Shown: positions 1 through 64,000 of the stretch, piece by piece
How positions within the stretch are numbered: position 1 is the first letter of the stretch
Layout of the letters: every line of letters begins with the position of its first letter
From: Terriglobia bacterium
Lineage (GTDB): Bacteria > Acidobacteriota > Terriglobia > 20CM-2-55-15
Length of the DNA stretch: 64,000 nucleotides
Assembly: GCA_965198225.1 (NCBI GenBank)
Contig: CBDAOY010000004.1
Span: 64,001-128,000 of the forward strand
Direction of reading: 5' to 3'
Notes under the pieces: generated by a model
Database searches by the model: none
What the model was told of the DNA's origin: nothing
What the model saw: the letters and a program-made list of their open reading frames with translations, nothing else
Translations under genes and position numbers: made by a program

Positions 1-339
1 CACGATTCGATTACCGTCTGGAGAAATCGCCACGTCAGAGCGATTCGGTGTAGTTTCCAATGGAAACTCGGCAGGCGATGTGAAGCTGAACCGGACGACG
101 CTCCCAGGAATGGTCGGCTTGAGAATCCATGCAGCGCCCCCGGCGATAAACAGCCCCAGAACGAAGGTCGCTACCCAAGGCAGTCTGGTTTGCCTTGTGT
201 CCTGCACCACCTCGGCAACCTCATCAACGGGCTGTACAATCAAACCATCGGGTTCAGCCAATGCCTGTTCGATCTCGACACGAACGTCGCCGATATCTCT
301 GAATCGCCGCATCGGGTCTTTTTCAAGGCATCGCCGCAC
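1..339 (-). pseudogene. Fragment of a Ser/Thr kinase / beta-propeller protein (end of kinase domain onward, 5' part missing)
   Basis: The minus strand from ~338 reads VRRCLEKDPMRRFRDIGDVRVEIEQALAEP, the same motif as RRCLxKD..R..D.ADxR in the two kinases at 3.5-9.2 kb; it runs off the window edge. Confidence 0.75.
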
Positions 340-1013
340 TCCGGTTCTTCTACGTGAAGGTGCTTCGCCGTCCCTATCACCAGGTCGATCTGGTCTATCC
401 GAAACAGCCGTCCCGGTTGCCCACGATTCTGAGCGAAGAGGAAGTGGCGCAACTGCTGGCCTCCGCCAACAGTGCCTATCACTTCGTCATCCTGATGACC
501 TTGTATTCGACGGGACTGCGGCGGGCCGAGCTGTGTCGTCTGAAGGTCGAGGACGTCGATAGCGAACGCATGGTGATCCATGTGAGGCAGGGTAAAGGCA
601 ATCGCGACCGCGACGTGCCGCTGTCACCGAAACTGCTGGAAGTCCTGCGCGACTACTGGCGTTGGCGGAAACCCGGCGAGTACCTCTTCCCCAGTTTGCT
701 CCGGACCCGGCCCGGACAGCCCATCGATGTGAAGACGGTTTGGTACGCCGTCCAACAAGCCGCCCAACGTGCCGGCATCAAAAAGAAAGTATCCCCACAT
801 ACGCTGCGCCACAGCTGGGCCACCCACCTGCTGGAGAGGGGAACCGACCTGCGAACCATCCAGCTCCTGTTGGGTCATGTCGATCTGGAAGCGACGACCC
901 TCTATCTCCATTTGTCTCAGGCGCACATGCAGCGCGTGGTGAACCCGATCGATTCTCTTCCGGTTCCCGATCTGGGACCGTCTCCCCGTCTGAGAAAGAA
1001 GAAAGGCGAATGA
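331..1013 (+). CDS. Tyrosine recombinase (XerD/phage-integrase family) of an IS91-like element, N-terminally truncated
   Basis: Catalytic motifs TGLRRAEL, GKGNRDR, HTLRHSWATHLLE, LLGH and TTLY. The frame starts abruptly at ALRFFY (~334), so the SAM-like N-terminus is missing. Confidence 0.9.
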
Positions 1014-2207
1014 GCCGGCCCGCCGTCGAGGTGGCCGAGGCGAATGAGCCGGCCCGCCGTCGAGGTCATCGTCCGCGCCCGGGTTCGAGGTTTCCTCCAG
1101 CGTCACCGCCTCGGCATCCAGAAGCTCAAGGTCCTGCGCGCCATCCTGAACTGTCGTACTGCGGCTCTGGGTGGCCACATCGACCGGTGTGCCGATTGTG
1201 GCCGGGAGTCCGGAATCTCGTTCAACTCCTGCCGCAACCGCCACTGCCCGAAGTGTCAGACCCAGGCCCGACGACGGTGGCTCGAAGCACGAGAAGCCGA
1301 ACTGCTGCCCACCCCCTACTTCCACGTCGTGTTCACCGTCCCGCACCAGTTCCATCCGTTCTTCTTCCACAACCCTGCCCTACTCTACAGCCTGCTGTTT
1401 CGCAGCGTGGCCGACACGATGATCGAGGTGGCGGCCAATCCGAAACGACTCGGCGCCCGGATCGGCTTCTTCGGCATCCTGCATACCTGGAGTCAGAACC
1501 TGGAGTTCCATCCCCACATCCACTGCGTGGTACCGGCCGGCGGACTGGCTCCGGATCAGTCCCGTTGGATTCCGGGTTCTGGGCGCTTCTTCCTCCCCAA
1601 GCAGGTGCTCGCCCGAGTCTTCCGTGGCAAGTTCATCGACGGGCTCGGGCGAGCGATCGCCGACGGTTCGCTCGAACTGTCCGGCTCGATTCGACCCTTC
1701 GGCGAACCGCAACACTTTCGGCGGTTCCGCCGCCAGATCCATTCCCGCAACTGGGTCGTCTATATCAAACGACCCTTTGGTGGCCCCGAACAGGTGCTCC
1801 GCTACCTGGGCCGCTACACCCATCGGGTCGCCATCTCCAACCATCGATTGATCTCGTTTGACGGTAACCGGGTCCGGTTCCGTTGGCGGGATTACCGCAA
1901 TGGCAACAAGAGTCGCATCATGACACTCGCGGCCGACGAGTTCATCCGACGGTTCTTATTGCACGTTCTGCCGAAGGGCTTCGTCCGCATCCGACACTTC
2001 GGATTCATGGCCAACTACCGCCGGTCGGCCGCCTTCGCTCTCTGTCGCCAACTCCTCGATGCCATGCCGAGGGTCGAATCTGACGAAACCACCACCTCGA
2101 ACTCTTCCTGGTCGTGTCCGCACTGTCAGGGACCGATGACTCTCATCCAACGCTTCACCGCTCTGCAACTCGTAGCGAGGCTCGCCTTCCAATGCGATAC
2201 GTCCTAA
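1010..2207 (+). CDS. IS91-family (Y2/HUH) transposase with Zn-binding N-terminus
   Basis: Motifs CRT.ALGGH..C..C, SCRNRHCPKCQ, HTW..L..HPHIH, YLGRYTHR and RIRHFG. The native ATG at 1010 overlaps the recombinase stop (ATGA); a 28-nt insertion leaves an in-frame ATG at 1044. Confidence 0.92.
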
Positions 2208-2655
2208 TCCTCCTTCACAAACCGACGACCGACGTGCGGTTCAGCCACGTCCTCGCCGGAGTGTGCCTCCGCTGCAAAATCCCCTCAGATCCCGTCCTTT
2301 CAACCCACCGATTCCCCGACCCAACTGCTTTCCGATTCACACCATCGACGCGGTCATCGACCGCCGGTCCCCCTCCTCGCCCCAACGCCACTCCAGATCC
2401 GGCCCGCTTCCGGCTACTTTCTCCATAGCCCACCGCGTCCGCCGCATTCGGCCAGCGCCCTCCTTCAAGTCTTGTTATCGAAACTGCCGCGGTGGGAACT
2501 TCTCGCTCATCCTGTGGCCGCGCTCGCCGCGGCACTTCCGATGAACGCTAACGACTATACGTCCGAGTGGATTTGAAACAAGGCGGCGAATCGGAGAGTC
2601 CGAGTGAAGGTACCGGGCAACTCTACTCGGCCATAAGCGCCTATGATTGTGAGTC

Positions 2656-3231
2656 ATGCTAAGTCTTAGATCAATTTCGCCGGCTCGCTGGCTCGAGCAA
2701 GTTCAAACACATTTCGATGAAGTGCTGATCGATCACGCTCACTGCGAGAAGAAAGCCGCAGGCAATGCGATGAAGCTGATCTTTGCCTACGTCGACAATG
2801 AAGAACTGTGTCGCGAGATGACGGTAATCGTTGCCGAAGAGCTCGAGCATTTTCACATGGTGCTGGAGCATCTCAAGCAACGAGGAATCCCTTTTTGTCG
2901 CAACAAGCCGACTCAGTACGGGCGGAAGCTGCACGATCTTGTTCGCAAGTCTGAACCCGACCGCGCAATCGATCGGTTGCTCGTCGCAGCCCTAATCGAA
3001 GCACGATCGTGTGAACGCTTCGGCCTGTTGCGTGAGAACCTCAAGGATAAAGGGCTGGCCGATTTCTACGACAGCCTCTTTGAATCCGAAGCCCGCCACC
3101 ACACCACTTTTTTGCGGCTCGCCAGGATGTACGGTAGCGAAGACACGGTTCTACAACGACTTGATGTTCTAGCCATTGAAGAGGCTAAGATCATCGAAGC
3201 CGGCGACGATTTGCCTCGGATGCACAGCTAG
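2656..3231 (+). CDS. miaE: tRNA-(ms2io6A37) hydroxylase, ferritin-like di-iron enzyme
   Basis: Motifs LIDHAHCEKKAA, EELEHF, IEARSCERF and SEARH. Confidence 0.92.
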   Translation: MLSLRSISPARWLEQVQTHFDEVLIDHAHCEKKAAGNAMKLIFAYVDNEELCREMTVIVAEELEHFHMVLEHLKQRGIPFCRNKPTQYGRKLHDLVRKSEPDRAIDRLLVAALIEARSCERFGLLRENLKDKGLADFYDSLFESEARHHTTFLRLARMYGSEDTVLQRLDVLAIEEAKIIEAGDDLPRMHS

Positions 3232-3568
3232 CGAATTCAATCCAGGCTGCAGGGCAAGAGACACCGGATGGTGGGGTTCGGTGACGTCGAATCCGTGAGA
3301 GCAGGAGTTCCGTTGACGACCCGCTCGGTTGTTGCGGAGGGTGCGATGCAAATCTTAGCCGGAGTCCCCATTTCCGTGTCGTCGGCCGTACCTGCATATG
3401 GTTTCACCCAATCAGGAAGCCACTTGGTTGTATTACCGCATACACGGAAACCTGGGACCCGCCTGAAACGGGGCTTTCCCGACGAGATCCACGTTTCCGT
3501 GTAGGCGACTTTTCGGGATATGATCCATCGCTTCCAGCAGCCTCCCTACGATAGAATGCGACCGAGCG

Positions 3569-6248
3569 TCAGGGTTCAACGACGGTCTCTCGGAGAGGCT
3601 GCGACCAGTTGGTGACGACACGCAGTCTCGATCGGATTTCCGGTTCAGCACGCTTCACCACGTAGAGTTCCTGTCCGTCTGCAGAAACGGCGTATGAGAC
3701 GCCTGGAGTATCTATGAAATCCGTTTCGAAAACGGGAACCGGTGGCCGAAAGGTGAACTCTGGGTCGGTTGTGATCGCGCTCGCAAACCATCGGTTTCCA
3801 TCCCGATAGAACAATTCGCCGCATGCGCACCAGCGAGTCTCGATGCCGCGGTCTGAGATCAGCCACTTGTCTAACCCGTTGGGGTACGAGGCAACCCAGA
3901 TCTCCTCACTCGGCGAGGTATAAGCGAACCAACCTCCGTCGGGCGAAAAGCCGAAGGGAAAGCCCTCGATGTTAGTCAGGACGGGATCCTCACCCGCGGA
4001 CGCGAAGGCGATGAGATTCGGAGAAGTTGCTCGCTCAACGGCAATCACCTCGCCGTTCGGATGCCAGGAACCGTACAACCAGCCTTCACCGAGGAATTCG
4101 TCGAACCGATCATCCTGACCCGCGTTACCAACGAGCATCCGACTGGGCGCCAGCACGGAAACCAACATCCGCAGACCATCTGGGTGCCAGATGGGATAAC
4201 CTTGGCTCTCGTCTGCAGAAAGCCGACGTCCGTTGCCCTCCTCGATGTCATGAATCAAGACATAGTCCGTGATATCTCCGACGTGAACTGCCAACCGGTT
4301 CCCGTCTGGAGACAGGTCCAGCACGCCGTAGGTTCGGGGAGTGGCTCCTTCCAGAAACTCTTCGACGCCGGTTTCACGATCCACTTTGGCTAGCCGGCCG
4401 ATCGTGCGGTCGCCACCAACGGCATGAACCAGCACACCGTTCCCGGATGCAGCCGCATGGACCTGGCCAAACAGCGATTCCATACTCACACCTGACGCCA
4501 CGCGAACTTGATCTCCAAGGACTTCGACGCGATTCGCATCGAAAGGAACGGCCATGAGACTACCGCCACGCGCGAAGAGCAAGGTGTCCGGGTGCGATGT
4601 AGCGCGCACCGTAGGCATTGGGGATCAGAGGTTCCCAGGCCATAGTGTCCGGATCGATGATAACGACTTCGGCGTAGTCGCCACTGACGCTTCGCGTCCA
4701 TCTGGTCGCCAGCACAGCTCGGCCCCCGGGAAGAACCTCGCTGTATCTCGCCATCGCCTGTGTGTCCAATAGCTCGGTTACCCTTTGTCCGATAACGGGG
4801 CTTTGCCGCCCGACACTTTCTGCCGGGACACGTGACAGCAATAAACCCTGGTTGTGCGAGAAGTAGATGATGTCACTTTGGTCCCACCACGCCTGGACCA
4901 ACCCACCGGCGTCCGCCAAAACCTCAACATCGCGGACATCGATGGAGGCCTTCTTGACCTGACGATCGGTCAGGAATCCAACCCACCGGCTGTCGGGAGA
5001 AAAGAACGCGTGGATCGCGTCCTCGCTTCCCTCCACCGGCGCGATATCACCCGTTGCCATCTCGCGAAGATAGACCATCGTGCCCGACGGAAATTGACCA
5101 ACGTAGGCCAGCCAGGCTCCATCGGGAGATACTGCGACCGCGGGGCTATCAAAACCGTGGAGGGGTACAGTCGTTCCGAGCGCAAGAGGAGCTTCGTCTG
5201 GAAGATCGACCACTGTGACCGTTTTGGGCGCGACCGTCATGTTCTCGATCACGGACAGGGAGCTTCGCCCGGCAAGCCAGCCGAAGGAAGCGCCCATACC
5301 GAGCAGAAAGGCAACGATCAGACCAGCGACGGTTCGCGATGGAGCCCATGCAACACGCTCGGCCCCTCTCCCCCCGGATTCATCCAATGCCGGCTCATCG
5401 AGCGCAGCTTCGATCTCCAGTCGCACATCGGCCACATCGTGCAGACGATGACGCCGATCTTTCCTCAGGCAACGGCGAAGGACGCGCCCGAGAGCGCCCG
5501 GAGTTTCGAGCGGCAGTTCGTTGAACTCGGGCTCCTGCGTCAAGATGTAAGCCAGAACGTCGGAAACTTCCGCTCCGTCGAAGGCCTTCCGCCCAGTCAG
5601 CATTTCGAAGAGGACGCATCCAAAGGCCCATACATCGGTCCGTCTATCGACTTCATGCCCACGGGCCTGTTCTGGGGACATGTACGCGGCAGTTCCCAAG
5701 ATGATTCCTGCCCGGGTCGCCTCCATACTCAGAGTAGGCGAACTCGACACGTTCACGTCTGGTTGATCGCCAGCTAAGACCTTCGCCAGCCCGAAATCCA
5801 GGACCTTGACTCGACCTTCAGGTGTGACTTTGATGTTCGCGGGCTTCAGATCCCGGTGAATCACGCCCTTTTCGTGGGCAGCTTCGAGGGCTTCAGCGAT
5901 CTGGAGAGCCATCTCCAGGGATTCGTCCACCTGTATCACGCCCTGCGCGATACGATCGGCGAGCGTATAGCCCTCGACTAGTTCTAGTACGAGGAAACGT
6001 GATCCTTCGTGTTCTTCCAGGCCGTAGATCGCGGCGATGTTGGGATGGTTCAGCGATGCCAGGAGTTTCGCTTCGCGCTCGAACCGGGCCACGCGGTCCG
6101 TGTCTTCGGCGAATGCGCCCGGCAACGTTTTGATGGCTACCTCGCGCCCCAGCGTGGTGTCGCGGGCACGCCAGACCTCGCCCATGCCGCCCTTTCCCAA
6201 GGCGGAAACGATTTCGTAGTGAGCGACCTTTGTGCCGGGCTGAATCAC
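3569..6248 (-). pseudogene. Ser/Thr protein kinase + TM + TolB/PD40 beta-propeller, split by a +1 frameshift near 4581-4584
   Basis: GKGGMGEV, VAIK, HRDLKPAN, DFG and GTAAYMSPEQ in ORF 4560..6248. The propeller continues in ORF 3569..4618; removing one base restores GHLLFARGG. May be a sequencing indel. Confidence 0.88.
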
Positions 6249-6284
6249 CGCTACATAAGACTACAGGAAGGAGTTGTGGTCAAT
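6249..6284 (-). promoter_or_regulatory. Conserved upstream motif of kinase gene (TTGACC-N14-TAGTCT, 9 nt before GTG)
   Basis: Near-identical to 9188-9223; no Shine-Dalgarno sequence between the motif and the start codon. Confidence 0.5.
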
Positions 6285-6568
6285 TATAAGGTCACATGCT
6301 TGGATAACCGCATATCCGGTAACTGGAGAGGCCCGTGTTCAGGGGATCGCCGCGAAAAATCCACCTTACCGGCACGCGTAGCCTCCAAAGTGTAGAAGGC
6401 CCGTAGAACGACTCTCTTCGACAGAATCCACTTTTGGGGTAATGGCAACTGCTGGCAGCCACCCAACACATGATCCACTTTCACCAACTGATTGAAGTGA
6501 TCGCGATGATGAATCGCTTCCTTGATCAACAGATCGGGCTCAGAGAGGCGGACCTGCCTGTTGTCCGA

Positions 6569-9187
6569 TCAGTCTTGATCCTGAAATTCTGCAGACCAGT
6601 TCTGCACGACAACGATGTTGGATTCCCCCTCTCCGGCTTGTGGGACTTTCTGCACGAAGACGGAGCGCTGGCCGTCGAGATCAACGTCATAGGTCGGGAA
6701 CTTCAGACTCCAGTTGAGTTTCGGTGTCACGCTGGCCGCCTCGGTCGAAAACAATGGCATCGGATCAGCGAAATCCAGGACGGGCTCCGTCTGGATAGGG
6801 ACCGACATCAGAGTGTTGCCTTCGAGGTAAAAGAGTTCATCACCTCTCCAGACCGGGTGGACACCGGCGTTCGGTGACACGATCCGACGATTAGCACCTG
6901 AAGGAAACTCCGCGATATACACTGCCGTGGTGCCCGGTTCGTTTGATTGGTAGGCGAGGTACCGCCCGTCCGGCGAAAAGGTTGGCAGCATCTCGTCGAA
7001 AGGGGAATTCAGAAACCGTACGGGCTCACTGTCGCCAGAGACATCCGTGTACCAGACGTCATGGTTACCGACGTCAGGGTCCAGCGCGTGGTACGCGATC
7101 AGGCTTCCGTCGCTCGACCAGTCGGGTGCTCTAAAATCGGCGGGACCTACAACCAGTGCCCGGGCCGACGTCAGGCCGCTCAAGCTCCGAATGAAAATGT
7201 CCGATGTTCCATTCCGGTTCGATGCGAACGCGAGCTCGTCTCCGGAAGGGGACCATTCCGGTTCGTATTCCGCCGAGGGCGTGGTTGTGAATCGTTCATT
7301 TCCCGATCGGATCGTCGAATGGACGTAGATATCGTTGATTCTTGAGTTTTGACCCTGCAGAGCGATACGCCCCCCGTCGGGCGATACGGCAGGTTGCCAC
7401 ATGGCTCGATGAGGTTGCCCGATCGCGTCCAGGACATCCCCGCTGCGATCGAGCCAGACTAACTGTTCGCTCGGGGCATATGTGCGGTAGACCAGCGTTC
7501 CGTTTGAAGACACGCTGGGCATATACCCACTCTCAGCCACCAGAAACCGCTCACCCGTAATCTCAAAAGTCGCGGCATCAAACGGTACCGCCCAGATGTT
7601 CCCCTCCCACCAGTCGTTCTGGTAGAGGATATGACCTGATGGCGAATATCGTGCGACAGCAATATCCGTCGTCTCGAATAGCTCAATTCGACCTTTTGTC
7701 GTCTGCACAACCACCTGAGCGGTGCCATCAGCCCGACGCACCGAATGCAAGAGGGAATTCCCATCCGGCAGGAATTGGGGATTGCCGACGAAGAGTTCTT
7801 CGGGCTCCTTGCCGATGAGTAAGGTCGCATCTCCACCTGGAAAAGACACCATACTCAATCCGTTCTTCTCTTCTCCGAACACGATCCTTCCGTCAGGGGC
7901 CCACGTGGCCCCAGCGATGCTCCCCCGGGCATCGACGAGTTCACTAGCCGGTCCTCCATCAGCCGATACATACATCAGCTTTTCGGCTTCAAAGTATCCG
8001 ACGTATTCACTATCCGGTGACCAGAACGGAAACGATGCCACGCGGGTTGCCGTGATTTCGACGGGGTCGAGCGAATCCAGACTCTGGATGAACAGACGCC
8101 CGTTTCGGACATAGGCCACTTTTCGGCCGTCAGGGGAAATGGGCGGGGATTGCCAGTGCCCGATCGGGGCAGATAAAGGAAGCATGGACTTGATCACCGT
8201 GTCAGTCGTCGGACTCGAATCGCGCGAAGCAACGACCGCGAAACCAGACACGACCGCCAGACTCACCGCGAGCGTGATCGCCGCTGGCCTCCAGAAGCCT
8301 ACCGTCGTCGAGACCGGTTCAGGACTACCCCGGCCCGACTGAATCTGCTCGAGGTCGAAACGCGCGTCGGCGATATCCCGAAGCCGCTCGGCCTTATCCT
8401 TCGCCAGGCACCTGCGCAGCAGATGTTTCAGAAGGAACGGTGTAGCTGGCCCCAGTCGATCCCAATCCGGTTCGGTTTGGATGACCGCAGCCAGGACATG
8501 GGTCGCTGTCCGTCCATCGAACAGGGGCTGCCCGGTCAGCATTTCATAGAGACAGCAACCAAACGCCCAAATGTCGGTCCTCTTGTCGACCTCTTCGCCT
8601 GAGGCCTGTTCGGGTGACATGTAGGCCGCTGTTCCCAGAATCACTCCCTGTTGCGTCGCGGCCATGCTCAGCGTTGGGGACTGCGACAAGTTTACATTTG
8701 TCCCATCCCCGCCAAACGCCTTCGCCAGCCCGAAGTCCAGTACCTTCACCTTGCCGTCGGGCGTGACCTTGATATTCAAGGGCTTGAGATCCCGGTGAAT
8801 GACGCCCTTCTCATGTGCGGCTTCGAGAGCCTCGGCTATTTGCAGGGCCAGTCTGAGGGATTCCCCGACCGGCATGGCACCTTTCCTAAGCCGATCCGCC
8901 AGTGTGTCGCCTTCGACGAGTTCAAGTACGAGAAAACGTGTCCCGTTGTCCTCCTCCAGGCCGTGGATCGTAGCGATGTTCGGGTGGTTCAACGAGGCGA
9001 GAAGTTTGGCTTCACGTTCGAACCGGGCGAGACGCTCTTCGTCCTTGGCGAACTCTTCGGGAAGTGTCTTGATGGCGACTTCACGACCCAACTTCGAGTC
9101 ACGCGCCCGCCACACTTCCCCCATGCCACCTTTCCCGAGGGCAGAAACGACTTCGTAGTGTGCAAGTGTTGAACCGGGTTCGATCAC
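6569..9187 (-). CDS. Ser/Thr protein kinase + TM + TolB/PD40 beta-propeller
   Basis: Complete Hanks kinase motifs, a hydrophobic segment and repeated P.(W/F)SPDG motifs. Confidence 0.93.
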   Translation of the reverse strand: MIEPGSTLAHYEVVSALGKGGMGEVWRARDSKLGREVAIKTLPEEFAKDEERLARFEREAKLLASLNHPNIATIHGLEEDNGTRFLVLELVEGDTLADRLRKGAMPVGESLRLALQIAEALEAAHEKGVIHRDLKPLNIKVTPDGKVKVLDFGLAKAFGGDGTNVNLSQSPTLSMAATQQGVILGTAAYMSPEQASGEEVDKRTDIWAFGCCLYEMLTGQPLFDGRTATHVLAAVIQTEPDWDRLGPATPFLLKHLLRRCLAKDKAERLRDIADARFDLEQIQSGRGSPEPVSTTVGFWRPAAITLAVSLAVVSGFAVVASRDSSPTTDTVIKSMLPLSAPIGHWQSPPISPDGRKVAYVRNGRLFIQSLDSLDPVEITATRVASFPFWSPDSEYVGYFEAEKLMYVSADGGPASELVDARGSIAGATWAPDGRIVFGEEKNGLSMVSFPGGDATLLIGKEPEELFVGNPQFLPDGNSLLHSVRRADGTAQVVVQTTKGRIELFETTDIAVARYSPSGHILYQNDWWEGNIWAVPFDAATFEITGERFLVAESGYMPSVSSNGTLVYRTYAPSEQLVWLDRSGDVLDAIGQPHRAMWQPAVSPDGGRIALQGQNSRINDIYVHSTIRSGNERFTTTPSAEYEPEWSPSGDELAFASNRNGTSDIFIRSLSGLTSARALVVGPADFRAPDWSSDGSLIAYHALDPDVGNHDVWYTDVSGDSEPVRFLNSPFDEMLPTFSPDGRYLAYQSNEPGTTAVYIAEFPSGANRRIVSPNAGVHPVWRGDELFYLEGNTLMSVPIQTEPVLDFADPMPLFSTEAASVTPKLNWSLKFPTYDVDLDGQRSVFVQKVPQAGEGESNIVVVQNWSAEFQDQD

Positions 9188-9223
9188 CGGTAAATAAGAC
9201 TACAGGAAGGAGTTGGGGTCAAT
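9188..9223 (-). promoter_or_regulatory. Conserved upstream motif of kinase gene
   Basis: ATAAGACTACAGGAAGGAGTTG(T/G)GGTCAAT on the plus strand, shared with 6255-6284. Confidence 0.5.
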
Positions 9224-9379
9224 CAGAAGATCAGGTCCTGGTAAACCGCCTACTCGGAAACTGGACCCCCCCCTGAAACGGGGCTCTCTGAAAGCAATTC
9301 ACATCTCCGAATAGGCGTGCCAGCTCAACCGGTCGATGCAACACAAGCGTTAAATCGTTCTGCTGGAGTTTCAAACTCC

Positions 9380-9614
9380 AGGGTCTGGAGCGGACACCGC
9401 GAGCGCGGAGCGGGCGACGGAGCGAATCCTCCCGGTCGGTGGGTATCGCGACGGCGTGCGGGTCGACCTCGTCGAAGGGCTGAGCGACGACGTGTCGTTT
9501 CGTTTCTTCGACCGTAATGAAGCCGCCAACTGGTACTATTTGCGGGTGGAGCAGATCGACGGGCATCTGGCGTGGTCGAGCCCCTGGTGGGTCGGCGGCG
9601 AGCGCCCGCGCTGA
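9380..9614 (+). pseudogene. 3' remnant of a hypothetical protein ending in YYLRVEQIDGHLAWSSPWW
   Basis: Translated by hand. The C-terminal YY.RV.Q.DG..AWSSP motif resembles DUF3604-like proteins; the 5' boundary is uncertain. Confidence 0.5.
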
Positions 9615-9680
9615 GTCTGTAGGTTCTTGACCGATGTTGTGTACGATACCGATCGGTCTACTTTTCGGAGGTTCCTGCTT

Positions 9681-11352
9681 ATGAAGGCTGTCTTTGGGCT
9701 GGCGCTGGCGGTCGTCGCGATGACGACGTCACCCGGGGCGTCTCAGGAGCCGAGCGCGGACGCCCTCTTTCCCTTCGAGCTCCAGCAAGTCTCGATTCCA
9801 ATGGCCGACGGTGCTCGGCTGTCCGGCGTTCTGTATGTTCCTGGACCGGGGCGGTTTCCGGTCATCGTCACGATCACCCAGGCCTCGTTCGAAAAATGGC
9901 GCCAGTCTCACTTCCCCCGTAGCTCGTTCTCCCGCTCGGGCGACTATGCGGTGGTCGTCGTCAACACTCGCGGCAGAAGGGCCTCACGAGACAACCCTCC
10001 GAGAGGGGGCGTCAACCCGTTCGGCCAAGACGGGTACGACGTCGTGGAGTGGGTGGCCCGCCAGGATTGGAGCAATGGCAGGGTCGGAATGTGGGGAGGA
10101 TCGAACGAAGGCAAGAACCAGTACGCGACGGCACAGGCCGCTCCCCCCCATCTCGTCTGCATCATGCCGGCGCTGACGACGCCCGACACCAAGGAGGACG
10201 AGCGTCTCCCCCGCAGCTACGAGCAGCTCTATATGGGCGGAGTGTTGCGGCGCGAGCTCATCGATCGCCTGCCCACCTCCAGCCCGGCGGTCAGGCAGGT
10301 CCTGAGCCATCCCCTCTACGACCCATCGTTCTGGGGGCGGGAGGATCCCAACGCCCCGACCGTCGCTGACATCGAGGTCCCGGTCATGGCTGTCGGCGCC
10401 TGGTTCGACAACGACGTCAACCGGGCCGGTATACGAAACTTTCGAGGCACTGCGGAGCGCGGCGAGCGACGAGCTGCGCGAGCACCACAGGCTGCTCATA
10501 GCGCCGTGGATCCACAATTCGATGTACAGCGATGGGCTCCACGGTGAGCTGCTGTTCGAGAACACCGCCGAGCACTATCGGAAGTTGGAGAAGCGGTTCT
10601 TCGATCACTGGCTGCGGCGGATCGACAACGGGGAGTTCGGGGCCCCGGCGATCTCCTACTACCAGATGGGCTCGAACGAGTGGCGCACGACCTCGACCTG
10701 GCCCCCCTCCGGCTCGAGTGAGGTCTCGTTTTACCTCGAGTCCGACAGCTCGCTGTCGGTCGAGCTACCGGCTGCCGGCGCCGACCCGGTCTTCTTCAAG
10801 AGCGATCCCGACAACCCGGTCCCTACGGTGGGTGGGCAGAACAAGACCAACGTCGCCGGCAAGGGACCCCACGACCAGCGCCACAAGGTAGAGAGCCACC
10901 CCGACGTCGTCGTCTTCTCCTCCGCTCCGCTCGAAGAGAACCTCGATATCGCCGGCGATCTCGAGCTGCGCTTTCACCTGTCCTCCGACGCCGAGGACAC
11001 CGACCTCGCCTTCCGCCTGACCGACGTGTATCCCGACGGGCGCTCCATGCTCCTTCGCGACGGCATCCTCCGAGTCAGTTTGCGCAACTCGTTTGGGCGC
11101 TACGAGTTCCTGACCCCCGGCGAGATCTACGCGGGGGTCGTAGACACGATCCCCGTAGCCCACACCTTCCTGCGCGGACACAAAGTGCGACTGATCCTCT
11201 CCGGTAGCAACAACCCTCGATGGGATGTGGGCGGCAACACACGCGACAAGGACGCTCCTCCCAGAGTCGCGCGAAACGCCCTGCACCTCGACCTCGAGCA
11301 CCCCACTGCCCTGGTTCTGCCGGTGCGGACGGTCTCGAGGCTTCCTAGATGA
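9681..11352 (+). pseudogene. CocE/NonD-family hydrolase (peptidase S15 + PepX_C), frameshift at ~10436-10443
   Basis: Signal peptide, DGARL, DGYDVVEWVARQDWSNGRVGMWGGS, and C-terminal DTDLAFRLTDVYPDG. Two overlapping ORFs join if one base is removed. Confidence 0.88.
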
Positions 11353-11532
11353 AGAACTCCACGGCCCCGGGAGTGCCAACCGATTCACTCAAGAGAAGCT
11401 GGCGGGGCTTCATCGCGTTAACGGACTGGAGACTTCCTTCGAAAAAATGGACACCCAGAAGTTAGCTGAATGCGCACTCGAACTCCACTGGTGTCTTGTA
11501 ATCCAATGAGGAAGTGAAGGCGCTGTCGATTG

Positions 11533-11568
11533 AAAACAAAACAGGAGCCGCGTCGGGCTCCTGTTTTT
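11533..11568. terminator. Intrinsic terminator, possibly bidirectional
   Basis: AAAACAGGAGCC-N-GGCTCCTGTTTT hairpin downstream of the ankyrin gene. Confidence 0.8.
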
Positions 11569-11589
11569 ACTGTGATGGGGGAAGAACGA

Positions 11590-13194
11590 CTACCGCTGGC
11601 CGCCGATGCGGTTCGCGTTGATGCACAGTGAAGCGCGGCAGTTATTGGAGTTTTCCGATCCGAGGTTCTCCAGCAGCTTGATGGTCTCCGGATAGATGAT
11701 GGTCTTCTGGCGGGGACCATTGGCCATGTCGACGACACTCTCGCCTTTACCCTTTTCGACATGTTTGTCCGTCGCACCTTCCGCCAGCACGACGTCCGCG
11801 CGGGCGGTGGAGTCTGCTCCGTAGGCAACGAGATAAAGAATAATGTCGTTGTTGCCGACGACGGCCGTGCCATGCAGCGGTGTGAAGCCCTGGGCGTCGC
11901 GCGAATTCACATCAGCGCCGAGCTCTTCCACAAGATATCGGATGACTTCAAACCGCGCGTCGGGGACGAATTTGCTGCCGCGGTCTTCGATGCCCCAGCC
12001 GGCGGCGACTTGAAGCGCCGTGACGCCTCTTCTCGATGTGATCGATGGATTGGCTCCGGCGGCAACCAGCATCTTCATGGCGACGAGGTCATTCGCCTGG
12101 GCGGCGCGCCAGAATGGCGTCACCTGGTCGGCGTCGGCGTAATCGCCACCGTCCATCGTTCGGAAGAACAACTTCGCTCCCATTCGCACGTTCGGGTCTG
12201 CTCCACGATCGAGCAGCGCTTTCAGAAGATCAAGGTGCTCGGTCTTTTGGCCCGCCGGACTCGGCGGCGGATAGGCGGTTTGCACGGCAAACCGGGCGTC
12301 CAGCACAGCGAACAGCGGGTTCAGCCCGCGTAGGCCGACCAGATTCGGATCCGCACCGTGATCCAGGAGGAATTTTCCGATGTCGAAGTTCGCGTTGATG
12401 ATCGCGATCGTCAGCGCGCTGTCTCCGTCGGATGCCGAAGGCAGATTGACGTTGGCTCCAGCCTCGACAAGGGCGCGCGCCGCATCGAGATGACCCTGGC
12501 GCGCAGCGAAGTGAAGCGCCGTGAAACCGCCCATCTCCGTGGGGTCCGAGCCTAGTCCGCTTCGCAACGCGTTATCACCATCTTTTTTATTTAAAGGGAG
12601 TTTGTTCACCTTCGATGTCGCATCCAGGTCGGCGCCATGCTCGGCCAGCACCCTGATGACGGCAGCCCGATTTTTCGCAGCGGCGAACATCGGCGCGGTC
12701 TGCTCGTTGGCGATATCTTTCGCATTCACGTCCGCGTTGTGATCGAGCAGCGCGTTCACGGCTTCCGGCCGGCCGGAAGCCGCGGCCAGCATCAGAGGCG
12801 TTGTTCCGAGCGAGCTTGCGGTGTTCGGATCCGCACCGGCCTTCAACAGGAGGTCGAGCATCGCCGCGTTGCCGTTCATGGCGGTCATAAACAGCGGCGT
12901 CATTCCATCGATACGGGTTTTCTTTGTCAGGTCGGCACCGGCCTGGAGCAGCATCCGGGCCATCTCCAGATCGTCTCTGTAGACGGCCCAATGCAGCGCC
13001 GTGGTGCCGTCTCCCTGAGCGGCGTTGACTTCGACCTCCTGCTGAAGCAGCAAGCGAACGGTGTCTCTGTCGCCCTTCATCGCCGCCTCCGACACTCGGG
13101 TGTCTTCATTGCCTGCTGCAAACGTCACCTGTCCGCCGGTAGCTGCAAGTAACGTCGCCACCAGAACTGCAAGAACGAATCTCGGGCCCATCAT
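11590..13194 (-). CDS. Secreted ankyrin-repeat protein
   Basis: Signal peptide and many G.T(A/P)LH.A repeats; last gene of the DUF1592-DUF1552 operon. Confidence 0.92.
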   Translation of the reverse strand: MMGPRFVLAVLVATLLAATGGQVTFAAGNEDTRVSEAAMKGDRDTVRLLLQQEVEVNAAQGDGTTALHWAVYRDDLEMARMLLQAGADLTKKTRIDGMTPLFMTAMNGNAAMLDLLLKAGADPNTASSLGTTPLMLAAASGRPEAVNALLDHNADVNAKDIANEQTAPMFAAAKNRAAVIRVLAEHGADLDATSKVNKLPLNKKDGDNALRSGLGSDPTEMGGFTALHFAARQGHLDAARALVEAGANVNLPSASDGDSALTIAIINANFDIGKFLLDHGADPNLVGLRGLNPLFAVLDARFAVQTAYPPPSPAGQKTEHLDLLKALLDRGADPNVRMGAKLFFRTMDGGDYADADQVTPFWRAAQANDLVAMKMLVAAGANPSITSRRGVTALQVAAGWGIEDRGSKFVPDARFEVIRYLVEELGADVNSRDAQGFTPLHGTAVVGNNDIILYLVAYGADSTARADVVLAEGATDKHVEKGKGESVVDMANGPRQKTIIYPETIKLLENLGSENSNNCRASLCINANRIGGQR

Positions 13195-13213
13195 GACTTG
13201 GCTCCTTTCAAAC

Positions 13214-14584
13214 TCAGAACGCGAGAGGTCCGGTGCTGTCGCCGAATTTCGTGATCTCCACGCCGAGCTTCTGCATCATCGTCAGCAGGATGTTTGCGGC
13301 CGGGGTTCCTTCGCTACAACGAAGATGCAGATTGCCTTTCAACTGGCCGGAAGCATGTCCAGCCAGCAGGAACGGCTCGCGCTTGTGGTTGTGCGTATTC
13401 GAGTTCCCCATCGGACTGCCGTACAACACCATCGTGTGATCCAGCAGATTGCCGTCGCCGTCCGGAGTGTCCTTCAGTTTGTCCAGAAAGTGCCTCAGGA
13501 CGCCGATGTGGTAGGTGTTGATCTTCGCCAGCTCCAGGATGGACTGCACGGTTTCTCCATGATGCGAAGCCGAATGGAACGGAGTGGCGTTGCCGCTCTC
13601 CGGGAATGTGCGATTGCTGGCGTCGCGGCTCATTTTCATGGCCGAGACGCGCGTGACGCCGGCTGAGAACGCGAGCGCCTGCAGGTCGAACATGAGCTTC
13701 ACGTGTTCTTCCCAGGAATCCGGCACGCCAACGGGAGCTGTGGGTATCTCCCTGTCCGGGTTCGACGCGTTGTACGATTCGATCGCCTCGATCCGTCGCT
13801 CGGTCTCGCGGACGTTCTCCAGGTAATCGTCCAACCTGCTCCGGTCCCTGGCATCCAGCTTTACTTTCAGCCCGGCTACAGCGCGGACGATCCCATCGAG
13901 GATGCTGCCCTTGACCCTGCGGCGTGTCGCGCGCTCCTCCTCGGTGCCGCCGACGCCGAATAACTCCTCGAAAACCATACGGGGATCCAGGGTCATCGGC
14001 AGCGGTGTTGTGGGGGAAGACCAGCTGATCGTGTCGGAATACACGCAGCTGTACTTGCGGGCGCAGCTGCCCGTTGCGTCAAAGTTCTCGATCATTAACT
14101 GGATCGAAGGTACGGGCGTGTCCTGGCCGAACGTCTGCGCATATAGCTGATCGATCGATATGCCGCAATAGACGTCGGAGCCTTCGGTCATCTTCGGGTG
14201 AGCGGCGGTCAGGAATACGGCGCTCGATCGGAAGTGGTCGGCGCCGACCTCCTCCGGTATGACGGCATCGGCCGGATCGCTGTCCACCATCGTGACCACT
14301 GTCAAGTAGTCGCGCAGCCCTTCGAGCGGCATCAGAATCGGCGTGAGCTCGAAATCCGATCCCTCTTTGGCCGGCATCCAGAGATGATTCTCGGTCCCGT
14401 AAGGAGTGCTGCCGGCGGAACCGTGAACCATTTCGATGCAGGCAAGCCGGCTGCGCGGAGATGCCGCGGTGTTTTTCAAGGGAGTCTGCGCCGGCGCCAT
14501 CGACTCCAGGAAGGGCAGTGCAACGGCTGCTCCCATACCCCGAAGGACCGTGCGCCGCGACAGATGCTTTTTCGTAATGAACAT
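13214..14584 (-). CDS. DUF1552 (HXXSHH) protein
   Basis: N-terminal twin-arginine-like SRRTVLRG motif, FHSASHH and GNLLDHTMVLYGS. Confidence 0.9.
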   Translation of the reverse strand: MFITKKHLSRRTVLRGMGAAVALPFLESMAPAQTPLKNTAASPRSRLACIEMVHGSAGSTPYGTENHLWMPAKEGSDFELTPILMPLEGLRDYLTVVTMVDSDPADAVIPEEVGADHFRSSAVFLTAAHPKMTEGSDVYCGISIDQLYAQTFGQDTPVPSIQLMIENFDATGSCARKYSCVYSDTISWSSPTTPLPMTLDPRMVFEELFGVGGTEEERATRRRVKGSILDGIVRAVAGLKVKLDARDRSRLDDYLENVRETERRIEAIESYNASNPDREIPTAPVGVPDSWEEHVKLMFDLQALAFSAGVTRVSAMKMSRDASNRTFPESGNATPFHSASHHGETVQSILELAKINTYHIGVLRHFLDKLKDTPDGDGNLLDHTMVLYGSPMGNSNTHNHKREPFLLAGHASGQLKGNLHLRCSEGTPAANILLTMMQKLGVEITKFGDSTGPLAF

Positions 14585-14616
14585 GATGCTGCCTCCAAAA
14601 TCCTCATACAGGCCAG

Positions 14617-17004
14617 CTATTGAGCGCTGGCGGTATGCACCCTTCTCATCTGAAATGCCGCACTCTCGACGACACCCGAGACGAATGCCGAGAAGCGGTT
14701 CCCGTTTCCTGCCGCTTGTCGCGTGATGGCGCGAACGGCAGGCATATCGCGATAGTCGAGCACCCGGCCTATCCCATAGGCGAGAAGGCTTTCCGCGAAG
14801 CTTCCAAGAAATGCATCGGACCGGTTCAGTACCGCTTCGCGCACACTGTGCGGCCCGTCCAGTTTGCTTCCGTCGTACATCGTGCCTGTCGCGTCGATGG
14901 GCGTACCGTCGTCATCCACACGCCATAGACCGATGCCGTCGAAGTTCTCCAGCGCCAGGCCGATCGGATCCATGATCTGATGACACGCCAGGCAGGCGGC
15001 GTTGTTGCGATGCTGCTCCATACGCTGGCGTACCGACGGATTCGTCTGGTTGAACACCGCCTCTTCTAGTGGAGGAACCACCGGCGGAGGAGGCGGCGGA
15101 GGCGACCCGATCAGAACCTCCAGCACATACTTGCCGCGCACAACCGGCGACGTTCTGTTGGCCAGTGACGTCATCGTCAGGATGCCGGCCTTCCCCAGCA
15201 AACCGAACCGGTTCGGATCCGTCAAGGGCACGCGCTGGAACCGGGTTCCGATCACGGCCGGGATTCCATAGTGCTGGGCGAGAATTTCATCGACGAAGGT
15301 GTAATCCGCCGTCAGCAGATCCAGGACATCGCGGTCCTCGCGCACGATGCTGTCGAAGAATAGTTCGATCTCGTGCCGCATCGACTGCGCCAGATTCCTG
15401 CTGAAGTCACGGAATACTTTGGGTTCTGGAAAGACGTCGTTCAGGCCGCCCAGGCGGAGCCACTGCGTGGCGAAGTTTGTCGCGAGTGCATCCGAGCGAG
15501 AGTCGGCGAGCATCCGCCTCACCTGCTGTTCGAGAACCACCGGATCCCTCAGCTTGCCTTGACTGGCCAGCGCAATCAGTCGCTCGTCGGGCGGACCGCT
15601 CCACAGGAAGTAGCCCAGACGCGTGGCCAACTCGAGATCACTGATGCGATTAGCGCCGCCAGGAGGCACATTCGCCGGCGCCTCCTCGACTCGAAACACG
15701 AATTCCGGATGCGAGAGGATGGCCTGCAGCGCGCGCCGGATGCCGTTATCGAAGTCGCCATCTTTGCGGCCGCTTTCGTAGTAACCCACCGACCACTCGA
15801 GGTCTTCGGCAGATGCGGGTCTGCGAAATGCCTGTCGCGTCAGGTTCGTGATGATTTGTGTGGCGCACGCTGTCTCTTCGCTGCTGTCGGGCGCCCGGCA
15901 GACAAAAATCTTCCGGCGGCTGGCCGTTTCGGAAACTCCGGTAACGTTGAACGGGCCCGCGATCGCGAGACTTTCCAGGTGCGGCAAATGGCTCAAGCCT
16001 GGCTGATTTCCGCCAATGGGATCGGCCAGGGTTTGCTCCGCGGGTTTGAAAAGGTCTTGCAGCGGGCCGTCGTGCTTCGCAAGGAACGCGGCGGCAACCC
16101 TTCGCTGGCCGGCCTTGATTGCGATGGGAGGCGTGAGCAGCGCATCGGCGGGCGATTTCTCGGTTGGCGTTTCATTGAGTTCGGGAAAGAGCGTAAACAG
16201 TGCGACGCGCTCGCCGTCGACGGAAATTTCGATCTGCTGGTCCTTCAATTCCTCCGCCAGCATGGTGCCGAACAGTTGGCCCGTGTATCGGAAATGAGGC
16301 AGCACTCTGAATGTGTATTCGGCGTCGGCCGGGAAGTTGTGCGTCACGCCAATGCCGCCGCGAGTGCCGAACGGCGTGCCCTCAACGTGCCGCGTCTGGT
16401 TCACGACCTTCGGCACCCGGTAATACGAGACCGAAGCGGAAACCTGAGGATCGCCGACAGCCAGGCTGCTGATCTTGCCGGCGGCGCGGAGATAAGCCTC
16501 CATGAGCGCCGGAGTAACGGTCAGCGCGTCGGACATGTTGTCGAAGCCGCCGCTTCTCGGGTCGGGCGGCAACAGCAGCGAAACGTCCACATCGATGCCG
16601 AGAAGCTCTCGCACGGAGTTGCGGTATTCAAGGCGGTTGACGCGGTGCAGCTCAGGCGACTCGATGTGCGGTCGGTTGGCCGCGGCCTGATCGATTCGGC
16701 CTTCAATCGCGGACGCGAACGCTTTAAGCGTTGCGAGCTCGGGACGCGGAGCGCCCGCAGGAGGCATCATGCCGGAGCGTACTTTGCGGATGACACGCTC
16801 GGCCATCTCGGCGTTTTGCTCGATATGGGCGGGGTCGAGCTCTGCCCAGGAAAAACCGCCGGACAGAGTGTCCTCGTTGTGGCATCCGGCACAGTATCGA
16901 TCGATAAGAGCGCGCTGGGATTCCGTCGTCATGCGGTCGCTCTGGCCCAGTGACATCGCGGTCACAAACACCAGACCGGCACCCACCAGCAATATCCTTC
17001 TCAT
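14617..17004 (-). CDS. DUF1592/1588/1585/1587/1595 (PSD/PSCyt) c-type cytochrome protein
   Basis: Heme motifs CAGCH and CLACH; ELATRLGYFLW, TSPVVRGKYV and DPIGLALENFDGIG. RBS AAGGAG precedes the ATG at 17004. Confidence 0.9.
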   Translation of the reverse strand: MRRILLVGAGLVFVTAMSLGQSDRMTTESQRALIDRYCAGCHNEDTLSGGFSWAELDPAHIEQNAEMAERVIRKVRSGMMPPAGAPRPELATLKAFASAIEGRIDQAAANRPHIESPELHRVNRLEYRNSVRELLGIDVDVSLLLPPDPRSGGFDNMSDALTVTPALMEAYLRAAGKISSLAVGDPQVSASVSYYRVPKVVNQTRHVEGTPFGTRGGIGVTHNFPADAEYTFRVLPHFRYTGQLFGTMLAEELKDQQIEISVDGERVALFTLFPELNETPTEKSPADALLTPPIAIKAGQRRVAAAFLAKHDGPLQDLFKPAEQTLADPIGGNQPGLSHLPHLESLAIAGPFNVTGVSETASRRKIFVCRAPDSSEETACATQIITNLTRQAFRRPASAEDLEWSVGYYESGRKDGDFDNGIRRALQAILSHPEFVFRVEEAPANVPPGGANRISDLELATRLGYFLWSGPPDERLIALASQGKLRDPVVLEQQVRRMLADSRSDALATNFATQWLRLGGLNDVFPEPKVFRDFSRNLAQSMRHEIELFFDSIVREDRDVLDLLTADYTFVDEILAQHYGIPAVIGTRFQRVPLTDPNRFGLLGKAGILTMTSLANRTSPVVRGKYVLEVLIGSPPPPPPPVVPPLEEAVFNQTNPSVRQRMEQHRNNAACLACHQIMDPIGLALENFDGIGLWRVDDDGTPIDATGTMYDGSKLDGPHSVREAVLNRSDAFLGSFAESLLAYGIGRVLDYRDMPAVRAITRQAAGNGNRFSAFVSGVVESAAFQMRRVHTASAQ

Positions 17005-17424
17005 CGTACTCTCCTTCAGTCCGGTGAGCGATTTGGCTTCTAAAAGGCCCTTTGGAACTAATCGCTTACATTCTATAAGCACTCACCGTATGAGCACTCA
17101 CGCGCAGACGTCAAGTGTTTTTGCATAGGAAGAATAAGGGGCCCTTTGCTAGTGAGGCTCGAGGATCGCGGGAGTAAGTTGATGGCAACCGCGACCCGAC
17201 TGGTCTGAAAACCGCGCGTGGCCGAAACTTCAGAGTCCAAAGTGGGCGTCACGCGCTGTCCGGCATGCAGGCCGGTGGCGATGCGGCCCGCCACCGAAGC
17301 GCTGTAGAGAGACGCCAGCACGCCGGCTCCGAGCGCCTGCGGCTTAGTTCTAACCGCCTTGTCGGAGAACTGAATGCACCTGTATTCGTGGGGTTGTCGT
17401 GGGAATCCACTGTTCCGAGAAGAC

Positions 17425-17790
17425 GACTCCCGAGGAACGGAGTCATGAGTTCCGACGGGAGTGAACGATGCTGTTGTTCGTGTCGTCACGACAGTTTCGT
17501 CGTAGGGTCTCGTAGTGAAAGAGATACGCGCGATCTTGTGCGCAGTCGCGGTGACGGCTTGAAGGTCGACCCAGACGGCGGTTGTCGTCGGATTGAACTC
17601 TCCGACAGATAGTTGGAAGCGTGTGTTCGCAATGATGTCGATGGAGTGCGTCGAGAGGCGGTTGCGGACACCCCGTCTTGGTGAAGAGGACCTTGCCCCC
17701 GGGTGATCTGGCGCTCCGGGCACAAGCCGAGCCTCGATGCAAAGCTGAAGCGTTTCGGATCCGTTTCGAGATACGTCCCTCACCTTGCGA
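17425..17790 (-). mobile_element. Degenerate 3' part of an IS110-family transposase
   Basis: QAVTATAHKIARI motif; clearly homologous at DNA level to 18920-19350. Confidence 0.75.
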
Positions 17791-17819
17791 AGTGGTGACC
17801 GCACTGATGGCGGCCAGGG

Positions 17820-18270
17820 ACACGGTCAGGTGCGATCCGATGTAAGTGATATCGGCTGCCCACGCTTGATTCAACCGGTGACCGTCGTGTTCTTCAGTGT
17901 CGGGGTAGATGCGGAACCGGTGATTCTCACGGTCGTGTGGCGGAGGTCCGTCAGGTCCGACGCTTCAGGTTTTACCGCTTCATCACGCGCTCGAAGCCAC
18001 CATCGTGTTGACGATCTCGCCCTGGCGTTCCAGCTGTCCCGATACATAGCGGTATCCGCTCAGCCGAAATTCGGCCTGGATCCGTGATGCGATGCTCGGA
18101 GATCGGCGTCCAGTGCGCTTCCAGTTTGGGATCGGGCTACCGTGCCTGTTGATACGTGCTACGTCGCCGGACCGTCATTTCGCACCCTGACCGGGTATCG
18201 CGATCGCCAGCAAGGATCCCAGTCGATACGACGTTTCCGCTCAAGATCCGGTGCACCTGCAGTTTTCATT
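17820..18270 (-). mobile_element. Degenerate IS3-family orfB remnant
   Basis: LNQAWAADITYI motif at 17840-17877; extent approximate. Confidence 0.55.
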
Positions 18271-18919
18271 GATCCAGTGACTCGATCTGCATGTGCAGAT
18301 CCCCAACCTGCGCCTTCAGGCTGCCCCGGTCATTCTCGGCCTCCAACGTATGGCACTTCCCGGGTGGTCGAAGCTGGCTCGCAACAAATCCACCAGTGGA
18401 GGTCGCCTCGTCCACTGCGTCCGACACAACGCTGAATCGGCGGCGACATCTTTACATACTGCCGCGCTGCCAAGCACGCTCAGCGTCCATCGGGCCGGTT
18501 CCAATCTGGTCGACCAGGCGTCGCTTGTCGACTCCACTTCAACGGAACGTATCTTTCATTCCTCGCCAATCGGACTCAGCCATTGGCCCTCGTGCTGAAA
18601 ACTCGGCGCTGCGTACCGGCGTCGTCCCGAAACCGCAGGAAAAGCTCCCACAACAACTCGCGCTCCCATCGATTCCCACAGCGGCGTCGGGCTGCAACAT
18701 GCTAATATTGGTTTCTTTCTCTGCTTTCCAGCCAGGACCGGCTGGTTAACCTCACCAATTCTCCAGGGCGGGAAGGCTGAACGAGATCGTCGCCAAGTGG
18801 CGGAGACGTCCATGTACACGCCGGCTCCGAGCGCCTGCGGGCTTAGTTCTAAGCCGCTTGTCGGAGGCTGAATGCACCGTATTCGGTGGGGTTGTCGTGT
18901 ACACCGCTATCCACTGTTG

Positions 18920-20440
18920 CGACTCCCAAGGAACTGAATCATGAGTTCGCCGCCGGTATGAGCTGCAAACCGAGTCGTGCAGCCTGTTTACGGAGTCGAG
19001 CCTCTTGACGTTGCTGGTTGTTATGTTCGTGCTTGCGGAACACGCTTTCGTTGTAGGGTCTCGGGTGCGGAGAACGTGAAAGAGAATTCGAGCGATCTTG
19101 TGTGCGGTCGCAGTGACGGCTTGAGGTCGACCCGGACGGCGGGAGATTCGACGGTGGAACTCACCAAGATAGTTGTTAGCGTGATGCAATGAGCGGGCTC
19201 ACATCCTGAGTGCTTGAGAGAGATTGTTGCGGACTCGCCGGCTCTTGGTATAGAGGACCTTGCCCCCGGTGATGTGGCGCTCCGGGCATAGACCCAGCCA
19301 CGATGCAAAGGCCGAAGCATTGGGAAAGCGCGAAACGTCAGGTCCGATTTCACCTTAAGTCGAACGTCCGGGGTTCATTGTGATGGCGCTGGTACGGGGT
19401 CTTCTTGGTCCGTTCAGGTAGTGGTGCACCTTCCGAAGCCTTCGACTGGAGTTTCGCCATGTATCCTGCCGTCTCGTCGTCAACTTCCTGAATCAGGGTT
19501 TGGTAGTAGCGGAAATCGGCCAGGGACTGACGCAGTGTAAACACGTGCTCGGGTCGATAATCGCCCTCCAGAGATTTAGCGACGGTATCCTGGCTGCTGC
19601 GAACCATATGGTGACAGAGCTTGGCCAACTCGACCGGATCGCGCTGTCCTTCGAGAATCGAGTCCAGTATCCGAAGTCCGCTCCGCCTGTGATGTCACTC
19701 AAGACCCGATGCACTTGGAGGTTCATCTGGTCCAGTGCTTTCTGCATGTGCATGATGTGCTCCGACGCCCTCTGGATCAGGCTGGTCCGGTGTCGCCATA
19801 GGGACCGGATTGCACAGATCTGTCCGGGTGGACGGAAGCTTGCGCGCAGAAGTCCGACCGAGTGCAGATACTGGATCCACTGACAATCGGATACATCGCT
19901 CTTCCGTCCCGGGACGTTCTTGACGTACTGGGCGTTGACCATATACAGCTCGAAACCGCGTTCTTCCAGAATCTGGTAGATCGGAATCCAGTACGCGCTG
20001 GTCGACTCCATGGCTACGGTGCGAATCCCGCAACTTTCCAGCCAGTCGGCCAGCTTGTTTAGGTCTCTTGTAAATGTGGGAAAGCGACGAATAGGCTCAC
20101 TGTCGCGATCTGCCGGTACGGCAACAAAGATCTCGCTGGCTCCAATATCCATCCCTGCCGCATCGGGTTGCGACGCCGCCAATTGGGGGTCTCTCTTCTT
20201 CCGCTTCTTCGCCATGTCATCCTCCCGGTAATACCGGTCGGATGCCCGGAGCACGAGATAGAGGCAAACTCCCAAACGAGATCGCTGCCAGTGGCAAGCG
20301 TCATCAATGATCTGCACGCGACTCCAGACCCAGGCTTTACAACGGGCTTTGAACTCCAGCACCAATGTCGCCGCGGGCTGTAACTGTCATCCGACCGGTA
20401 CGGAACCATGTACACGCTCGACAGTTCCTTGGCAACCTGT
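18920..20440 (-). mobile_element. IS110-family element with frameshifted transposase (18940..20215) and 5' non-coding end
   Basis: DAAGMDIG, VAMESTSAYW, GRKSDVSD and AVTATAHKIARI across four ORF pieces; 11-bp sub-terminal inverted repeat at 18926-18936 / 20422-20432. Confidence 0.88.
20228..20402 (-). ncRNA. Candidate IS110 bridge RNA
   Basis: A perfect 13-bp inverted repeat (20232-20244 / 20388-20400) encloses ~145 nt that contain two 8-nt matches to the element's right junction. Confidence 0.6.
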
Positions 20441-20711
20441 CGGGCAGGTGCAAGCTGCTTGTTGGAGGCTTTACTTGCATGTGGATTGTTGCGGTATCCC
20501 GACTCGTCGTTAGATATTCGCGGGTCGAAAGGCTCAGCGTGGCAGGTTGATGCCCTATGGCACCAGTCCCGTTCCCTCAGTTCTTCAATCCAGTTTTCCT
20601 TGCTCTTAAAGCTAGCTTGATGGTGTAGCCTACGCGTAATGAAGACGATGCCGATCTTAATCGGGCAGTCGGTCTCCAACAAGAATTCGCATCAGCATAG
20701 GTGCCAGATGC

Positions 20712-20752
20712 AAAAAGGCCCACCCGGGATGTGCTCCCGGATGGGCCTTTTT
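20712..20752. terminator. Intrinsic terminator downstream of the TonB-dependent receptor
   Basis: AAAAAGGCCCA...TGGGCCTTTTT hairpin. Confidence 0.82.
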
Positions 20753-20800
20753 ATTGAACCTCTGAGAACCCTGTTGCCGACTCGCCATGGCCTCGTGCCC

Positions 20801-23800
20801 TCAGAAGATGTACTTTACCCCAAGCTGTACCTGGCGTGAAGGAAGAGCGTTCGATACTGTACCGAACAGGGGTGAATCAAACCGGGTGTTCGGTGAGGCG
20901 AAATTGGGGTGATTTGAGATGTTGAAGAACTCGAGGCGAAATTCAAGGCTCTGGGACTCTGTTACCTGCGCCACCTTCTGGAGGGACAAATCCAGGTTCT
21001 TATAGGATGGACCGACGAGAACACCGGTTCCCGCGTTTCCGAAGGTATACAATTCAGGCAGCGTGAACGCGGCCTTATTCCACCACCCTGCTCTTGGGTC
21101 GGGATTGGAACTCCGCGTGTCACCGATCACGTTCGGACGGTCGGCGCGCACAGTCGTATTGCTGAAGTCGGTTCGGACTGTGGGCGTGTAGGCTTGCCCG
21201 CTCCGCAGTTGCAGGACTCCCGAGATCTGCCATCCGCCGACGATGTGACGCGCCGGTCCCCCATCCGATCCGAATGGCAACTCGTAGAGGAAGCTCGAAA
21301 CCACGCGGTGACGGTTATCGACTTGCGCGGGCCCGCGACCCAGGCGATTGTTCCTGCTGTCAGGAGTCCCCTGATCGTGGATCGATTTACCCCAGGTGTA
21401 GGAGGTGTTGAACGTCAGCCCGTCCGAAAAACGTTTTTCGGCTCGAATCGACATGGAGTGGTAATTCATGTTGCCTGACGTTTGCAGCTGTCGAAGATTC
21501 CCGGTTTCCGGGAACGGTCGTCGTGCATTGACCTCGGACCGACTGCCCGGTCCCGGAGCGGGCTGATTCGCCTGACGGCGAATATTTTGCTTCGATGCTT
21601 TGTTTCCAAGGTAGCTGAGGTCGATGACGATGTTTTCGCCGAACTCTCGCTGAAGTCCGAAGCTGAACTGTTGAATGTAGGGAGTCCTGAAATTGACATC
21701 CTGCGAGTAATGCGTGATCCTTTCCGTGCCGAGGGAGGCCGGGAACGGATCGCGCATGGTGATATCCGGCGTGGTTGCGCTGGAATTGAACGCCTGTGCT
21801 ATCACCCATGGGGCTGAACGGCCCGCACCGGTCAGAAAAGATGCCCACGCCACCTGGTTGAAATAGACGCCATACCCTCCCCGCATAATCGTGCGGCCGT
21901 CGGATGTGAGGTCGTAAGCGAAGCCCACCCTTGGAGCAACCGTTTTAAAATCCGTGGGAGAGAGTCCACGGGGCACGCCATCGACACCCGCGAACTCAAT
22001 CTGGCCCGTTGCGACGTTGAAGTTCGAACGCTCATCATCTTTATCATACGGCTGCCCGTTGATCTCCCACCGGAGGCCAAGATTGAATGTCAGGCGTTCG
22101 GAGAATTGCCAGTCGTCCTGGACGAACAGATGCAGGACTTTTTGGCGGAGGTAGACCTGTGCATCGCCGCTATTCAGCAGAACTTGATTTGGGATACCGA
22201 GCAGGGCATCGCCCACACTATGCCCCGTATACCTCCCCGCGAAAGAAAAGTCTCCCCGAGGATTGCTGAGAGTATAGATGCGGCTGCGAATTTTTTTATA
22301 ATTCACACCGAATTTCAGGGCGTGATCTCCTTTGAGCCACGAAATCCCGTCGTAGACCTGTAACGTGTGGTCGACGCGGGGATTTGCATTGTGATCGCCG
22401 ATCTGAGAGAAGCCGCTCAGGCGGAACCGGGGATAGCCCAATTCGTCGAGTCTGCGTGATGTTCCCATAATCCCAAACAGCTCTTCGGTGTAGTCTGTTC
22501 CGATGTTCGGACTGGGGTACTGTTCGTTAAAAAAGTTATACCCGAGTCGAACTTCATTGATCAGGCGTGGGCTAAACACGTGGGTTTCGACCAATCCGCC
22601 GTTATTCGTGTGGATGCGGCTGAGGTACTTGTATCCTGGAAGATCACTTCCCCGGAACGTATTATCGGTCCGGAGAATATTGTGATTCCATCGGAAGAAC
22701 ATGCTGTCGCTCTCCGAGAACGAATGATCGATGCGAACCGACGGCTGATGCCATCTCCAATTGTCGATAGGACTCGACAGGAAATTCAGTTTCCCGGCCT
22801 GATTGGGGTCGGGAAACAACCTCGCGATCTCACGACCGGCGCGATCGAACCGGTCGGAAGGGATGATGTTTCCGGAAAATGGAGCATTGCCGTTGAAAGG
22901 GTCCCGGATGACGATCGGCTTCCCCCCGAAGATGTGGCCGGGCTCGAGCAACGCCGAGAAGTCTCCCCGCTTCATCTCCGGTGTCGGCACCTGAGTGGCG
23001 CGCGTGACGGACTCCTTGAGCCGCAAGACCTCGTCGGCGATGAAGAAAAACGTCCTGTCGCGGACGATGGGCCCACCGAATGAAAAGCCAAACTGGTGTC
23101 GAGTCAATGGCGGAATCGGTTCGTCCGGCTGATCAAAGTAATTCTTGGCGTCCATCCCAGCGTTTCGGTAGAACTCAAAGACAGTTCCGTGGAATTCGTT
23201 GGCTCCGGTCTTTGAAACGACATTCACTTGCGCGCCACCGCCACGGCCGTACTCGGCCGAGTAGGTACCGCTCAGGATCTTGTATTCATTGACGCTGTCC
23301 ATCGAGGGCTTGACTGCGGCCATGTTTATGGCGTTGTCATTGTTCTCGATGCCGTCGATCATGTAGTTGTTATACCGAGCCGGGAGGCCGGCCACACTGA
23401 ACATATCCCGCTGATCACGGCCATCGGCTCTCTCAGGCCTATTGGTGGTTGCTGTCGGTATCAAGAGGCCGATCCGACTGAACCGCCGGCCATTCAACGG
23501 AAGCTCGACGAGCTTCTGGCTGTCGATCACGGTGCCGACGGTTGCAGTGTCCGACTGTACGAGCGGTGCCGATTCCGTGACGGTCACTGTGTCGGTGATG
23601 TTTCCCACCTCGAGTGTGAAGGTCAGGTTCATCCGCTGCTCCACCTGGAGTTGCATACCAGTCTTGACCTGAGTTTGAAATCCCGGCAGTTCAGCGGTGA
23701 CTTCGTAGGTGCCCACGGGCAGCAGCGGAATCAGGAAGTTCCCCGTCTCGTTCGTCAGCGACGTGCGAGCCTGGTTGGTGTCCAGGTTTCTCACGGTCAT

Positions 23801-23932
23801 ATCCACCCCGGGTAATACAGCCCCGGTCGGGTCGAGGACCGAGCCCTGGATGGTTCCAGTAATGATCTGCGCCGCGACAAAAGGCGAAACAGCCAAAACC
23901 ATGAAAAAAAGATAAAGGATTCGTCGTTTCAT
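20801..23932 (-). CDS. TonB-dependent receptor, Oar-like, with carboxypeptidase-regulatory N-domain
   Basis: Signal peptide, GTIQGSVLDPTGAVLPG, ELPLNGR, and C-terminal RQVQLGVKYIF. Confidence 0.93.
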   Translation of the reverse strand: MKRRILYLFFMVLAVSPFVAAQIITGTIQGSVLDPTGAVLPGVDMTVRNLDTNQARTSLTNETGNFLIPLLPVGTYEVTAELPGFQTQVKTGMQLQVEQRMNLTFTLEVGNITDTVTVTESAPLVQSDTATVGTVIDSQKLVELPLNGRRFSRIGLLIPTATTNRPERADGRDQRDMFSVAGLPARYNNYMIDGIENNDNAINMAAVKPSMDSVNEYKILSGTYSAEYGRGGGAQVNVVSKTGANEFHGTVFEFYRNAGMDAKNYFDQPDEPIPPLTRHQFGFSFGGPIVRDRTFFFIADEVLRLKESVTRATQVPTPEMKRGDFSALLEPGHIFGGKPIVIRDPFNGNAPFSGNIIPSDRFDRAGREIARLFPDPNQAGKLNFLSSPIDNWRWHQPSVRIDHSFSESDSMFFRWNHNILRTDNTFRGSDLPGYKYLSRIHTNNGGLVETHVFSPRLINEVRLGYNFFNEQYPSPNIGTDYTEELFGIMGTSRRLDELGYPRFRLSGFSQIGDHNANPRVDHTLQVYDGISWLKGDHALKFGVNYKKIRSRIYTLSNPRGDFSFAGRYTGHSVGDALLGIPNQVLLNSGDAQVYLRQKVLHLFVQDDWQFSERLTFNLGLRWEINGQPYDKDDERSNFNVATGQIEFAGVDGVPRGLSPTDFKTVAPRVGFAYDLTSDGRTIMRGGYGVYFNQVAWASFLTGAGRSAPWVIAQAFNSSATTPDITMRDPFPASLGTERITHYSQDVNFRTPYIQQFSFGLQREFGENIVIDLSYLGNKASKQNIRRQANQPAPGPGSRSEVNARRPFPETGNLRQLQTSGNMNYHSMSIRAEKRFSDGLTFNTSYTWGKSIHDQGTPDSRNNRLGRGPAQVDNRHRVVSSFLYELPFGSDGGPARHIVGGWQISGVLQLRSGQAYTPTVRTDFSNTTVRADRPNVIGDTRSSNPDPRAGWWNKAAFTLPELYTFGNAGTGVLVGPSYKNLDLSLQKVAQVTESQSLEFRLEFFNISNHPNFASPNTRFDSPLFGTVSNALPSRQVQLGVKYIF

Positions 23933-24565
23933 TTCCTCCTCCTTAGAGAGTAGAAATTAGATGCACAACGCATTCCCGCGGTTCTGGGGGCCCTATCTCT
24001 GTGCGTGGTTATAGCCGCCGACGTCAATTTGGCCCAGTGACAACCAGCGTTCGGATCGGGCTGCGAGGCGGAACGCCGGAAGAAAAAGTAGTAGTCAGAT
24101 GAATATTTGAAATGGATTATAGTGCGGGCACGGTCCGGGGGCAAGGAGTATCGAAGAAAAGACTCGGTCCACCGCCTCGACTCTAAACTGTTGATTTCAG
24201 GGGATGAATCGACGGACTCGGTTGTTCCGGCCATTTGCCGGTTTTGATGTCACGGCGCGGCTGCCCCTGTCCGGTCCGGTGTGCTCCAAAACTGGCAATG
24301 TGCGGGTTCGCGAGCCGCTTGAAATCTTCGGAGTTTAGGCGGACCGTGTCCGTGTGGGTTCCCGCATTGAATTCGATTTCCTTCGTCGGATTCGATCAAG
24401 CTCGTGTGCCCTTTCCGGATCGTTTCAGCCCAAGAATCAGGAATTCTAGCCCGGTCCCAAGAGCGGCCCTTAACGTGCGATTTTGCTCCGTTACTGTCGG
24501 AACCCCATGTAAGAATCCCCAATTCGATTTCCCAGGCAAGGAGGAACAATGGCACTAGTCGAACA

Positions 24566-24883
24566 ATGGCACTAGTAGGCAAGGCTTCTTTTATCGTTGG
24601 ACTGGTGATCGCTGCGGCCGGAGGCGTCGGCTTTGAACAGGCCTGGTTTGGCTGGGTACTCGCAGTGCTCGGTCTGATCGTTGGATTCTTGAATATCAGC
24701 GGCAAGGAGAGTCAGACCTTCCTCTTGGCGGCGATAGCGCTGATCGTAGCGGCAAACGCTGTCGGAGCGATCCCTTTCATCGGGGAGGTGGTGACCCGGG
24801 TCATCGCGAATCTCGTGCTCTTTCTGGGGGGCGCGGTCTTGGTCGTCGCGGTTAAGAGTCTGTTCGCGGTCGCGAGAGATTGA
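24566..24883 (+). CDS. Small 4-TM hypothetical membrane protein
   Basis: Hydrophobic 105-aa ORF with GLIVGFLNI motif; its start region is duplicated (24544-24576). Confidence 0.75.
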   Translation: MALVGKASFIVGLVIAAAGGVGFEQAWFGWVLAVLGLIVGFLNISGKESQTFLLAAIALIVAANAVGAIPFIGEVVTRVIANLVLFLGGAVLVVAVKSLFAVARD

Positions 24884-25324
24884 AGCCGCCCTGGCGCAGG
24901 TGTCAGGGGTGCCGGACAGCCTTCTCGCGAAGGAAGTGTTCTCGCCCAGTCCCTTTGCAGTACCGCCATTTGAGCAGCGGTGTTCGGGTTGGCTTGATCT
25001 GACAGGTGTTCCGTAGCCTTTCAAGCCGGGACCCAACCCGGCGTTCGCAGCAAAATCAGTGCCATAGTGACCCGGGTCAAACTGCAGTCCTGGTGTTACA
25101 ACTGAGGTTGCATGCCGTCACGCCACGATTTTAGGTCCGCAACGGTCGCCGCAGAGGGCCCGTGCGAACAATGAGGATAGTTGAGTCCTCCATCGCCGAC
25201 TTCCGATACGCCTATCGACGGATTGTAAAAGCCCCCATGGCTTCTGCGGCCGCGGTTCTGACCTTAGCCTGTGGGATATCCGACCCAGCAGACTCATGAA
25301 GCGCGACACGCCCAGCCGCGCCGC

Positions 25325-25777
25325 TCCTCAGCCGCTTACATGCTCATGCATGCGCTGCGTCGTCTCGGGCTCAAGGGTACGGCTCTGGCCCACGCTCAGT
25401 GCCAGACCATCCGCCTGAAGCTTCTTAAGATCGGTGCTCGAATCCGCCTGACGGTCCGCAACGTCTGGATCTCGATGTCGGAGGCCTATCCTTATGCCGA
25501 GATCTTCGCTCTCATCCTACGGAATCTGCAGGCGCTTCCCCTTCGCTGCTGACGACACACTTGATGCATCGCTGGAAAAACCACTTCTTCCGGCGGCTTG
25601 GGCCGCGGTCTGCCTGAACACGTCAAGTCATGCCGTTTCGGCCCCAAAATAGTCGTCCGCTTGGCTATCGAAACCCACGACTTCCTCCGCATAACCCATC
25701 CCAGGCCCCAGAACTCGTCGGCAACCGATCCTTTTACTCGAAAACGGTCCTCATCCGAAAATGGTGAAACATGCGGG
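25325..25777 (+). mobile_element. IS1380-family 3' remnant
   Basis: AYMLMHALRR...TIRLKLLKIGARIRLTVR; terminal GGTGAAACATGCGGG at 25763-25777. Confidence 0.8.
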
Positions 25778-25911
25778 CTAGAGGTGTCTCGGGCTGAGGC
25801 AGGTCAGGGGGGCCGAGACTAGTCTGCCGGCCCCGCGCACGAGGCGCGAAGCCGGCTTCGCTGCAAGATCAGGAGCCCGTGAGCGCAAGGCGCGACGGGC
25901 TCCGGGCTACG

Positions 25912-27468
25912 TCAGTTGTCGTTCGTCGAGGCGATGAACTCACGCGCCTCGACGTAGCCCGGATCGTCGGCCGCGCCAATCCAGAAGTCGGCGAGCGTCG
26001 CGTAGCGCTCGCGGGCGGTGGCGCGATCCCCGACGGCTGCGGCAGCGCGGGCCGCGCCGAGCAGCGAACGCATCCGGTTCGTCATGCGGAGCAGCGAGGT
26101 CTCGAACTTCTCGAGCGCGTCGTCTTGGCGCCCGAGCTGCAGCAGGATCTCGCCGTACAGCTCGTACGGCGGCTTGACCGGGCTAGCCGCGCCGTTCGGC
26201 AGACGCAGCGTCTCGACGATGGCGATAGCCTCGTCCATCGAGGCGATCGCCGCCTCGGCGTCGCCTTCGGCCGCCTGAATCGAGGCGGTGACCTCCTTGT
26301 GGGCGATGCGATCTTGTGCGCCCCCGTTCTCGGGCCGCGCCGCCAGCGCCGCCTCGGCCTCGCGCGCCGTGGCCAGATCGCCGCTGCGGACCGCGCTCAG
26401 GCCCGTGGCCAACAGCTCGTGCATCGACGAGTCGTCCGTGATCGGCTCGACGCGCCACTGCTCGGTCTCCACCACGTAGCGGGCGTTGACCAAGGGCAGC
26501 GCGCTAACGGCTCGCGCCTGCCCGTCGCTGTCGGCGATGAGCCGTTCCAGCCTTTCGATCCAGACTCGGGCCTTGTCGTAGTCCCCGCGCTGCAGATCGC
26601 CGTACTGACCCCAGTCGAGCGAATGGACCGCGTCGCTGACGCTGTCGTCGGGCTCCCACAGAGCGATGGCCGCGTCGTGCGCCAACTGGTTGTGCTGCGA
26701 GACGAGGTCCCACATGCCGTGCTGGATGAAAATGTGCGTCGGCATGTGGCGCGCGTGCGAGACCGCCGGCGCTATCTCAGCGTAGCGGTGGGCCGCGTCG
26801 AGTGCCAGCGGGGCATGGATCGGATCGTCGAAGGCGTGAATGGTGTAGTGCACCGCTCCGGGATGGTCGCGGTTCTCGTTGAACACCTTCATCGCGATCG
26901 TGCCGGCCCGCACCTCAAGCCGCAACGACTGATCGCCGAGTGCACGGGATCCGGACAGCATCGAGAGCGCGTAGAACGTCGCCACCTCGTCGTCGTCGGG
27001 GTAGCGCTCGTAGAGCCGCTCCATCGCCTCCATGTAGCCGACCCGCCGCTCGTTGTAGGTTCCCTCGTCGCTCCACAGGACCTCGACCCCTTCGAGGAAG
27101 CCCCTCTCGCGATCGGTCGGTGCCTTGGCGGCCCGCGCCGACGGCGTCGGACCGAGCCGCGCGAGCACCGCGCGGGGATTCTCCTCGTCGAGGCCGGGCC
27201 CGCCGCCGAACAGCGGGTGGTTGTAGCTTAGCGTCTCGCCCCAGTACGCGAGAGCGAAGTCCGGCTCGATGGCCTGCGCGGCCTGGAACTGCTCGATGGC
27301 CTGCTTCCAGCCGAAGCTGTGCAGGATGGCGACGCCCCGCAGGAAATGGCGCTGCGCCTCCTCCGAACGCGCGGACGTCGGAAAGTCGAGCGACCCGACC
27401 TCGGCGAATTGCGCGGCGGCAGGCGCTGCGAGCAGGAGCGTGACGATCAGACAGATGGTAGCCTTCAT
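25912..27468 (-). CDS. Secreted TPR-like helical-repeat protein
   Basis: Signal peptide MKATICLIV, AIEPDFALAYWGE, HPGAVHYTIHAFD and HARHMPTHIF. Confidence 0.82.
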   Translation of the reverse strand: MKATICLIVTLLLAAPAAAQFAEVGSLDFPTSARSEEAQRHFLRGVAILHSFGWKQAIEQFQAAQAIEPDFALAYWGETLSYNHPLFGGGPGLDEENPRAVLARLGPTPSARAAKAPTDRERGFLEGVEVLWSDEGTYNERRVGYMEAMERLYERYPDDDEVATFYALSMLSGSRALGDQSLRLEVRAGTIAMKVFNENRDHPGAVHYTIHAFDDPIHAPLALDAAHRYAEIAPAVSHARHMPTHIFIQHGMWDLVSQHNQLAHDAAIALWEPDDSVSDAVHSLDWGQYGDLQRGDYDKARVWIERLERLIADSDGQARAVSALPLVNARYVVETEQWRVEPITDDSSMHELLATGLSAVRSGDLATAREAEAALAARPENGGAQDRIAHKEVTASIQAAEGDAEAAIASMDEAIAIVETLRLPNGAASPVKPPYELYGEILLQLGRQDDALEKFETSLLRMTNRMRSLLGAARAAAAVGDRATARERYATLADFWIGAADDPGYVEAREFIASTNDN

Positions 27469-27701
27469 GGGATCCCCCGTTCCCGAGCAGCCTAGCACAA
27501 TGCGGCGCGGTAAGCGCCTGAACGTACCCCGCGACGACGGCAGGAGGTCTCTGGCGAAGAAGTGCGTGATGGATGGACTCTCTCGTTTCACTACAGGGCA
27601 GTACTCGGAGAATCTACCCGTGGGGTGCATGCTCGGCTACGTCCTCGACGGCGATGTGAAGTACGTGGCTTTGACCAGGCTCCAAGTACTCGAAGAGGGT
27701 C

Positions 27702-27900
27702 GGGGTCCGAGTAGCAATGGAACGAAAACCTTGTCTTTTCGTACCGACCCGTGGGCAAGTAGAGATCCCTAATTCATCTCGCGGGTTTCTGAGGGCGCGG
27801 ATCTCACCGCGTTGCACCGCCTTGGTCCGGCCGAAGTAATCGCGCCCGTTCAGGGTGATGTGCTCGCGCACCAATGGGAAAGACGCGCGATGTCCTTGTC
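27702..27900 (-). mobile_element. Tn3-family remnant (terminal IR and degenerate tnpA C-terminus)
   Basis: GGGG-starting IR at 27702; PLVREHITLNG...GEIRALRNP resembles the Tn3 TnpA C-terminus. Confidence 0.6.
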
Positions 27901-28145
27901 CCGGATCACGTGGCCCTCGGCGCGTCGCGGGTCGCGTTGGAGCGACGAGAGATAATTCGCTAGTATCTCTTGTGAATACACCTCGACTGCATGTCACGGA
28001 AGGGCGTTAGGGCGCGAAAAGCCGAACGAACCCTGAGGATTATCTCTCGTTGGACCCCCCGATGGCCTCCCCCACACTTCATCCGAAAACACTACAAGGC
28101 CCATCTCGCCGACTCAAGCCAGTTTCCTCTGGACTCCTGTGTCAA

Positions 28146-28420
28146 GTGAACACACGTCTCCTGTCTTGGTTCTTCGACTGTTGTTTTCAGCCGCACTGAT
28201 CTGAGCTTCGCCGTGAGTGGCGGATCGACTGCATCCGTATCTCCGGCCTCTGCGTTGGAACGGTCCTGTTCCGGGCCATGATGAATATTCGCGCGTGGGG
28301 AGCCATCCACTGACACGGCCTCTGGGGGCCACGGAAAGTGACGGCATTGCCCCAGGCCGGCCGACCGGTTCGCCATCACGCGGAAGTCCGTGCAGCCGGC
28401 TGAGATTCTGGGCCGCTATC
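28146..28420 (-). ncRNA. Candidate seek/bridge RNA in the 3' non-coding region
   Basis: Position typical of IS1111 elements; contains short matches to the left flank and both element ends. Confidence 0.6.
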
Positions 28421-28423
28421 GGG

Positions 28424-29458
28424 TCATGCGGCGCGGTAGTCGGCCTGGTAATCCGAGCCGCGTTTCCATACCGCCCATACCCGTCGTGCCAGCTTGTTGG
28501 CCAGAGCCACGGTGGCCTTGTTGTATCCGCGCTGTTGCTGAAGCCGCAGGCCCCACTGCTGGAGAGAGGATGGCGTGATCGTGGGTCGGTGCGCCGACCA
28601 CAGGACGGATCGCGCCCCGTGGATCAGCAGCATCCGCAGATAACAGTCGCCCCGCTTACTGATCCGGCCCAGCCTTCGCCTGTTGCCGCTGGAATGCTCC
28701 CGCGGTGTCAGTCCCAGATAGCTGGCAAAGTGACGGGAAGAGGGGAACCGTTCCACATTCCCCACAAAACCCACCATCGCTGTGGCGGTCAGTAATCCGA
28801 TGCCGGGAATCGAACGCAGACGTGCAACCGCCGGTGTCTGCTTCGCCAAGGCTTCCAGCTGCTTCTCGACCGAGCGGATACGGCCTTCCAGTTCCCGTAT
28901 CTCGGTGCACATCTCACTGAAGACAGCACGCAATGCGTCCGGGATCTCCAGGTCGGCATCTTCGATCAGTCCCATCACTCCCGGCACTAGATGCTGTGCC
29001 CCCACCGGGATGATGAAACCAAACTCTCGGAGCAGTCCCCGAACCGTGTTGATTCGTGCGGTCCGTGTCGCCATCCAGCCCGACCGAATCCGGTGCAGTG
29101 CAGTCAGCTGTTGCTGCGCCACCGTCTTGACCGGAACCGGCCGGATTTCGCTGTTGCGAATCGCCTCGAGCAACCCCTTCACATCCGTGCGGTCGGTCTT
29201 GTTCCGCTGCACGTAGGGCCGAACGTACTGGGGCGAGATCAGAATTACCTCGTGCCCCAGCTTGCCAATCTCCCGTGCCCAATAGTGCGACGAACCGCAG
29301 GCTTCCATCACCACTCTGGACGGCGGCTGATTGACGAAGCACTTCAGAAGCTTCGACCGACTCAATCGATACCTCTTCTCGACATGTCCGGGACGGCCTG
29401 AAATCCCAATCTCGAAAACATTCTTTGCCAGATCCACTGCAATCGTCCTATCCTTCAT
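28424..29458 (-). CDS. IS110/IS1111 recombinase (DEDD + Tnp domain)
   Basis: AVDLAK, VMEACG, NKTDRTD, SIPGIG and YLGLTPREHSSG...GRISKRGD; uninterrupted 344 aa. Confidence 0.95.
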   Translation of the reverse strand: MKDRTIAVDLAKNVFEIGISGRPGHVEKRYRLSRSKLLKCFVNQPPSRVVMEACGSSHYWAREIGKLGHEVILISPQYVRPYVQRNKTDRTDVKGLLEAIRNSEIRPVPVKTVAQQQLTALHRIRSGWMATRTARINTVRGLLREFGFIIPVGAQHLVPGVMGLIEDADLEIPDALRAVFSEMCTEIRELEGRIRSVEKQLEALAKQTPAVARLRSIPGIGLLTATAMVGFVGNVERFPSSRHFASYLGLTPREHSSGNRRRLGRISKRGDCYLRMLLIHGARSVLWSAHRPTITPSSLQQWGLRLQQQRGYNKATVALANKLARRVWAVWKRGSDYQADYRAA

Positions 29459-29651
29459 CTCGGACTCCTTCCTGTTAACACGGTCACGTGTTTCGCCCGC
29501 ACCATGCGAGGCTCCTTTGACTTTGGCACTTTCATGCCGACTAAGTCACAAGGAGGAGTCCATCTCATCACTGACAGTGCCCACAAAACTGCTTGCTACC
29601 TTGAATACGCACATGGGAGAGTATGCGAAACGGGTTTACTCCTAAGGAACC

Positions 29652-31103
29652 GTGCAACACTCCCCCATCATGGTAGCTGTCGTAATCAGTGTCAGTCTCG
29701 CGGCACTCTGTGTGCCAGTCCACGCGCAGGATGACCAGGCATTAGCCGCCATGCGCACCCGAGCCGAGACGGGCGCCGCAGCCGCGCAGTTCAACCTCGG
29801 GAGTATGTACGCCAACGGGGAAGGCGTTCCACAAGATGCCGCCGAAGCCGTCCGCTGGTACCGCCAAGCCGCCGAACAGGGCCACGCGGAAGCGCAGTCT
29901 GCTCTTGGCGAAATGTACTCCTTCGGGCGGGGCGTCCCACAGGATGCCGCCGAAGCCGTCCGTTGGTACCGCCAAGCCGCCGAACAGGGCCACGCGGAAG
30001 CGCAGTCTAACCTCGGGACCATGTACGCCACCGGGCGGGGCGTCCCACAAGATGCCGCCGAAGCCATCCGCAGGTTCCGCCAAGCCGCCGAGCAAGGCCA
30101 CGTGCCCGCGCAGTTCAACCTCGGGACCATGTACGCCACCGGGCGGGGCGTCCCACAGGATGCCGCCGAAGCCGCCCGTTGGTTCCGCCAAGCCGCCGAA
30201 CAGGGCCACGCGGAAGCGCAGTTCAAGCTCGGGTTCATGTACGATTTCGGGCGGGGCGTCCCGCAGGATGCCGCCGAAGCCGTTCGCTGGTACCGCCAAG
30301 CCGCCGAACAGGGCCACGCGGCAGAAGCGCGTAAATGGACCGTAGAGGAAGCTCAGTTCAACCTCGGGAGTATGTACGCCAGCGGAGAGGGCGTCCCACA
30401 GGATGCCGCCGAAGCCGTTCGCTGGTACCGCCAAGCCGCCGAACGCGGCTACGCCCGCGCACAGCTTAACCTCGGGAACATGTACTCCTACGCGGAGGGC
30501 GTCCCACGGGACAACGTCGTGGCGTACATGTGGCTCACTCTCGCGGCCTCACGGCTGACCGGAGAGGATCGCGCGCAGGCGGTGCAATCCCGCACCCGCG
30601 TGGCCGCTCAGATGACGCCCGCCGCCCTCAGCGAGGCGCAACGGCTGGCACAGGACTGGCAGCCAGATGTCGCAGCACTTGTGGCCGCGGTCCATGTGCA
30701 AGTCGATTGTGCGGACTGGGACACATTTGGTTTCTTTAGGGCCGGCAAGATTTCCGACGTGATGCGGTGTTTGCAGACGGGTGCCGACCCGAATGCGCGG
30801 GACGAAGAGGGCTGGCCGGCCCTGCATCTGGCGGCGAGTGTCAACGCCGATCCCGGCGTGATCGTGGCCTTGCTCAATGCCGGAGCCGACCTGCACGCGC
30901 GGGAGCCGGAGGGCGGGACGCCCCTGCATGGGGCGGCGCGTTACAACGCCAATCCCGGCGTGATCGTGCCCCTGCTCGACGCCGGAGCCGACCCGAAGGC
31001 GCGGGTCGCTACCGGGGAGACGCCTTGGGATTTGGCGCAAGAGAACGACTCCCTGGAGGGAACCGATGCGTTGCAGCAGCTGAACGATGGGCGTTTTCAA
31101 TGA
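29652..31103 (+). CDS. Secreted Sel1-repeat + ankyrin-repeat protein
   Basis: Signal peptide; ~7 Sel1 units (AQFNLG.MY..G.GVPQDAAEAVRWYRQAAEQG, 108-bp DNA repeats); 3 ankyrin units at the C-terminus. Confidence 0.93.
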   Translation: MQHSPIMVAVVISVSLAALCVPVHAQDDQALAAMRTRAETGAAAAQFNLGSMYANGEGVPQDAAEAVRWYRQAAEQGHAEAQSALGEMYSFGRGVPQDAAEAVRWYRQAAEQGHAEAQSNLGTMYATGRGVPQDAAEAIRRFRQAAEQGHVPAQFNLGTMYATGRGVPQDAAEAARWFRQAAEQGHAEAQFKLGFMYDFGRGVPQDAAEAVRWYRQAAEQGHAAEARKWTVEEAQFNLGSMYASGEGVPQDAAEAVRWYRQAAERGYARAQLNLGNMYSYAEGVPRDNVVAYMWLTLAASRLTGEDRAQAVQSRTRVAAQMTPAALSEAQRLAQDWQPDVAALVAAVHVQVDCADWDTFGFFRAGKISDVMRCLQTGADPNARDEEGWPALHLAASVNADPGVIVALLNAGADLHAREPEGGTPLHGAARYNANPGVIVPLLDAGADPKARVATGETPWDLAQENDSLEGTDALQQLNDGRFQ

Positions 31104-31136
31104 CGCACAAACCGCCAGCCAGCTTGAATGCAGGAA

Positions 31137-31490
31137 ATCCCGGTAGGAGGTGAGGTGTCCCTCACCCCCTCCGGACAGAACGGCTCGTACCGGCCAGGTA
31201 AGCCGCTCCTCGATCAGCGAGCAAACTCCAGTTTGAGATTCCGTTGAGTGTAGTCGTGTTGAAAGACGAGTCCCCGGCGGCGAAACCACTCCTGACTCAG
31301 AACGAAACAGACCTCCTGTCGCATGACAGATTGCCACGCTTTCATCCGTGCCCAGGCGCGCCGGGCGTGATACACCGGAGCACCGGCGCGAATCATCATC
31401 CGTTGAAACTTCGCCGGCTTCTTCCACTTCTTCAATTGCATGGAACGTAGCCGACCACGGACGCACTCATCCAGCTCGCGGAACACCTTG
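31137..31490 (-). mobile_element. 3' remnant of a group II intron (IIC-like): maturase C-terminus, DV and DVI
   Basis: FRELDECVRGRLRSMQLKKWKKP; DV-like GAGCGGCT...TACGAGCCGTTC and a short DVI ending CCTACCGGGAT. Confidence 0.75.
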
Positions 31491-31494
31491 TGGA

Positions 31495-31700
31495 ATTCCT
31501 GAAAAGGTCGTGGCTTTATTGCTCGCCGTCCTGGGGGTGACCAAGACCCACTCCCGGCCGCATGTTTCCGATGACAACCCGTTTTCCGAGGCCCAGTTCA
31601 AAACGCTGAAGTACCGGCCGGGTTTCCCCGAACGTTTCGGCTGTATCCAGGATGCCAAGGCGTTCTGCCGCGACTTCTTCGGCTGGTACAACAACGTTCA
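31495..31700 (+). mobile_element. IS3-family transposase internal fragment
   Basis: LGVTKTHSRPHVSDDNPFSEAQFKTLKYRP...FFGWYN. Confidence 0.78.
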
Positions 31701-31722
31701 CGGGGTCGAGTCCGGCAGGGGG

Positions 31723-31831
31723 GTAGAGTCGACGACTGGCGCGGTGGCGGTAGGCAAAGGGGGTAGCTGTTGCCGGTGGCTTTCGCCGATTCCGGTGCCT
31801 CACTCCTCGCCGTGGCTTCGTTTCCAGTCGC
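31723..31831 (-). mobile_element. Group II intron B: orphan 3' end (long DVI)
   Basis: GCGACTGGAAACG...CGCCAGTCGTCGACTCTAC, with a self-complementary DVI stem and AC end. Confidence 0.7.
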
Positions 31832-31918
31832 ACCGGGTGGCCGGAGGCAGTTGCCCGCCTCCGGCTCCCACAGAACGCAGCGTGCGGATTTCCCGCACTG
31901 CGCTCTTCAGAATTGGAT

Positions 31919-33241
31919 TTACAGCACAGCGAGAGACTGGAACTCCCGATAGCGGAGAGCCAACTTGGGACGCTGTAACGGAAAGTGCAGCTGAATCCGG
32001 TTGAATACTTCCCACCGGACGAAGCCTGCACGACTACGACTGCTGAGCATTTGGCGCCAGTAACGTTCCACGGCCCGAGCGACGTGCTGCAGAGCCCGGA
32101 GGTTCCCGGCAATGCCATAGTAGGCGTAGTGCCCGCGCAAGACTCGGTTCAGATTGTGCACTTGCTCCCGGACCGGCAAGTGACGCATTCGCCTCATCAC
32201 GCCGCGTAGATGAGCCAGACTGCGTCGAAGTCGAGACTTCTCTGTTCGCAGTCCCACTCTAAAATTGCCTTTGCGATTACGCGTACAGTACAGGGTCATG
32301 CCCAGAAAATAGATCGTCTCTGGACGTTTTCTCCCGCGCCGGACGACATCGCGCTGGGCATAGCGGCCGAATTCGACGAGCTTCGTCTTGGTCGGCTCCG
32401 GAACCAGTCCAAACTTTCCCAGTCGCTTGCGCAGAACGTTCTGGAAACGAAGCGCATCGTCCCGATATTGGAAACACACGACAAAGTCGTCGATGTACCG
32501 CACCAGATACGCTTCACCCTTCAGGCGTGGCCGGACCATCCGGTCAAACCACAGGTCAAGCACATAATGCAGGTACAGATTGCTCAGCAGAACGCTGATC
32601 GACCCACCTTGCGGGGTTCCCTCTTCGTTCGAATGCAATTCCCCGTCTTCGAAAACGCCCGCCTTTAACCATCGTCGTATCAGACTGATGATCCGCGGAT
32701 CTCCGACTCGATGCTCCACAAAGCGGAGTAGCCATCCATGGTCTAAACTCCCGAAAAAGTTCTTCAAGTCCGCCTCCAACACCCAACTCACCTTGCATCC
32801 GGAAATCACCTCATGGAGGGTTGCCAGTGCATTGTGGGCGCCCAGCCCAGGCCGGCCACCAAAGGAACAGGGCAAGAAGTCCTGCTCGTAGATGGCGACC
32901 AATACCTCGGCCACGCTGCGCTGAAGGGCCCGATCTTGAACACAGGGCACGCCCAGGGGACGTTTCTCCTGCTTGCCGGGCTTGGGGATATACACCCGCC
33001 GAATCGGCGGAGCGCGATATCCCTTCTGGTGAACAGACTGGAGCATTGGCTCCACCCAGACTCCGAATTCCTCCTTCGCCTCCGGTACCCTCTGACCATC
33101 ACATCCGGGAGCCGTGTTGCGGGGCACTTGACACAGGTTCTTCCACACACGCTCTCGGGTGACATGATGCGCCAGTGACGTGAACCGGAGCTTTGGCTCA
33201 CTCCGAGCTTTCGCCGCTATTCGTTCCAGTTTCGTTTCCAT
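31919..33241 (-). CDS. ltrA: Group II intron reverse transcriptase/maturase, no endonuclease domain
   Basis: APGCDG, RRVYIPK, RPLGVP, EADLKNFF, GTPQGG, YIDD and domain X LRGHYAYY. Confidence 0.95.
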   Translation of the reverse strand: METKLERIAAKARSEPKLRFTSLAHHVTRERVWKNLCQVPRNTAPGCDGQRVPEAKEEFGVWVEPMLQSVHQKGYRAPPIRRVYIPKPGKQEKRPLGVPCVQDRALQRSVAEVLVAIYEQDFLPCSFGGRPGLGAHNALATLHEVISGCKVSWVLEADLKNFFGSLDHGWLLRFVEHRVGDPRIISLIRRWLKAGVFEDGELHSNEEGTPQGGSISVLLSNLYLHYVLDLWFDRMVRPRLKGEAYLVRYIDDFVVCFQYRDDALRFQNVLRKRLGKFGLVPEPTKTKLVEFGRYAQRDVVRRGRKRPETIYFLGMTLYCTRNRKGNFRVGLRTEKSRLRRSLAHLRGVMRRMRHLPVREQVHNLNRVLRGHYAYYGIAGNLRALQHVARAVERYWRQMLSSRSRAGFVRWEVFNRIQLHFPLQRPKLALRYREFQSLAVL

Positions 33242-33367
33242 GACTGGTTGTTCCTCTCGTTGCATAGAGGACCGTATCCTCCCGTTGCATGGAGCTCATG
33301 TTTCCCAAGAACGAGTCCACTTCTGCTGGCCGCTTCCCCATGTGATCGGCTCTCCCGACCTCGGAGT

Positions 33368-34438
33368 GTAGAGTCGAAAGTGGTCGGGCCGATCGGCCCT
33401 TCCACCGTCCGCTCAATCAAACGGCTCGTGCGGTTTTCCCGCAAGCCGCTTTCCTCAGTTGCTCCTCGTTCGGAATTCGCTGTGTGGCGGCAGGTGGCGG
33501 CTTCGTTCGTACCGCGTTTGGGTCTTTCGCTAAGGGAACTATCCAAGTTCGCACATTCACGATATCTCCTCCACCGTCCGCTCAATCAAACGGCTCGTGC
33601 GGTTTTCCCGCAAGCCGCTTTCCTCAGTTGCTCCTCGTTCGGAATTCGCTGTGTGGCGGCAGGTGGCGGCTTCGTTCGTACCGCGTTTGGGTCTTTCGCT
33701 AAGGGAACTATCCAATTCCACGATCTCCGCGTTTCCCATCGCTCGCACATTCACGACTGAGTACGGGGACTTCCCCCTCCAACGGGCCTTTTGGACCCGC
33801 CAGCGCCGCTGCTCGAAGCAACGATCCGAGACCTTATGTTTGCCGTCTCGTTCCTGAGTACTATTCCCCGATCCGATTCCTGACACCGCGTCGGCCGGAA
33901 TTTCGCTCTCGCTTATATCCGCACCTACCGCGCAGGGCTCTAGGTCGATGTTTGTCTTCTCGGTTGCCCGCCCTTTCGTCTGCGGGTGCCACATCATCTC
34001 GACCTTACCTTCCGCTCGGACGATACCAGGCCTCCCTGGGTCACTCGCGTCTCTTCTCCACCGTGTCGCCCGCACACACCTTGGTGCGATGGGGTGGAAC
34101 CAATGCGCCTTCGCCCCAATAGTGCGGGCTCGACCATTCCCCATCTTTGGCCGACCGGTTCATCCTCGGGATGGCTCCCGTCGATTACGACCCGGTGGTT
34201 CTCCTCATGCCCTTCAGACCCCACCTCGCGGTGGGCGCCCTGCCCTCCAAAGTTTCCGTAGCTGGCTCCAGCTTTGCCTTGGCCGTATCCGGCTTTCGCC
34301 TTCGTGCCCGTTTAGGCATCTGCACTACCTGTCTACACTTCGGCCAGTGAGGCATTACCCCCACTTGTTGGATATCGACCCGTGGCCTCGGGCCGAGCGG
34401 GACTTTAACCCGCCGGAAACGCGTGCTGCCAGGCACGC
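33368..34438 (-). ncRNA. ORF-less group II intron C nested in domain III of intron A, with duplicated DV
   Basis: Starts GCGTG and ends CGACTCTAC; DV AAGCGGCTTGCGGGAAAACCGCACGAGCCGTTT; EBS1-like ACTATT at 34118-34123. Excision restores CTGGCTGATAGT|ACTCCGAGG of the host DIII. Confidence 0.8.
33401..33715. repeat. 146-bp direct repeat (33401-33546, 33570-33715) with 23-bp filler
   Basis: Read directly from the sequence. Confidence 0.95.
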
Positions 34439-34839
34439 ACTATCAGCCAGTCTGACTTCCGACAGGCCTTCGGGTCTTCCTCGCGTTGTTGGCTTGTCCA
34501 ACCCTACAAGCTCCGCTTGAACCTGACGGATCTCCCTTGTTCCCATGAAATCCTTGGTTGCATGCCGGCGGTACGAACCCCGGAAGCACCCCAGGGCACT
34601 TGCCATTGCGTGCCCTGCGATTCCGCCTTCCCCCTAGAGCGACAGGGTCGGCTACTTCAACCACGTTCGATTTCGGGGCTATCTTTCCGTTCACTGGTGT
34701 TCCGGCCTACTCCCTCCCTGTCTACGCTTCGCAGTGTCCGTCACCGACCACCACGCAAGACTCGGTACGTGGCTGCCGGCTAGGCTCTGCCACGGCCGCC
34801 ATCTCAGGCGACTGGATCTCATGCGCTTGCAAGGCGCAA

Positions 34840-35807
34840 CGCTCCCGGAACCCTGCGTCCTGATGCACCAGCAGCATCCGCACCCGGACATCGGCTGCCA
34901 GTCCGCTCAAGGTGTCCGATACGATCAGGCCGCTGCCGAGGTCCACGCCCGCGCCCGTCTCGGCGTCCCCGCCGTCGCGCCGCAGCCCGATCTCGACGGT
35001 CGGCGTCAGCGCCAGTCGGCCTGCGAGGCGGTAGTGCCGCGAGCCTTCGAGCCCCGTCCGGAACCGGGTGACCGTCGCCGTGGTCGCCGCCAGCCGCCCG
35101 GTCGGGCCGTCCACCGCGTCGCTTGCCGTGCCGACCCACAGGGCGTCGGCCTTGAACGCCAGCGCGAAGCCGCCCACCACCGAGTCCGCCAGATCGCCCC
35201 GCAGGCCTCCGGCCGCCATGGCCATCGACAACCCGCTCTTGAGCGTTGGTCCCCCGCCCGGCGTCAACGCCAGCGCGCCCTTGCCGTATCCGGTCACGCC
35301 CCACAGGGTGATCCGGTCGGTCACCTTGTAGCCTAGCCAAGGGTAAAGGCCCGTCACCGACGAGATTACCTCGCCGGCGTCGGCTCCCGAGTAGCCGCCC
35401 CGGCCCCGGCTGTGTGCCAGCGACAGGCCCGCCACCAGCGGCCCTCGCGCGTAGTCGGCCCCGACCATCGTCGTGCGCACGTCGCCGCCCAGCGACAGAT
35501 CGCCCTCGCGGCCAGCGAAGCGCGACTGCGCCCCCCGGCTCCAGAACGAGAGGATGCCGCCGCGCGTCTCGCGGGTGAGCGCAACGTCGGAGCCGGTCAG
35601 CAAGTCGCCGCCGCCGAGACCCATCCGGAGCAGCCCGCCGGTGTGCATCATCCCGTCGCCGGCGCCCGGCGGCTGCCCGCCGGCCAGACCGCTGAGATGG
35701 CTGAGCACGTTGAGCGCGATGTCGCGCTCCATGCCCCGTCGCAGTTCCCGGCCGGCGACCCGGCCCCGGAAGCCGGGCTCGCGGGGCGCCGCCAGCCGGG
35801 CCTCCAC
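34840..35807 (-). pseudogene. Autotransporter beta-barrel fragment, cut by intron A
   Basis: SFWSRGAQSRFAGREG, GADY, LYPWLGY and EIGLRRDGGDAETGAG; no passenger domain or 3' end present. Confidence 0.8.
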
Positions 35808-36319
35808 ATGCTCGTGTGGCGCTCACCCGAACAGGCGGCACCGGACAAACCCGGCGAGGAGGTCCGTGGCCGACGTGCCGACGCGGGGGATAAACGGCCA
35901 AAGAGCAGGGGACGTGACGGACGCCCACAGGGCGAGTTGGAACGATCTGGCCGCGGCCCCTGACGCCGTGACCCGCGGAGGAAGCCGAAGGACGGGTAAA
36001 TGGCACCACAAACATGCGGAACTGTGAATGGGGGCCGGCCCGGACGGAGCAAGGAAAGCGAGGGCTTGTGCATTGCCCAAGCGTAAAGAACCGAGAAAAT
36101 AGGGCGAGCCTGGAGCGATGCAGTGTGTTGAGGTCGTTGATCACCGCGCTCATTGGCGGGAGCCGTCCGCATTTTGACGGTGCCCCGGCTTCAACGAGCA
36201 CGGTCACAACCGCCGGAATTGTGTTTGGTACATGGGCTGGCACATTGAACGCAAGCATTGACTTGGGCATCGCGCAGTATTAATGTGATGCAATTGACAT
36301 TGAGTGACTTCGGAGTATC

Positions 36320-36541
36320 ATGAGCCAGATCACCGCACGCTTGCCGGATACAGTTGTTGATGCCCTGGACGCGGCTGCGAGCCGTCTCAAGCGCAGCCGC
36401 GCTGAGATCGTTCGTCAAGCGATCGAGCGTTACCTTGAAGACTTCGACGATCTCTCGGTGGCCATCGAACGGCTCCATGATCCGAACGACCCGGTAATGG
36501 ACTGGGAGCCGGTCAGGCGTGAGCTACTCAATACGGATTAA
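36320..36541 (+). CDS. Ribbon-helix-helix antitoxin (RelB/CopG-like)
   Basis: ITARLP...LDAAA...SRAEIVRQAIERYLED; overlaps the toxin gene. Confidence 0.85.
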   Translation: MSQITARLPDTVVDALDAAASRLKRSRAEIVRQAIERYLEDFDDLSVAIERLHDPNDPVMDWEPVRRELLNTD

Positions 36542-36785
36542 GGGCAGCGCCGCCAAGGAATTGGGGCGTCTTGCAAAGCCGAACCGGGCGCGCATTGTTG
36601 ATGCCATCGACCGGTTGGCAGAGAACCCTTTCTTAGGCAACGCGCTGAAGGGAGAATTGCGGGGCCTGCGGCGAATTCGCGTCGGCGATCACCGCGTGCT
36701 GTACGAAGTGCAAGACGATGCGCTCATTGTGCTGGTCATCCGTATTGCTCACCGGCGGAATGCATATCGCCGGCGAGCAGGATGA
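36519..36785 (+). CDS. relE: RelE/ParE-family toxin
   Basis: YSIRIKGSAAKEL...LKGELRGLRRIRVGDHRVLY...IAHRR. Confidence 0.88.
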   Translation: MSYSIRIKGSAAKELGRLAKPNRARIVDAIDRLAENPFLGNALKGELRGLRRIRVGDHRVLYEVQDDALIVLVIRIAHRRNAYRRRAG

Positions 36786-36903
36786 ACATCGACTTTCCCC
36801 GCGCCGCCGAAGGAGCGCCGCCACGAAGCCGACCCCATCGCCGCCCACTGCGACTCGTCCTCCCCCTCCTGCTCCAATACCATCCCTACTGCCCGTTCAA
36901 GAC

Positions 36904-37410
36904 CTAGCTATTCGAGATCCCGGTCATGCCCATCGACTGGACCAGGGCATCGACCGACCGGGTCGACACGCCCTGGATGTAGGCTTCCTGGATCACGGCC
37001 GCCAGGGCTTTCTCCGCGGTCCGTCGCGGCTCGAGGAATCCGGGGAAATAGCTGCCTTTTCGAAGCTTCGGAATCCGAAGGTCGATGGTCCCGCTTCGGG
37101 TGTCCCAATCGCGCTCCCGATAGCCGTTCCGGCCGTTCACACGGTCGGTGCGGCGCTCACCGTATCCGGCCGCACACAGCCCCTCCACGTCCAGTTCCAT
37201 CAGCCGCTGGGCTATGTACTGGATCATCGGGCACAGAACATCGATGTCGGATCCCTTTTCTGAGAGCTCGGTTAATGAGATGCTGGGCTTGGTCATTGTG
37301 GTTTCTCCTTCGTTGAGGTTAAGGGTTTTGGTTGAACCACAACCTTAACCGAGAACCACACTGACCGCCCTTTTTCGGCGGCGCTTCATACACCACGGGC
37401 TGGGACGCTA
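36904..37410 (-). mobile_element. IS256-family 5' remnant
   Basis: [30 protein letters not shown]...GVSTR; truncated after 130 aa. Confidence 0.88.
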
Positions 37411-37621
37411 CTGTCGAAAGTGGCGACCACAGAGCCTTTCCTCCATCAGTTCTGCGTATTGGGGCGACTGTAGCCAGTATTGAAGCTCTTTAATTGCCTC
37501 TGGAAATGCGTCACCGCAGCGATACACAACCTGCTGAAACATTCCGAGACCTCCGGAAAACTCGGCGCTGTTCAGTTACTCCATACGGACTGAGTTCAGA
37601 AATTAAAGGAAAAGACGATGC

Positions 37622-38527
37622 CTATCCAGCCCATTCATTCGACACTGATGTTTGCCGCACTTCGGCGATCAGGTTGTGCTCAGTGTCGACAGCGATCTGG
37701 ACGTTGTAGCCGACTCCGACCCGTGTCCCGGAATGCATTGACCGGGAGTCCGGATCCGTAAGCGACAGCTGGGCTTCTCCGGTATCGTCCAGCGTCTGCC
37801 GATGCCCCTCCAAGGTCTCCTTTCTCTTACGGATCGATGCGATCTTCTCCTGAAGATCCGCCACGGCAGCCGCTCTGCCGCCGGCATCATCCGCGTCGGC
37901 CTCGTTCACCTGGTCGAGGTAGCGGTCGAGTCGGTCGTCGATACGCTGCAGGTCCGTCTTCAGCTTGGCCCGCGTGAAGTTGCGGTCCCGGTGGTTCACC
38001 GCCTTGATGCGCGTGCCGTCCACGGCGATCAACTCCCGCCCGTACAGGTCGAGTTCCCGGCACAACCGCACGAACCGCCGAAACACCGCCCGGAACGCAT
38101 GCCGATTGTCGCGCCGGAAGTCGGCGATCGTCTTGAAGTCGGGCTTCAGCTGGCGTAGCAGCCAGATCGCCTCGAGGTTGCGATGCGTCTCTGTCTCCAG
38201 CCTGCGGCTCGACCGAATACGATTCAGATACCCGTAGATATACAGCTTCAGCAGATCCGCGGGATCGTAGCCTGGACGGCCCTTGTCGTTGGGCCGAACG
38301 CGCTGGAATCCAGCCGCCTCAAGGTCGAGACCGTCGACGAATGCATCAATGAAACGGACCGGGTTGTCCGGTCCCACGTAGTCGTCCACAGTATCGGGCA
38401 GAAGCAGAAGCTGGGAACGGTCTTCACCGGTGATATGTGCCATGACACATTTTACCAACCGCCATGGGGAACCTGATGCCAGTTCACCGACTCCCGCCCG
38501 GCTGTCGCCGACTTTTCACACAGTCTG
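37622..38527 (-). mobile_element. IS1182-family transposase, 3' truncated
   Basis: GRPGYDP.DLLKLYIYGY, SSRRLE, PDFKTIADFR, VDGTRIKA, SLTDPDSR and GYNVQ. Confidence 0.88.
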
Positions 38528-38628
38528 GTTCGTTTGACACATATGGGCGATGGCGCCTTCCTGCGAGCGCCTCCGTGTGTCTTATCCCGTGTGTGATTCT
38601 ATGTATTGCCTACGTCGATCAAAAGAGA

Positions 38629-38750
38629 ATGGCTCGGCGAACCGTTCTGACAAGCCCGGCATCTATTTTCTCAGAGACTGAGTGGGCTAGATTGGCCAGC
38701 TTTCTCGATGAAATCCCGAGCGATGACCTGATTCACAGATTCACCGTGAT
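38629..38750 (+). pseudogene. Possible Tn3 tnpA N-terminal (DUF4158-like) remnant
   Basis: MARRTVLT...SETEWARLASF.DEIPSDDLIHRFT. Confidence 0.4.
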
Positions 38751-39059
38751 CTCCAAACATTCCCATGTCCTCCAGAGAGCCCACATGAACAAGATTAGGG
38801 CGGCGAGGTAGTTGATTCTCGCAACTCCGGGATGCGTCAGAGGAATTCCAACCACGAGACGACACACGACCCATACTGCGCTGACCCACGACAGGACCAC
38901 TACCCCGTAAAAAACCAAGCCGCTGGCAACGCAGCTCACGAGGCGGGCTACAGACAATTGGCCGGAGACCAGGAGCCAGAAGGCCGAGAGGATCAGCACC
39001 AGAAAAACCATGCCGCCCAGCTGATACGCAATGTGTTCCGGATTTTCCAGGCTCGACAT
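38733..39059 (-). CDS. Small hypothetical membrane protein
   Basis: Hydrophobic 108-aa ORF with a GGAGG RBS upstream. Confidence 0.5.
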   Translation of the reverse strand: MSSLENPEHIAYQLGGMVFLVLILSAFWLLVSGQLSVARLVSCVASGLVFYGVVVLSWVSAVWVVCRLVVGIPLTHPGVARINYLAALILFMWALWRTWECLEITVNL

Positions 39060-39183
39060 CTAGCAGTACCTCCAAGGTGCGTCCCATTCTCACACGCGGC
39101 GAGGGTAGCCCCTTGACCTCTTTCCCCTACTTATTTCCGCATGATATGGTTCAGCCATACGCACACACGATGGCGGACTTGCA

Positions 39184-39420
39184 ATGAAGACCACACTCAA
39201 TCTGAACGATCAGGTCCTGCGCCAAGCCAAGGGTCGGGCCGCACGGGACGGAATCACGCTCACCCGATTCGTCGAGGACGCGCTCCGTGCCCGGTTGGCG
39301 CCGTCGCGCGAAGCCGGGCAGCCGTTCCGGTTGCGGCTGGAGACCGTAACCGGAGAAAGGCCTCCCAAAATCGATGTCTCCGACCGGGACGCGCTTTATG
39401 ACGTAATCGACCGCGCATGA
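39184..39420 (+). CDS. vapB: VapB-type (CopG/DUF2191-like) antitoxin
   Basis: MKTTLNLNDQVLRQAK..AA..G.TLT..VEDALR; ATGA overlap with the toxin. Confidence 0.82.
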   Translation: MKTTLNLNDQVLRQAKGRAARDGITLTRFVEDALRARLAPSREAGQPFRLRLETVTGERPPKIDVSDRDALYDVIDRA

Positions 39421-39845
39421 TCGCCGTCGATACCAACATCCTGATTTACGCGCATCGGGGCGAAACAGAGTTGCATGACCGCGCAGCGGCGCAGCTCGTC
39501 ACCTTAGCCGAAGGTGTGGAACGGTGGGCGCTCCCGGTCTTCTGCGTAACCGAGTTCATGCGGGTGGTGACGCACAGGCGCGTGTTCAGCCCGCCGTCAA
39601 CATTGGCGCAGGCGGCCACGTTCATCAAGGGGATTACCGCCGCTCCGAACTGCGAGATCCTCCAACCCGGGGCCGAGTTTCTTGACCGGCTTCTCGCGGC
39701 CGCCTTCGAGGCCGATGCACACGGAAACCTGATGTTCGATTCCCAGATCGTCGCCCTGTGCAGGGAGCACGGCATCGATACCGTCCTTACGAACGATCGC
39801 GACTTCGAACTGTTCGAAGCGTTGCACGTTCGCCGTCTGGACTAG
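39417..39845 (+). CDS. vapC: PIN-domain toxin
   Basis: IAVDTNILIYA, EFMRVVT, GNLMFDSQI and LTNDRDF. Confidence 0.9.
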   Translation: MIAVDTNILIYAHRGETELHDRAAAQLVTLAEGVERWALPVFCVTEFMRVVTHRRVFSPPSTLAQAATFIKGITAAPNCEILQPGAEFLDRLLAAAFEADAHGNLMFDSQIVALCREHGIDTVLTNDRDFELFEALHVRRLD

Positions 39846-40081
39846 CGGCAGGACCAAACCTGCGCCGCCCTCTCGGAACCGAGACCGTGGGTGCCACCGG
39901 CAAGGCGCCCGGCGTTGTCGGTAAAGGCGCGCCAGCCAACGCCGGATTGTAGCGCCCCTGATTTCTTGGACAGAGAGAACACAGCATAATCAAGCTGCGG
40001 GGAGGCAAAATATTGTGGTCGGCTGGTCGACCAGCTGGCCGGTTCACACGTGCTTTGGAACAGCCTTAAACTCAGCAACGT

Positions 40082-40699
40082 TCACGCTTGGTCATACGGC
40101 TTAGCAATATTGAATGAATTGTGGACCTCATGGATACCAGGCCCGCCATTCTTGTCGAATATTTCCCACACGATTTTGTAAAAACGATCTTCGCGGTCGA
40201 CGAATTTAATCGTTTTGCTTGCAACTTCACAACGAACTACGAGCTTGCTGATATTCTCTGCGGCGTCAGGAGACTTCACCGTTAACGGAATATCCTGGAT
40301 AACCTGAATGTACAGATGGAAGAAGTTTGACCAGCCGTCCACGCCCTGCGCTACTGGCGGGAGGCCATAACTTTCGAGAAAGCTTGTCAGCTCCTTCTCA
40401 AAAGATTCCATTCCAGATATGTCCTTGATCTTATTTTCGAGTTCTCGCGGCAGATTCATTCCGCTCTTCCAGAGAGGGTGCGCCTTGTCAAATTCTCGGA
40501 GAATCTCTTTCGCGCCGGATCGATCGAGTTCAGAATGAAGGACCCAATCACAATAGAAGTTCAACTTGGAATACTGTTTCCTTTGATCATCACGCTCGAT
40601 GAGCTTCCGAATCCCGACCAGTAGATACACGACCTGAACCTCAGTTGTGATTCCGTTGTTCAGTTGCGCGGTCAGTTTTCTGATTATTTCCTCTGTCAT
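40082..40699 (-). CDS. Hypothetical protein, lower GC than its surroundings
   Basis: Clean ORF with a LNFYCDWVLH motif; no family recognised. Confidence 0.65.
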   Translation of the reverse strand: MTEEIIRKLTAQLNNGITTEVQVVYLLVGIRKLIERDDQRKQYSKLNFYCDWVLHSELDRSGAKEILREFDKAHPLWKSGMNLPRELENKIKDISGMESFEKELTSFLESYGLPPVAQGVDGWSNFFHLYIQVIQDIPLTVKSPDAAENISKLVVRCEVASKTIKFVDREDRFYKIVWEIFDKNGGPGIHEVHNSFNIAKPYDQA

Positions 40700-41244
40700 G
40701 TAATCAATTCGTGGCCGTTTGGGCACCATGGCGGCGCGCTGTCCCAATTGAACCCCCTCGGCTCCGCGTTCGGTAACCGACTGATTTTGCTGGTGCGATA
40801 TTTGTCCAGAACAGACTAATGTTCAACTGGGACGACATCGCATGCCAAGACGCCAGACCAAGATTACGGAAATCTAGTTCGCATACTTTCGTGGAAGGAG
40901 CTTGGCGATCTTCCTCTAGAGCGGCCCGATCCCCTCCTGCACGTTCTTGTTTATCGTGTCGATCCGGCTGTTCAGGCGTTGCTCAACACCGCCGATCTCC
41001 TGACGCAACTCCCGGCGCAACTCACCCATCTCCTCACGCAACCCGTCGATCTCCTGCTTCGTTGATTCTTGAATCGGCCGGAAGCGGGTGGCGCGCCTGA
41101 TGAAAGCGGCCGGTCTGGAGGGCGCCAGCCGCCGCAAACGGGCTCGGACGACGGTTCGGGATCGCGATGCCCGTCCGGCTCCGGATCTGGTCGATCGGAA
41201 TTTTCAGGCGAAGCATCCGGACGAACTCTGGGTGGCCGACATCA

Positions 41245-43452
41245 GTGCGCCATGAAGGCGCGGTTGGAGGAATCCAGCCAAGCTGGCTGGTTTCTGACCG
41301 GCAGTTGAGATACTGCCCCACTCGGTCAGGGAGCCGAGTGGAAGGGGGTTGCAAAGCTTCGCCATATGCCGATGGCGGGGTGTCATGAGCAGCGCAGCCT
41401 GAACTGTACCAGACGCGATCCATTCATCGTGGGCTGGGCTACCGCAGGACCTATGGCGAGACAACGAAGCATGCGGGGGAAGCCCCTGTATTTAGCCGGA
41501 CAACCCTCGTAACGGAATGGATTGGGGGGATGTGGTGCGAACTGGCCGGACTTTATGTTTCCGGCTGGTGGCTGCGTCGGACGCTGCCGATGATGGGAGT
41601 TCCCCATTGCCATCATCCAGAGCCACCAGGGGTAGAGCATGCCACCTACAGGGTCCACAGGTTGGGAACCGGAACATGGGAACCCGCCATCTTCCGCCCG
41701 TAAACGGATACGGGCTAACCGCGGCGGTCGGCGAAGGAAGGCGGTGGGGGCGGAGTCTCCGTAGTAGTCCGAGACCGGGAAAGCCGGTTACATGGCGAAG
41801 GGAGACAGGGAGTCGATAAGCTTTCGAAGCCGGAGGAGCGATCTGTGGACACAGATCAACGGGCGGACCGAGCCTGGTTACTCGGCGTGCAGCGGAAGTT
41901 GTATCAATGGAGTCGGGAACACCCCGGCGAAACGTATCGTGAACTGTGGAATTGGGTGACCGATATCCGCAACTTGCGGTGCGCCTGGAATCGTGTGTCC
42001 CAGAATCGGGGCCACCGCACACCAGGTATCGACGGGCAGACGGTAGGAAAGATTCGCCGCAGGTTGGGCGAGGAAGCCTTCCTGGAGGGGCTACGCTGCG
42101 AACTGCGGGCGGGGGCATTCACACCCAGTCCGTGTCGCCGAAAGCTCATTCCCAAGGTAGGCAAACCGGGGCAGTTCCGACCTCTGGGGATTCCTACGGT
42201 CACCGACCGCGTGGTGCAATGCGCGGTCAAACAGCTTCTGGAGCCGATAGTCGAAGCGCGGTTCTGGCACGTCTCGTACGGTTTTCGACCGGGTCGAGGA
42301 TGTCACGGCGCTTTGGAGCATATTCGGATGGCAATGCGACCGCGACGACGGAACGACGCGGACGGCAAACGTCACGATCCCCCTTACCAATGGGTGATCG
42401 AAGGCGACATCAAGGGTTGCTTCGATCATATCGATCACCATCTGTTGATGAACCGGGTGCGTCGGCACTGCGGGGATCGCAAGGTGAATCGATTGCTCGT
42501 GCAGTTCCTGAAAGCCGGCGTTCTGGCGGAGGATCAGTTCCTCAGAACTGATGCCGGGACGCCGCAGGGAGGAATCATCTCGCCGCTGCTTGCGAACATC
42601 GCGCTCAGTATCATCGAGGAGCGGTACGAGCGGTGGGTGAACCACCAGACCAAGCGTCAGGCACGACGGACATCGAGCGGGATCAAGGCGGCGCTGGAGG
42701 CTCGGAGCACGGATCGCCGGTCAGGCCGGAACGTGTTCTTCCCGATCCGGTACGCTGATGATTTCGTCGTACTCGTCTGTGGGACTGAAGCTCAGGCTCA
42801 GGCTGAACGGACAGCATTGGAAGCAGTGCTGATGGACAGCATGGGATTGACTCTGTCACCTGAGAAGACTCGAATCACTGCCTTAACGCGAGGATTCGAG
42901 TTTCTCGGACACCGCGTGCGACTGCGTTGGGATCCTCGATACGGCTGGACGCCGCGCGTCGAGATTCCGAAACACAAAGTCGCCGATTTGCGCTATCGGG
43001 TCAAACAGTGGACCGGTCGCGCAACGACGCCTTGGCCTTTGCCGAAGTTATTTCGGAAGCTGAATCCCATCCTCCGTGGTTGGGCGCACTTCTATCGTTA
43101 CTGTACCGGGGCCAAGAAGATTCTCTTCAGTCTCGACTGGTATGTTCGAGATCGGCTCTGGCGTTGGCTACGGAAGAAGATGCCGAAGGCGCAAGTCTCA
43201 TCGTTGTTGCGGTTTCGGAAGCCGAGTTCGATCCGTCCTGCGTGGCGGGTCTGGCGAGACGGCCGATCCGAACAGTTTCAGATGGGATGGCTGACGGTTC
43301 AGCGCTACCGTCGCGGCTGGATGCGAGCCCCCGACTTTACATGGACTTCTGGAGAGCCGGATGCATAACGAAAGGTGCACGTCCGGTTCGGCGAGAGGGC
43401 ATGCGAAACCTCCGCTGGTTAACAGCGGCTCGGCGCGCATGCCCTACTCAAC
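41245..43452 (+). mobile_element. Complete group II intron
   Basis: GTGCG start; DV GAGCCGGATGCATAACGAAAGGTGCACGTCCGGTTC; ends CTACTCAAC. Removal restores GAC ATC A|CC TAC (D-I-T-Y). Confidence 0.93.
41845..43368 (+). CDS. ltrA: Group II intron reverse transcriptase/maturase, no HNH domain
   Basis: TPGIDG, RPLGIP, SYGFRPGR, EGDIKGCFD, GTPQGG, YADD and LNPILRGWAHFY. Confidence 0.95.
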   Translation: MDTDQRADRAWLLGVQRKLYQWSREHPGETYRELWNWVTDIRNLRCAWNRVSQNRGHRTPGIDGQTVGKIRRRLGEEAFLEGLRCELRAGAFTPSPCRRKLIPKVGKPGQFRPLGIPTVTDRVVQCAVKQLLEPIVEARFWHVSYGFRPGRGCHGALEHIRMAMRPRRRNDADGKRHDPPYQWVIEGDIKGCFDHIDHHLLMNRVRRHCGDRKVNRLLVQFLKAGVLAEDQFLRTDAGTPQGGIISPLLANIALSIIEERYERWVNHQTKRQARRTSSGIKAALEARSTDRRSGRNVFFPIRYADDFVVLVCGTEAQAQAERTALEAVLMDSMGLTLSPEKTRITALTRGFEFLGHRVRLRWDPRYGWTPRVEIPKHKVADLRYRVKQWTGRATTPWPLPKLFRKLNPILRGWAHFYRYCTGAKKILFSLDWYVRDRLWRWLRKKMPKAQVSSLLRFRKPSSIRPAWRVWRDGRSEQFQMGWLTVQRYRRGWMRAPDFTWTSGEPDA

Positions 43453-44063
43453 CCTACGTGCCCACATGGGCGGGTTTCCTGTATCTGGCCGTCGTTGTCG
43501 ACGTTTTCAGTCGCCGTGTGGTTGGCTGGTCGATGGCGAATCATCTGCGCACCGCACTCGTCTTGCAAGCGATGAACATGGCGATCTGGCAACGCCGCCC
43601 CGAGGAAGTCATTCATCACTCCGACCAAGGCACGCAATACACGTCGATCGCATTCGGACATCGCTGTAAGGAACTCGGCGTGCGACCATCGATGGGATCT
43701 GTCGGGGACTGCTATGACAACGCCCTATGTGAGAGTTTCTTCGCCACCCTGGAATGCGAGCTTCTCGACCGGAATAGTTTCCGCTCTCATGCCGACGCGC
43801 GGATGGCGATCTTTGACTTCATCGAGGGCTGGTACAGCAGTTTCAAACCTTGGCTTGAAACCCAACTATGAAACTGTCCACGAAAGCGGGGTAACTCCAG
43901 ATCACTTACCTTTTTTGTTTTGGGGTGATTCACTTTTTTTGATGATTCTTGCTTCGGCATTCGTCGCTGGACTATCTGTCACCGGCCTGCTACGAGCAGC
44001 GGTTTCAAACCTTGGCTTGAAACCCAACTATGAAACTGTCCACGAAAGCGGGGTAACTCCAGA

Positions 44064-44449
44064 TCACAGATTCCACGATCCGCACTTACCTTTTTTGTTT
44101 TGGGGTGATTCACTTTTTTTGATGATTCTTGCTTCGGCTTTTTGGGCCTCCGCTATGCTCGATTTTTGTTGAATTCGGACTCTACGCCTTTCGACTCGGG
44201 AGACGATTTTTGTTGAATTCGGACTGGAGGACCACCCCGCACGGGATCAATTCCATCGGGCAGATGCTCCTTTAGGCGCGCGGTAACTCGACCTCTCTTT
44301 GCGACACCGACATAGAGAAGGTTCCTCTTGTCGTCCTCGATCGACCGTCTTGTCCTTTGCGAGGCCTTCAACCCGTAGACGACCGTCTTGTCCTTTGCGA
44401 GGCCTTCAATTCCTTCGTTGTCAAATTTACCGCTCTTCTTGCTAGGCAT
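44064..44449 (-). pseudogene. Small GIY-YIG-like protein disrupted by two short duplications
   Basis: Reconstructed VVYGIEDDKRNLLYVGVAKRGRVTARLKEH...IQQKSSIAEAQKAEARII. Confidence 0.6.
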
Positions 44450-44832
44450 ACCTATCTCCTTTGTGACTTATGACGTAAAGACCTTGTTCTGAAGCCACCC
44501 CCGTAGTCCTCTCTAGGGCGACCAAACGATTCCGGTCTGCGACTCCCGGGTTTATACACGCACCTTTCGACTTCTAAGATTATGGGGCCGGACCATCGAG
44601 TCTACCGTAGTGCTTGACTTCTTCGATGCTAAGAGTGGCGAGTTGCTGGCCTAGCAAGGGTACAACCCAGATTCGTGTAGAGTCGACGACTGGCGCGGTA
44701 GCGTCTCATCGCCGCCGCTACGACCACCAACCGTCGACCCTTTCCGGGCACATGCCCCACGCGCGAGTCCACCGGCGACTGGGCCGGGGTCGCCGCCCGC
44801 TGTGGAGATCGTTGAGTGAACCACGGATCCCG

Positions 44833-45624
44833 TTAGAACGCGTACCGCAAGGACATGCTGACGCTATGGAGGGATAGGTCCGCTGTCGTTGCGCCAAGAT
44901 CCAATGCAAGAGGTCCACGGCTCCGGTCCTGCCAGACGACGTGGCCGACGGCTTGCCCAGTTTCGACCGCCCCCATATCCGAATAAGACCAAGCGAAATC
45001 GATCCGCCAGTTTTCCGTCAGCGATGTCGCCAGTCCCGCCGTCAGCATCCACGCGGCATTGACCCGTTGGCCGTTCGGAACGATCGTCGTTGTGCGGGGA
45101 AAAATCATACGCATTTCGGCGATCGTGACTCGGGAGACGCCGGCGCCGATGCCGGCGAAAGGCATGAATCGATGGTAACTGATTTCAGGAAAGTCACGAT
45201 GAATCGCAAGCATCCCCGAGAGTGAGGACAAATCGGCTGTGACACTCTGTTCGGTTGCGGTTTGGACGAAATTAGCCCGGCCTTGGAAGGCGAAGTTCGG
45301 GCGATAACGAAGAATGGCTTCCAACCGTACAGCTGACTCGAGGGCATAGCCCACCCCGAGTTCGACACCGCCTGTCCTTGCAAAATTCCCAACGGAACCG
45401 ATCGGAGTGCCATCCACTCCGGTTCCGCACCCATACAGGGCGGCCGGGGAGATGCTGGAACAGTCGGTGTCCCGAAATCGCGTCGTACCAAGCCAGTCCA
45501 GGACCAGCCCCGTCCGGACATACATGCCGTCCGAAGGCTCCTGCGCGACGGCGATGTTCGGGACACCGACTGCGATCAGTGTCAGGGCCATAGCCACCCG
45601 GCAACCTGATGACAACAACTTCAC
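44833..45624 (-). CDS. Outer-membrane beta-barrel protein (opacity/OmpA-like)
   Basis: Signal peptide, alternating beta-strands, PFAGIGAG and terminal LRYAF. Confidence 0.82.
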   Translation of the reverse strand: MKLLSSGCRVAMALTLIAVGVPNIAVAQEPSDGMYVRTGLVLDWLGTTRFRDTDCSSISPAALYGCGTGVDGTPIGSVGNFARTGGVELGVGYALESAVRLEAILRYRPNFAFQGRANFVQTATEQSVTADLSSLSGMLAIHRDFPEISYHRFMPFAGIGAGVSRVTIAEMRMIFPRTTTIVPNGQRVNAAWMLTAGLATSLTENWRIDFAWSYSDMGAVETGQAVGHVVWQDRSRGPLALDLGATTADLSLHSVSMSLRYAF

Positions 45625-45940
45625 CGTAAGTCCTTTCCTACCGTCGGGTCGGGAGGGTTGGGGTGCATCCAGTCCTCACGGGTGCACTAAAGGTATAGAG
45701 TTGCTCCCTAACGGGCTTCACGGCCCACCCTCCGTTGCTTGGCTACTGGTGCTTGGATCAGTTCGATCGACAGGATCTGTCGCACGAGTTCGAGGATTTC
45801 TCCGAACGACATGCCTCGACCCCGGGCGGCGGCGTGTTCGCGCAACAGTTTCGCCGCGGTAGCACCAGCCTTGCGCCAGCGTAATCTGGGAAGGTCGCAG
45901 CAGACGTCGTCGAACGTCTCGTAGTCCAGACAAATGGGGA

Positions 45941-46214
45941 TTACGAAGTGTCTTCTACCTTGTTCCTGGTCCGACGTACGGGCGGCTTCTTGCCAGGGTT
46001 TCCGCTCTTTTCCATGTATTTCTGTCCGAGCTTCATCCCGAATGCTCCCGCCAACAGGTACGTGATGTGGACCCCATCCACCGCCGCTGGACCCATGGCG
46101 GCTCTCACCGCCATCATCCCGATCGCCCGCCAGCAAAGCGATGAGCGACATGAGTCTGGCTGTGGAGGCTTGCCCGGCATCATCTGACAAAATCTGTTTG
46201 AGGAATTCCAACAC
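45941..46214 (-). pseudogene. Small 2-TM holin-like protein, frameshifted
   Basis: ILSDDAGQASTARLMSL joined to AIGMMA...AGAFGMKLGQKYME in another frame. Confidence 0.35.
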
Positions 46215-46339
46215 TTTGGAGTCACCGCTATGCTCGATTCTTGTTTAATTCCAACTTTCGCTCCATCACGGGTTGTTTGCGGGATGGGGCGAAATCCTAC
46301 GGTAAACGGGTGCTCGGTCAACAGTGGGGTCTTCCGGCT

Positions 46340-46432
46340 CAGGAGGCGAGGGCTTTCTGTCTCGACTTCGAAAGCGCGGTCTGCGGGGTGTGGAGTTCGT
46401 GATGACCGAAGACCATGCCGGGTTGGAGCTCG
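46340..46432 (+). mobile_element. IS256 internal remnant
   Basis: FLSRLRKRGLRGVEFVMTEDHAGL. Confidence 0.6.
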
Positions 46433-46599
46433 GCGGCGAGCTCGACGTTCAGATCAGACCGGGAAATCTATTGTCTTTTCAGGACGAATATCGATTGATC
46501 GTTGGACAGTGCACCGGGAAACAAGGCGGGGGCAGATTGAAACGATGTCTGTGAATCGCACATCTTCACTTTTCAGTGATCGTTTACACTGCTGACTGG

Positions 46600-46750
46600 C
46601 CGAGCGGCGACCGGCATGACACGGCGTGAAACCGGCGGGAGGCTCTCGGGCGGAACGTGGGAACCTGGCGCTCCGATGCCAAGGGAGACCTCCAGACGGC
46701 ACCCACGAGAAGCCGAGTACCAATGTGGAGCGCAGGGACGGCCGGGTCTG
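46600..46750 (+). mobile_element. Group II intron RNA fragment (end of DI and DII region)
   Basis: GGAACGTGGGAACCTGGCGCTCCGATGCCAAGGGAGA...GAGTACCAATGTGGAGCGCAGGG resembles IIB intron DII. Confidence 0.5.
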
Positions 46751-46785
46751 CCCGATTAATTCATTCAGTGCGAGGATTCGTGAGT

Positions 46786-47275
46786 ATGCTGAAGACAAAG
46801 ACAAAATGGTTGGGCTCGCCATGGGTTCTGGCCGGTGTTCTTGCGGTTACGGTTGGCGCCTCAACTGACGCGGCAGCGCAAGCGGTCAAGAAGTCCTCCT
46901 CGGGCATTTGTCATTGTCCAGGCGGGCAGTTCTATGATCGGACGACGAACTTCACGGAATACGAAACCCTAGAGGCCTGTCTGGACAGCGGCGGCCGAGA
47001 GCCACGGCGCGGTCAAGTGGATTGCCGAATGGAGTCTTCTTCCGACGCTACCGCATTAATGCGGCCACCGGACCGTTATGAGCGGAGCGCGTTCGGGGGG
47101 TGGAGCGACGAGGATGGCGACCGCCAGAACACGCGGCACGAGCGCCTCATTGCACGATCCACGGCACCGGTAGAGCTTTCCGAAGACGGCTGCCAGATTC
47201 TCCGTGGCCGCTGGATGGACCCCTACACTGGAAACGTCCATGTTGCGGCTCAGGAGATCGAGATCGACCACCTAG
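46786..47275 (+). pseudogene. Secreted HNH/DUF1524-like nuclease, truncated at the IDH motif
   Basis: Signal peptide, VKKSSSGICH domain, YERSAFGGWSDEDGD, GRWMDPYTG and EIDHL. Confidence 0.7.
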
Positions 47276-47397
47276 GAGCCTGTCGGACTAGGGATAGCCG
47301 ATTCACCCATCTCATTGATATTATTGCGTTTAAAATTTTGTTCTGGAAAGACCCCGTGTTGAAAAGAAAGGCCTTACGCCGAAAGTCCGACAGACTG
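47276..47397. mobile_element. 122-bp MITE with CTAG target duplication
   Basis: CTAG-GAGCCTGTCGGACT...AGTCCGACAGACTG-CTAG. Confidence 0.82.
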
Positions 47398-47848
47398 CTA
47401 GTGGTAGCCTAAACTCTGTAACGTTAACAGGGACTCCCGATTCGTCGGCCCCCCTGCTCAATATAACAGCCATAACTCAAGGTGCAGGGTAGCTCCCGGC
47501 GCCTGTGGCGAATATGCAGGACTCTGGGACGTTGCAAGGCCCGGCACCCCTTTGCTGCGGCCCTCAATCAGAAATGGAGGCAAACATGCCCAAGATGAAA
47601 CTGATCGCGCTTGCGCTCCTAGTGGCGGCCAGCCTGTTGGTTGTGGCGGTTCAAGCTCAGACGACAACGACGACAGAAGAAGCGGCTACGACAGACGCCA
47701 GCATAGAGTGGAAAATGTTCTCCGGAAATATCGCCGGGTACGGTGGTGCTGTAGAAACGCGCTGGAAACCTCTCCCGAAGATTGTGGAACAGCCCGTCAT
47801 ATGGGGGTGTCTAAGCGAGCAGAATTATTGCCCAGGGAGAACGGCCAT

Positions 47849-48655
47849 ATGAAAGCACTCCTGCGTGCGCTGATCATCTCGCTTCTGACTGCCACCAACT
47901 CTGCCGCACAAGTTGAAGTCGAGCCATCGGTAGCCGAGGTGCGAGCTGCATTTCTGGATTACGTTGACGCCGAGAACGAGGCCGACGTCGATCGCATCGC
48001 GGAGCACTACTTTCCAGGGACATTCAGCAGTTTTGGCCCGCGCGGCGGACACTTGAACTTGAGCGACCTGGATGGGTCGGCAGAAACATTGAAGAACTCT
48101 GTTGCGGCCGAAATAGCCGCCGGTCGAGAAATCAGTATCTTCACCAGGGATCTGAAAGTTCATGTCTATGGAAGAAGCGCCGTCGTTACCGGTTATTGGG
48201 GTGGCAGCATCAAGTCGGCAGCGGAACGACTACCGGATTTTGGCCCCTGGCGGTTCTCTTCCATTTGGGTGAAGGACGGAGGCGACTGGAAGGAAGCTCA
48301 TCGGCATACTTCGTTGCTGGAAGCTCAATTGCCAGGCGCCGTGCCACCCCCTCCTCCGCCACCGCCATCGCGCATGCGAGTCAGACCGCAGGTCATGGAA
48401 CGCAACCTGACCCAGTATGTTCGTCCGGAGTATCCAATGGCGGCCCAGGAGGCCCGAATAGAAGGTTCGGTGATGCTGGAGGTCGTCGTGGACGTTCTCG
48501 GTGCAGTCGCGAGTATCCGAGTGATCAGCGGGCATCCGCTATTGCGGTCCTCTGCCACCGATGCCGTAGGGCAGTGGCGCTATAGACCGATACAGCTCAA
48601 CGGCCAACCCGTAGAGGCTGTAACCACTGTTACGATCGTGTTCCCACCGGAATGA
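47849..48655 (+). CDS. Secreted SnoaL/DUF4440-like domain fused to a TonB C-terminal domain
   Basis: Signal peptide, RFSSIWVKDGGDWK..H.H.S, poly-Pro linker and PEYP.AA..ARIEG.V...WRYRP..LNGQPV. Confidence 0.82.
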   Translation: MKALLRALIISLLTATNSAAQVEVEPSVAEVRAAFLDYVDAENEADVDRIAEHYFPGTFSSFGPRGGHLNLSDLDGSAETLKNSVAAEIAAGREISIFTRDLKVHVYGRSAVVTGYWGGSIKSAAERLPDFGPWRFSSIWVKDGGDWKEAHRHTSLLEAQLPGAVPPPPPPPPSRMRVRPQVMERNLTQYVRPEYPMAAQEARIEGSVMLEVVVDVLGAVASIRVISGHPLLRSSATDAVGQWRYRPIQLNGQPVEAVTTVTIVFPPE

Positions 48656-48715
48656 ACCCCTGGAAGAGGATCGACGATACCGACTGTCTTCGGTGGAGAA
48701 TTCAGCCCTGCGAAC

Positions 48716-49721
48716 TGTAGATATGTAGGAGGCTATCGGACAGTCTTATTCTGATTTGTCCCCCAGAAGGAGGCTGTATCGATGAACCAAGATCAACGGG
48801 AGATTCGAAGGAAGCGTCGGATACTGGAACACGCTCAAAGAACCGGAAACATCAGCAAGACGTGTCGATATTTCGGCGTCTCTCGGTCGACATTCTATTT
48901 GTGGGAGCAAGCGTATCAGGCCGGTGGAGAGCAGAGTCTCGTTCGGAAGAAGCCAATTCCGCATCAGATGCCGAACCAGACAACCGCCGAAGTGGTGGAA
49001 AAGGTTCTGCATCTGCGCCGAACTTATCACCTGGACCCGATTCGGATCGTCTGGTACCTGGAACGCTACCATGCCATCCGGATCTCCGACGCCGGCGTGT
49101 ATCGGATTCTAAGGCGCCATGGATTGAACAGGTTGCCGCGTCGGGTGGGTCGCCGGGCTGTCCATACCCAACGCTATAACAAGCAGGTTCCAGGGCACCA
49201 CGTCCAGGTCGACGTCAAGTTCTTGACCCTATGCAAGAGCGACGACCCACCCGTCAAACGGTATCCATACACCGCCATTGACGACGCAACCCGAATCCGG
49301 GCCCTGAAGATCTATCCGCGCCACACGCAAAAGAACGCGATCGCATTCGTCGATCATGTACTGGAAACGTTCCCGTTTCGTGTGCAGAGTATCCGAACTG
49401 ACCGGGGGCACGAGTTCTAGGCCAAGTTTCACTGGCACGTCGAAGACAAAGGCATTCGGCACGTCTATATCAAACCGCGTTCTCCGCAGCTGAACGGTAA
49501 AGTCGAACGCTCTCACCGCACTGATCAGGAAGAGTTCTACCAGCTTCTCGACTACGTCAACGATGTGGATTTGACCAAGAAACTCGCCGAGTGGGAACGC
49601 TTCTACAACCTCACTCGACCCCATTGGGTATTCCGCTTTCGGCGGCCAAACCCCCTATGAGGCACTCCGAGAACGATTACAATAGACCCTCTTACTGTCC
49701 GACCAGCTCGTGCATATCACA
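48716..49721 (+). mobile_element. IS481-family element; transposase has an internal stop at 49418-49420
   Basis: TGT...ACA ends with imperfect IR; HTH, QVDVKF, TAIDDATR and IRTDRGHEF*AKFHWH...NGKVERSH. Confidence 0.88.
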
Positions 49722-49921
49722 AGTGGCACCGGCTTCCCCATCGGCTCGACCTCCTTCCCGACAGGTGCGGCCCACACGCGGCGGGGCCGCGTGTGGAAAC
49801 CATGCCCCGATTTCCTGGACAGCGCGACTCTGGCCGGATTCCGGCGCATGCTCCACTCGCCATGAGATCGCCGGACGCCGGCTGCGGCCGATCCTCATTC
49901 GGAATAATGAATTCTTTACCC

Positions 49922-49972
49922 TCGGCGGTCACCCAAAACCGGCCAATGGTGGTCACCTGAAAACCGGCCAAC
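49922..49972 (+). mobile_element. IS21-type terminal tandem repeat (orphan end)
   Basis: GGTCACC..AAAACCGGCCA present twice. Confidence 0.55.
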
Positions 49973-50473
49973 GAAGTGACCACCGACCCGGAGGCCGAGA
50001 ATCCGGTTTCGGCAGAGTCGTCGGCTCCCCCTCCAAGCCCACCGTCGGGCAGTTCCTGCGACGTTCTCCCGCCCGTAGGGCGCCAGCGCGAATTGAATCC
50101 CTTCAATAGTGCCCTCCCGGTGCCGGCGCTGCCGAACCAGGCGGGCCGGTTCGCCAACGCGCAGCTCGGAGGCCTCCACGCCGGGAGGAATCGATTCGTA
50201 TTCAATCGTCATTCTTTGAGTGGGCCGCCGAGCGCTGGAATGGCGGCCCTGGAGTGCCGGCGCCGCCGCCGACCATCGGGCCGAGCGGATATTGCGGGGC
50301 TGGACCGCAGACTTCAAAGACGGGCCCGAGGCCAGGGGAACGCCGGTCCGGATCGACACGTTCGAGGTCTGGCGGTCCGCGCGGATTTTCGGCGGGGAGG
50401 CCTGAGTCCCGGGAGCGACAGACATGGCGGTTTCGCGTCCTGAAATAAGGTTCTCTTTCCCGGAGGGTTCTTC

Positions 50474-50866
50474 CCTCCTCCGTGCCGCACCAGCGGGGGT
50501 AGCTTTTCACACCCTCCGTGCCGCACCGCGGTGTGAAAAATACAGGTGGGGGGTATTCACACCCTCCGTGCCGCACCAGCAGGAGGGGCTTTTCACACGG
50601 CCGTGCCGCATCAGCGGGGGTTTTTCTCGGCTGAGAATTGCAGTATGTCATTCACGATGAAAGAGTTAAGCGCTATACCGGCGGGGGAAGCCCCTCACAC
50701 GCCCGTGCCGCACCAGCGGGGGGTGGCTCTCACGGCACGAATGCCGGGAGCGACCCCCCTTTTTACCCCTCTAGTGCGGCACGGCACCCCGGGTTTTTTC
50801 ACACCCTCCGTGCCGCACCAGCAGGGGGGGCTTTTCACACGGCCGGCCTGGCCGGCCGTGTGAAAA
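50474..50866. repeat. Array of ~32-nt degenerate repeats with core CGTGCCGCAC
   Basis: Cores at 50481, 50517, 50567, 50602, 50704 and 50809, an inverted copy at 50774, and a terminal palindrome at 50832-50866. Confidence 0.85.
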
Positions 50867-50942
50867 AAAGGGAGGTCGCTCCCGTCTCATTTATCCCTGC
50901 GGGAAGGCTCGGAACCGACCCGGTCCGGAGGACCCTTCTGAT

Positions 50943-51240
50943 ATGCAATGGCGGCATGTGGTCCTGATCCTTCTCGGGCTCGCGGTGGCGGTTGGGCGGT
51001 CCATCGTCTGGCCGTTTCCCGACCCCTCCACCGTCCCGGTCCTGGTCCTGATCGGAGTGGCTTCGCCCCGCCTCCTTGCGGCCATCCACGCATGGTATGT
51101 CGCCGCGCCCGGGCTGGTCCTGGAAGTCAAGGGCGACTTCTGCCATGACATCCGGCGCATTCTCTCCGAGACGGGCCGGGGGATCGGATTACGTCGAATT
51201 GAGCATGAATGGCCGCTGGTACTGGAACCCCCTCTCATCC
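50943..51240 (+). pseudogene. Remnant of a type IV coupling protein (TraD/VirD4-like)
   Basis: N-terminal TM joined to GLVLEVKGDFC..IRRIL...DYVELS...WNPL. Confidence 0.55.
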
Positions 51241-51288
51241 GGGCGAGTCCCCCAACCTGTCCCGACCCAACCCGAAGATGAATTCTTA

Positions 51289-52203
51289 ATGAAGAACCAC
51301 GGAGAGGACGGATGGAAACCTCAGGTGAAGCATCATTTCTCTCTGCTTGACCAAGTGAACGCCTTGGTCGGGGCGCGTGACGCCGATCCGGAAGTGGGCT
51401 TCATGGCGCGGCTGCTGGCACTGTGCATCCTGCCCCGCACCAATCCCGGCGAACAGTATCAGTACAAGCGCATCAATGGGCCGTACCAGCTCATCTTGAG
51501 TCGGACGGGCGACTATAGGCTGCCCTTCGGCAACCTGCCCCGACTGCTTCTGGCCTGGGTCTGCACCGAAGCGGTCCGGACCCAGAGCCGCGAACTCGTC
51601 CTTGGGCGCTCGCTCTCGGAGTTCATGCGCAAGATGGACATTCTGAGCAGCGACAGTGGAGGTGCCTGGGGAATCCGGACGCGGCTACGCAACCAAATGG
51701 ATCGGCTGTTTCACGCGACTGTTCAGTTGATGTACAAGGATGAGAAAGGAACCGCAAGCGTGGGATCGCTGATCGCCGACCGCACGGAACTCTGGTGGGA
51801 TCCCAAGAGCCCCGATGAGGCGGTCCTGTGGGAGAGCAAGCTCCGGCTGGGTGAAGAGTTCTTCAACGAAATCATCCGCCGTCCCGTGCCGCTGGACATT
51901 CACATCCTGAAGGCGCTGAAGAGGTCACCGCTGGGCCTCGACCTGTACATGTGGCTAGTCTACCGGACCTTTGCATTGAATCGTCAAGTGCAGATCTCTT
52001 GGCCGATGCTTTACCGGCAGTTCGGGGCGGACCCATCTCGGGCGACTGATAACTGCACCGTCCAAGATTTCCGCAAGGACTGCCTTCGCGAGTTGAAGAA
52101 GATCCAAACGGCCTGGCCGGGTCTGAACTACGGCACAGCCAAGGGCGTGTTGTTTCTCCGCCCGTCTGAGCCATCGGTTCCTCGTCTTACCCTCGTTGAG
52201 TAG
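51289..52203 (+). CDS. repA: Plasmid replication initiator, RepA_C (IncW-like) family
   Basis: GFMARLLALC.LP, LPFGNLPRLLLAW..TEAVRT, LGRSLSEFM and SPLGLDLYMWL.YR. Confidence 0.88.
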   Translation: MKNHGEDGWKPQVKHHFSLLDQVNALVGARDADPEVGFMARLLALCILPRTNPGEQYQYKRINGPYQLILSRTGDYRLPFGNLPRLLLAWVCTEAVRTQSRELVLGRSLSEFMRKMDILSSDSGGAWGIRTRLRNQMDRLFHATVQLMYKDEKGTASVGSLIADRTELWWDPKSPDEAVLWESKLRLGEEFFNEIIRRPVPLDIHILKALKRSPLGLDLYMWLVYRTFALNRQVQISWPMLYRQFGADPSRATDNCTVQDFRKDCLRELKKIQTAWPGLNYGTAKGVLFLRPSEPSVPRLTLVE

Positions 52204-52335
52204 TGTTCTTCTCTGGGGGTGTCCCTCCCTCCAGTTGTGGTCTCCGGATCCTCCGGGTCTGCACCAGAGTTTTTCAACAATTGCCGCCTTTCCCGCTAGT
52301 TGAATAAACTACTTGTTCTTACTACTTAGAGGGTG

Positions 52336-52405
52336 GGGTGTTTATGCGGGTACTTTACGGCCTATATGGGGTGTTTATGCGGAATGCCTATAGGGTGTTT
52401 ATGCG
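52336..52405 (+). repeat. Three 13-bp iteron-like repeats GGGTGTTTATGCG (candidate oriV)
   Basis: Copies at 52336, 52369 and 52393, next to an AT-rich stretch (52297-52330) downstream of repA. Confidence 0.75.
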
Positions 52406-52941
52406 TGGAAAACTCCCCGAAATCACAGCGTTCTGTGGAAAAGCCTAAACGGCCCTCAGCGGGCGTCTGGCGGTTTTGAAGCTGGCTGGTAGGTCCCGTC
52501 CGAACGGTCGTTCGTCGCTCTTGGGCGATCTTGGGGCGTTCTATGGAAGGGGCTTTGCTTGGCGGCCTTTCGTCCGGCGGCGGGAGTGGCGATACCGGAG
52601 GCATTTCTGGCACGAGGGATCGGCCGCGTCGACTTGCTCACGCAGGACGAAGAGCCCGCATAGCGTCGGGGTTAGCCCTCCGGGTACGTCCCTGGTCGGG
52701 TCTTGGATGTGGGTTTTCGGCTTTGCCATGGGAAGTGGGTCCCCTTCCAGCTCGAGAAAAAGCGGCGGACCCGGCAACTGCAGCGCGCGGCCGGTCTGTC
52801 AGGTTTCAGTCTTGCGTCAGTGCCGCTCGATCGGATGTCCACAGGCCGAGCAGTAAGCCATCTCAATCGCGAGGTCGGGCTCGATGTTCCTGTGACAATT
52901 GGGGCAGGATGGTGCCTCTTCCTGCGGGGATCTTTTCGTAG

Positions 52942-53672
52942 TCATCGATTTCCTTCCGTTTCCGATCCTAACCGAAATCGCCGTCCCATAGTGCAGACCG
53001 AGATGCGCTCGACGATGTTGCGGGTGACACGGCGGGCGCGGCGGTCATAGACCTGGGTGGAGGAGGAGGCGCTGTGACCGACCAAATATTGCACATCCTT
53101 GACGGGGACGTTCTGGGACAGCAGGTCGGTGACGACCATCACGCGGAACGAGTGCGGGCTGATGATGTCGGGTAGGCCGACATCGCGGAGCTAGCGGCTT
53201 GAGCATGAAACGGATCGTCTGGGCGGCGATGCCGCGGTCCTGGACGGCGCGGCGGCGGAACCAGGCGGCGCGAAAAGCGGGGAGTCCTTCGGATCGTCGG
53301 CAATGCCGGCCGCGGCGATGTATTCCTGGAGCCACTGGTCGAGGTCATCGCGAACTGGGATCTCCCGTTCCTTCCCCCCTTTCTCCTGAAACCGCAGCGT
53401 ACGGTGCTCGCCGTGATCCCGGAGATCGCGCAGGGCCAGGCGCGCAATGGCGCCGACGCGGGCGCCGGTGTAGGTGAGGGTGCCAGGAACCGGCGGATGG
53501 TGCGGCCGTAGGCGCGGTGGGTGTGGGGGTTGGAGATGCGGGCCGAGAAGAACTCCTCGGCTGCCAAGCAGGCGCTTGCGCCGGCCCGCTCGAGGATCGC
53601 CGGGAAGCCGCCGGCCCACCCTCCGGAAGGGACCTCTGCCGGCTGGGGAGCAGTGGGAACCAGATCGTTCAT
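52942..53672 (-). pseudogene. Plasmid-type tyrosine recombinase, deleted and frameshifted
   Basis: EFFSARISNPHT.RAY, YTGARVG, EKGGKEREIP, HSFRV and LVGHS...TQVYDRR in different frames. Confidence 0.8.
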
Positions 53673-53709
53673 AAACACACCGATAACATATTCTGTAGCG
53701 GCCGAAGCA

Positions 53710-54010
53710 TGCTGGAAATTTCGGCTTGCGCGCCGGGTTGTGTGGATGGCCGTCGTGGCCATCATTCTGGCGCCGCTGGTGGAACTGGTGGCCCGGGGGG
53801 TGAGCCCTTGGCTGAACGCCGTGCAGGTTTTGCGGACGGTCTTCACCCGGCCCGCTCGCCCAACGGGCTGCCCCTGATCGCGATTGTCATCGGAGGACTG
53901 ATATTTGCTTTCGGAGAGGGCGGGAGCAAATGCGTGATCGCTGGCATCGTCTTCGGGTTGGGCATGGCGCTGGGCGCGACGAACTTCCTGAACTGGCTTT
54001 TCCCCGGCTC
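53710..54010 (+). pseudogene. TrbC/VirB2-like pilin, frameshifted
   Basis: SPWLNAVQVL..VFT / LIAIVIGGLIFAFGEGGSK...FGLGMALGATNFL. Confidence 0.65.
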
Positions 54011-54335
54011 GATCCGCCGTGTGTGGCCTCTGCCGAAAGATCCGCCCGGTTGGGAACGGATCTATGAGGGTTCCTTCCTCGAAGCCGCGCGGGTTACGCA
54101 GCTCTCCGGAGACTCCCCGGGCCGGTTCTCGCCAACATTGCCCTGACCTGCAACGGATACTGATTCGCTGCGGCGGCCGCACGGTCGGTACGGCCGTCGG
54201 CGTGGACAACGCCGACCAAGAGCAGCTGGCCATCGGGTTTCGCACCGGCTCATTTTCCCGGACGGCCGCTCAGGGCCCAGGACCTTTCCGCTCTCGATCA
54301 GCTCGTCCATTGGGGCGTACAGCTTCGCGCCGAAC

Positions 54336-54392
54336 GATTAAGTATGATATGTTATAGTATGATACTAAATAATATTAAATCATATAGGACGA
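54336..54392 (+). promoter_or_regulatory. AT-rich promoter/operator (possible parS) of the par operon
   Basis: AGTATGATA present twice in a very AT-rich patch directly upstream of parA. Confidence 0.45.
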
Positions 54393-54395
54393 GTA

Positions 54396-55040
54396 ATGAT
54401 TGTTTTGATCGGTGGCGAGAAGGGCGGCACAGGGAAAACCACGATCGCGACCAATCTGGCCGCGCTGCGTGCCTTGACTGGCAGCGATGTGCTCCTTGTG
54501 GACACGGACCCACAAGGTAGCGCCAGCTATTGGACAACATCTCGGGCCGAGAATGACATCAAACCACGCGTGGCCTGCATTCAGAAGTTTGGGGAGGGTT
54601 TGCAGCAGGAACTACAGGATCTCGCGAACCGATACCAGGACATTATTGTCGACGCCGGCGGCCGAGACTCGGTCGAACTCCGCGCTGCAATGCTCGTAGC
54701 CCATAAGACCTATGTGCCTATTCAAGCGTCACAATTCGATATCTGGACCCTCTCGCAAACGAACGATCTGATAGTTACGGCGCAGGGATTTAACCCCAAT
54801 CTGCGCGCCTGGGTCGTAATCAACCGCGGATCGACCAACCCGTCCGTAAAGGAGATTCCCGAGGCTGTAGAGATCATGGGCGATTTCGAGCACTTGGGCC
54901 TCGCTACCAGTGTCGTTCGCGATCGTATCGCGTACCGCAAGGCGGTGCGTGATGGTCTCTCAGTAGTGGAGATGAAGCCACCGGACGCGAAGGCCAGCCG
55001 CGAAATTAACGCGTTTTATGTGGAGGTCTTCAAACGATGA
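54396..55040 (+). CDS. parA: Plasmid ParA (type Ib Walker-A ATPase)
   Basis: KGGTGKTT, VDTDPQGS, IVDAGG and DRIAYR. Confidence 0.92.
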   Translation: MIVLIGGEKGGTGKTTIATNLAALRALTGSDVLLVDTDPQGSASYWTTSRAENDIKPRVACIQKFGEGLQQELQDLANRYQDIIVDAGGRDSVELRAAMLVAHKTYVPIQASQFDIWTLSQTNDLIVTAQGFNPNLRAWVVINRGSTNPSVKEIPEAVEIMGDFEHLGLATSVVRDRIAYRKAVRDGLSVVEMKPPDAKASREINAFYVEVFKR

Positions 55041-55426
55041 CGAGCAAGCTCCGGAGCAAGCCACCCAGTACTAGCGCCGCGGAATTCATAAGCGGCGCGC
55101 ATCAGCGAACTGCGGAAATGGAACAAAATGAAACTCTGCAGCTGCAGGAAAGCCGTCAATCAAAGCCGCGCCGCATGCTAGTCGCGTCAGTTATATCGGC
55201 GCCATGGGAGGATCCTCAGGTGCGGGATGACGTGCTGAAGGTTTACAACCTGCGTTTACCTGAGCCGTATTTGCTCAAGCTAAAGTACATCGCGGCACAC
55301 ACGCCTGACAGCATGCATCAATTCTGTATCGGCGTGCTCTTGCCGGCGATTGACAAGAAAGTTGAGGAGTTGGCCGATTTGAGTGGGGGTGAGAAGATCA
55401 GTACCAGCCGGGGCAAAGATAACTGA
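55037..55426 (+). CDS. ParA partner (ParG/RHH-like)
   Basis: ATGA overlap with parA; AAEFISGA N-terminus and C-terminal YNLRLPEPY strand-helix pattern. Confidence 0.7.
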   Translation: MTSKLRSKPPSTSAAEFISGAHQRTAEMEQNETLQLQESRQSKPRRMLVASVISAPWEDPQVRDDVLKVYNLRLPEPYLLKLKYIAAHTPDSMHQFCIGVLLPAIDKKVEELADLSGGEKISTSRGKDN

Positions 55427-55429
55427 CCG

Positions 55430-56869
55430 GCATCGCTGTGCTCATCGTCTCTACGTAGGGCTCGCAGGAACACTGCCCGAAGCAGGCGCCGCAAGATATT
55501 CACCTGCCGGCACGGCACGGCGGGCGAAGAAGGGCCTTGCGCTGCCGATATCATCACGACGCTGGCACGGCGTGCGTTTCGCCGGCCGTTGACGGATGAG
55601 AATGTCGAGGAGCTGATGAGCGCTTACCAGGAAGGAGCCAACCAGGATTTCGACACGGGGATCCGAATGGCGTTGCAGTTCATCATTGCGAACCCCGAAT
55701 TCGTGTTCCGTGTGGAGCGCACACCCGCCAACGCCGTCGCGGGTGCAAACTATCGCATCAGCGACCTGGAGCTGGCTTCCCGCTTGGCGTTTTTCCTGTG
55801 GAGCAGCCTCCCCGACGACGAACTCATCACCCTGGCCAGCCAGGAACAACTCAAGGATCCGGCGATACTCGAGCAGCAGGTGCGCCGCATGCTGGCCGAC
55901 CCTCGCTCGGAAGCATTGGCGAAAAACTTTGCGGGGCAGTGGCTGCACTTGCGCAACCTCAGGGAATTGCTCCCCGATGTTTACCTCTATGCGGACGCGG
56001 ACCAGAACTTGCTCGAATCGATGCGAAGGGAGACGGAGTTGCTCTTCGACAGCATCGTGCGCGAGAACCGAAGTGTTGTCGATCTGCTGACGGCGGACTA
56101 CACGTTTGTCAATGAGCGTCTCGCGAAACACTACGGGATTCCGAATGTCCTGGGGAATAGATTCCGGCGCGTGAAGCTACAGGATGAGAGCCGTTTTGGA
56201 CTGTTGGGCCAGGGGAGCATTCTGTCGGTAACGTCGTTCTCCAACCGGACCTCCCCCGTGGTGCGTGGCAAGTGGATTCTGGAGGAGATTCTGGGCGTGA
56301 CTGCTCCGATACCTCCTCCCAACGTGCCGCTCCTGGAGGAGAACACCTTGGGCAGAGGCGGTGAACCGCTCAGGCTTCGATCGGTGCGCGACCGTCTGGA
56401 ACAGCACCGCACGAGGGAACCGTGCGCCTCCTGCCATAAAATCATGGATCCGATGGGCCTGGCGTTGGAGAATTTTGACGCGATCGGGGCATGGCGAACC
56501 CACGACAGTGGCTTCCCTGTCGAGGCGGGGAGTGAGTTGGTTGACGGAACCAAAGTAAACAACCCGGCCGACCTGCGGCAGGCACTCCTGAAATACTCTG
56601 ATGCCTATGTCCGGAACTTCATCGTAAAGCTGGTGACCTATGCTTTAGGCCGTGAATTCACGTACGTCGACATGCCGGTGGTTCGCGAGATCGAACGGCA
56701 GGCCGCCCGGAACGACAGCCGGTTCACTTCAATCGTCATGGGTATCGTGAACAGCATGCCATTCCAAATGAGAAAGGTGGAGCATCCCTCAGACACGAGT
56801 TCCGCCCCCGCCGCCGCACTGAGTCCGGACGCCGGGAAGCGGAGACACGAGGCCGTTCCCCGCCGTTAG
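55430..56869 (+). pseudogene. Second DUF1592-type cytochrome protein, 5' truncated
   Basis: ELASRLAFFLW, TSPVVRGKW and CASCH; homology extends upstream to RRKIFTC at ~55487. Confidence 0.85.
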
Positions 56870-56922
56870 CGGACTCGATTAAACCGAAACAAACGATCCA
56901 AGTACGGAGAGGGTACCAACAG

Positions 56923-58082
56923 ATGTTTATCACGAAGAAGCATATCTCCCGACGCACGGTTCTCCGAGGCATGGGTGCTGCGGCGGCGCTGCCGTTTCTG
57001 GAGTCGATGGTGCCTGCCCAGACACCTTTGCGCAAGACGGCCGCGGCCCGACCGCCCCGCCTCTGCACCATCGAACAGGTTCATGGCGCGGCAGGCAGCA
57101 CGCGGACAGGCCAGAAGCTTCACTACTGGTCGCCCGAAAGAGAAGGCTCCGATTTCGAGTTCACTTCCAGTTTGAAGTCGCTCGAACCTTATCGGGAGTA
57201 CATCACGATCGTTACAAATACGGACCTCGAGAACGCAAGGGCACGGACCTCGAACGAGGAGGGCGCCGATCATACCCGCTCATCGGCGGTGTACTTGACC
57301 GCAGCCCATCCGAAGAAAACGGAGGGAGCGGATTACTTTTGCGGCCCTTCGATCGACCAGATCTACGCGCAGCGGTTCGGCCGGGACACACCGTTGCCGT
57401 CGCTCCAGCTCTGCATCGAGTCCGCGGGTTCCTTGTCGGCTGCCTGCGGGTACGGCTACAGCTGTGTTTACACCGACACCATCTCCTGGTCATCACCGAC
57501 CACTCCGTTACCCATGGAGAGGAATCCGCGCGTGACTTTCGAACGCCTGTTCGGCGGCGGTGGCACATCGGAAGAGCGCGCCACCCGGCTGCGGGAGAAC
57601 GGAAGCATTCTGGACAGGATCGCGCGCTCAGCAGCTCGGCTACAAAGGGAAGTGGGCCCGAACGACCGCAACCGTCTTAACAGTTACCTCGAGAACGTCC
57701 GCGAGATCGAGCGGCGGATTCAGAAGATCGAACGATACAACGCGGAACATGACGGAGAGAGACAGCTGCCGGACGCCCCGATTGGCGTGCCGGACTCGTG
57801 GGCGGAGCATATGAGCCTGATGCTCGATTTGCAGGTACTGGCTTTCATGACGGAGACCACCCGCGTTTCAGCGTTCAAGCTGGCGCGTGACGTTAGTTCG
57901 GCGGTCTACCCGGACAGCGGGGTCTCGATTCCCTTCCACTCGGCTTCGCATCACGGACAAGATCCGAGGAGTATCGCCGAGTTCGCCCGGTTGAATCAGT
58001 ATCATGTCAGTACAGTGGCCCCCTTCATCGAGAAGTTGAAAAACACGCCCGACGGCGACGGCAACCTCTTAGACCACACCTT
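56923..58082 (+). pseudogene. Second DUF1552 protein, 3' truncated by a Tn3-type end
   Basis: Paralogue of 13214..14584; stops at GNLLDHTL. Confidence 0.88.
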
Positions 58083-58868
58083 GGGGTGCATTTAAACAAA
58101 GGTACCAAATCCGTCATAGCGATCACGGTTAACCTTTGCTGCCTCTAGCGTTTGCGCCGAAATTCATACTCCCAGTTTCAACCCACCTCGAAGTGACGGA
58201 TTTTGGGCACCTCCAGACCGACCGAATCTTGCAGCTTCTCGGCCGCGAAATCGTACTCGCCGTGCAGGTTGATGTGCTGCCGGGCAACGACCGATCCGGA
58301 GGCGACTCGAGGGCTTCCTTCTCGTTCGCAGTTCGAATGCTCATCCGTGCCAGTTCATGTCTCCCTACCCACCCGAGCACGCGCCAGGCGGGATCCTGTT
58401 TCGGCAGTCTGAGGGTGACACATAGGGTTTCCAGAGATTTCTGCTGACACTGAGCGCGAAAAACCGGGCTTTCAGCAGCTTGAGATTACTGCCAACTAGA
58501 CTGTCCACCGTGTCGCTTTCGAACAGATGGAAAAAGCGATATTCGACGGCACGATCAAGACGGTCATCGTCTGGAAACTCGACCGAATCTCGCGTCGACT
58601 TCAAGACGGCATCAATCTGATCGCCGATTGGGGCGAGCGCGGCGTGCGCGTTGTTTCGATCACCCAACAGATTGACCTCAGCGGTCCCGGTGGGCCGGAT
58701 GGTAGCCCGGAGATCGTCAATGCACTCGCTGTCAGCGAAAGGACCGTATTCCGATATTTGACCCAGGTGCCCCGCTCCTGCTTCCAGCCCTCGACCTGAG
58801 TGCCTAGTAGCCTCGCAATTCGGACCGATTTCTATGACGGATTTGGTACCTTTGTTTAATTGCACCCC
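58083..58868. mobile_element. 786-bp non-autonomous Tn3-type element with a degenerate serine resolvase
   Basis: 37-bp IRs GGGGTGCA(T/A)TTAAACAAAGGTACCAAATCCGTCATAG; internal VIVWKLDRISR motif and an HTH remnant VSERTVFRYL. Confidence 0.85.
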
Positions 58869-58930
58869 AGATTGTTTGGTTCCCCTCAGTTTCCAGCTGG
58901 ACGCTCAAGCCGCCGGGGGGAGCAACGCTG

Positions 58931-61637
58931 TTAATCTAGGAGCGTCGTCTGGTCGAGTTCAGGTTCCGGCCGGTGGCCGCCGCCGGTGGTCGGCACCGGA
59001 TCGATCGCGGCATCCTCGTCCGCCAGTTGGACGTGTATCGCAGCCTTCTTCTCAACCCGGTAGCTGTCCATGTCGATGGACTCAAGGATGCCCTTGGACA
59101 GATCCTCTTCCACGGGAGCGGGAAGCTTTGGAACAAGGAAGTTGAGGAAGATCGAGAGCTTCTCCCACTCGGCGTTCGTATAAGGCAGGATCGAGGCGAG
59201 GAAGCCGTACGCGCGCATGAACGCCTTGGCCTTGCCCTTGAAGTCCAGCTGCCCGTCCTCATCGAGTTGTCCCTTGTAGGCCGCGACGCAGGCATCAAGG
59301 ATGGGGTCGAGCCGGTCGCGGTCGGACCCTCCCAGGTAGAGCGTCACGAGCCGGTCGATCTCCGCGTCGGCATACACCTGATAGGCGTCGAGCGCGGCCT
59401 TGAGGTCGTGCAGCTTGTTGGGGTCGGTCTCCTCGCTGAGGATCGTCGTCCGGTAGTAGTCGGCGAACGCCTCTTGGATGGTATCGGCGTCGTTCATGAA
59501 GTCGAGGACAAACACGTCGTGTTTCTTCGGGTGTGCCCTGTTGAGACGCGACAGCGTCTGCACGGCCTTGATCCCGGACAAGATCTTGTCCACGTACATG
59601 GTGTGCAATAGCGGCTCGTCGTACCCGGTCTGGAACTTGTCGGCGCAAATCAGGAACCGATACGGGTCCCGCTGGATCGCATCGGCGATCCGCCCGGACC
59701 GGAAGCCGTTGAGGGACGCCTCACTGGTCTTCACCCCGCCTAAATCGTGTTCGCCCGAGAAGGCGGCAATGGCCTGGTACGGGCTTTTGCGCTCCAGCAG
59801 GTACTGCCGGATCGCGTGGTAATACTGGACCGCGCGCTCGATGCCGCTCGTCACCACCATGGCGCGGGCCTTGCCGCCGATCTTTTTGAGCGCCAGCACC
59901 TGTTCGTGAAAATGGTCCACCATGATCTCGGCCTTGAGCCGGATGGCATACTCGTGGCTCTCCACGTAGCGCCGCAGCTTCTTCCGGGCGCGTTTGGTGT
60001 CGAACTCAGGATCGCCCTCGATCTTCTTGATGAGCTTGTAGTAGCTCTCGATCGGCGTGTAGTGCCGCAGCACATCCAGGATGAAGCCCTCCTGGATCGC
60101 CTGCTTCATGGTGTAACCGTGGAACGGGCGGTGCCGGGTCTGCCCTCCCGCGTCGTACGCCTCGCCGAAGATCTCCAGCGTCTTGTTCTTGGGCGTGGCG
60201 GTGAAGGCGAAGTAGCTCGCATTCCCGAGGAGCTGCCGCGCCTCCATGATGCGGTTGATCTTGTCCTCGGTGGTCTCGTCCTCCTCCCCGGCGCCCGCCT
60301 CGGAAAGCGCCATGCTGACCGCTGCCGAGGTCTTGCCGCCCTGGCTCGAATGCGCCTCGTCGATGATGATGGCGAAGCGCCGGCCCCGCTGCTCGTTCCC
60401 GATCGCGTCGAGAATGAACGGGAACTTCTGCACCGTCGAGATGATGATCTTCTTGCCGCTCTCGATAAGCGCACGGAGGTCACTCGAGTGCTCGGCATGG
60501 CCGACGGTGGCCCCAACTTGGGCGAACTGCTTGATCGTGTCGCGGATCTGCTTGTCGAGGAGGCGCCGGTCGGTGACCACGATGATGGATTCGAACACCG
60601 CGGCGGCGTCCTTCTGGAGCCCGATCAACTGGTGGGCGAGCCAGGCGATGGAGTTGGACTTCCCGCTGCCGGCCGAATGCTGGATAAGATACCGCTTCCC
60701 TGCGCCGTGCCGGCGCGTGTCGGCCAAGAGCCGGCGCACCGCGTCGAGTTGATGGTAGCGCGGCCAGATCTGCACCTTCTTCTTCCTTCCCGTCTGCTCA
60801 TCCTTGGTTACGACGACCTGCGCATAATTCTCCAGGATGTCGGTCAGCCCGTCGCGGCTGAGCAGGCGTGTCCAGAGGTAGTCGGTCTTGAGGCCGTCCG
60901 CGTTGGGGGGGGTTGCCGGCACCGTCGTTCCAGCCCTGGTTAAAGGGCAGGAACCACGAGCCTTTGCCCTTCAGGTGCGTGCAGAACCGCACTTCGTGGT
61001 CGTCCACCGCGAAATGCGCCACCGAGCGGCCGAACTCGAAGAGTTTCTCGCGGGGGTCGCGGTCGCGCTTGTACTGCTCCACGGCGTCCTCGACCGTCTG
61101 CTTGGTGAGGCTGTTCTTCAGCTCGAACGTGGCGACCGGAATGCCGTTGATGAACAGGCCGAGGTCGAGCGCCCGCTGGGTCTCGTCGCGGCTGTAGCGG
61201 AGCTGGCGCGTGACCGAGAAGCGGTTCTGCGTGTAGCGTTCGGCAGCGGAGGGGTTGCCGGGAGACGGTGTGCCATAGAAGAGTTCGACGTGATGCGGCC
61301 CGTCCTTGACCCCCTTGCGGAGCACATCGATGACACCGCGCTTGCTAACCTCGCCCTGCAGCCGGGCCAGGAATTTACGCCGCGTCGGACCCCCTTCGGC
61401 CAACGCCAGCGACTCGGCGGCCTCCGGCTGCGTCGACTTCAGGAACGCCGCGAGCTGGATCCGATCAACACAGAACTCGCGGTCGTAGTCCTGGGGATTG
61501 CCGCAGACCCAGCCTGTTCCGCCATCGCCGCGAGGCGCTTCTACGACGCGGCCTTCTTTCGGCGGATCGCAAGGATGACCGGTGAGCGCCGTGCAGATCA
61601 GGCGTTCCAGTCCTCTCTCGGTGGTATCGGTGGTCAC
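58931..61637 (-). pseudogene. hsdR: Type I restriction subunit R, frameshift at a C8 tract (60905-60912), 3' truncated
   Basis: LFINGIPVATFELKN, HSAGSGKS, IIDEAHSSQ, FTATPK and KFQTGYDEP. Confidence 0.92.
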
Positions 61638-61650
61638 GCCTCGGCTCTCT

Positions 61651-61968
61651 TCAAATGGCGACCTCCCTCAATTCCCCAGGCTCCATCTCGTTTACCCCAG
61701 CGCTGATGTCGTCGGCCTTCTGCCGGATGAGGGGCCAAGCGGTTGAGAGCAGCACCAGGATGGCGATATTCCTGTTGGCGAGGTATTGCTGGTGCCGGAT
61801 ATTCTGGTCGGTGGTAATCAGGAGGTCATAGTCCTCGTCTTCCGCAGCTTCGAGCAAATCCCCGTTATCGAGGTCGGACCAACCCCGTTCTGCGGCGGTG
61901 TCCACCGAGTGTGCGGCCAGATAGTTGCGGAGCGGCCGCGGAGTGCCTTGATCGAATAGGATCTTCAC
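61651..61968 (-). CDS. DUF5615 PIN-like toxin
   Basis: MKILFDQG.P...NGDLL..AE...LLITTDQN. Confidence 0.8.
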   Translation of the reverse strand: MKILFDQGTPRPLRNYLAAHSVDTAAERGWSDLDNGDLLEAAEDEDYDLLITTDQNIRHQQYLANRNIAILVLLSTAWPLIRQKADDISAGVNEMEPGELREVAI

Positions 61969-62192
61969 ACGACAGCCGAGTCCGACAGGGACTTCATTTC
62001 GTGCTCAAGAACCGCTTTGACTTGCCACTCCTCTACACCTTGGAACCAGTCCAGGAATTGCTCCGTTGATGCTCCTTCCTTGAGGTTTTCGAATAGAGCA
62101 GATACAGGCACACGAGTTCCTTGAAAGACCCAGGCTCCGCTGAGCTTTTCCGGGCGGCGTTCGACGGCCGGACACGTCTTCCAGTTCGTCAT
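61965..62192 (-). CDS. DUF433 antitoxin
   Basis: SGAWVFQGTRVPVSALFENL..G. Confidence 0.85.
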   Translation of the reverse strand: MTNWKTCPAVERRPEKLSGAWVFQGTRVPVSALFENLKEGASTEQFLDWFQGVEEWQVKAVLEHEMKSLSDSAVV

Positions 62193-63649
62193 ACGGTTGC
62201 CTCATTTTTCATTGCAAGTTCCCTTAGTGACTCGATGGTGGTTTCCGGTTCCATCACACTGGTCTCCGCCGCCTGTATCGGCGCATCGAATTCGTCTGCG
62301 AGGGAATCGACTTCAGGCAGTCGCGCCGCCATCTCGCGTACGTCGAGCTTGCCTGTGACGACATCGGAGATCAGCCGGGTGCGGTATTCGCGGAACCGTT
62401 CTATCTGGCGTTTGGTTTTTTCTTGTATACGTACAATTGCTGAAAGTCTTTCTTCGGTCCACCGCACAATCTCTTCTTGCTCACGCTGTGGCGGTAGGAG
62501 AATAGGATAATTCTTCACGTCGTCAAGCGAGAGGCCATCCTTCGTTCCACCGTAAAGACACATCTGGCCATGAGTTTGCCCCACCGTAGAGAGAAGTACA
62601 TAACCAATCCACATCGCGTAAGTCTCTGGCGAAGGTTCGCAACGGGCTACGTGCTGACTAACGTAGGCTTCGCCTAAGTCGTCAGGAGCAACTCCCACCG
62701 ATCCAATATATGCAGTGACCGAAATCAAGACGTCGCCAGCCTTGATGCGCGTTCGACCAGCCTCCGACGTCCCCGGGAGATCCAGCCGCACAATGTCGTT
62801 GAAACGCAATCGCAGCGAACCACGCCTGAGGTTGGTCACTCGGACGAACAAGGGACCGGTGTCTGAAGCATAAGATGACCAGCCTCGGGAGCCTGTCGTA
62901 ACCACTGATACTACATTCCTTAGCCGACACTGCTTCCAATGCCCCGGAACGTCCCCCAGCCACTCCACACCGGAGTCCTTGTAGCCAGGGTACGGCTGGC
63001 CGGTTCGGACGTCGATCTGGCCGGTGACGGCTTGTTGGATGATGGCCTGCTTTTGCTCCTCCAGGAGCGCAATCAGCTTCTGCTTGGCGCGGATGTAGCG
63101 CCGGATGCGCCGGTCGGCGTGGTCGAGATAGCGGACGATGGCGGCTTGCTCGGGGAGGGGTGGAAGCGCGACGGCCATTCCACCCATGAACTGCCAGTCA
63201 GCGCGAGGCATCTTCGCCCCGAAGGTAGAGCTGTTGACTGCGTCAATGGTCTGTTTTGAGCGAAGCAATTGCTCCATATAGGGAGCAGTGACGTTGGAAT
63301 GGCGCGGCCGAAGGACCAAGAACTCCCCGACGCAAACACCGTCACTAGTCGGCTTAGTCACCTTTGCGAGATACGGACGCAGTTTCCCGAAGAGGACATC
63401 TCCAGATCGAAAGTACTTCACCTGACTATCGAATGTGACATCTAGACCAGCATGTCTGAGGCGACCAGTCCAGCTTTCGACGTGTTCCAGGGCGACGTAG
63501 AGGTCGGCACCTTGCCGTTCGCTGGTTTGCTCCACGATGTTGTTCATCGCCGACTTGAGTCGCTCGGTTGTCCAGTGCTCCGGCACGTCCCCCAGCCACT
63601 CCACACCCGAGTCCTTCATGGCGGGATAGGGCTTGATGTCGGCGATCAT
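62189..63649 (-). CDS. hsdS: Type I RM specificity subunit
   Basis: Two KDSGVEWLGDVP.HW repeats, PPL.EQ helices and two TRDs. Confidence 0.93.
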   Translation of the reverse strand: MIADIKPYPAMKDSGVEWLGDVPEHWTTERLKSAMNNIVEQTSERQGADLYVALEHVESWTGRLRHAGLDVTFDSQVKYFRSGDVLFGKLRPYLAKVTKPTSDGVCVGEFLVLRPRHSNVTAPYMEQLLRSKQTIDAVNSSTFGAKMPRADWQFMGGMAVALPPLPEQAAIVRYLDHADRRIRRYIRAKQKLIALLEEQKQAIIQQAVTGQIDVRTGQPYPGYKDSGVEWLGDVPGHWKQCRLRNVVSVVTTGSRGWSSYASDTGPLFVRVTNLRRGSLRLRFNDIVRLDLPGTSEAGRTRIKAGDVLISVTAYIGSVGVAPDDLGEAYVSQHVARCEPSPETYAMWIGYVLLSTVGQTHGQMCLYGGTKDGLSLDDVKNYPILLPPQREQEEIVRWTEERLSAIVRIQEKTKRQIERFREYRTRLISDVVTGKLDVREMAARLPEVDSLADEFDAPIQAAETSVMEPETTIESLRELAMKNEATV

Positions 63650-64000
63650 TCCGCAGGATCCTCGGCGACAAGCATCCACACCCGCTTCAGGGGCAACTCC
63701 ACCGGGATCTCCGTCGGGAGGTGTTCATAATTTCGGTAGATGGCTCTCACGAGATCACGGCCTTCGAGCAATCGCACCATGAAGTAGTTCCTGCCTCGAC
63801 TCTGCCAGGTCCACCTTGAGCTTTACAGTGGGGGTTCGCCAGGCGATCGGGTGCCGAACCGGGTAGCCTTGGCAGAACGAGTCTAGGAGGTTCCGAACCT
63901 TGCTCGAATCCCAAACGAAGGACCGCTGAATCTCTGGGATGGCGATCTCGGCTGCCTTGCCCCAGGTAAGGATGGTCTCGATGGGATGCAGGGTGACGGA
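63646..64000 (-). pseudogene. Fused remnants: DUF262-like N-terminus and Mrr-like endonuclease C-terminus
   Basis: [22 protein letters not shown]...GYP, then DLVRAIYRNYEHLPTEIPVELPLKRVWML* overlapping the hsdS ATG. Confidence 0.55.

Follow-up and report, generated by a model that had tools for sequence, protein, structure and literature searches.

A 1442-bp insertion sequence occupies positions 28129–29570 (minus strand) of the window, by which we mean the whole 64,000-nucleotide stretch of DNA that was analysed, and homology identifies it as a member of the IS1111 branch of the IS110 family. The non-coding region downstream of its recombinase gene is read as encoding a guide RNA of the seekRNA/bridge type. 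In particular, both of the hypervariable patches in this region covary with the insertion sites in relatives of the element. We are highly confident of the family identification and the guide assignment taken together; tempered by the less certain claim that this particular copy is immobile, the combined account is still one that we consider likely. The original prediction for this locus, an IS1111-type recombinase with guides in its 3′ non-coding RNA, was right in its general reading, and one of the three short matches that it put forward as guides stood up whereas the other two did not.

The recombinase gene (28424–29458, minus strand) is intact and, as had been predicted, encodes an uninterrupted DEDD/Ser recombinase. 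Its open reading frame runs for 344 aa, and the product matches PF01548 (DEDD_Tnp_IS110, the RuvC-like domain, at the N terminus; E = 4.2e-10), PF02371 (E = 9.4e-28) and NF033542 (‘IS110 family RNA-guided transposase’), the last over positions 1–342 of 343 with 326.8 bits against a cut-off of 140. Across 18 aligned proteins, with identities down to 36%, no substitution is seen at D9, E52 or D89, and at least 90% of the sequences keep D92; from their position, we take these four to be the candidate catalytic residues. The C-terminal motif reads GLTPREHSSG and includes S257-G258, with G249, P252 and G258 invariant among the 18 proteins, and PMC11187229 describes GL-P----S(t)G as a motif of the group. 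Among named elements the closest is an ISPa25-family transposase, with 47.7% identity across 99% of the length. The only solved relatives found were the ISCro4 and IS621 recombinases (PDB 8wt6, 9t56), reached through the C-terminal domain, which matched the IS621/ISCro4 chains with E values of 1.9e-13 and 4.1e-14.

The limits of the element had been placed at 28123–29576. The span of homology, together with a flanking repeat that is found uninterrupted elsewhere, corrects them to 28129–29570, between which the sequence runs from TGATGAGA to GGAGTCCAG; among the 60 related genomes searched, homology to relatives always covers window positions 29570 to 28128. At the left end, a terminal extension of 8 nt, TGATGAGA (29563–29570, minus strand; TGATG[AG][GT]A in relatives), lies outside the left sub-terminal inverted repeat TGGACTCCT (29554–29562, minus strand). 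At the right end, the other inverted repeat, AGGAGTCCA (28130–28138, minus strand), is followed only by G (28129) in this copy versus GATA in relatives. Both 9-bp repeats had been predicted, as had an outward-facing, −35-like TTGACA, which we locate at 28140–28145 (minus strand) and which is conserved in relatives. Note that the last three bases of the element, CAG, can equally be assigned to the left flank, which leaves an ambiguity of 3 nt in the boundary. The non-coding DNA comprises 295 nt downstream of the recombinase gene (28129–28423) and 112 nt upstream.

Matches to the element were present in 16 of the 60 related genomes, and 14 of these 16 belong to the same family, which is represented by 33 genomes. 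With the non-coding region as query against 400 genomes of the class, matches were present in 12 of the 33 same-family genomes, and outside that family there were three marginal matches only. The two-guide pattern of this lineage had no match in metagenome contigs; a 20-mer spanning a single guide had one, which we set aside as chance (the contig sequence lacks similarity to the element). In the genome under study the element occurs once, and a sister element with 72% identity to it occurs four times. The sister element is exactly TGATGGG...GGAGTCCAGATA, inserted between GCATTACC and CGGCT, and in both of its host repeat families the insertion is exact and without duplication (5 + 5 empty sites). 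For the present copy, the uninterrupted repeat GGGGCATTGT-CAGAGGAAACTGG, found in other runs, fits a simple insertion with the 3-nt ambiguity.

The element sits within the left end of an IS6-family element. The left flank GGGCACTGTCAG (29571–29582, minus strand) corresponds to nt 1–12 of the left terminal repeat of that element, and the right flank AGGAAACTGGCTTGAG...GGATGAAG (28077–28128, minus strand) is the rest of its left end. The 52 nt to the right occur at one other place in the genome, and relatives have them as the left end of an IS6-family element that is complete, with an open reading frame of 233 aa that matches NF033587 (190.7 bits; cut-off 125) and with the terminal repeat GGCA(C/T)TGTCAGA(A/G)(G/A)AAAC.GGCTTGAG. 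Here, the IS6-family element is a relic, cut off at 28077, six bases into its transposase gene. Among the public contigs of four runs, several track the window up to 28131 and then read ACAATGCCCC..., so that in the orientation of the element the uninterrupted repeat is GGGGCATTGT-CAGAGGAAACTGG; thus, the empty site here is GGGCACTGTCAG followed directly by AGGAAACTGG. Two other models of the boundary, one with a TG core and a right flank that starts from TGGCT, the other with a deletion of TAC, were dropped in view of this uninterrupted repeat (the loose ends lie at 28131). A query with the left flank, made in search of an empty site, was unmatched in all three genomes of the same genus.

When the non-coding regions of relatives were aligned, they showed a conserved scaffold interrupted by the two hypervariable patches. 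The consensus fold obtained with RNAalifold from a 17-sequence alignment (A1) begins, from the 5′ side, with an outer helix GCUGC/GCAGU, helix 2 (UGAUGR/YCAUCA), a small hairpin, and stem P1 (consensus GCGCGGGG/CCCCGCGC) with a short extension. These are followed by an inter-patch hairpin UGGCC/GGCCG, a second hairpin domain and an unpaired GGAGAUACGGA. In the window, the structured region spans 169 nt (28228–28396) on the minus strand, as do all of its parts. Helix 2 has the 5′ arm UGAUGG (28373–28378), which is identical to the start of the left end, and the 3′ arm UCAUCA (28279–28284), and in this copy it encloses 100 nt. Within it lie the arms of P1, GCCUGGGG (28350–28357) and CCCCACGC (28293–28300), in which this copy has one C-C mismatch and one compensated U-A pair, and the hairpin between the guides, UGGCC-loop-GGCCG (28316–28331). 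The second hairpin domain (GGCCC GGAAC ... GUUCC ... GAGGCC; 28245–28277) and an unpaired multiloop segment, AGAUACGG (28235–28242), lie beyond it. The small hairpin of this copy is one base short.

The fold is supported by the pattern of substitutions among relatives. In the 43-pair consensus, 96.3% of 728 cells are paired across the 17 sequences, and 8 of the 43 pairs show double-sided changes compared to 2.2 ± 1.2 in shuffled alignments (none of 500 as high) and at most 4 in slid controls. A single-sequence fold of the non-coding region of this copy was not more stable than shuffles (z = −0.17), and an Rfam scan of 27500–30200 with E up to 1 matched nothing. The guides fall in unpaired stretches of the scaffold, although pairing is possible between alignment columns 83–84, where the 5′ patch begins, and columns 121–122, where the 3′ patch ends. 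The structured region is comparable in size to the ‘long seekRNA’ of PMC11187229, which gives 145–172 nt for long seekRNAs and 70–100 nt for short ones. We infer that this RNA is transcribed and that the recombinase binds it; of 24 runs listed, none is registered as RNA.

To relate the patches to the insertion sites, the patches were parsed by pattern in 43 copies, which gave 15 distinct patch pairs (guide types); four rows were unparsed, two of which were read by eye. Read as its reverse complement, the 5′ patch gives the right flank, starting from flank base 1 or 2, with cognate stretches of 8–9 nt in, for example, G002 (GGGCTGCTA), G024 (CGGACGTTG), G003 (GGACATGTG), G022 (GAGGCGTCA), G020 (GGAGATCTG) and G016 (CAGGACCTG). 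The 3′ patch in relatives consists of the last 4–6 bases of the left flank and then CGG. Covariation of guide and target among homologues is what the original prediction had proposed as a check, and both patches covary (11 and 10 guide types). The 11 top-strand guides have a mean longest exact run of 7.9 nt with their own right flank versus 3.26 nt with those of others, and the 10 bottom-strand guides have a mean exact run of 4.3 nt with their own left flank versus 1.76 nt. For each guide set the observed sum was reached in none of 100000 random pairings, figures that overstate independence because the sequences, all from one bacterial family, are kin and several guide types have similar targets. 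Even so, the correspondence can be seen by simple inspection.

In the copy studied here, the top-strand target guide is UCACUUUCCG (28332–28341, minus strand), the last 8 nt of which are unpaired. The right flank predicted from it is its reverse complement, CGGAAAGTGA; the actual flank is AGGAAACTGG, which matches at 7 of 10 positions with a longest run of 5 nt, compared to the family mean of 7.9, and the element therefore lies in a near-cognate site. (Near-cognate sites are also seen in relatives, for example in several G003 copies.) The bottom-strand target guide is UGUCAGUGGA (28306–28315, minus strand), in which UGUCAG equals the left flank and UGG lies over the first bases of the right flank. 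It matches the left flank TGTCAG with a run of 6 nt, compared to at most 3 nt for the flanks of other elements, and beyond that run it matches one more of the next two bases. The lineage is aimed at the terminal repeat of an IS6-family element, GGGCACTGTCAG joined to AGGAAACTGG. A search of the 60 related genomes for the perfect cognate target, TGTCAGYGGAAAGTGA, with up to 2 mismatches, returned near matches only, in numbers close to those of a reversed-pattern control in the same genomes. Among these near matches, TTTCAA joined to CGGAAAGTGA is a repeated sequence inside a transposase-like open reading frame, with 4 copies in this genome, all of them unoccupied, and TGTCAG joined to AGTAAAGTGA (C9:42139) is not an IS6 end.

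The arrangement of the guides, as read from the alignment, is that published for seekRNAs and bridge RNAs. The same two patch positions carry target matches in an ISPa25-family element, with 47.7% protein identity and flanks GACCTTGAG and CGACTTGTTAG, and in an element whose flanks differ from the ISKpn4 target by one base (the published targets of ISKpn4 and ISPa25 being those in Table 1 of PMC13604230). In the RNA as we read it, stem P1 closes a loop in which the two guides flank the small GGCC hairpin. The 5′ guide (28332–28341) would pair with the top strand in the right half of the target, and the 3′ guide (28306–28315) with the bottom strand over the left half and the first 2–3 bases of the right half. 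There follow the second domain and then the unpaired AGAUACGG, which repeats the canonical junction of right end and flank.

Each of the three short matches in the original prediction is present at the positions given for it. In 2000 shuffles of the non-coding region, however, a word shared with the two junction windows was at least 8 nt long in 18% of cases, at least 7 nt in 57% and at least 6 nt in 98%. The short matches are therefore within chance when taken alone, and only comparison with relatives picks out the meaningful one. That one is CACTGACA (RNA UGUCAGUG), found at 28308–28315 and again at 29569–29576 and proposed as a target guide: it belongs to the bottom-strand guide, lies in an unpaired stretch, and is part of the patch that covaries with the left flanks of relatives. 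The last two bases of CACTGACA are also the first two of the element, an overlap that we take as incidental; the guide of relatives runs into the right flank (CGG) and not into the left end. The second match, CCTCTGG (28319–28325 and 28126–28132), had been proposed as a donor guide and is a chance match. It occupies the loop and 3′ arm of the GGCC hairpin, the loop of which varies in relatives (ctgg, ttttg, tcttg, ttag, tcac); their right ends all read ...CCAGATA. The third, TGATGA (28279–28284, with its complement at 29565–29570), is no simple guide: as RNA it is UCAUCA, the 3′ arm of the covarying helix 2 with UGAUGG (28373–28378) as partner, and a location in a paired stem was what the original prediction had itself named as counting against a guide. 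Note that neither the top-strand guide (28332–28341) nor AGAUACGG (28235–28242) featured in that prediction.

The unpaired segment AGAUACGG is composed of AGATA, the canonical right terminus, and CGG, the usual start of the right flank, and in most of the family it is identical to the right end and flank taken together. More generally, this third segment repeats five bases of the right terminus and the first three to five of the right flank. Its types are AGATA/CGG in the Terriglobia family, AGATA/CGAG in one Terriglobia lineage (G022, where it is AGAUACGAG and the flank begins CGAGG), and ATATA/CGA and ATATA/CGAAT in ISPa25- and ISKpn4-type elements. In these last elements the segment is AUAUACGAAU, the right ends read ...CCATATA, and the flank or published target starts with CGAC and CGAAT. 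The change to AUAUACGA(AU) thus accompanies a right end ATATA and a flank CGA, with few independent changes overall. Resting on these few events, the covariation of the third segment with the right junction is suggestive.

Helix 2 may have a second role. In each of the three lineages examined, the first bases of the left end recur in its 5′ arm, and in an ISKpn4-type element the matching region contains UACAG, the complement of the different left end CTGTA of that element. One arm has the same sequence as the beginning of the left end and the other is complementary to it, and an opened helix could in principle pair with both strands of that end. Against this must be set the substitutions within the helix. 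Columns 50/145 are G-C in 8 sequences, A-U in 6 and G-U in 3, with a double change at one pair in six sequences, and in the ISPa25-family element the arms have become UCAUGG/CCAUGA and the left end is still TGATGG; the intramolecular helix is therefore what is conserved. (Covariation of column 145 with left-end position 6 was dropped: 9 of 10 types are compatible with it, but just two lineages are informative and these disagree.) The idea that in this IS1111 clade the long RNA reads the donor as well as the target is put forward tentatively, as one that we lean somewhat against. Possible donor-binding nucleotides in a multiloop are mentioned for many IS1111 orthologues by Durrant et al. 2024 (PMC11208160). 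If the idea were true, the recognition of ends in IS1111 elements would also be RNA-guided, and the at least 15 natural guide variants in these soil bacteria would amount to a ready-made rule set.

The original prediction also called the element potentially active. The intact open reading frame and the guides speak for this, but the activity of this copy is doubtful because its right terminus lacks three bases that are present in related junctions. In particular, among 41 rows of related right ends, representing 36 distinct junctions, all 35 junctions other than its own end in CAGATA; this copy alone reads CAGAGG, the terminal ATA being absent (in the one assembly). We consider it somewhat the better bet that this copy is immobile in cis, in the sense that it would not excise. 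In trans, though, its protein and RNA might remain functional.

Doubtful, yet the most serious of the alternatives, is the reading in which the copy is fully active and the short right end is a tolerated variant of the lineage or the product of a shifted strand exchange. The open reading frame, the candidate catalytic residues, both inverted repeats, the left end and both guides are all intact, and the flanks on both sides still match the guides, consistent with the statement in PMC11187229 that excision requires both flanks as well as the RNA. Moreover, the left flank and the right end both finish in CAG, within the 3-nt ambiguity of the boundary. However, ATA is found at 35 of 35 related right junctions, including that of L097, which has the closest non-coding region (78%), and the RNA of this copy retains AGAUACGG, which matches the canonical junction rather than its own. 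Elements of the IS1111 group pass through a circular intermediate whose joined ends create a promoter. Were the ends of this copy joined, the spacing between TTGACA and a −10-like TGAGAT would be 14 nt by our count rather than the 17 nt of relatives. The mismatch in P1, the shortened small hairpin, and the single genomic copy compared to four of the sister element also argue against full activity.

It is improbable that the missing ATA is an error of assembly or sequencing and that the real element is canonical. While no aligned public contig bridges the right junction, and 28156–28283 is uncovered in run X1, the loss is of three bases in a non-repetitive stretch and is not a homopolymer slip, and the neighbouring sequence is otherwise colinear with relatives. 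Very improbable is the view that the guide-like matches are chance and that the non-coding region is a structured 3′ UTR or an end-binding region with no targeting role: the matches first proposed are by themselves within chance and the region has no Rfam family, but this view is contradicted by the permutation result for two patches that covary with flanks over 10–11 guide types, and the patches sit at the positions of experimentally defined guides of the ISKpn4/ISPa25 group.

The element, if immobile in cis as we favour, is a reminder that a copy can carry an undamaged gene and guide and still be inactive. It belongs to a known class of RNA-guided elements, and knowledge of that class is unchanged; the recombinases of this class are now in use for genome engineering. 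What is gained, and what we regard as the most useful aspect, is a well-resolved natural series of retargeted guide RNAs among the relatives of the element, from an under-studied phylum. For annotation, both guides can be read from sequence alone, given a few aligned relatives.

The closest comparison is with the IS1111 seekRNA elements ISEc11, ISKpn4, ISPa11, ISPst6 and ISPa25 (Siddiquee et al. 2024, PMC11187229). The likeness extends to a recombinase of ~340 aa, sub-terminal inverted repeats, a long 3′ non-coding region, the lack of target duplication and an outward −35 at the right end. With ISEc11, ISPa11 and ISKpn4 it also extends to the order of the guides, top-strand 5′ of bottom-strand, with matches that overlap at the insertion point. 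The left end TGATG..ATGGACTCC and the right end GGAGTCCA.ATA are both near-identical to those of an ISPa25-family element. Protein identity to the named IS1111 elements is only 45–48%. The differences lie in the host (here a Terriglobia bacterium), in the target (here the terminal repeat of an IS6-family element), in the left extension, which is 8 nt here and 7 nt in PMC11187229, and in the right extension, which is cut in this copy to 1 nt from 4 nt. The IS621/ISCro4 bridge RNA systems of the IS110 branch (Durrant et al. 2024, PMC11208160) have the DEDD/Ser recombinase in common with this element, and the IS1111 orthologues noted in the same paper share with it a possible donor-side multiloop segment. 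In IS621/ISCro4, unlike here, the RNA lies 5′ of the gene and the order of the guides is opposite; the present element has its RNA 3′ of the gene, long inverted repeats and no duplicated core dinucleotide at the two junctions. Finally, IS4321 and IS5075, also of the IS1111 family, insert at a set position within the terminal inverted repeat of a different transposable element, their target being the repeat of Tn21-family transposons. The present element has the same habit, with the left repeat of an IS6-family element as its target.

Four sites in the source genome (contig C5, position 816897; C6, 489942; C8, 203163; and C9, 17039) carry TTTCAA^CGGAAAGTGA, where the caret marks the junction, inside a transposase-like ORF. 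The top-strand guide of the window element matches these sites over all 10 of its positions. None of the four copies of the ORF is occupied at the site. Note that in a genome of this size about a dozen occurrences of any 10-mer are expected by chance.

The window element itself lies within a relic of an IS6-family element, the left end of which survives twice in the genome. The relic in the window (28077-28128 and 29571-29582) is cut six bases into the transposase gene. The other (contig C2, 55545-55673) keeps 27 codons, which are joined in frame to an unrelated ORF of 400 amino acids. A search of the genome found no complete copy of this IS6-family element, and the remaining IS6-type genes show an identity of only 45-48%.

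To the right of the element, the stretch 27900-28091 appears to belong to a further abundant repeat: in three of four public runs its summed contig depth was several hundred to about 2200, compared to about 10-20 over the element, and variant letters were numerous in the contigs. This high-depth stretch overlaps an ORF of 127 amino acids (27614-27997, minus strand) without a Pfam match. The left neighbour (29652-31103, plus strand) encodes a 483-amino-acid protein with seven Sel1 repeats together with ankyrin repeats. Because a promoter-like site, CTGACA-17-CATGAT (29667-29695, minus strand), is directed into the element, transcription of the element by read-through from this site is conceivable.

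Some related elements are truncated or interrupted, among them L028 (genome G021, contig C21, 461819-462168) and L098 (G027, contig C4). For L028, both the RNA segment (AGAUACGGC) and the guide predict a flank of CGGCAGG whereas the flank begins GGCAGG; thus, one base may have been lost at the right junction too.

A sister element, 72% identical to the window element, is present in four copies in the source genome (L002-L005, at C5:838646-840044, C5:744857-746255, C5:608366-609764 and C4:355419-356817). All four are inserted at GC(A/C)TTACC^CGG(G)CT, and their hosts are two other repeat families of 7 and 8 copies, most copies of which are unoccupied. In one of these families, unoccupied copies have TTGCC where occupied copies have TTACC.

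Among the relatives, variants of a repeat of approximately 35 bp, GTCC(G/T)(A/G)(G/C)AA.AT.AT.T.T^C(A)GGAC(G)TTGA(G/C)AAT, are the target for several lineages of the family. Such variants host loci L014, L027, L100, L101 and L109-L111 (genomes G005 and G024), L010, L024, L035 and L106-L108 (G024), L013 (G021) and L019 (G016). Single-base differences among the variants, such as TTTAT versus TTTCT, are tracked by changes in the guides.

Follow-up and report, generated by a model that had tools for sequence, protein, structure and literature searches.

Which introns home into which, and at what site, is the question raised by a stack of group II introns on the minus strand of the window, the 64,000-nucleotide stretch of Terriglobia DNA analysed here. 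The initial annotation had described a three-layer nest of introns A, B and C at 31723-34845, and its sequence statements all hold on the minus strand: intron A (34839-31832) carries an inner intron (intron C of that annotation, called X here; 34438-33369) and is followed by the 3' end of intron B (31831-31723). The 5' flank, in contrast, is not B, since the sequence from 34840 upward is a protein-coding ORF; B within the window consists of its last 109 nt only, and its 5' part is missing. The features of the locus are the following:

34840..35801, minus strand: 5' exon, the C-terminal part of a protein-coding ORF (translation; no Pfam family)
31832..34839, minus strand: intron A, an RT-encoding group II intron with no endonuclease domain (RF02005 and RF00029 matches)
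34570..34804, minus strand: domain I core of A, Rfam group-II-D1D4-6 (RF02005, 137 bits)
34439..34450, minus strand: 5' strand of domain III of A, with the internal loop AUAGU at its end (consensus fold of A copies lacking X)
33369..34438, minus strand: intron X, an ORF-less group II intron, GCGUGCC...CGACUCUAC (copies and alignment)
33401..33715, minus strand: tandem duplication within X (self-match)
31919..33265, minus strand: A-encoded protein of 448 aa with RVT_1 and GIIM and no endonuclease domain (Pfam)
31832..31907, minus strand: domains V and VI of A (RF00029, 47.1 bits)
31723..31831, minus strand: B3, the final 109 nt of host intron B, 3' part of its long domain VI, ending in CGACUCUAC
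31702..31722, minus strand: 21-nt tail CCCCCTGCCGGACTCGACCCC after B3, found behind B3 at three loci only
31516..31701, plus strand: truncated transposase fragment (rve_3) forming the 3' flank (Pfam)

Taken together, our analyses make it probable that the A lineage homes into the core of other introns, that X homes into domain III, and that the window copy reflects a mimic site combined with recombination.

Intron A measures 3008 nt with X and 1938 nt without it. Its boundaries are fixed exactly by uninterrupted copies of B, by orthologs of a cysK-like gene and by an empty-site contig of sequencing run X1 that omits precisely intron A. The exons of the cysK-like gene meet without a frameshift as EFHER/FPALSLVGNT (slashes mark junctions throughout), and uninterrupted orthologs read EFHER/YPALSLVGNT. 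These empty sites establish that A begins with U (UUGCG...GGU). Its termini, UUGCGCC...CCCGGU, deviate from the consensus GUGYG...AY, with UUG(C/U)G in 70 of 70 loci and CCCGGU in 70 of 76. The domain I fold is present (RF02005 match at 34804-34570), and this match includes the loop CCCU-GUCGCUCU-AGGG; EBS1 (CGCUC) lies at 34641-34637 and EBS2 (GAAC) at 34668-34665. Domain V (about 31905-31873) shows the AGC triad and a GAAA loop, and domains V and VI score above the RF00029 cut-off of 40 bits (31907-31832). The ORF in domain IV encodes both reverse transcriptase and maturase domains (RVT_1, E 5e-29; GIIM, E 8e-5) and has an alternative ATG at 33241; six open copies of the protein, 100% identical, are found in this genome. 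Contigs of runs X16 and X17 (metatranscriptomes) and of X1 and X2 (kind unrecorded) were compared with the cysK-like copy. The contigs of the two metatranscriptomes contained no spliced junction absent from DNA, and only forms that also exist as DNA copies were seen among them (A carrying a single X rather than X in X).

The EBS1-like loop of A had been noted to match GAGCG, and indeed the 5' flank in the window ends in GAGCG at 34844-34840. Intact B had in turn been predicted to read GAGCG/GCGACTGG, and uninterrupted B elsewhere in the genome reads exactly so. The 3' end of B (GCGACTGG...CGACTCTAC; 31831-31723 in the window) occurs ten times in the genome. Two of these ends are uninterrupted, with a canonical domain V and GATGAGCG directly ahead, which establishes the intact reading, and the other eight have A directly ahead; four A copies sit right behind domain V and GATGAGCG of B. 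Elsewhere in the genome, B possesses a full 5' end (GUGCGCC) and its own RT. The proposal that A-type introns enter the domain V/VI boundary of both B- and C-type introns thus stands for B (8/10 ends) but not for X: none of 21 X 3' ends carries A, even though X has GAGCG/G.

The predicted enrichment of intron domain V next to homologues of A was borne out well beyond this genome. Out of 505 relatives, 80 loci were fetched, with RTs 73-100% identical to that of A. They come from Acidobacteriota, Alpha-, Beta- and Gammaproteobacteria and Desulfobacterota-type MAGs (taxa as recorded in the entries), and the lineage is recorded in cultured Mesorhizobium, Microvirga, Methylobacter, Paraburkholderia and Caballeronia as well as in many MAGs. 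The 5' end of A was located in 70 of the 80 loci, with a 5' flank of at least 50 nt in 65. In 52 of these 65 flanks, A lies 8 nt (46 flanks) or 9 nt (six flanks) behind the domain V hairpin of another intron; the same rule applied to random positions matched 64 of 1600. Rfam confirmed a host domain V directly ahead of A relatives at loci L065, L066, L068 and L072. Among the 13 flanks without domain V by this rule, about six were judged by eye to be non-intron mimic sites, and the others to have a damaged or variant domain V. At 19 loci of distant RT relatives (31-54% identity; 1.5-kb flanks), 5' ends beside domain V were only spurious, in coding sequence.

Pairing between A and its sites follows the same pattern. 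EBS1 and IBS1 pair without mismatch at 50 of 68 scored sites. Over the 68 members, EBS1 showed a mean of 0.29 mismatches to the 5 nt before the insertion, compared to 1.08 with shuffled partners (lowest mean among 1000 shuffles, 0.76), demonstrating that this 5-nt pairing exceeds chance. For EBS2 and IBS2, zero mismatches were found at 51 of 64 sites; the covarying host-intron pair appears as A-U 24 times, U-A 19 times and G-U ten times. A test for folding of host domain VI did not discriminate, being positive at 43 of 62 sites and, because the hosts are mutually related, at 32 of 62 with swapped flanks. Outside this genome, hosts of A relatives belong to several intron families, their own included, and one chromosome contains A-in-A self-nests with stacked domain VI remnants.

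From these boundaries, sites and covarying pairings, observed directly, we infer that A moves by retrohoming. A would represent a widespread group II lineage that finds its homing site in the core of other group II introns. Such a site would consist of the last 4 nt of host domain V, pairing with EBS2 (GAAC or GAUC), the 3-nt J5/6 linker as a spacer, and the first 5 nt of host domain VI, pairing with EBS1, with insertion expected between nt 5 and 6 of domain VI. A change in EBS1 could retarget the lineage to other hosts. A more far-reaching reading, plausible though tentative, is that the A lineage constitutes an undescribed, phylum-spanning hyperparasitic class with a domain V-J5/6-VI site and a fixed 5' U, and that an X-like guild exists at domain III. 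If true, this near-universal junction would make almost any group II intron, A itself included, a possible host, and group II introns would be a habitat with parasites of their own, which disable or gate host splicing and seed genome rearrangements.

Intron X is 1070 nt long in the window and about 904 nt in normal copies, and ends in CGACTCTAC (33377-33369). Empty sites place its true start, GCGUGCC, two bases inside an apparent GUGCG (junction AUAGU/GCGUG). EBS1 of X is ACUAUU at 34123-34118 and its IBS1 is GAUAGU at 34444-34439. The window copy carries two domain V copies (33620-33588 and 33451-33419) in identical 146-nt blocks (33715-33570 and 33546-33401) that lie 169 nt apart and hold domain V plus the 5' strand of domain VI; this tandem duplication was absent from the nine other X copies aligned. 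The GAGCG/G previously reported after domain V of the inner intron is present at 33414-33409. X has a domain V (AAGCGGCUUGCGGGAAAACCGCACGAGCCGUUU, read from the sequence) and domain VI, together with a domain I whose EBS1 is supported by covariation, while its Rfam scores are under the cut-offs (RF00029, 33.4 bits for one copy, cut-off 40; domain I against RF02001, 24.5 bits, cut-off 32). Its longest sense ORFs (186-195 aa) gave no Pfam match with an E of 1 or below, copies differ by indels that are not multiples of three, and X has no RT or maturase coding capacity. X and B resemble each other only across 54 nt at domain V/VI (72% identity), and a recent origin of X from B was therefore rejected. 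When 15 intron pieces of the genome were searched for a parent of X that bears an RT, none was found, only this 54-nt similarity.

The insertion of the inner intron into domain III of A, suggested earlier, was confirmed by the consensus fold of X-less A, which reads GGCTGATAGTACTCCGAGG and exists in four other genomes. All six copies here that retain the junction have X at the same site; this shared site, together with the absence of X from A in the four other genomes, means that X may have entered A in a single event. Precise insertion is apparent from the X-less A of these four genomes, from uninterrupted X in ten aligned copies and from uninterrupted B. Overall, 20 X 5' ends fall into ten flank types, plus one B site seen from the 3' side, and nine of these 11 sites are recognisably within introns (RF02005, RF01999, RF02001, RF02003 and X itself). 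At least five intron families, X included, carry X behind (R)UAGU in their domain III loop. EBS1 and IBS1 of X show no mismatch in 14 of 19 copies, and ACUAUG variants are placed at CAUAGU at three separate sites. Guided by EBS1 ACUAU(U/G), X would accordingly home behind (R)UAGU in the internal loop of domain III in several families. It is a general intron parasite rather than the counterpart of A, targeting domain III of many families including B and itself. Among 40 relatives examined, X was found solely in this genome and in the related genome G020, and a 24-nt stretch from the 5' part of X had zero matches when metagenomes were scanned.

In the window, A interrupts a protein-coding ORF, which is cut after ...GGGTTCCGGGAGCG, at a site that mimics the intron target: IBS2 GUUC at 34851-34848, spacer CGG at 34847-34845 and IBS1 GAGCG at 34844-34840. 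The ortholog in the related genome G006 is 74% identical, reads GGGTTCTCCGAGCGGGGC and continues for about 110 aa, showing that the mimic site belongs to the gene itself. A tblastn search of this genome did not find the remaining part of the interrupted gene. The ORF, without a Pfam family, may resemble an autotransporter barrel. Intron A would thus have inserted ectopically at the mimic (GUUC-CGG-GAGCG), and the B end in its 3' flank would most likely stem from homologous recombination with an A-in-B copy, which would also have deleted the remainder of the gene.

B3 and the 21-nt tail are common to three loci, each with a different downstream flank, and one of these loci retains just 25 nt of A; the tail occurs nowhere else in the genome. 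Recombination alone is insufficient to account for B3 plus 21 nt with differing downstream flanks at three loci.

A longer mobile unit, comprising A, the 109-nt B end and the 21 nt, might instead have been cut out as RNA at a 3' splice site further downstream and then retrotransposed in one piece into the mimic site. Such a unit would fit the three different downstream flanks as well as the locus with only 25 nt of A, as expected from 5'-truncated reverse transcription; the window 5' junction agrees with both EBS1 and EBS2 of A, and Bacillus introns with 3' extensions that are spliced downstream are known according to the available text of PMC4424553. However, the 21 nt are found nowhere else, and the 3' flank is an opposite-strand transposase fragment and not a continuation of the interrupted gene, so that a further rearrangement would be needed anyway, rendering this unit unlikely. 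The assembly comprises nine contigs with many 3-kb repeats, and the flank combination in the window could therefore be a misjoin. A chimera through the 3-kb A/X repeat, with A-in-gene and A-in-B as separate loci, would be in line with the many near-identical A and X copies, with a repeat depth in run X1 about 15-fold that of unique flanks, and with the duplication seen in window X but absent from the nine other aligned copies. Yet in that case the gene remainder should exist elsewhere, where tblastn detected none, and run X1 contains an 8-nt loose end matching the window 5' junction; neither argument is strong, and we regard a chimera as very unlikely. Ectopic homing of A followed by recombination is our preferred explanation for the window copy.

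The relationship between the introns themselves was originally read as a mutual parasitism loop, in which A-type introns insert into domain VI of B/C-type introns and C-type introns into domain III of A-type introns, with an obligate splicing order. A in B and X in domain III of A agree with this, as do the GAGCGG and the end CGACUCUAC common to X and B and the presence in X of GAUUGAGCG/G, matching EBS1 of A. In contrast, reciprocity is not supported: A was absent from all 21 X 3' ends, and A in turn was not found to contain any B-type intron. Moreover, the likeness of X and B is confined to the 54 nt, X also resides in B, in X and in at least three further families, and A relatives elsewhere use hosts of several families including their own. 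This strict model is thus distinctly unlikely, and homing of A into the cores of diverse introns with X as a general parasite is favoured. The local order of host domain V, 8 nt and domain I of A also looks like a circularly permuted group II RNA (D5-D6-D1-D4), and the name of RF02005 refers to D1-D4 pieces. At this locus, such an RNA is refuted, its probability being close to nil, by the ORF and the domains V and VI that A itself has and by the existence of empty sites; in addition, domains I-IV and an RT belonging to the host lie upstream, and permuted RNAs are described as lacking an ORF in the available part of PMC8637638.

Intron-in-intron homing itself is known, and we judge the domain VI- or III-directed form to be a new variant of it. 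The literature searched yielded no description of homing into domain VI or III, although an earlier one is possible. According to its title, a 2003 study by Dai and Zimmerly on Methanosarcina acetivorans reportedly concerns intron ORFs (domain IV) of related introns as targets. In the accessible part of PMC4424553, RT-encoding and ORF-less introns of M. acetivorans home site-specifically into group II introns, with nests up to five layers deep, kept in balance by recombination, and a perpetual homing site outside host genes. A and X share this site-specific homing into other group II introns, but target the ribozyme core (end of domain V and start of VI; domain III loop), use hosts from several structural families and, for the A lineage, span several phyla.

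In Thermosynechococcus elongatus, TeI3 introns, which lack an ORF, are moved in trans into one conserved site of the RT-encoding TeI4 introns, which is set by EBS/IBS pairing and lies between the first two ATGs of the domain IV ORF; inner and outer introns are close relatives, and the mobile TeI4h has a 5' T instead of G (PMC2882425, available sections). X in A likewise places an ORF-less intron in an RT-encoding one at an EBS/IBS-defined site, and the 5' T of TeI4h is similar to the 5' U of A. Unlike TeI3 as described there, X shows no sequence relationship to its hosts, and the domain that it interrupts is III rather than IV. Organellar twintrons are reported from Euglena (PMC4424553), Porphyridium (PMC4476101) and lycophyte mitochondria (PMC7049729), in which the inner intron often must leave first and which include a hypermobile self-invading intron. 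In the available portions of these articles, the inner introns are located in domain IV or domain I, and no lineage dedicated to domain VI or III is described. Fungal rRNA introns and C.te.I1 of C. tetani splice 1-33 nt upstream of their GUGYG motif (PMC4424553, in part). As in these introns, the splice site defined by IBS1-EBS1 in A and X is not at the start of GUGYG; unlike in them, the junction of X is 2 nt inside what looks like GUGCG, and position 1 of A is simply a U.

Known homing into introns concerns few genomes and is mostly directed at domain IV, which is dispensable; the lineage described here has, as a whole, specialised in its hosts' catalytic core. Its rule of target choice (4 + 3 + 5 nt, two covarying pairings) is testable, and the nests provide a natural case for asking if a ribozyme with an intron in domain III or VI can fold around it. 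For annotation, a domain V immediately followed by a domain I should be read as a nest and not as a permuted or broken intron. In this genome, intron nests account for part of the repeat-driven rearrangement.

The intron cluster of the window consists of intron A, an RT-encoding group II intron, the ORF-less group II intron X ("intron C" of the initial annotation) carried in domain III of A, and B3, the last 109 nt of A's usual host, intron B. The features, with A, X and B3 all on the minus strand, are as follows.

34839-31832, minus strand: intron A
34804-34570, minus strand: group II domain I core of A (Rfam RF02005, 137 bits)
34440-33369, minus strand: stretch of intron X (34438-33369), with an apparent GTGCG start at 34440 and the end CGACTCTAC, upstream of A's ORF
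33265-31919, minus strand: A-encoded ORF of 448 aa (RVT_1 and GIIM), between the domain I core and domain V/VI
31907-31832, minus strand: domain V/VI of A (Rfam RF00029, 47 bits)
31831-31723, minus strand: B3, GCGACTGG...CGACTCTAC, directly 3' of A's domain VI
29652-31103, plus strand: Sel1 and ankyrin repeat protein, adjoining the cluster
28424-29458, minus strand: IS110-family transposase, adjoining the cluster

Blocks of this region are repeated many times across the window's genome (9 contigs, 6.4 Mb), in which the 5' part of A is present seven times and its 3' part ten times. B3 occurs ten times, directly after A's 3' end in eight copies and directly after a canonical domain V, GAGCCGGATGCGGGAAATCCGCATGTCCGGTTC-GAT-GAGCG, in the other two, so that intact B reads GAGCG|GCGACTGG, as had been predicted. 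The same domain V plus GATGAGCG lies at the 5' side of four A copies; the 5' end of B is normal (GTGCGCC), and B's RT is open in three copies. Comparison of interrupted and uninterrupted B gave TTGCGCC...CCCGGT as the sole solution for the inserted unit A. With these ends, the exons of a cysK-like gene rejoin in frame (EFHER|FPALSLVGNT), its orthologs being uninterrupted in six related genomes (EFHER/EFHDR|YPALSLVGNT or near variants), and a contig from sequencing run X1 omits precisely the A-containing 3790 nt of this gene copy. These two independent checks, together with the B comparison, show that A starts with U rather than G; the preceding base, part of IBS1, is a G in all but one of 70 relatives. 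In the cysK-like gene (C5:60100-64900), the in-frame A carries an X-in-X, and because the empty allele is present in run X1 at the depth of its flanks, this insertion is polymorphic or recent.

When the A lineage was sought in a single genome of each species, 80 loci were recovered, with RT identities of 73-100%. Their record titles place them in Acidobacteriota, Alpha-, Beta- and Gammaproteobacteria and Desulfobacterota-type MAGs, cultured strains among them; the 5' end could be located in 70 and the 3' end in 76. In 65 loci the 5' flank was 50 nt or longer, and in 52 of these a fixed rule detected a domain V hairpin before the insertion, at a gap of 8 nt (46) or 9 nt (6). At 1600 positions drawn at random within these loci, the rule gave 64 hits. 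This agrees with the suggestion that A-type introns insert at the domain V/VI boundary of other introns. By eye only, several of the 13 failing flanks have a visible domain V 3' strand, and roughly six resemble non-intron mimic sites. In four related genomes, A (83-92% DNA identity, without X) sits mostly 3' of other introns' domain V, confirmed by Rfam at four loci (L065, L066, L068 and L072), and the domain I types of its hosts include RF01999 and RF02005.

The loop CCCU-GUCGCUCU-AGGG lies within domain I of A, and the proposed EBS1-like match of CGCUC (34641-34637) to GAGCG (34844-34840), the last bases of the 5' flank, was upheld. Across the lineage, the EBS1 loop matched the 5 nt before the insertion without mismatch at 50 of 68 sites (mean mismatches 0.29, versus 1.08 with shuffled partners), the partners being CGCUC-GAGCG, CUCUC-GAGAG or GAGGG, CCCG(C/U)-GCGGG and CUCCC-GGGAG. 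A second pairing joins GA(A/U)C of domain I (34668-34665) to the final four bases of the host domain V; it is mismatch-free at 51 of 64 sites, and its middle pair alternates between A-U and U-A. Elsewhere in the window, another intron's domain V/VI (43352-43452, plus strand; RF00029, 48.9 bits) reads GGTTC-GGC-GAGAG|G and would be a fitting, unoccupied site for lineage members with EBS1 CUCUC.

X was indeed located in domain III of A: when X-less copies of A were folded to a consensus, the site fell in the 5' internal loop of this domain. X-less A reads GGCTGATAGTACTCCGAGG at this site, and 10 X copies read AATAGTACTCAGG where a second X sits in others. The unit inserted in both is GCGTGCC...CTCTAC, directly 3' of ATAGT, and hence the GT of the apparent GUGCG is target sequence. 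The X loop GCACUAUUG provides ACUAUU, complementary to AAUAGU or GAUAGU, and copies bearing ACUAUG are found at CAUAGU at three separate sites; EBS1/IBS1 showed no mismatch in 14 of 19 copies. The unit (~904 nt) has 20 5' ends, falling into 10 flank types, and 21 3' ends; an eleventh site, in B, is known from its 3' side. Nine of the 11 sites lie within introns that could be recognised: A and two more of RF02005 type, two RF01999, two RF02001, B (RF02003) and X itself. X is a parasite of many intron families. It has no RT, no Pfam family was found in its longest sense ORFs, and the RT-bearing introns of this genome showed no resemblance to it beyond 54 nt, with B. The window's X has a textbook domain V in two copies and, alone among 10 aligned copies, contains a tandem duplication, whose two identical 146-nt blocks lie 169 nt apart.

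The initial annotation had combined these insertions into a reciprocal loop, A-type introns entering the domain V/VI boundary of B/C-type introns and C-type introns entering domain III of A. The first half stands for B and many other introns but not for X, which offers a potential target, GAUUGAGCG|G, yet has A at 0 of 21 3' ends. The second half stands as to the site, with other families also hit, but not as recurrent targeting: copies of A share one X site and differ by X-in-X and rearrangements, so repeated targeting of A by X is unsupported. With nothing B-type inside A either, the closed two-type loop is not sustained. By analogy with twintrons in general (PMC4424553), an obligate splicing order would be expected; the RNA data, which consist of contigs, contained no informative junction.

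The 5' flank of the window's A is an ORF, not B. Its ortholog in related genome G006 reads GGGTTCTCCGAGCGGGGC and extends ~110 aa further, where the window reads GGGTTCCGGGAGCG|A, an ectopic site mimicking GUUC-NNN-GAGCG; a search of the window's genome for the remainder of the gene found none. The 3' flank runs B3, 21 nt, opposite-strand transposase fragment. One recombination between two direct-orientation A copies, in this gene and in B, would yield this arrangement with deletion of the intervening DNA; a misassembly through the repeat is a possible source of the same combination. The 21-nt tail keeps open a mobile unit longer than A alone, including B3 and the tail: it follows B3 at three loci only (window 31702-31722, minus strand; C2:42704; C5:818879), each with a different downstream flank, and the C2 copy is 5'-truncated to 25 nt of A. 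The tail hints at such a longer retro-unit or at a fourth host layer.

M. acetivorans and T. elongatus provide known cases of introns that home to specific sites in other group II introns, of ORF-less passengers, and of nests that recombination breaks down (PMC4424553, PMC2882425); twintrons are common in organelles (PMC4476101, PMC7049729). The targets described there are domain IV or intron ORFs, rarely domain I (PMC4424553, PMC2882425, PMC4476101, PMC7049729), whereas the A lineage targets the domain V/VI junction and X domain III. In the literature covered, full-text searching found no lineage aimed at either.

Several further arrangements were observed. In a Vicinamibacterales MAG (OZ250139.1), A-lineage introns lie within their own domain VI (L167, L172); two 33-nt remnants of domain VI are stacked there, and a third host contains an entire A-in-A. 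One A copy (G003 C1:743800-753200) has a 2.9-kb insertion near domain I position 59. Among 40 relatives searched, X was present only in the window's genome and in G020, assigned to a different genus, whose contig 24 carries A with X-in-X (L072/L122); the A parts there match the window's A at 100% identity and the whole composite differs from the C6 copy of the window's genome in 14 alignment columns, which points to recent transfer or to assemblies closer than their labels imply. A 77% X relative (L097, G032 contig 22) begins GTGTGC 3' of the flank GGGTCAGATCGGGACTTTGG, of the GGGTCAGA... type, resembling the surroundings of X sites at J2/3-domain III. Two B copies carry a 1.47-kb IS related to the window's IS110-family element; it sits in domain III, 12 nt 3' of the X site. 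Introns adjoin in another manner at C4:150206-150300 and C5:889425-889520, where an intron 3' end (...CTACTCGAC) directly abuts an RF01999-type intron that begins GTGTGCC and itself carries X. Finally, window 31110-31486 (minus strand) preserves the 3' portion of another group II intron, in which a 90-aa maturase C-terminus is followed by domain V (GAGCGGCUUACCUGGCCGGUACGAGCCGUUC), UGU and domain VI; the C-terminus shares 81-82% identity with the ends of RT ORFs at C9:459599-459868 and C6:342156-342425.

What the first reader, a model, noticed from the sequence alone, without database searches (positions are those of the whole stretch)
33368..34438. ORF-less group II intron apparently specialised to home into domain III of other group II introns
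Seen in sequence: a 1071-nt minus-strand insert with DI/DIII/DV/DVI-like motifs but no RT ORF splits intron A. Excising exactly 33368-34438 restores CTGGCTGATAGT|ACTCCGAGGTCGGGAGAGCCGATCACATGGGGAAG, which parallels the intact DIII of the 41-kb intron (CGTAGTAGTCCGAGACCGGGAAAGCCGGTTACATGGCGAAG). A stem-loop GCCC-gcACTATTg-GGGC (34118-34123) followed by GAAGGC lies where EBS1 is expected and pairs with the 5' exon end GATAGT. That places the 5' splice site at GCGTG, 2 nt inside the apparent GTGCG. The element's own DIII carries a perfect site, AATAGT|ACTC (33856-33865). Established: bacterial twintrons and ORF-less introns exist. Inference: this is a non-autonomous hyperparasite that targets the conserved ATAGT|AC motif, must splice out before A can fold, and borrows an RT in trans.
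Basis: partly seen in the sequence, partly recalled or inferred. Interest (0 to 1): 0.88.

Follow-up and report, generated by a model that had tools for sequence, protein, structure and literature searches.

The report
Intron that invades other introns' domain III
This is a small self-splicing intron with no protein gene of its own, lodged precisely in a conserved catalytic loop of another such intron, and it belongs to a widespread lineage that mostly lives inside other introns.

Summary
Window 33368-34438 (minus strand) is a complete ORF-less group II intron. It sits in the 5' strand of the domain III (DIII) internal loop of an RT-encoding group II intron (31832-34840). Empty versions of the same site in related genomes fix both boundaries to the base. 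The intron therefore starts GCGUG, not at the apparent GUGCG.

This genome holds about 16 full copies. The canonical form is 904 nt. The window copy has an extra 169-nt tandem duplication that includes DV. Two intact 2.15-kb parents, 96% identical, encode an endonuclease-less RT.

Two EBS1 variants (ACUAUU, ACUAUG) track the base at exon position -6. A 77%-identical relative has a fully changed, still complementary pair.

Nine insertion-site types in this genome lie in DIII of introns from four Rfam D1 families, one of them the element's own DIII. One type is ectopic.

In metagenomes, 29 of 40 RT-encoding relatives tested have a host D1 just upstream. DIII homing is therefore a trait of the lineage.

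One contig from an RNA library joins 34439 to 33367 exactly.

Retromobility in trans and the order of splicing are inferred. I found no description of DIII homing in the papers held.

The parts
33368..34438 (-). Inner ORF-less group II intron. This copy is 1071 nt; the canonical family form is 904 nt.
   Evidence: Boundaries come from empty versus filled sites. There are 35 BLAST pieces in the own genome. The canonical form was defined.
34434..34438 (-). Intron 5' end GCGUG. It aligns with GUGUG/GUGCG of relatives, so position 2 is C instead of U.
   Evidence: In one search, 60 of 61 metagenome relatives start GUGYG and one (L188) starts GCGUG.
34439..34444 (-). IBS1 (GAUAGU): the last six bases of the 5' exon, lying in the DIII internal loop of the host intron.
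   Evidence: It is complementary to EBS1. The base at -6 covaries with the EBS1 variant.
33367..33367 (-). First base of the 3' exon (A).
   Evidence: Position +1 is A at every 3' junction listed and at 11 of 11 metagenome loci. No EBS3 partner was identified.
34128..34235 (-). Domain I segment resembling Rfam group-II-D1D4-3.
   Evidence: RF02001 scores 24.5 bits, E 0.034, below the gathering score of 32. The 77% relative L035 scores 32.4 bits, which reaches gathering.
34113..34129 (-). EBS1 hairpin: stem GCCC/GGGC, with the loop carrying EBS1 ACUAUU at 34118-34123.
   Evidence: In L035 the stem pair changes C-G to U-A and the loop becomes CCAAAG, opposite the exon CUUUGG.
33765..33871 (-). 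The element's own domain III, with an unoccupied self-site AAUAGU|AC between 33860 and 33859.
   Evidence: It folds with basal stem CGGGGA/UCCCCG and the 5' internal loop AUAGUA; z = -2.56. Other copies are split exactly at canonical position 579|580.
33570..33715 (-). First unit of the 169-nt-period tandem duplication. It contains the duplicated DV (33588-33619) and a truncated DVI.
   Evidence: 146 nt are identical to 33401-33546. RF00029 scores 28.8 bits at 33541-33622. Contigs of runs X16 and X7 carry the non-duplicated form.
33419..33450 (-). Domain V, the 3' copy next to the complete DVI. It has the AGC triad, a 2-nt bulge and a GAAA-type loop.
   Evidence: RF00029 scores 36.9 bits, E 6.5e-6, at 33368-33453.
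33368..33414 (-). Domain VI. The putative bulged branch-point A is at 33374 and the 3' end is ..CUAC.
   Evidence: The RF00029 alignment ends at 33368. The branch-point A is inferred from the sequence.
31832..34840 (-). Outer (host) group II intron A. D1 is 34570-34804. The DIII halves are 34439-34450 and 33326-33367. The RT ORF is 31919-33265. DV/DVI is 31832-31907.
   Evidence: RF02005 scores 137.2 bits and RF00029 47.1 bits. Pfam finds RVT_1 and GIIM. The ends come from comparing copies.
31723..31831 (-). A 108-109-nt tail behind host A. It is the 3' part of DVI of a third intron type ('Y'), in which other copies of host A are nested.

Best explanation
Window 33368-34438 (minus strand) is a non-autonomous, ORF-less member of a lineage of endonuclease-less group II introns. 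The natural homing site of this lineage is the YRUAGU|A motif in the 5' strand of the internal loop of domain III of other group II introns.

Proposed mechanism:
- The EBS1 loop in domain I (ACUAUU) base-pairs with the last six exon bases (GAUAGU).
- The excised intron RNA reverse-splices into DNA right after that U.
- A reverse transcriptase copies it. In this genome the RT is most likely the one encoded by the two intact 2.15-kb parents, which are 96% identical, and it would act in trans.

The motif is conserved in DIII of introns of several structural classes, and the element's own DIII carries it too. As a result the element accumulates inside other introns and inside itself, giving nests up to four deep.

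Shown: the boundaries, copy number, site specificity, EBS1-IBS1 covariation, the RT-encoding parent, lineage-wide DIII targeting, and one RNA-library contig with the exact ligated junction.

Inferred: retromobility in trans, dependence of host folding on prior removal of the inner intron, and whether this duplicated copy is still active.
For: Boundaries: 7 empty and 2 filled host-A-type sites among relatives. Self-nested copies are split at canonical position 579|580 with no target duplication.

Group II identity: DV/DVI scores 36.9 bits and ends on the last base. There is a weak D1D4-3 match. The parents encode RVT_1 + GIIM and no HNH domain.

EBS1: U-variant copies sit at R(-6) in 5 of 6 site types. 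G-variant copies sit at Y(-6) in 12 of 13 (Fisher p 0.0029). Relative L035 has loop CCAAAG opposite exon CUUUGG plus a compensatory stem change.

Targets in this genome: hosts A, B, C, D, F, F', G and H belong to Rfam D1D4-2, -3, -4 and -6. The sites fold as DIII. Only a small share of the genome's 1,672 RTAGTA sites can lie in DIII. My rough upper bound is 60 such sites, from 32 DV matches plus about 20 copies of the element; the RTAGTA count is.

Independent insertion: host D is empty 7 times and filled once, and host C has 3 empty relatives. In G024 the inner element is 900/904 identical while its host flanks are only 90.2% and 86.0% identical.

Lineage: the EBS1-hairpin pattern occurs in at least 120 metagenome contigs. 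Of 61 with the 5' end present, 47 have CAUAGU or CGUAGU and 56 of the flanks are unique. Of 40 scanned, 29 have an Rfam group II D1 on the same strand 80-390 nt upstream. Ligated flanks fold as DIII in about 5 of the 9 loci with enough 3' flank. The RTs of the 38 loci with a long tblastn match are 36-80% identical to the parent RT, median 56%; the lowest values may belong to host RTs.

RNA: run X15, a metatranscriptome, has a 159-nt contig that joins 34439 to 33367 with no ambiguity and is identical to the window over 129 nt. Runs X1 and X7 cover the host at depth 46 and 23 and show no such joint.
Against: - Targeting is not exclusive. One copy lies antisense in a membrane-protein ORF.
- In G027 the 94%-identical RT-encoding copies have no Rfam D1 upstream at the 3 loci scanned. 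One of them interrupts a 455-aa frame in sense. Only 1 of about 8 G027 sites looks like DIII.
- No IBS2/EBS2 pair or other DIII-specific determinant was found. Recognition beyond 7 nt is therefore unproven.
- In this genome none of the at least 6 host A copies is empty, which fits spread of the composite as well.
- G020 and G024 carry the ORF-less element but no RT closer than 37-40% identity.
- The element scores below Rfam gathering for both D1 (24.5 against 32) and DV (36.9 against 40).
- The window copy has two DVs and may be defective.
- The RNA joint is one contig in one of two RNA runs. It could come from a strain with an empty site or from DNA in the library.
Confidence: 0.85

Rival explanations
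1. The element recognises only a 6-7-nt motif (IBS1 plus position +1). Its concentration in DIII is then a survivorship effect. Insertions into other introns are neutral safe havens, while insertions into genes are lost, so there is no true specialisation for DIII.
For: No IBS2 or other determinant was found. Positions -7 to -11 vary with the host's DIII stem. In G027 most sites are non-intronic and one interrupts a reading frame in sense. There is an ectopic antisense insertion in an ORF.
Against: The EBS1 hairpin sequence recurs among relatives whose RTs are 36-80% identical, though they were retrieved by that very hairpin pattern. Its complement is the DIII loop motif of hosts from four D1 families. 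29 of 40 metagenome loci are in introns. Roughly 9 of 11 site types in this genome are in DIII, out of 1,672 RTAGTA sites genome-wide. An intron in a gene in sense orientation can be spliced out, so selection alone should not remove such copies.
Confidence: 0.25
2. The copies in host A did not arise by separate insertions. The composite (host A with the inner element already inside) spreads as one unit, by retrohoming of the unspliced twintron or by DNA-level duplication and recombination.
For: None of the at least 6 host A copies in this genome is empty, and their flanks are 99-100% identical. G020 has the same doubly nested arrangement at 100% identity on a 16.6-kb contig. Chimeric flanks (host B 5' side with host A 3' side) show recombination between copies.
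Against: The element lies in at least 8 different host types and in itself. In G024 the inner element is 99.6% identical while the host is only 86-90% identical. Hosts C and D are mostly empty. The inner copies differ in state: single, nested, or duplicated.
Confidence: 0.3
3. The window copy itself is a dead relic. The 169-nt duplication, which gives two DVs and a truncated DVI, prevents correct folding. This particular twintron then no longer splices, and host intron A at this locus is inactivated.
For: The duplication is seen only in this copy among all those in the genome. The locus is scrambled: an apparently truncated upstream ORF (read by eye), the tail of a third intron without its 5' part, and a transposase fragment behind it.
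Against: D1-DIII, the 3' DV, the complete DVI and the 3' end are all identical to active-looking copies. Natural introns with repeated DV/DVI still splice: the C. tetani intron is described in a review passage I read. The RNA joint cannot be assigned to any one copy.
Confidence: 0.4

Closest known systems
Thermosynechococcus elongatus TeI3 ORF-less introns inside TeI4 introns (Mohr et al. 2010, PMC2882425; passages read)
   Same: ORF-less derivatives of an RT-encoding intron family that are mobilised in trans. [quoted passage not shown] The inner copies are nearly identical while the outer ones have diverged.
   Different: There the site lies in DIV, between two start codons of the RT ORF, in closely related introns. 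Here it is a ribozyme-core loop in DIII, shared by hosts of four Rfam D1 families and by the element itself. The intron also starts GCGUG.
Methanosarcina acetivorans nested introns (Dai and Zimmerly 2003; paper not held, known from its title and review passages in PMC4424553)
   Same: Repeated site-specific homing of ORF-less and RT-encoding introns into other group II introns. Nests reach five deep, are balanced by recombination, and provide a 'perpetual homing site'.
   Different: By the paper's title, the homing sites there are in related intron ORFs, not in DIII. I could not read the details.
Trichodesmium erythraeum twintron T.e.I7/I8 (Pfreundt and Hess 2015, PMC4649490; passages read)
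   Same: A bacterial twintron whose inner intron interrupts a structurally important ribozyme domain and is spliced first.
   Different: That is a single locus, the inner intron lies in domain I, and both introns encode proteins. There is no family of copies and no conserved target in other introns.
Hypermobile cox1i1149g2 of lycophyte mitochondria (Zumkeller et al. 2020, PMC7049729; passages read)
   Same: A group II intron that invades itself and other introns.
   Different: It is organellar, its sites are in DIV and DI, and several copies are 'zombie' insertions that no longer splice.
Class C (IIC) bacterial group II introns (a passage of PMC4424553; the rest is recalled)
   Same: An endonuclease-less RT, and a very short base-paired target instead of a long homing site.
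   Different: IIC introns insert behind terminator-type stem-loops (recalled). Here no upstream hairpin is evident. The D1 resembles Rfam D1D4-3, and IBS1 is 6 nt.

Membership tests
Group II intron ribozyme | Domain V (34-nt hairpin, AGC triad, 2-nt bulge) followed by domain VI with a bulged A and a 3' AY end | tested here: met
   RF00029 aligns over its full length at 33368-33453 (36.9 bits, E 6.5e-6). That is below the gathering score of 40, but the alignment ends on the last base. Another copy of the element scores 33.4 bits.
Group II intron ribozyme | 5' end GUGYG | tested here: inconclusive
   The end is GCGUG, fixed by empty and filled sites. It differs from the consensus at position 2 and is homologous to GUGUG/GUGCG in relatives.
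Group II intron ribozyme | Domain I recognised by a curated covariance model | tested here: inconclusive
   RF02001 scores 24.5 bits against a gathering score of 32. The 77% relative L035 scores 32.4 bits.
Group II intron ribozyme | An EBS1 loop in domain I complementary to the 5' exon end | tested here: met
   There are six base pairs. Covariation is seen within the family (p 0.0029) and in L035.
Group II intron ribozyme | EBS2-IBS2 and EBS3-IBS3 (or delta-delta') pairings | tested here: inconclusive
   Exon position +1 is always A. Inspection found no convincing EBS2, IBS2 or EBS3.
Group II intron ribozyme | Self-splicing or protein-assisted splicing at the predicted junctions | tested here: inconclusive
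   One RNA-library contig joins 34439 to 33367 exactly. It is a single contig, and DNA of an empty site cannot be excluded.
ORF-less (non-autonomous) derivative of a mobile group II intron | No RT ORF, and a closely related RT-encoding intron in the same genome | tested here: met
   Compared with the parents, a stretch of about 1250 nt that holds the whole RT is missing. Two parent ORFs are intact and carry RVT_1 + GIIM. The three 170-195-aa ORFs scanned inside the insert have no Pfam family.
ORF-less (non-autonomous) derivative of a mobile group II intron | Mobilisation in trans by that RT | not testable with these tools
   This is inferred from about 16 near-identical copies at distinct sites. 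Against it, G020 and G024 lack a close RT.
Twintron | One group II intron lying inside another, with the outer intron's domains on both sides | tested here: met
   The host's D1 (RF02005, 137 bits) lies upstream. The host's RT ORF and DV/DVI (RF00029, 47 bits) lie downstream on the same strand. The two DIII halves flank the insert.
Class C (IIC) introns | Insertion behind a terminator-like stem-loop, and IIC ribozyme features | not tested
   No upstream hairpin was noted in the flanks. The RT class was not determined.

The most novel reading that the evidence does not exclude
An old and widespread lineage of bacterial group II introns is present in Terriglobia MAGs and in at least 120 metagenome contigs; their habitats were not checked. 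Its RTs are 36-80% identical to the parent RT. The lineage has made the domain III loop of other group II introns its natural homing site, so its members are hyperparasites of mobile ribozymes. They hit hosts of at least four structural families, and themselves, because the target is a conserved core motif the host cannot easily change. Two bolder extensions are not excluded. First, the target may be read as a folded DIII-like hairpin in single-stranded DNA that exposes the motif in its internal loop. Second, RT-encoding members living in compact ORF-less hosts may supply those hosts with their RT, which would make some of these twintrons mutualistic pairs.
Probability: 0.5. Interest if true: 0.85.

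Novelty: new variant of a known kind. Interest (0 to 1): 0.8.

Why it matters
The review passages I read describe bacterial twintrons and ORF-less introns as rare curiosities. The known intron-in-intron homing sites lie in the dispensable DIV or ORF region.

Here the target is a conserved loop of the ribozyme core. Three things follow:
- One short EBS1 gives access to many unrelated host introns.
- The host intron is presumably disabled until the parasite splices out.
- Self-targeting builds nested arrays and repeats that then recombine.

The element also offers:
- a natural experiment on how far DIII tolerates interruption;
- a natural example of retargeting by a single EBS1 base (U or G, matched to exon position -6);
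- a 5' end, GCGUG, that departs from the consensus.

In practice, annotation pipelines that look for an RT, or that rely on Rfam gathering scores, miss both the inner element and the split outer intron.

Tried and rejected
- Whole-molecule MFE folding of the 904-nt element did not give a recognisable six-domain fold. I used it only for local hairpins.
- The EBS1 hairpin alone is not more stable than shuffles (z = -0.67). Its support comes from covariation, not from folding energy.
- A home-made regex and stem scan for DIII-like sites across the genome was too permissive, with 89 mostly random hits, and it missed known hosts. I used it only to count 14 uninterrupted self-sites.
- I looked by eye for EBS2/IBS2. 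Candidates were the UAAUCGAC loop, a CGAR motif at -12 to -9 in the G027 sites, and J2/3 GUCRGA. None holds across sites, so I rejected them as unproven.
- The 26-nt 5' end of the element has 0 exact matches in metagenome contigs. In genome contigs it matches only 4 stretches, from two MAGs already found.
- An RT search over 301 genomes of the phylum found nothing closer than 49% identity outside the family.
- Pfam finds nothing in the 483-aa ORF upstream of host A. My reading of the neighbouring frame as autotransporter-like is by eye only.
- RNA run X16 shows no 34439|33367 joint. I do not count this as evidence either way.
I read passages of PMC4424553, PMC2882425, PMC4649490, PMC4476101, PMC8919778, PMC3552965 and PMC7049729, and the outline of PMC12584367. 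None mentions homing into domain III.
- Dai and Zimmerly 2003 (PMC1370365) and Simon et al. 2008 (PMC2525955) are not held. I did not ask for any supplementary files. A prior description may exist in any of these.
- I did not determine the RT class (bacterial A-F and so on).
- Structure prediction, complex prediction and the protein-database searches were not needed and were not used.
Full report
**What is at the coordinates.**
Read on the minus strand, 34438 to 33368 begins GCGTGCC and ends CGACTCTAC. Rfam at gathering scores sees only the surrounding intron: D1 (RF02005, 137.2 bits, 34570-34804) and DV/DVI (RF00029, 47.1 bits, 31832-31907). Between these lies a 448-aa ORF with RVT_1 and GIIM. 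The frame is therefore an RT-encoding group II intron, host A. Comparison of its copies puts its ends at 34840 and 31832.

Inside the insert, Rfam gives sub-threshold but full-length matches.
- D1D4-3 scores 24.5 bits.
- DV/DVI scores 36.9 bits (E 6.5e-6) at 33368-33453 and ends on the very last base.
- A second DV scores 28.8 bits at 33541-33622.

The three 170-195-aa ORFs scanned inside the insert have no Pfam family.

**A multi-copy family.**
The genome that holds the window has 35 BLAST pieces of the insert.
- The canonical element is 904 nt.
- The window copy equals canonical positions 1-871 followed by about 711-904. This is a tandem duplication with a 169-nt period that repeats DV and half of DVI.
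- I count about 13 contiguous ORF-less copies and 3 complete outer copies that are split by a nested copy, plus fragments.
- There are also three 2.15-kb versions, two of them intact. They are 96% identical over the RNA parts and carry about 1250 extra nt.
- That extra stretch encodes a protein with RVT_1 (E 2.8e-33) and GIIM (E 1.5e-19) and no endonuclease domain.

**Exact boundaries.**
Several copies of the element are interrupted at canonical position 579|580 by another complete copy. The uninterrupted site reads ..AATAGT ACTCAGG.., and the interrupted one has the whole element between T and A, with no target duplication. The first and last bases of the insert differ from the neighbouring exon bases, so the boundaries cannot slide.

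The same test works for host A. Host-A-type introns, 89-92% identical to host A, have the site empty in G012 (x2), G021, G005 (x3) and G003. The site is filled in G020 and G024, as it is in the window.

The intron therefore starts GCGUG. The GU in front of it belongs to the exon. That GU is replaced by GC or AU at three sites. Relatives align GUGUG or GUGCG to this GCGUG.

**EBS1.**
The loop ACUAUU (34118-34123) sits in a short hairpin just behind the segment that matches D1D4-3. It is complementary to GAUAGU. Two kinds of covariation support the assignment.

First, the family has two loop variants.
- ACUAUU copies lie at sites with a purine at -6: host A, the self-site, host G, host E and C5:3834, which is 5 of 6 site types. 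The exception is a flank chimera.
- ACUAUG copies lie at sites with C or U at -6 in 12 of 13 site types. These include the RT-encoding parents, the G027 copies, and the copies in hosts C, D, F and F' and in host B of G020.
- Fisher's exact test gives p = 0.0029. The sites are not fully independent.

Second, a 77%-identical relative (G042, L035) has the loop CCAAAG opposite the exon end CUUUGG. It also has a compensatory C-G to U-A change in the hairpin stem.

I found no convincing EBS2/IBS2.

**Where the copies sit.**
In this genome the element lies in host types A, B, C, D, F, F', G and H and in itself.
- Rfam finds a group II D1 of family D1D4-6, -2, -3 or -4 just upstream of every one of these hosts.
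- The ligated flanks of hosts A, C and F, and of the intact intron at 41.7 kb in the window, fold as DIII. The fold has a basal stem, a 5' internal loop AUAGUA, an inner hairpin and a GAAG-type 3' loop. The insertion point is in the 5' loop.
- The flanks of hosts D and G did not give this fold by MFE.
- The element's own DIII folds the same way.
- The genome has 1,672 RTAGTA sites. At most a few dozen can lie in DIII, given 32 DV matches.
- Occupancy differs by host. Host A has 0 empty among at least 6 copies, host D has 7 empty and 1 filled, host C has 3 empty relatives, and host G has 2 of 2 filled.

There are exceptions.
- One copy lies antisense in a 234-aa membrane-protein frame.
- In G027 the 94%-identical RT-encoding copies have no Rfam D1 upstream at the 3 loci scanned, and one interrupts a 455-aa frame in sense.

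**The trait belongs to the lineage.**
- Of 80 loci returned, 61 contain the intron's 5' end with at least 30 nt of flank. Of these, 47 end in CAUAGU or CGUAGU.
- 56 of the 61 flanks are unique, and 44 match a strict J2/3-like pattern.
- I scanned 40 loci, choosing mainly those with the most upstream sequence. Of these, 29 have an Rfam group II D1 (families D1D4-2, -3, -4, -6) on the same strand 80-390 nt upstream of the inner intron.
- Four of the other 11 have flanks that do not look intronic.
- These relatives are 1.9-2.0-kb RT-encoding introns, apart from one 4.7-kb case. In about 5 of the 9 loci with enough 3' flank the ligated flanks fold as DIII, and position +1 is A in 11 of 11.
- In the 38 loci with a long tblastn match the RT is 36-80% identical to the parent RT of this genome, median 56%. 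The lowest values may be host RTs.

**RNA evidence.**
Sixteen runs hold at least half of the sampled words, two of them metatranscriptomes. In RNA run X15 one 159-nt contig (depth 11.7) lies on 34439-34567 without a mismatch and continues 30 nt at 33367. It skips exactly 1071 nt with no positional ambiguity. The other RNA run (X16) shows no such joint. Neither do two runs of unrecorded kind (X1, X7), which cover the host at depth about 46 and 23. This is what a spliced host transcript would give. An empty-site strain, or DNA in the library, cannot be excluded.

**Independent mobility or composite spread.**
- For independent insertion: in G024 the inner element is 900/904 identical to the canonical copy, while the host flanks are 90.2% and 86.0% identical to host A. 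There are many host types, and mostly empty hosts C and D.
- For composite spread or DNA-level events: every host A copy here is filled. G020 has the identical double nest on a 16.6-kb contig. Two loci combine a host B 5' flank with a host A 3' flank, which shows recombination between copies.
- G020 and G024 have no RT closer than 37-40% identity. Either the element arrived there inside a host intron, or another RT serves it.

**The window locus.**
Host A is followed by the 108-nt DVI tail of a third intron type (31723-31831). In four other copies, host A sits right behind that type's DV. One locus in this genome is therefore nested four deep. In the window, the 5' part of that third intron is missing and a transposase fragment follows. 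With its duplicated DV, this copy may be inactive. I cannot tell.

**Comparison with the literature.**
Intron-into-intron homing and ORF-less copies served in trans are known. Examples are T. elongatus (site in DIV), Methanosarcina (intron ORFs; review passage), Trichodesmium (D1, single locus) and lycophyte mitochondria (self-invasion in DIV). Reviews call ORF-less introns and twintrons rare in bacteria. None of the seven searches that ran, nor the passages I read, mentions DIII as a homing site. Two key papers are not held. I therefore rate this as a new variant of a known kind, with a lineage-level twist that may be new.

**Limits.**
- There is no experimental splicing or mobility data.
- The RT class was not assigned.
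- The metagenome sample was selected by an exact EBS1 pattern.
- The Rfam check covered 40 of the 61 usable loci.

Noticed in passing
window 31723-31831 (-); G000 C6:839.7-843.6 kb: Host intron A is itself nested. In four other copies it sits right behind the DV of a third intron type ('Y'), at ..GAUGAGC|GUUGCG... It is followed by Y's 108-nt DVI tail, which ends ..GUCGACUCUAC. One locus is nested four deep (Y > A > element > element). In the window only the tail of Y is present.
   Followed up: partly
window 44677-44790 (-): A second Y-like intron 3' end (..CGCCAGTCGTCGACTCTAC) is followed by ACGAAT.., as at other Y sites. Rfam reports nothing here at gathering scores.
   Followed up: no
G000 C5:889958-890863 and C4:150750-152235: These loci have chimeric flanks: the 5' flank of host B joined through one element copy to the 3' flank of host A. 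The true 3' flank of host B is seen in G020 (L047). Copies of the element evidently serve as substrates for homologous recombination.
   Followed up: partly
L032/L057 (G020 contig_24, 16.6 kb) and L033 (G024): MAGs placed in other genera carry copies of the ORF-less element that are 99.6-100% identical, but no close RT. This points to recent horizontal transfer, or to a binning artefact in the case of the short contig.
   Followed up: partly
L216, L139 (metagenome contigs): Some hosts of the RT-encoding relatives are compact ORF-less D1D4-6 introns; L216 and L139 are the two I examined. The host DV lies only about 180-250 nt behind the inner intron's 3' end. The only RT in such a twintron is the one in the DIII-borne inner intron, so it may possibly serve both.
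   Followed up: no
L049 (G042:C65, around 778-1175): The DVI end of one copy (..CCGACCCGAC) directly abuts the GTGTG 5' end of the next copy. This is a head-to-tail arrangement with no exon between.
   Followed up: no
window 41760-41830 (+), DV at 43352-43452: The plus-strand intron in the window has an intact DIII with an unoccupied CGUAGU|A site. By the -6 rule it would be a target for the G variant of EBS1.
   Followed up: partly
window 34841-36270 (-) and 31560-31700 (+): Upstream of host A is a frame that reads by eye like the end of an autotransporter beta-domain. It is not restored by removing the introns, and Pfam finds nothing in the 483-aa ORF. Downstream, on the other strand, is a fragment that reads like an integrase-core (rve-type) transposase.
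   Followed up: partly
G000 C8:902508-903484 and C5:63403-64012: Other copies of the element carry their own small internal duplications: 66 nt of canonical 456-521, and about 41 nt of 525-565. The window's 169-nt duplication is therefore not the only such defect in the family.
   Followed up: no
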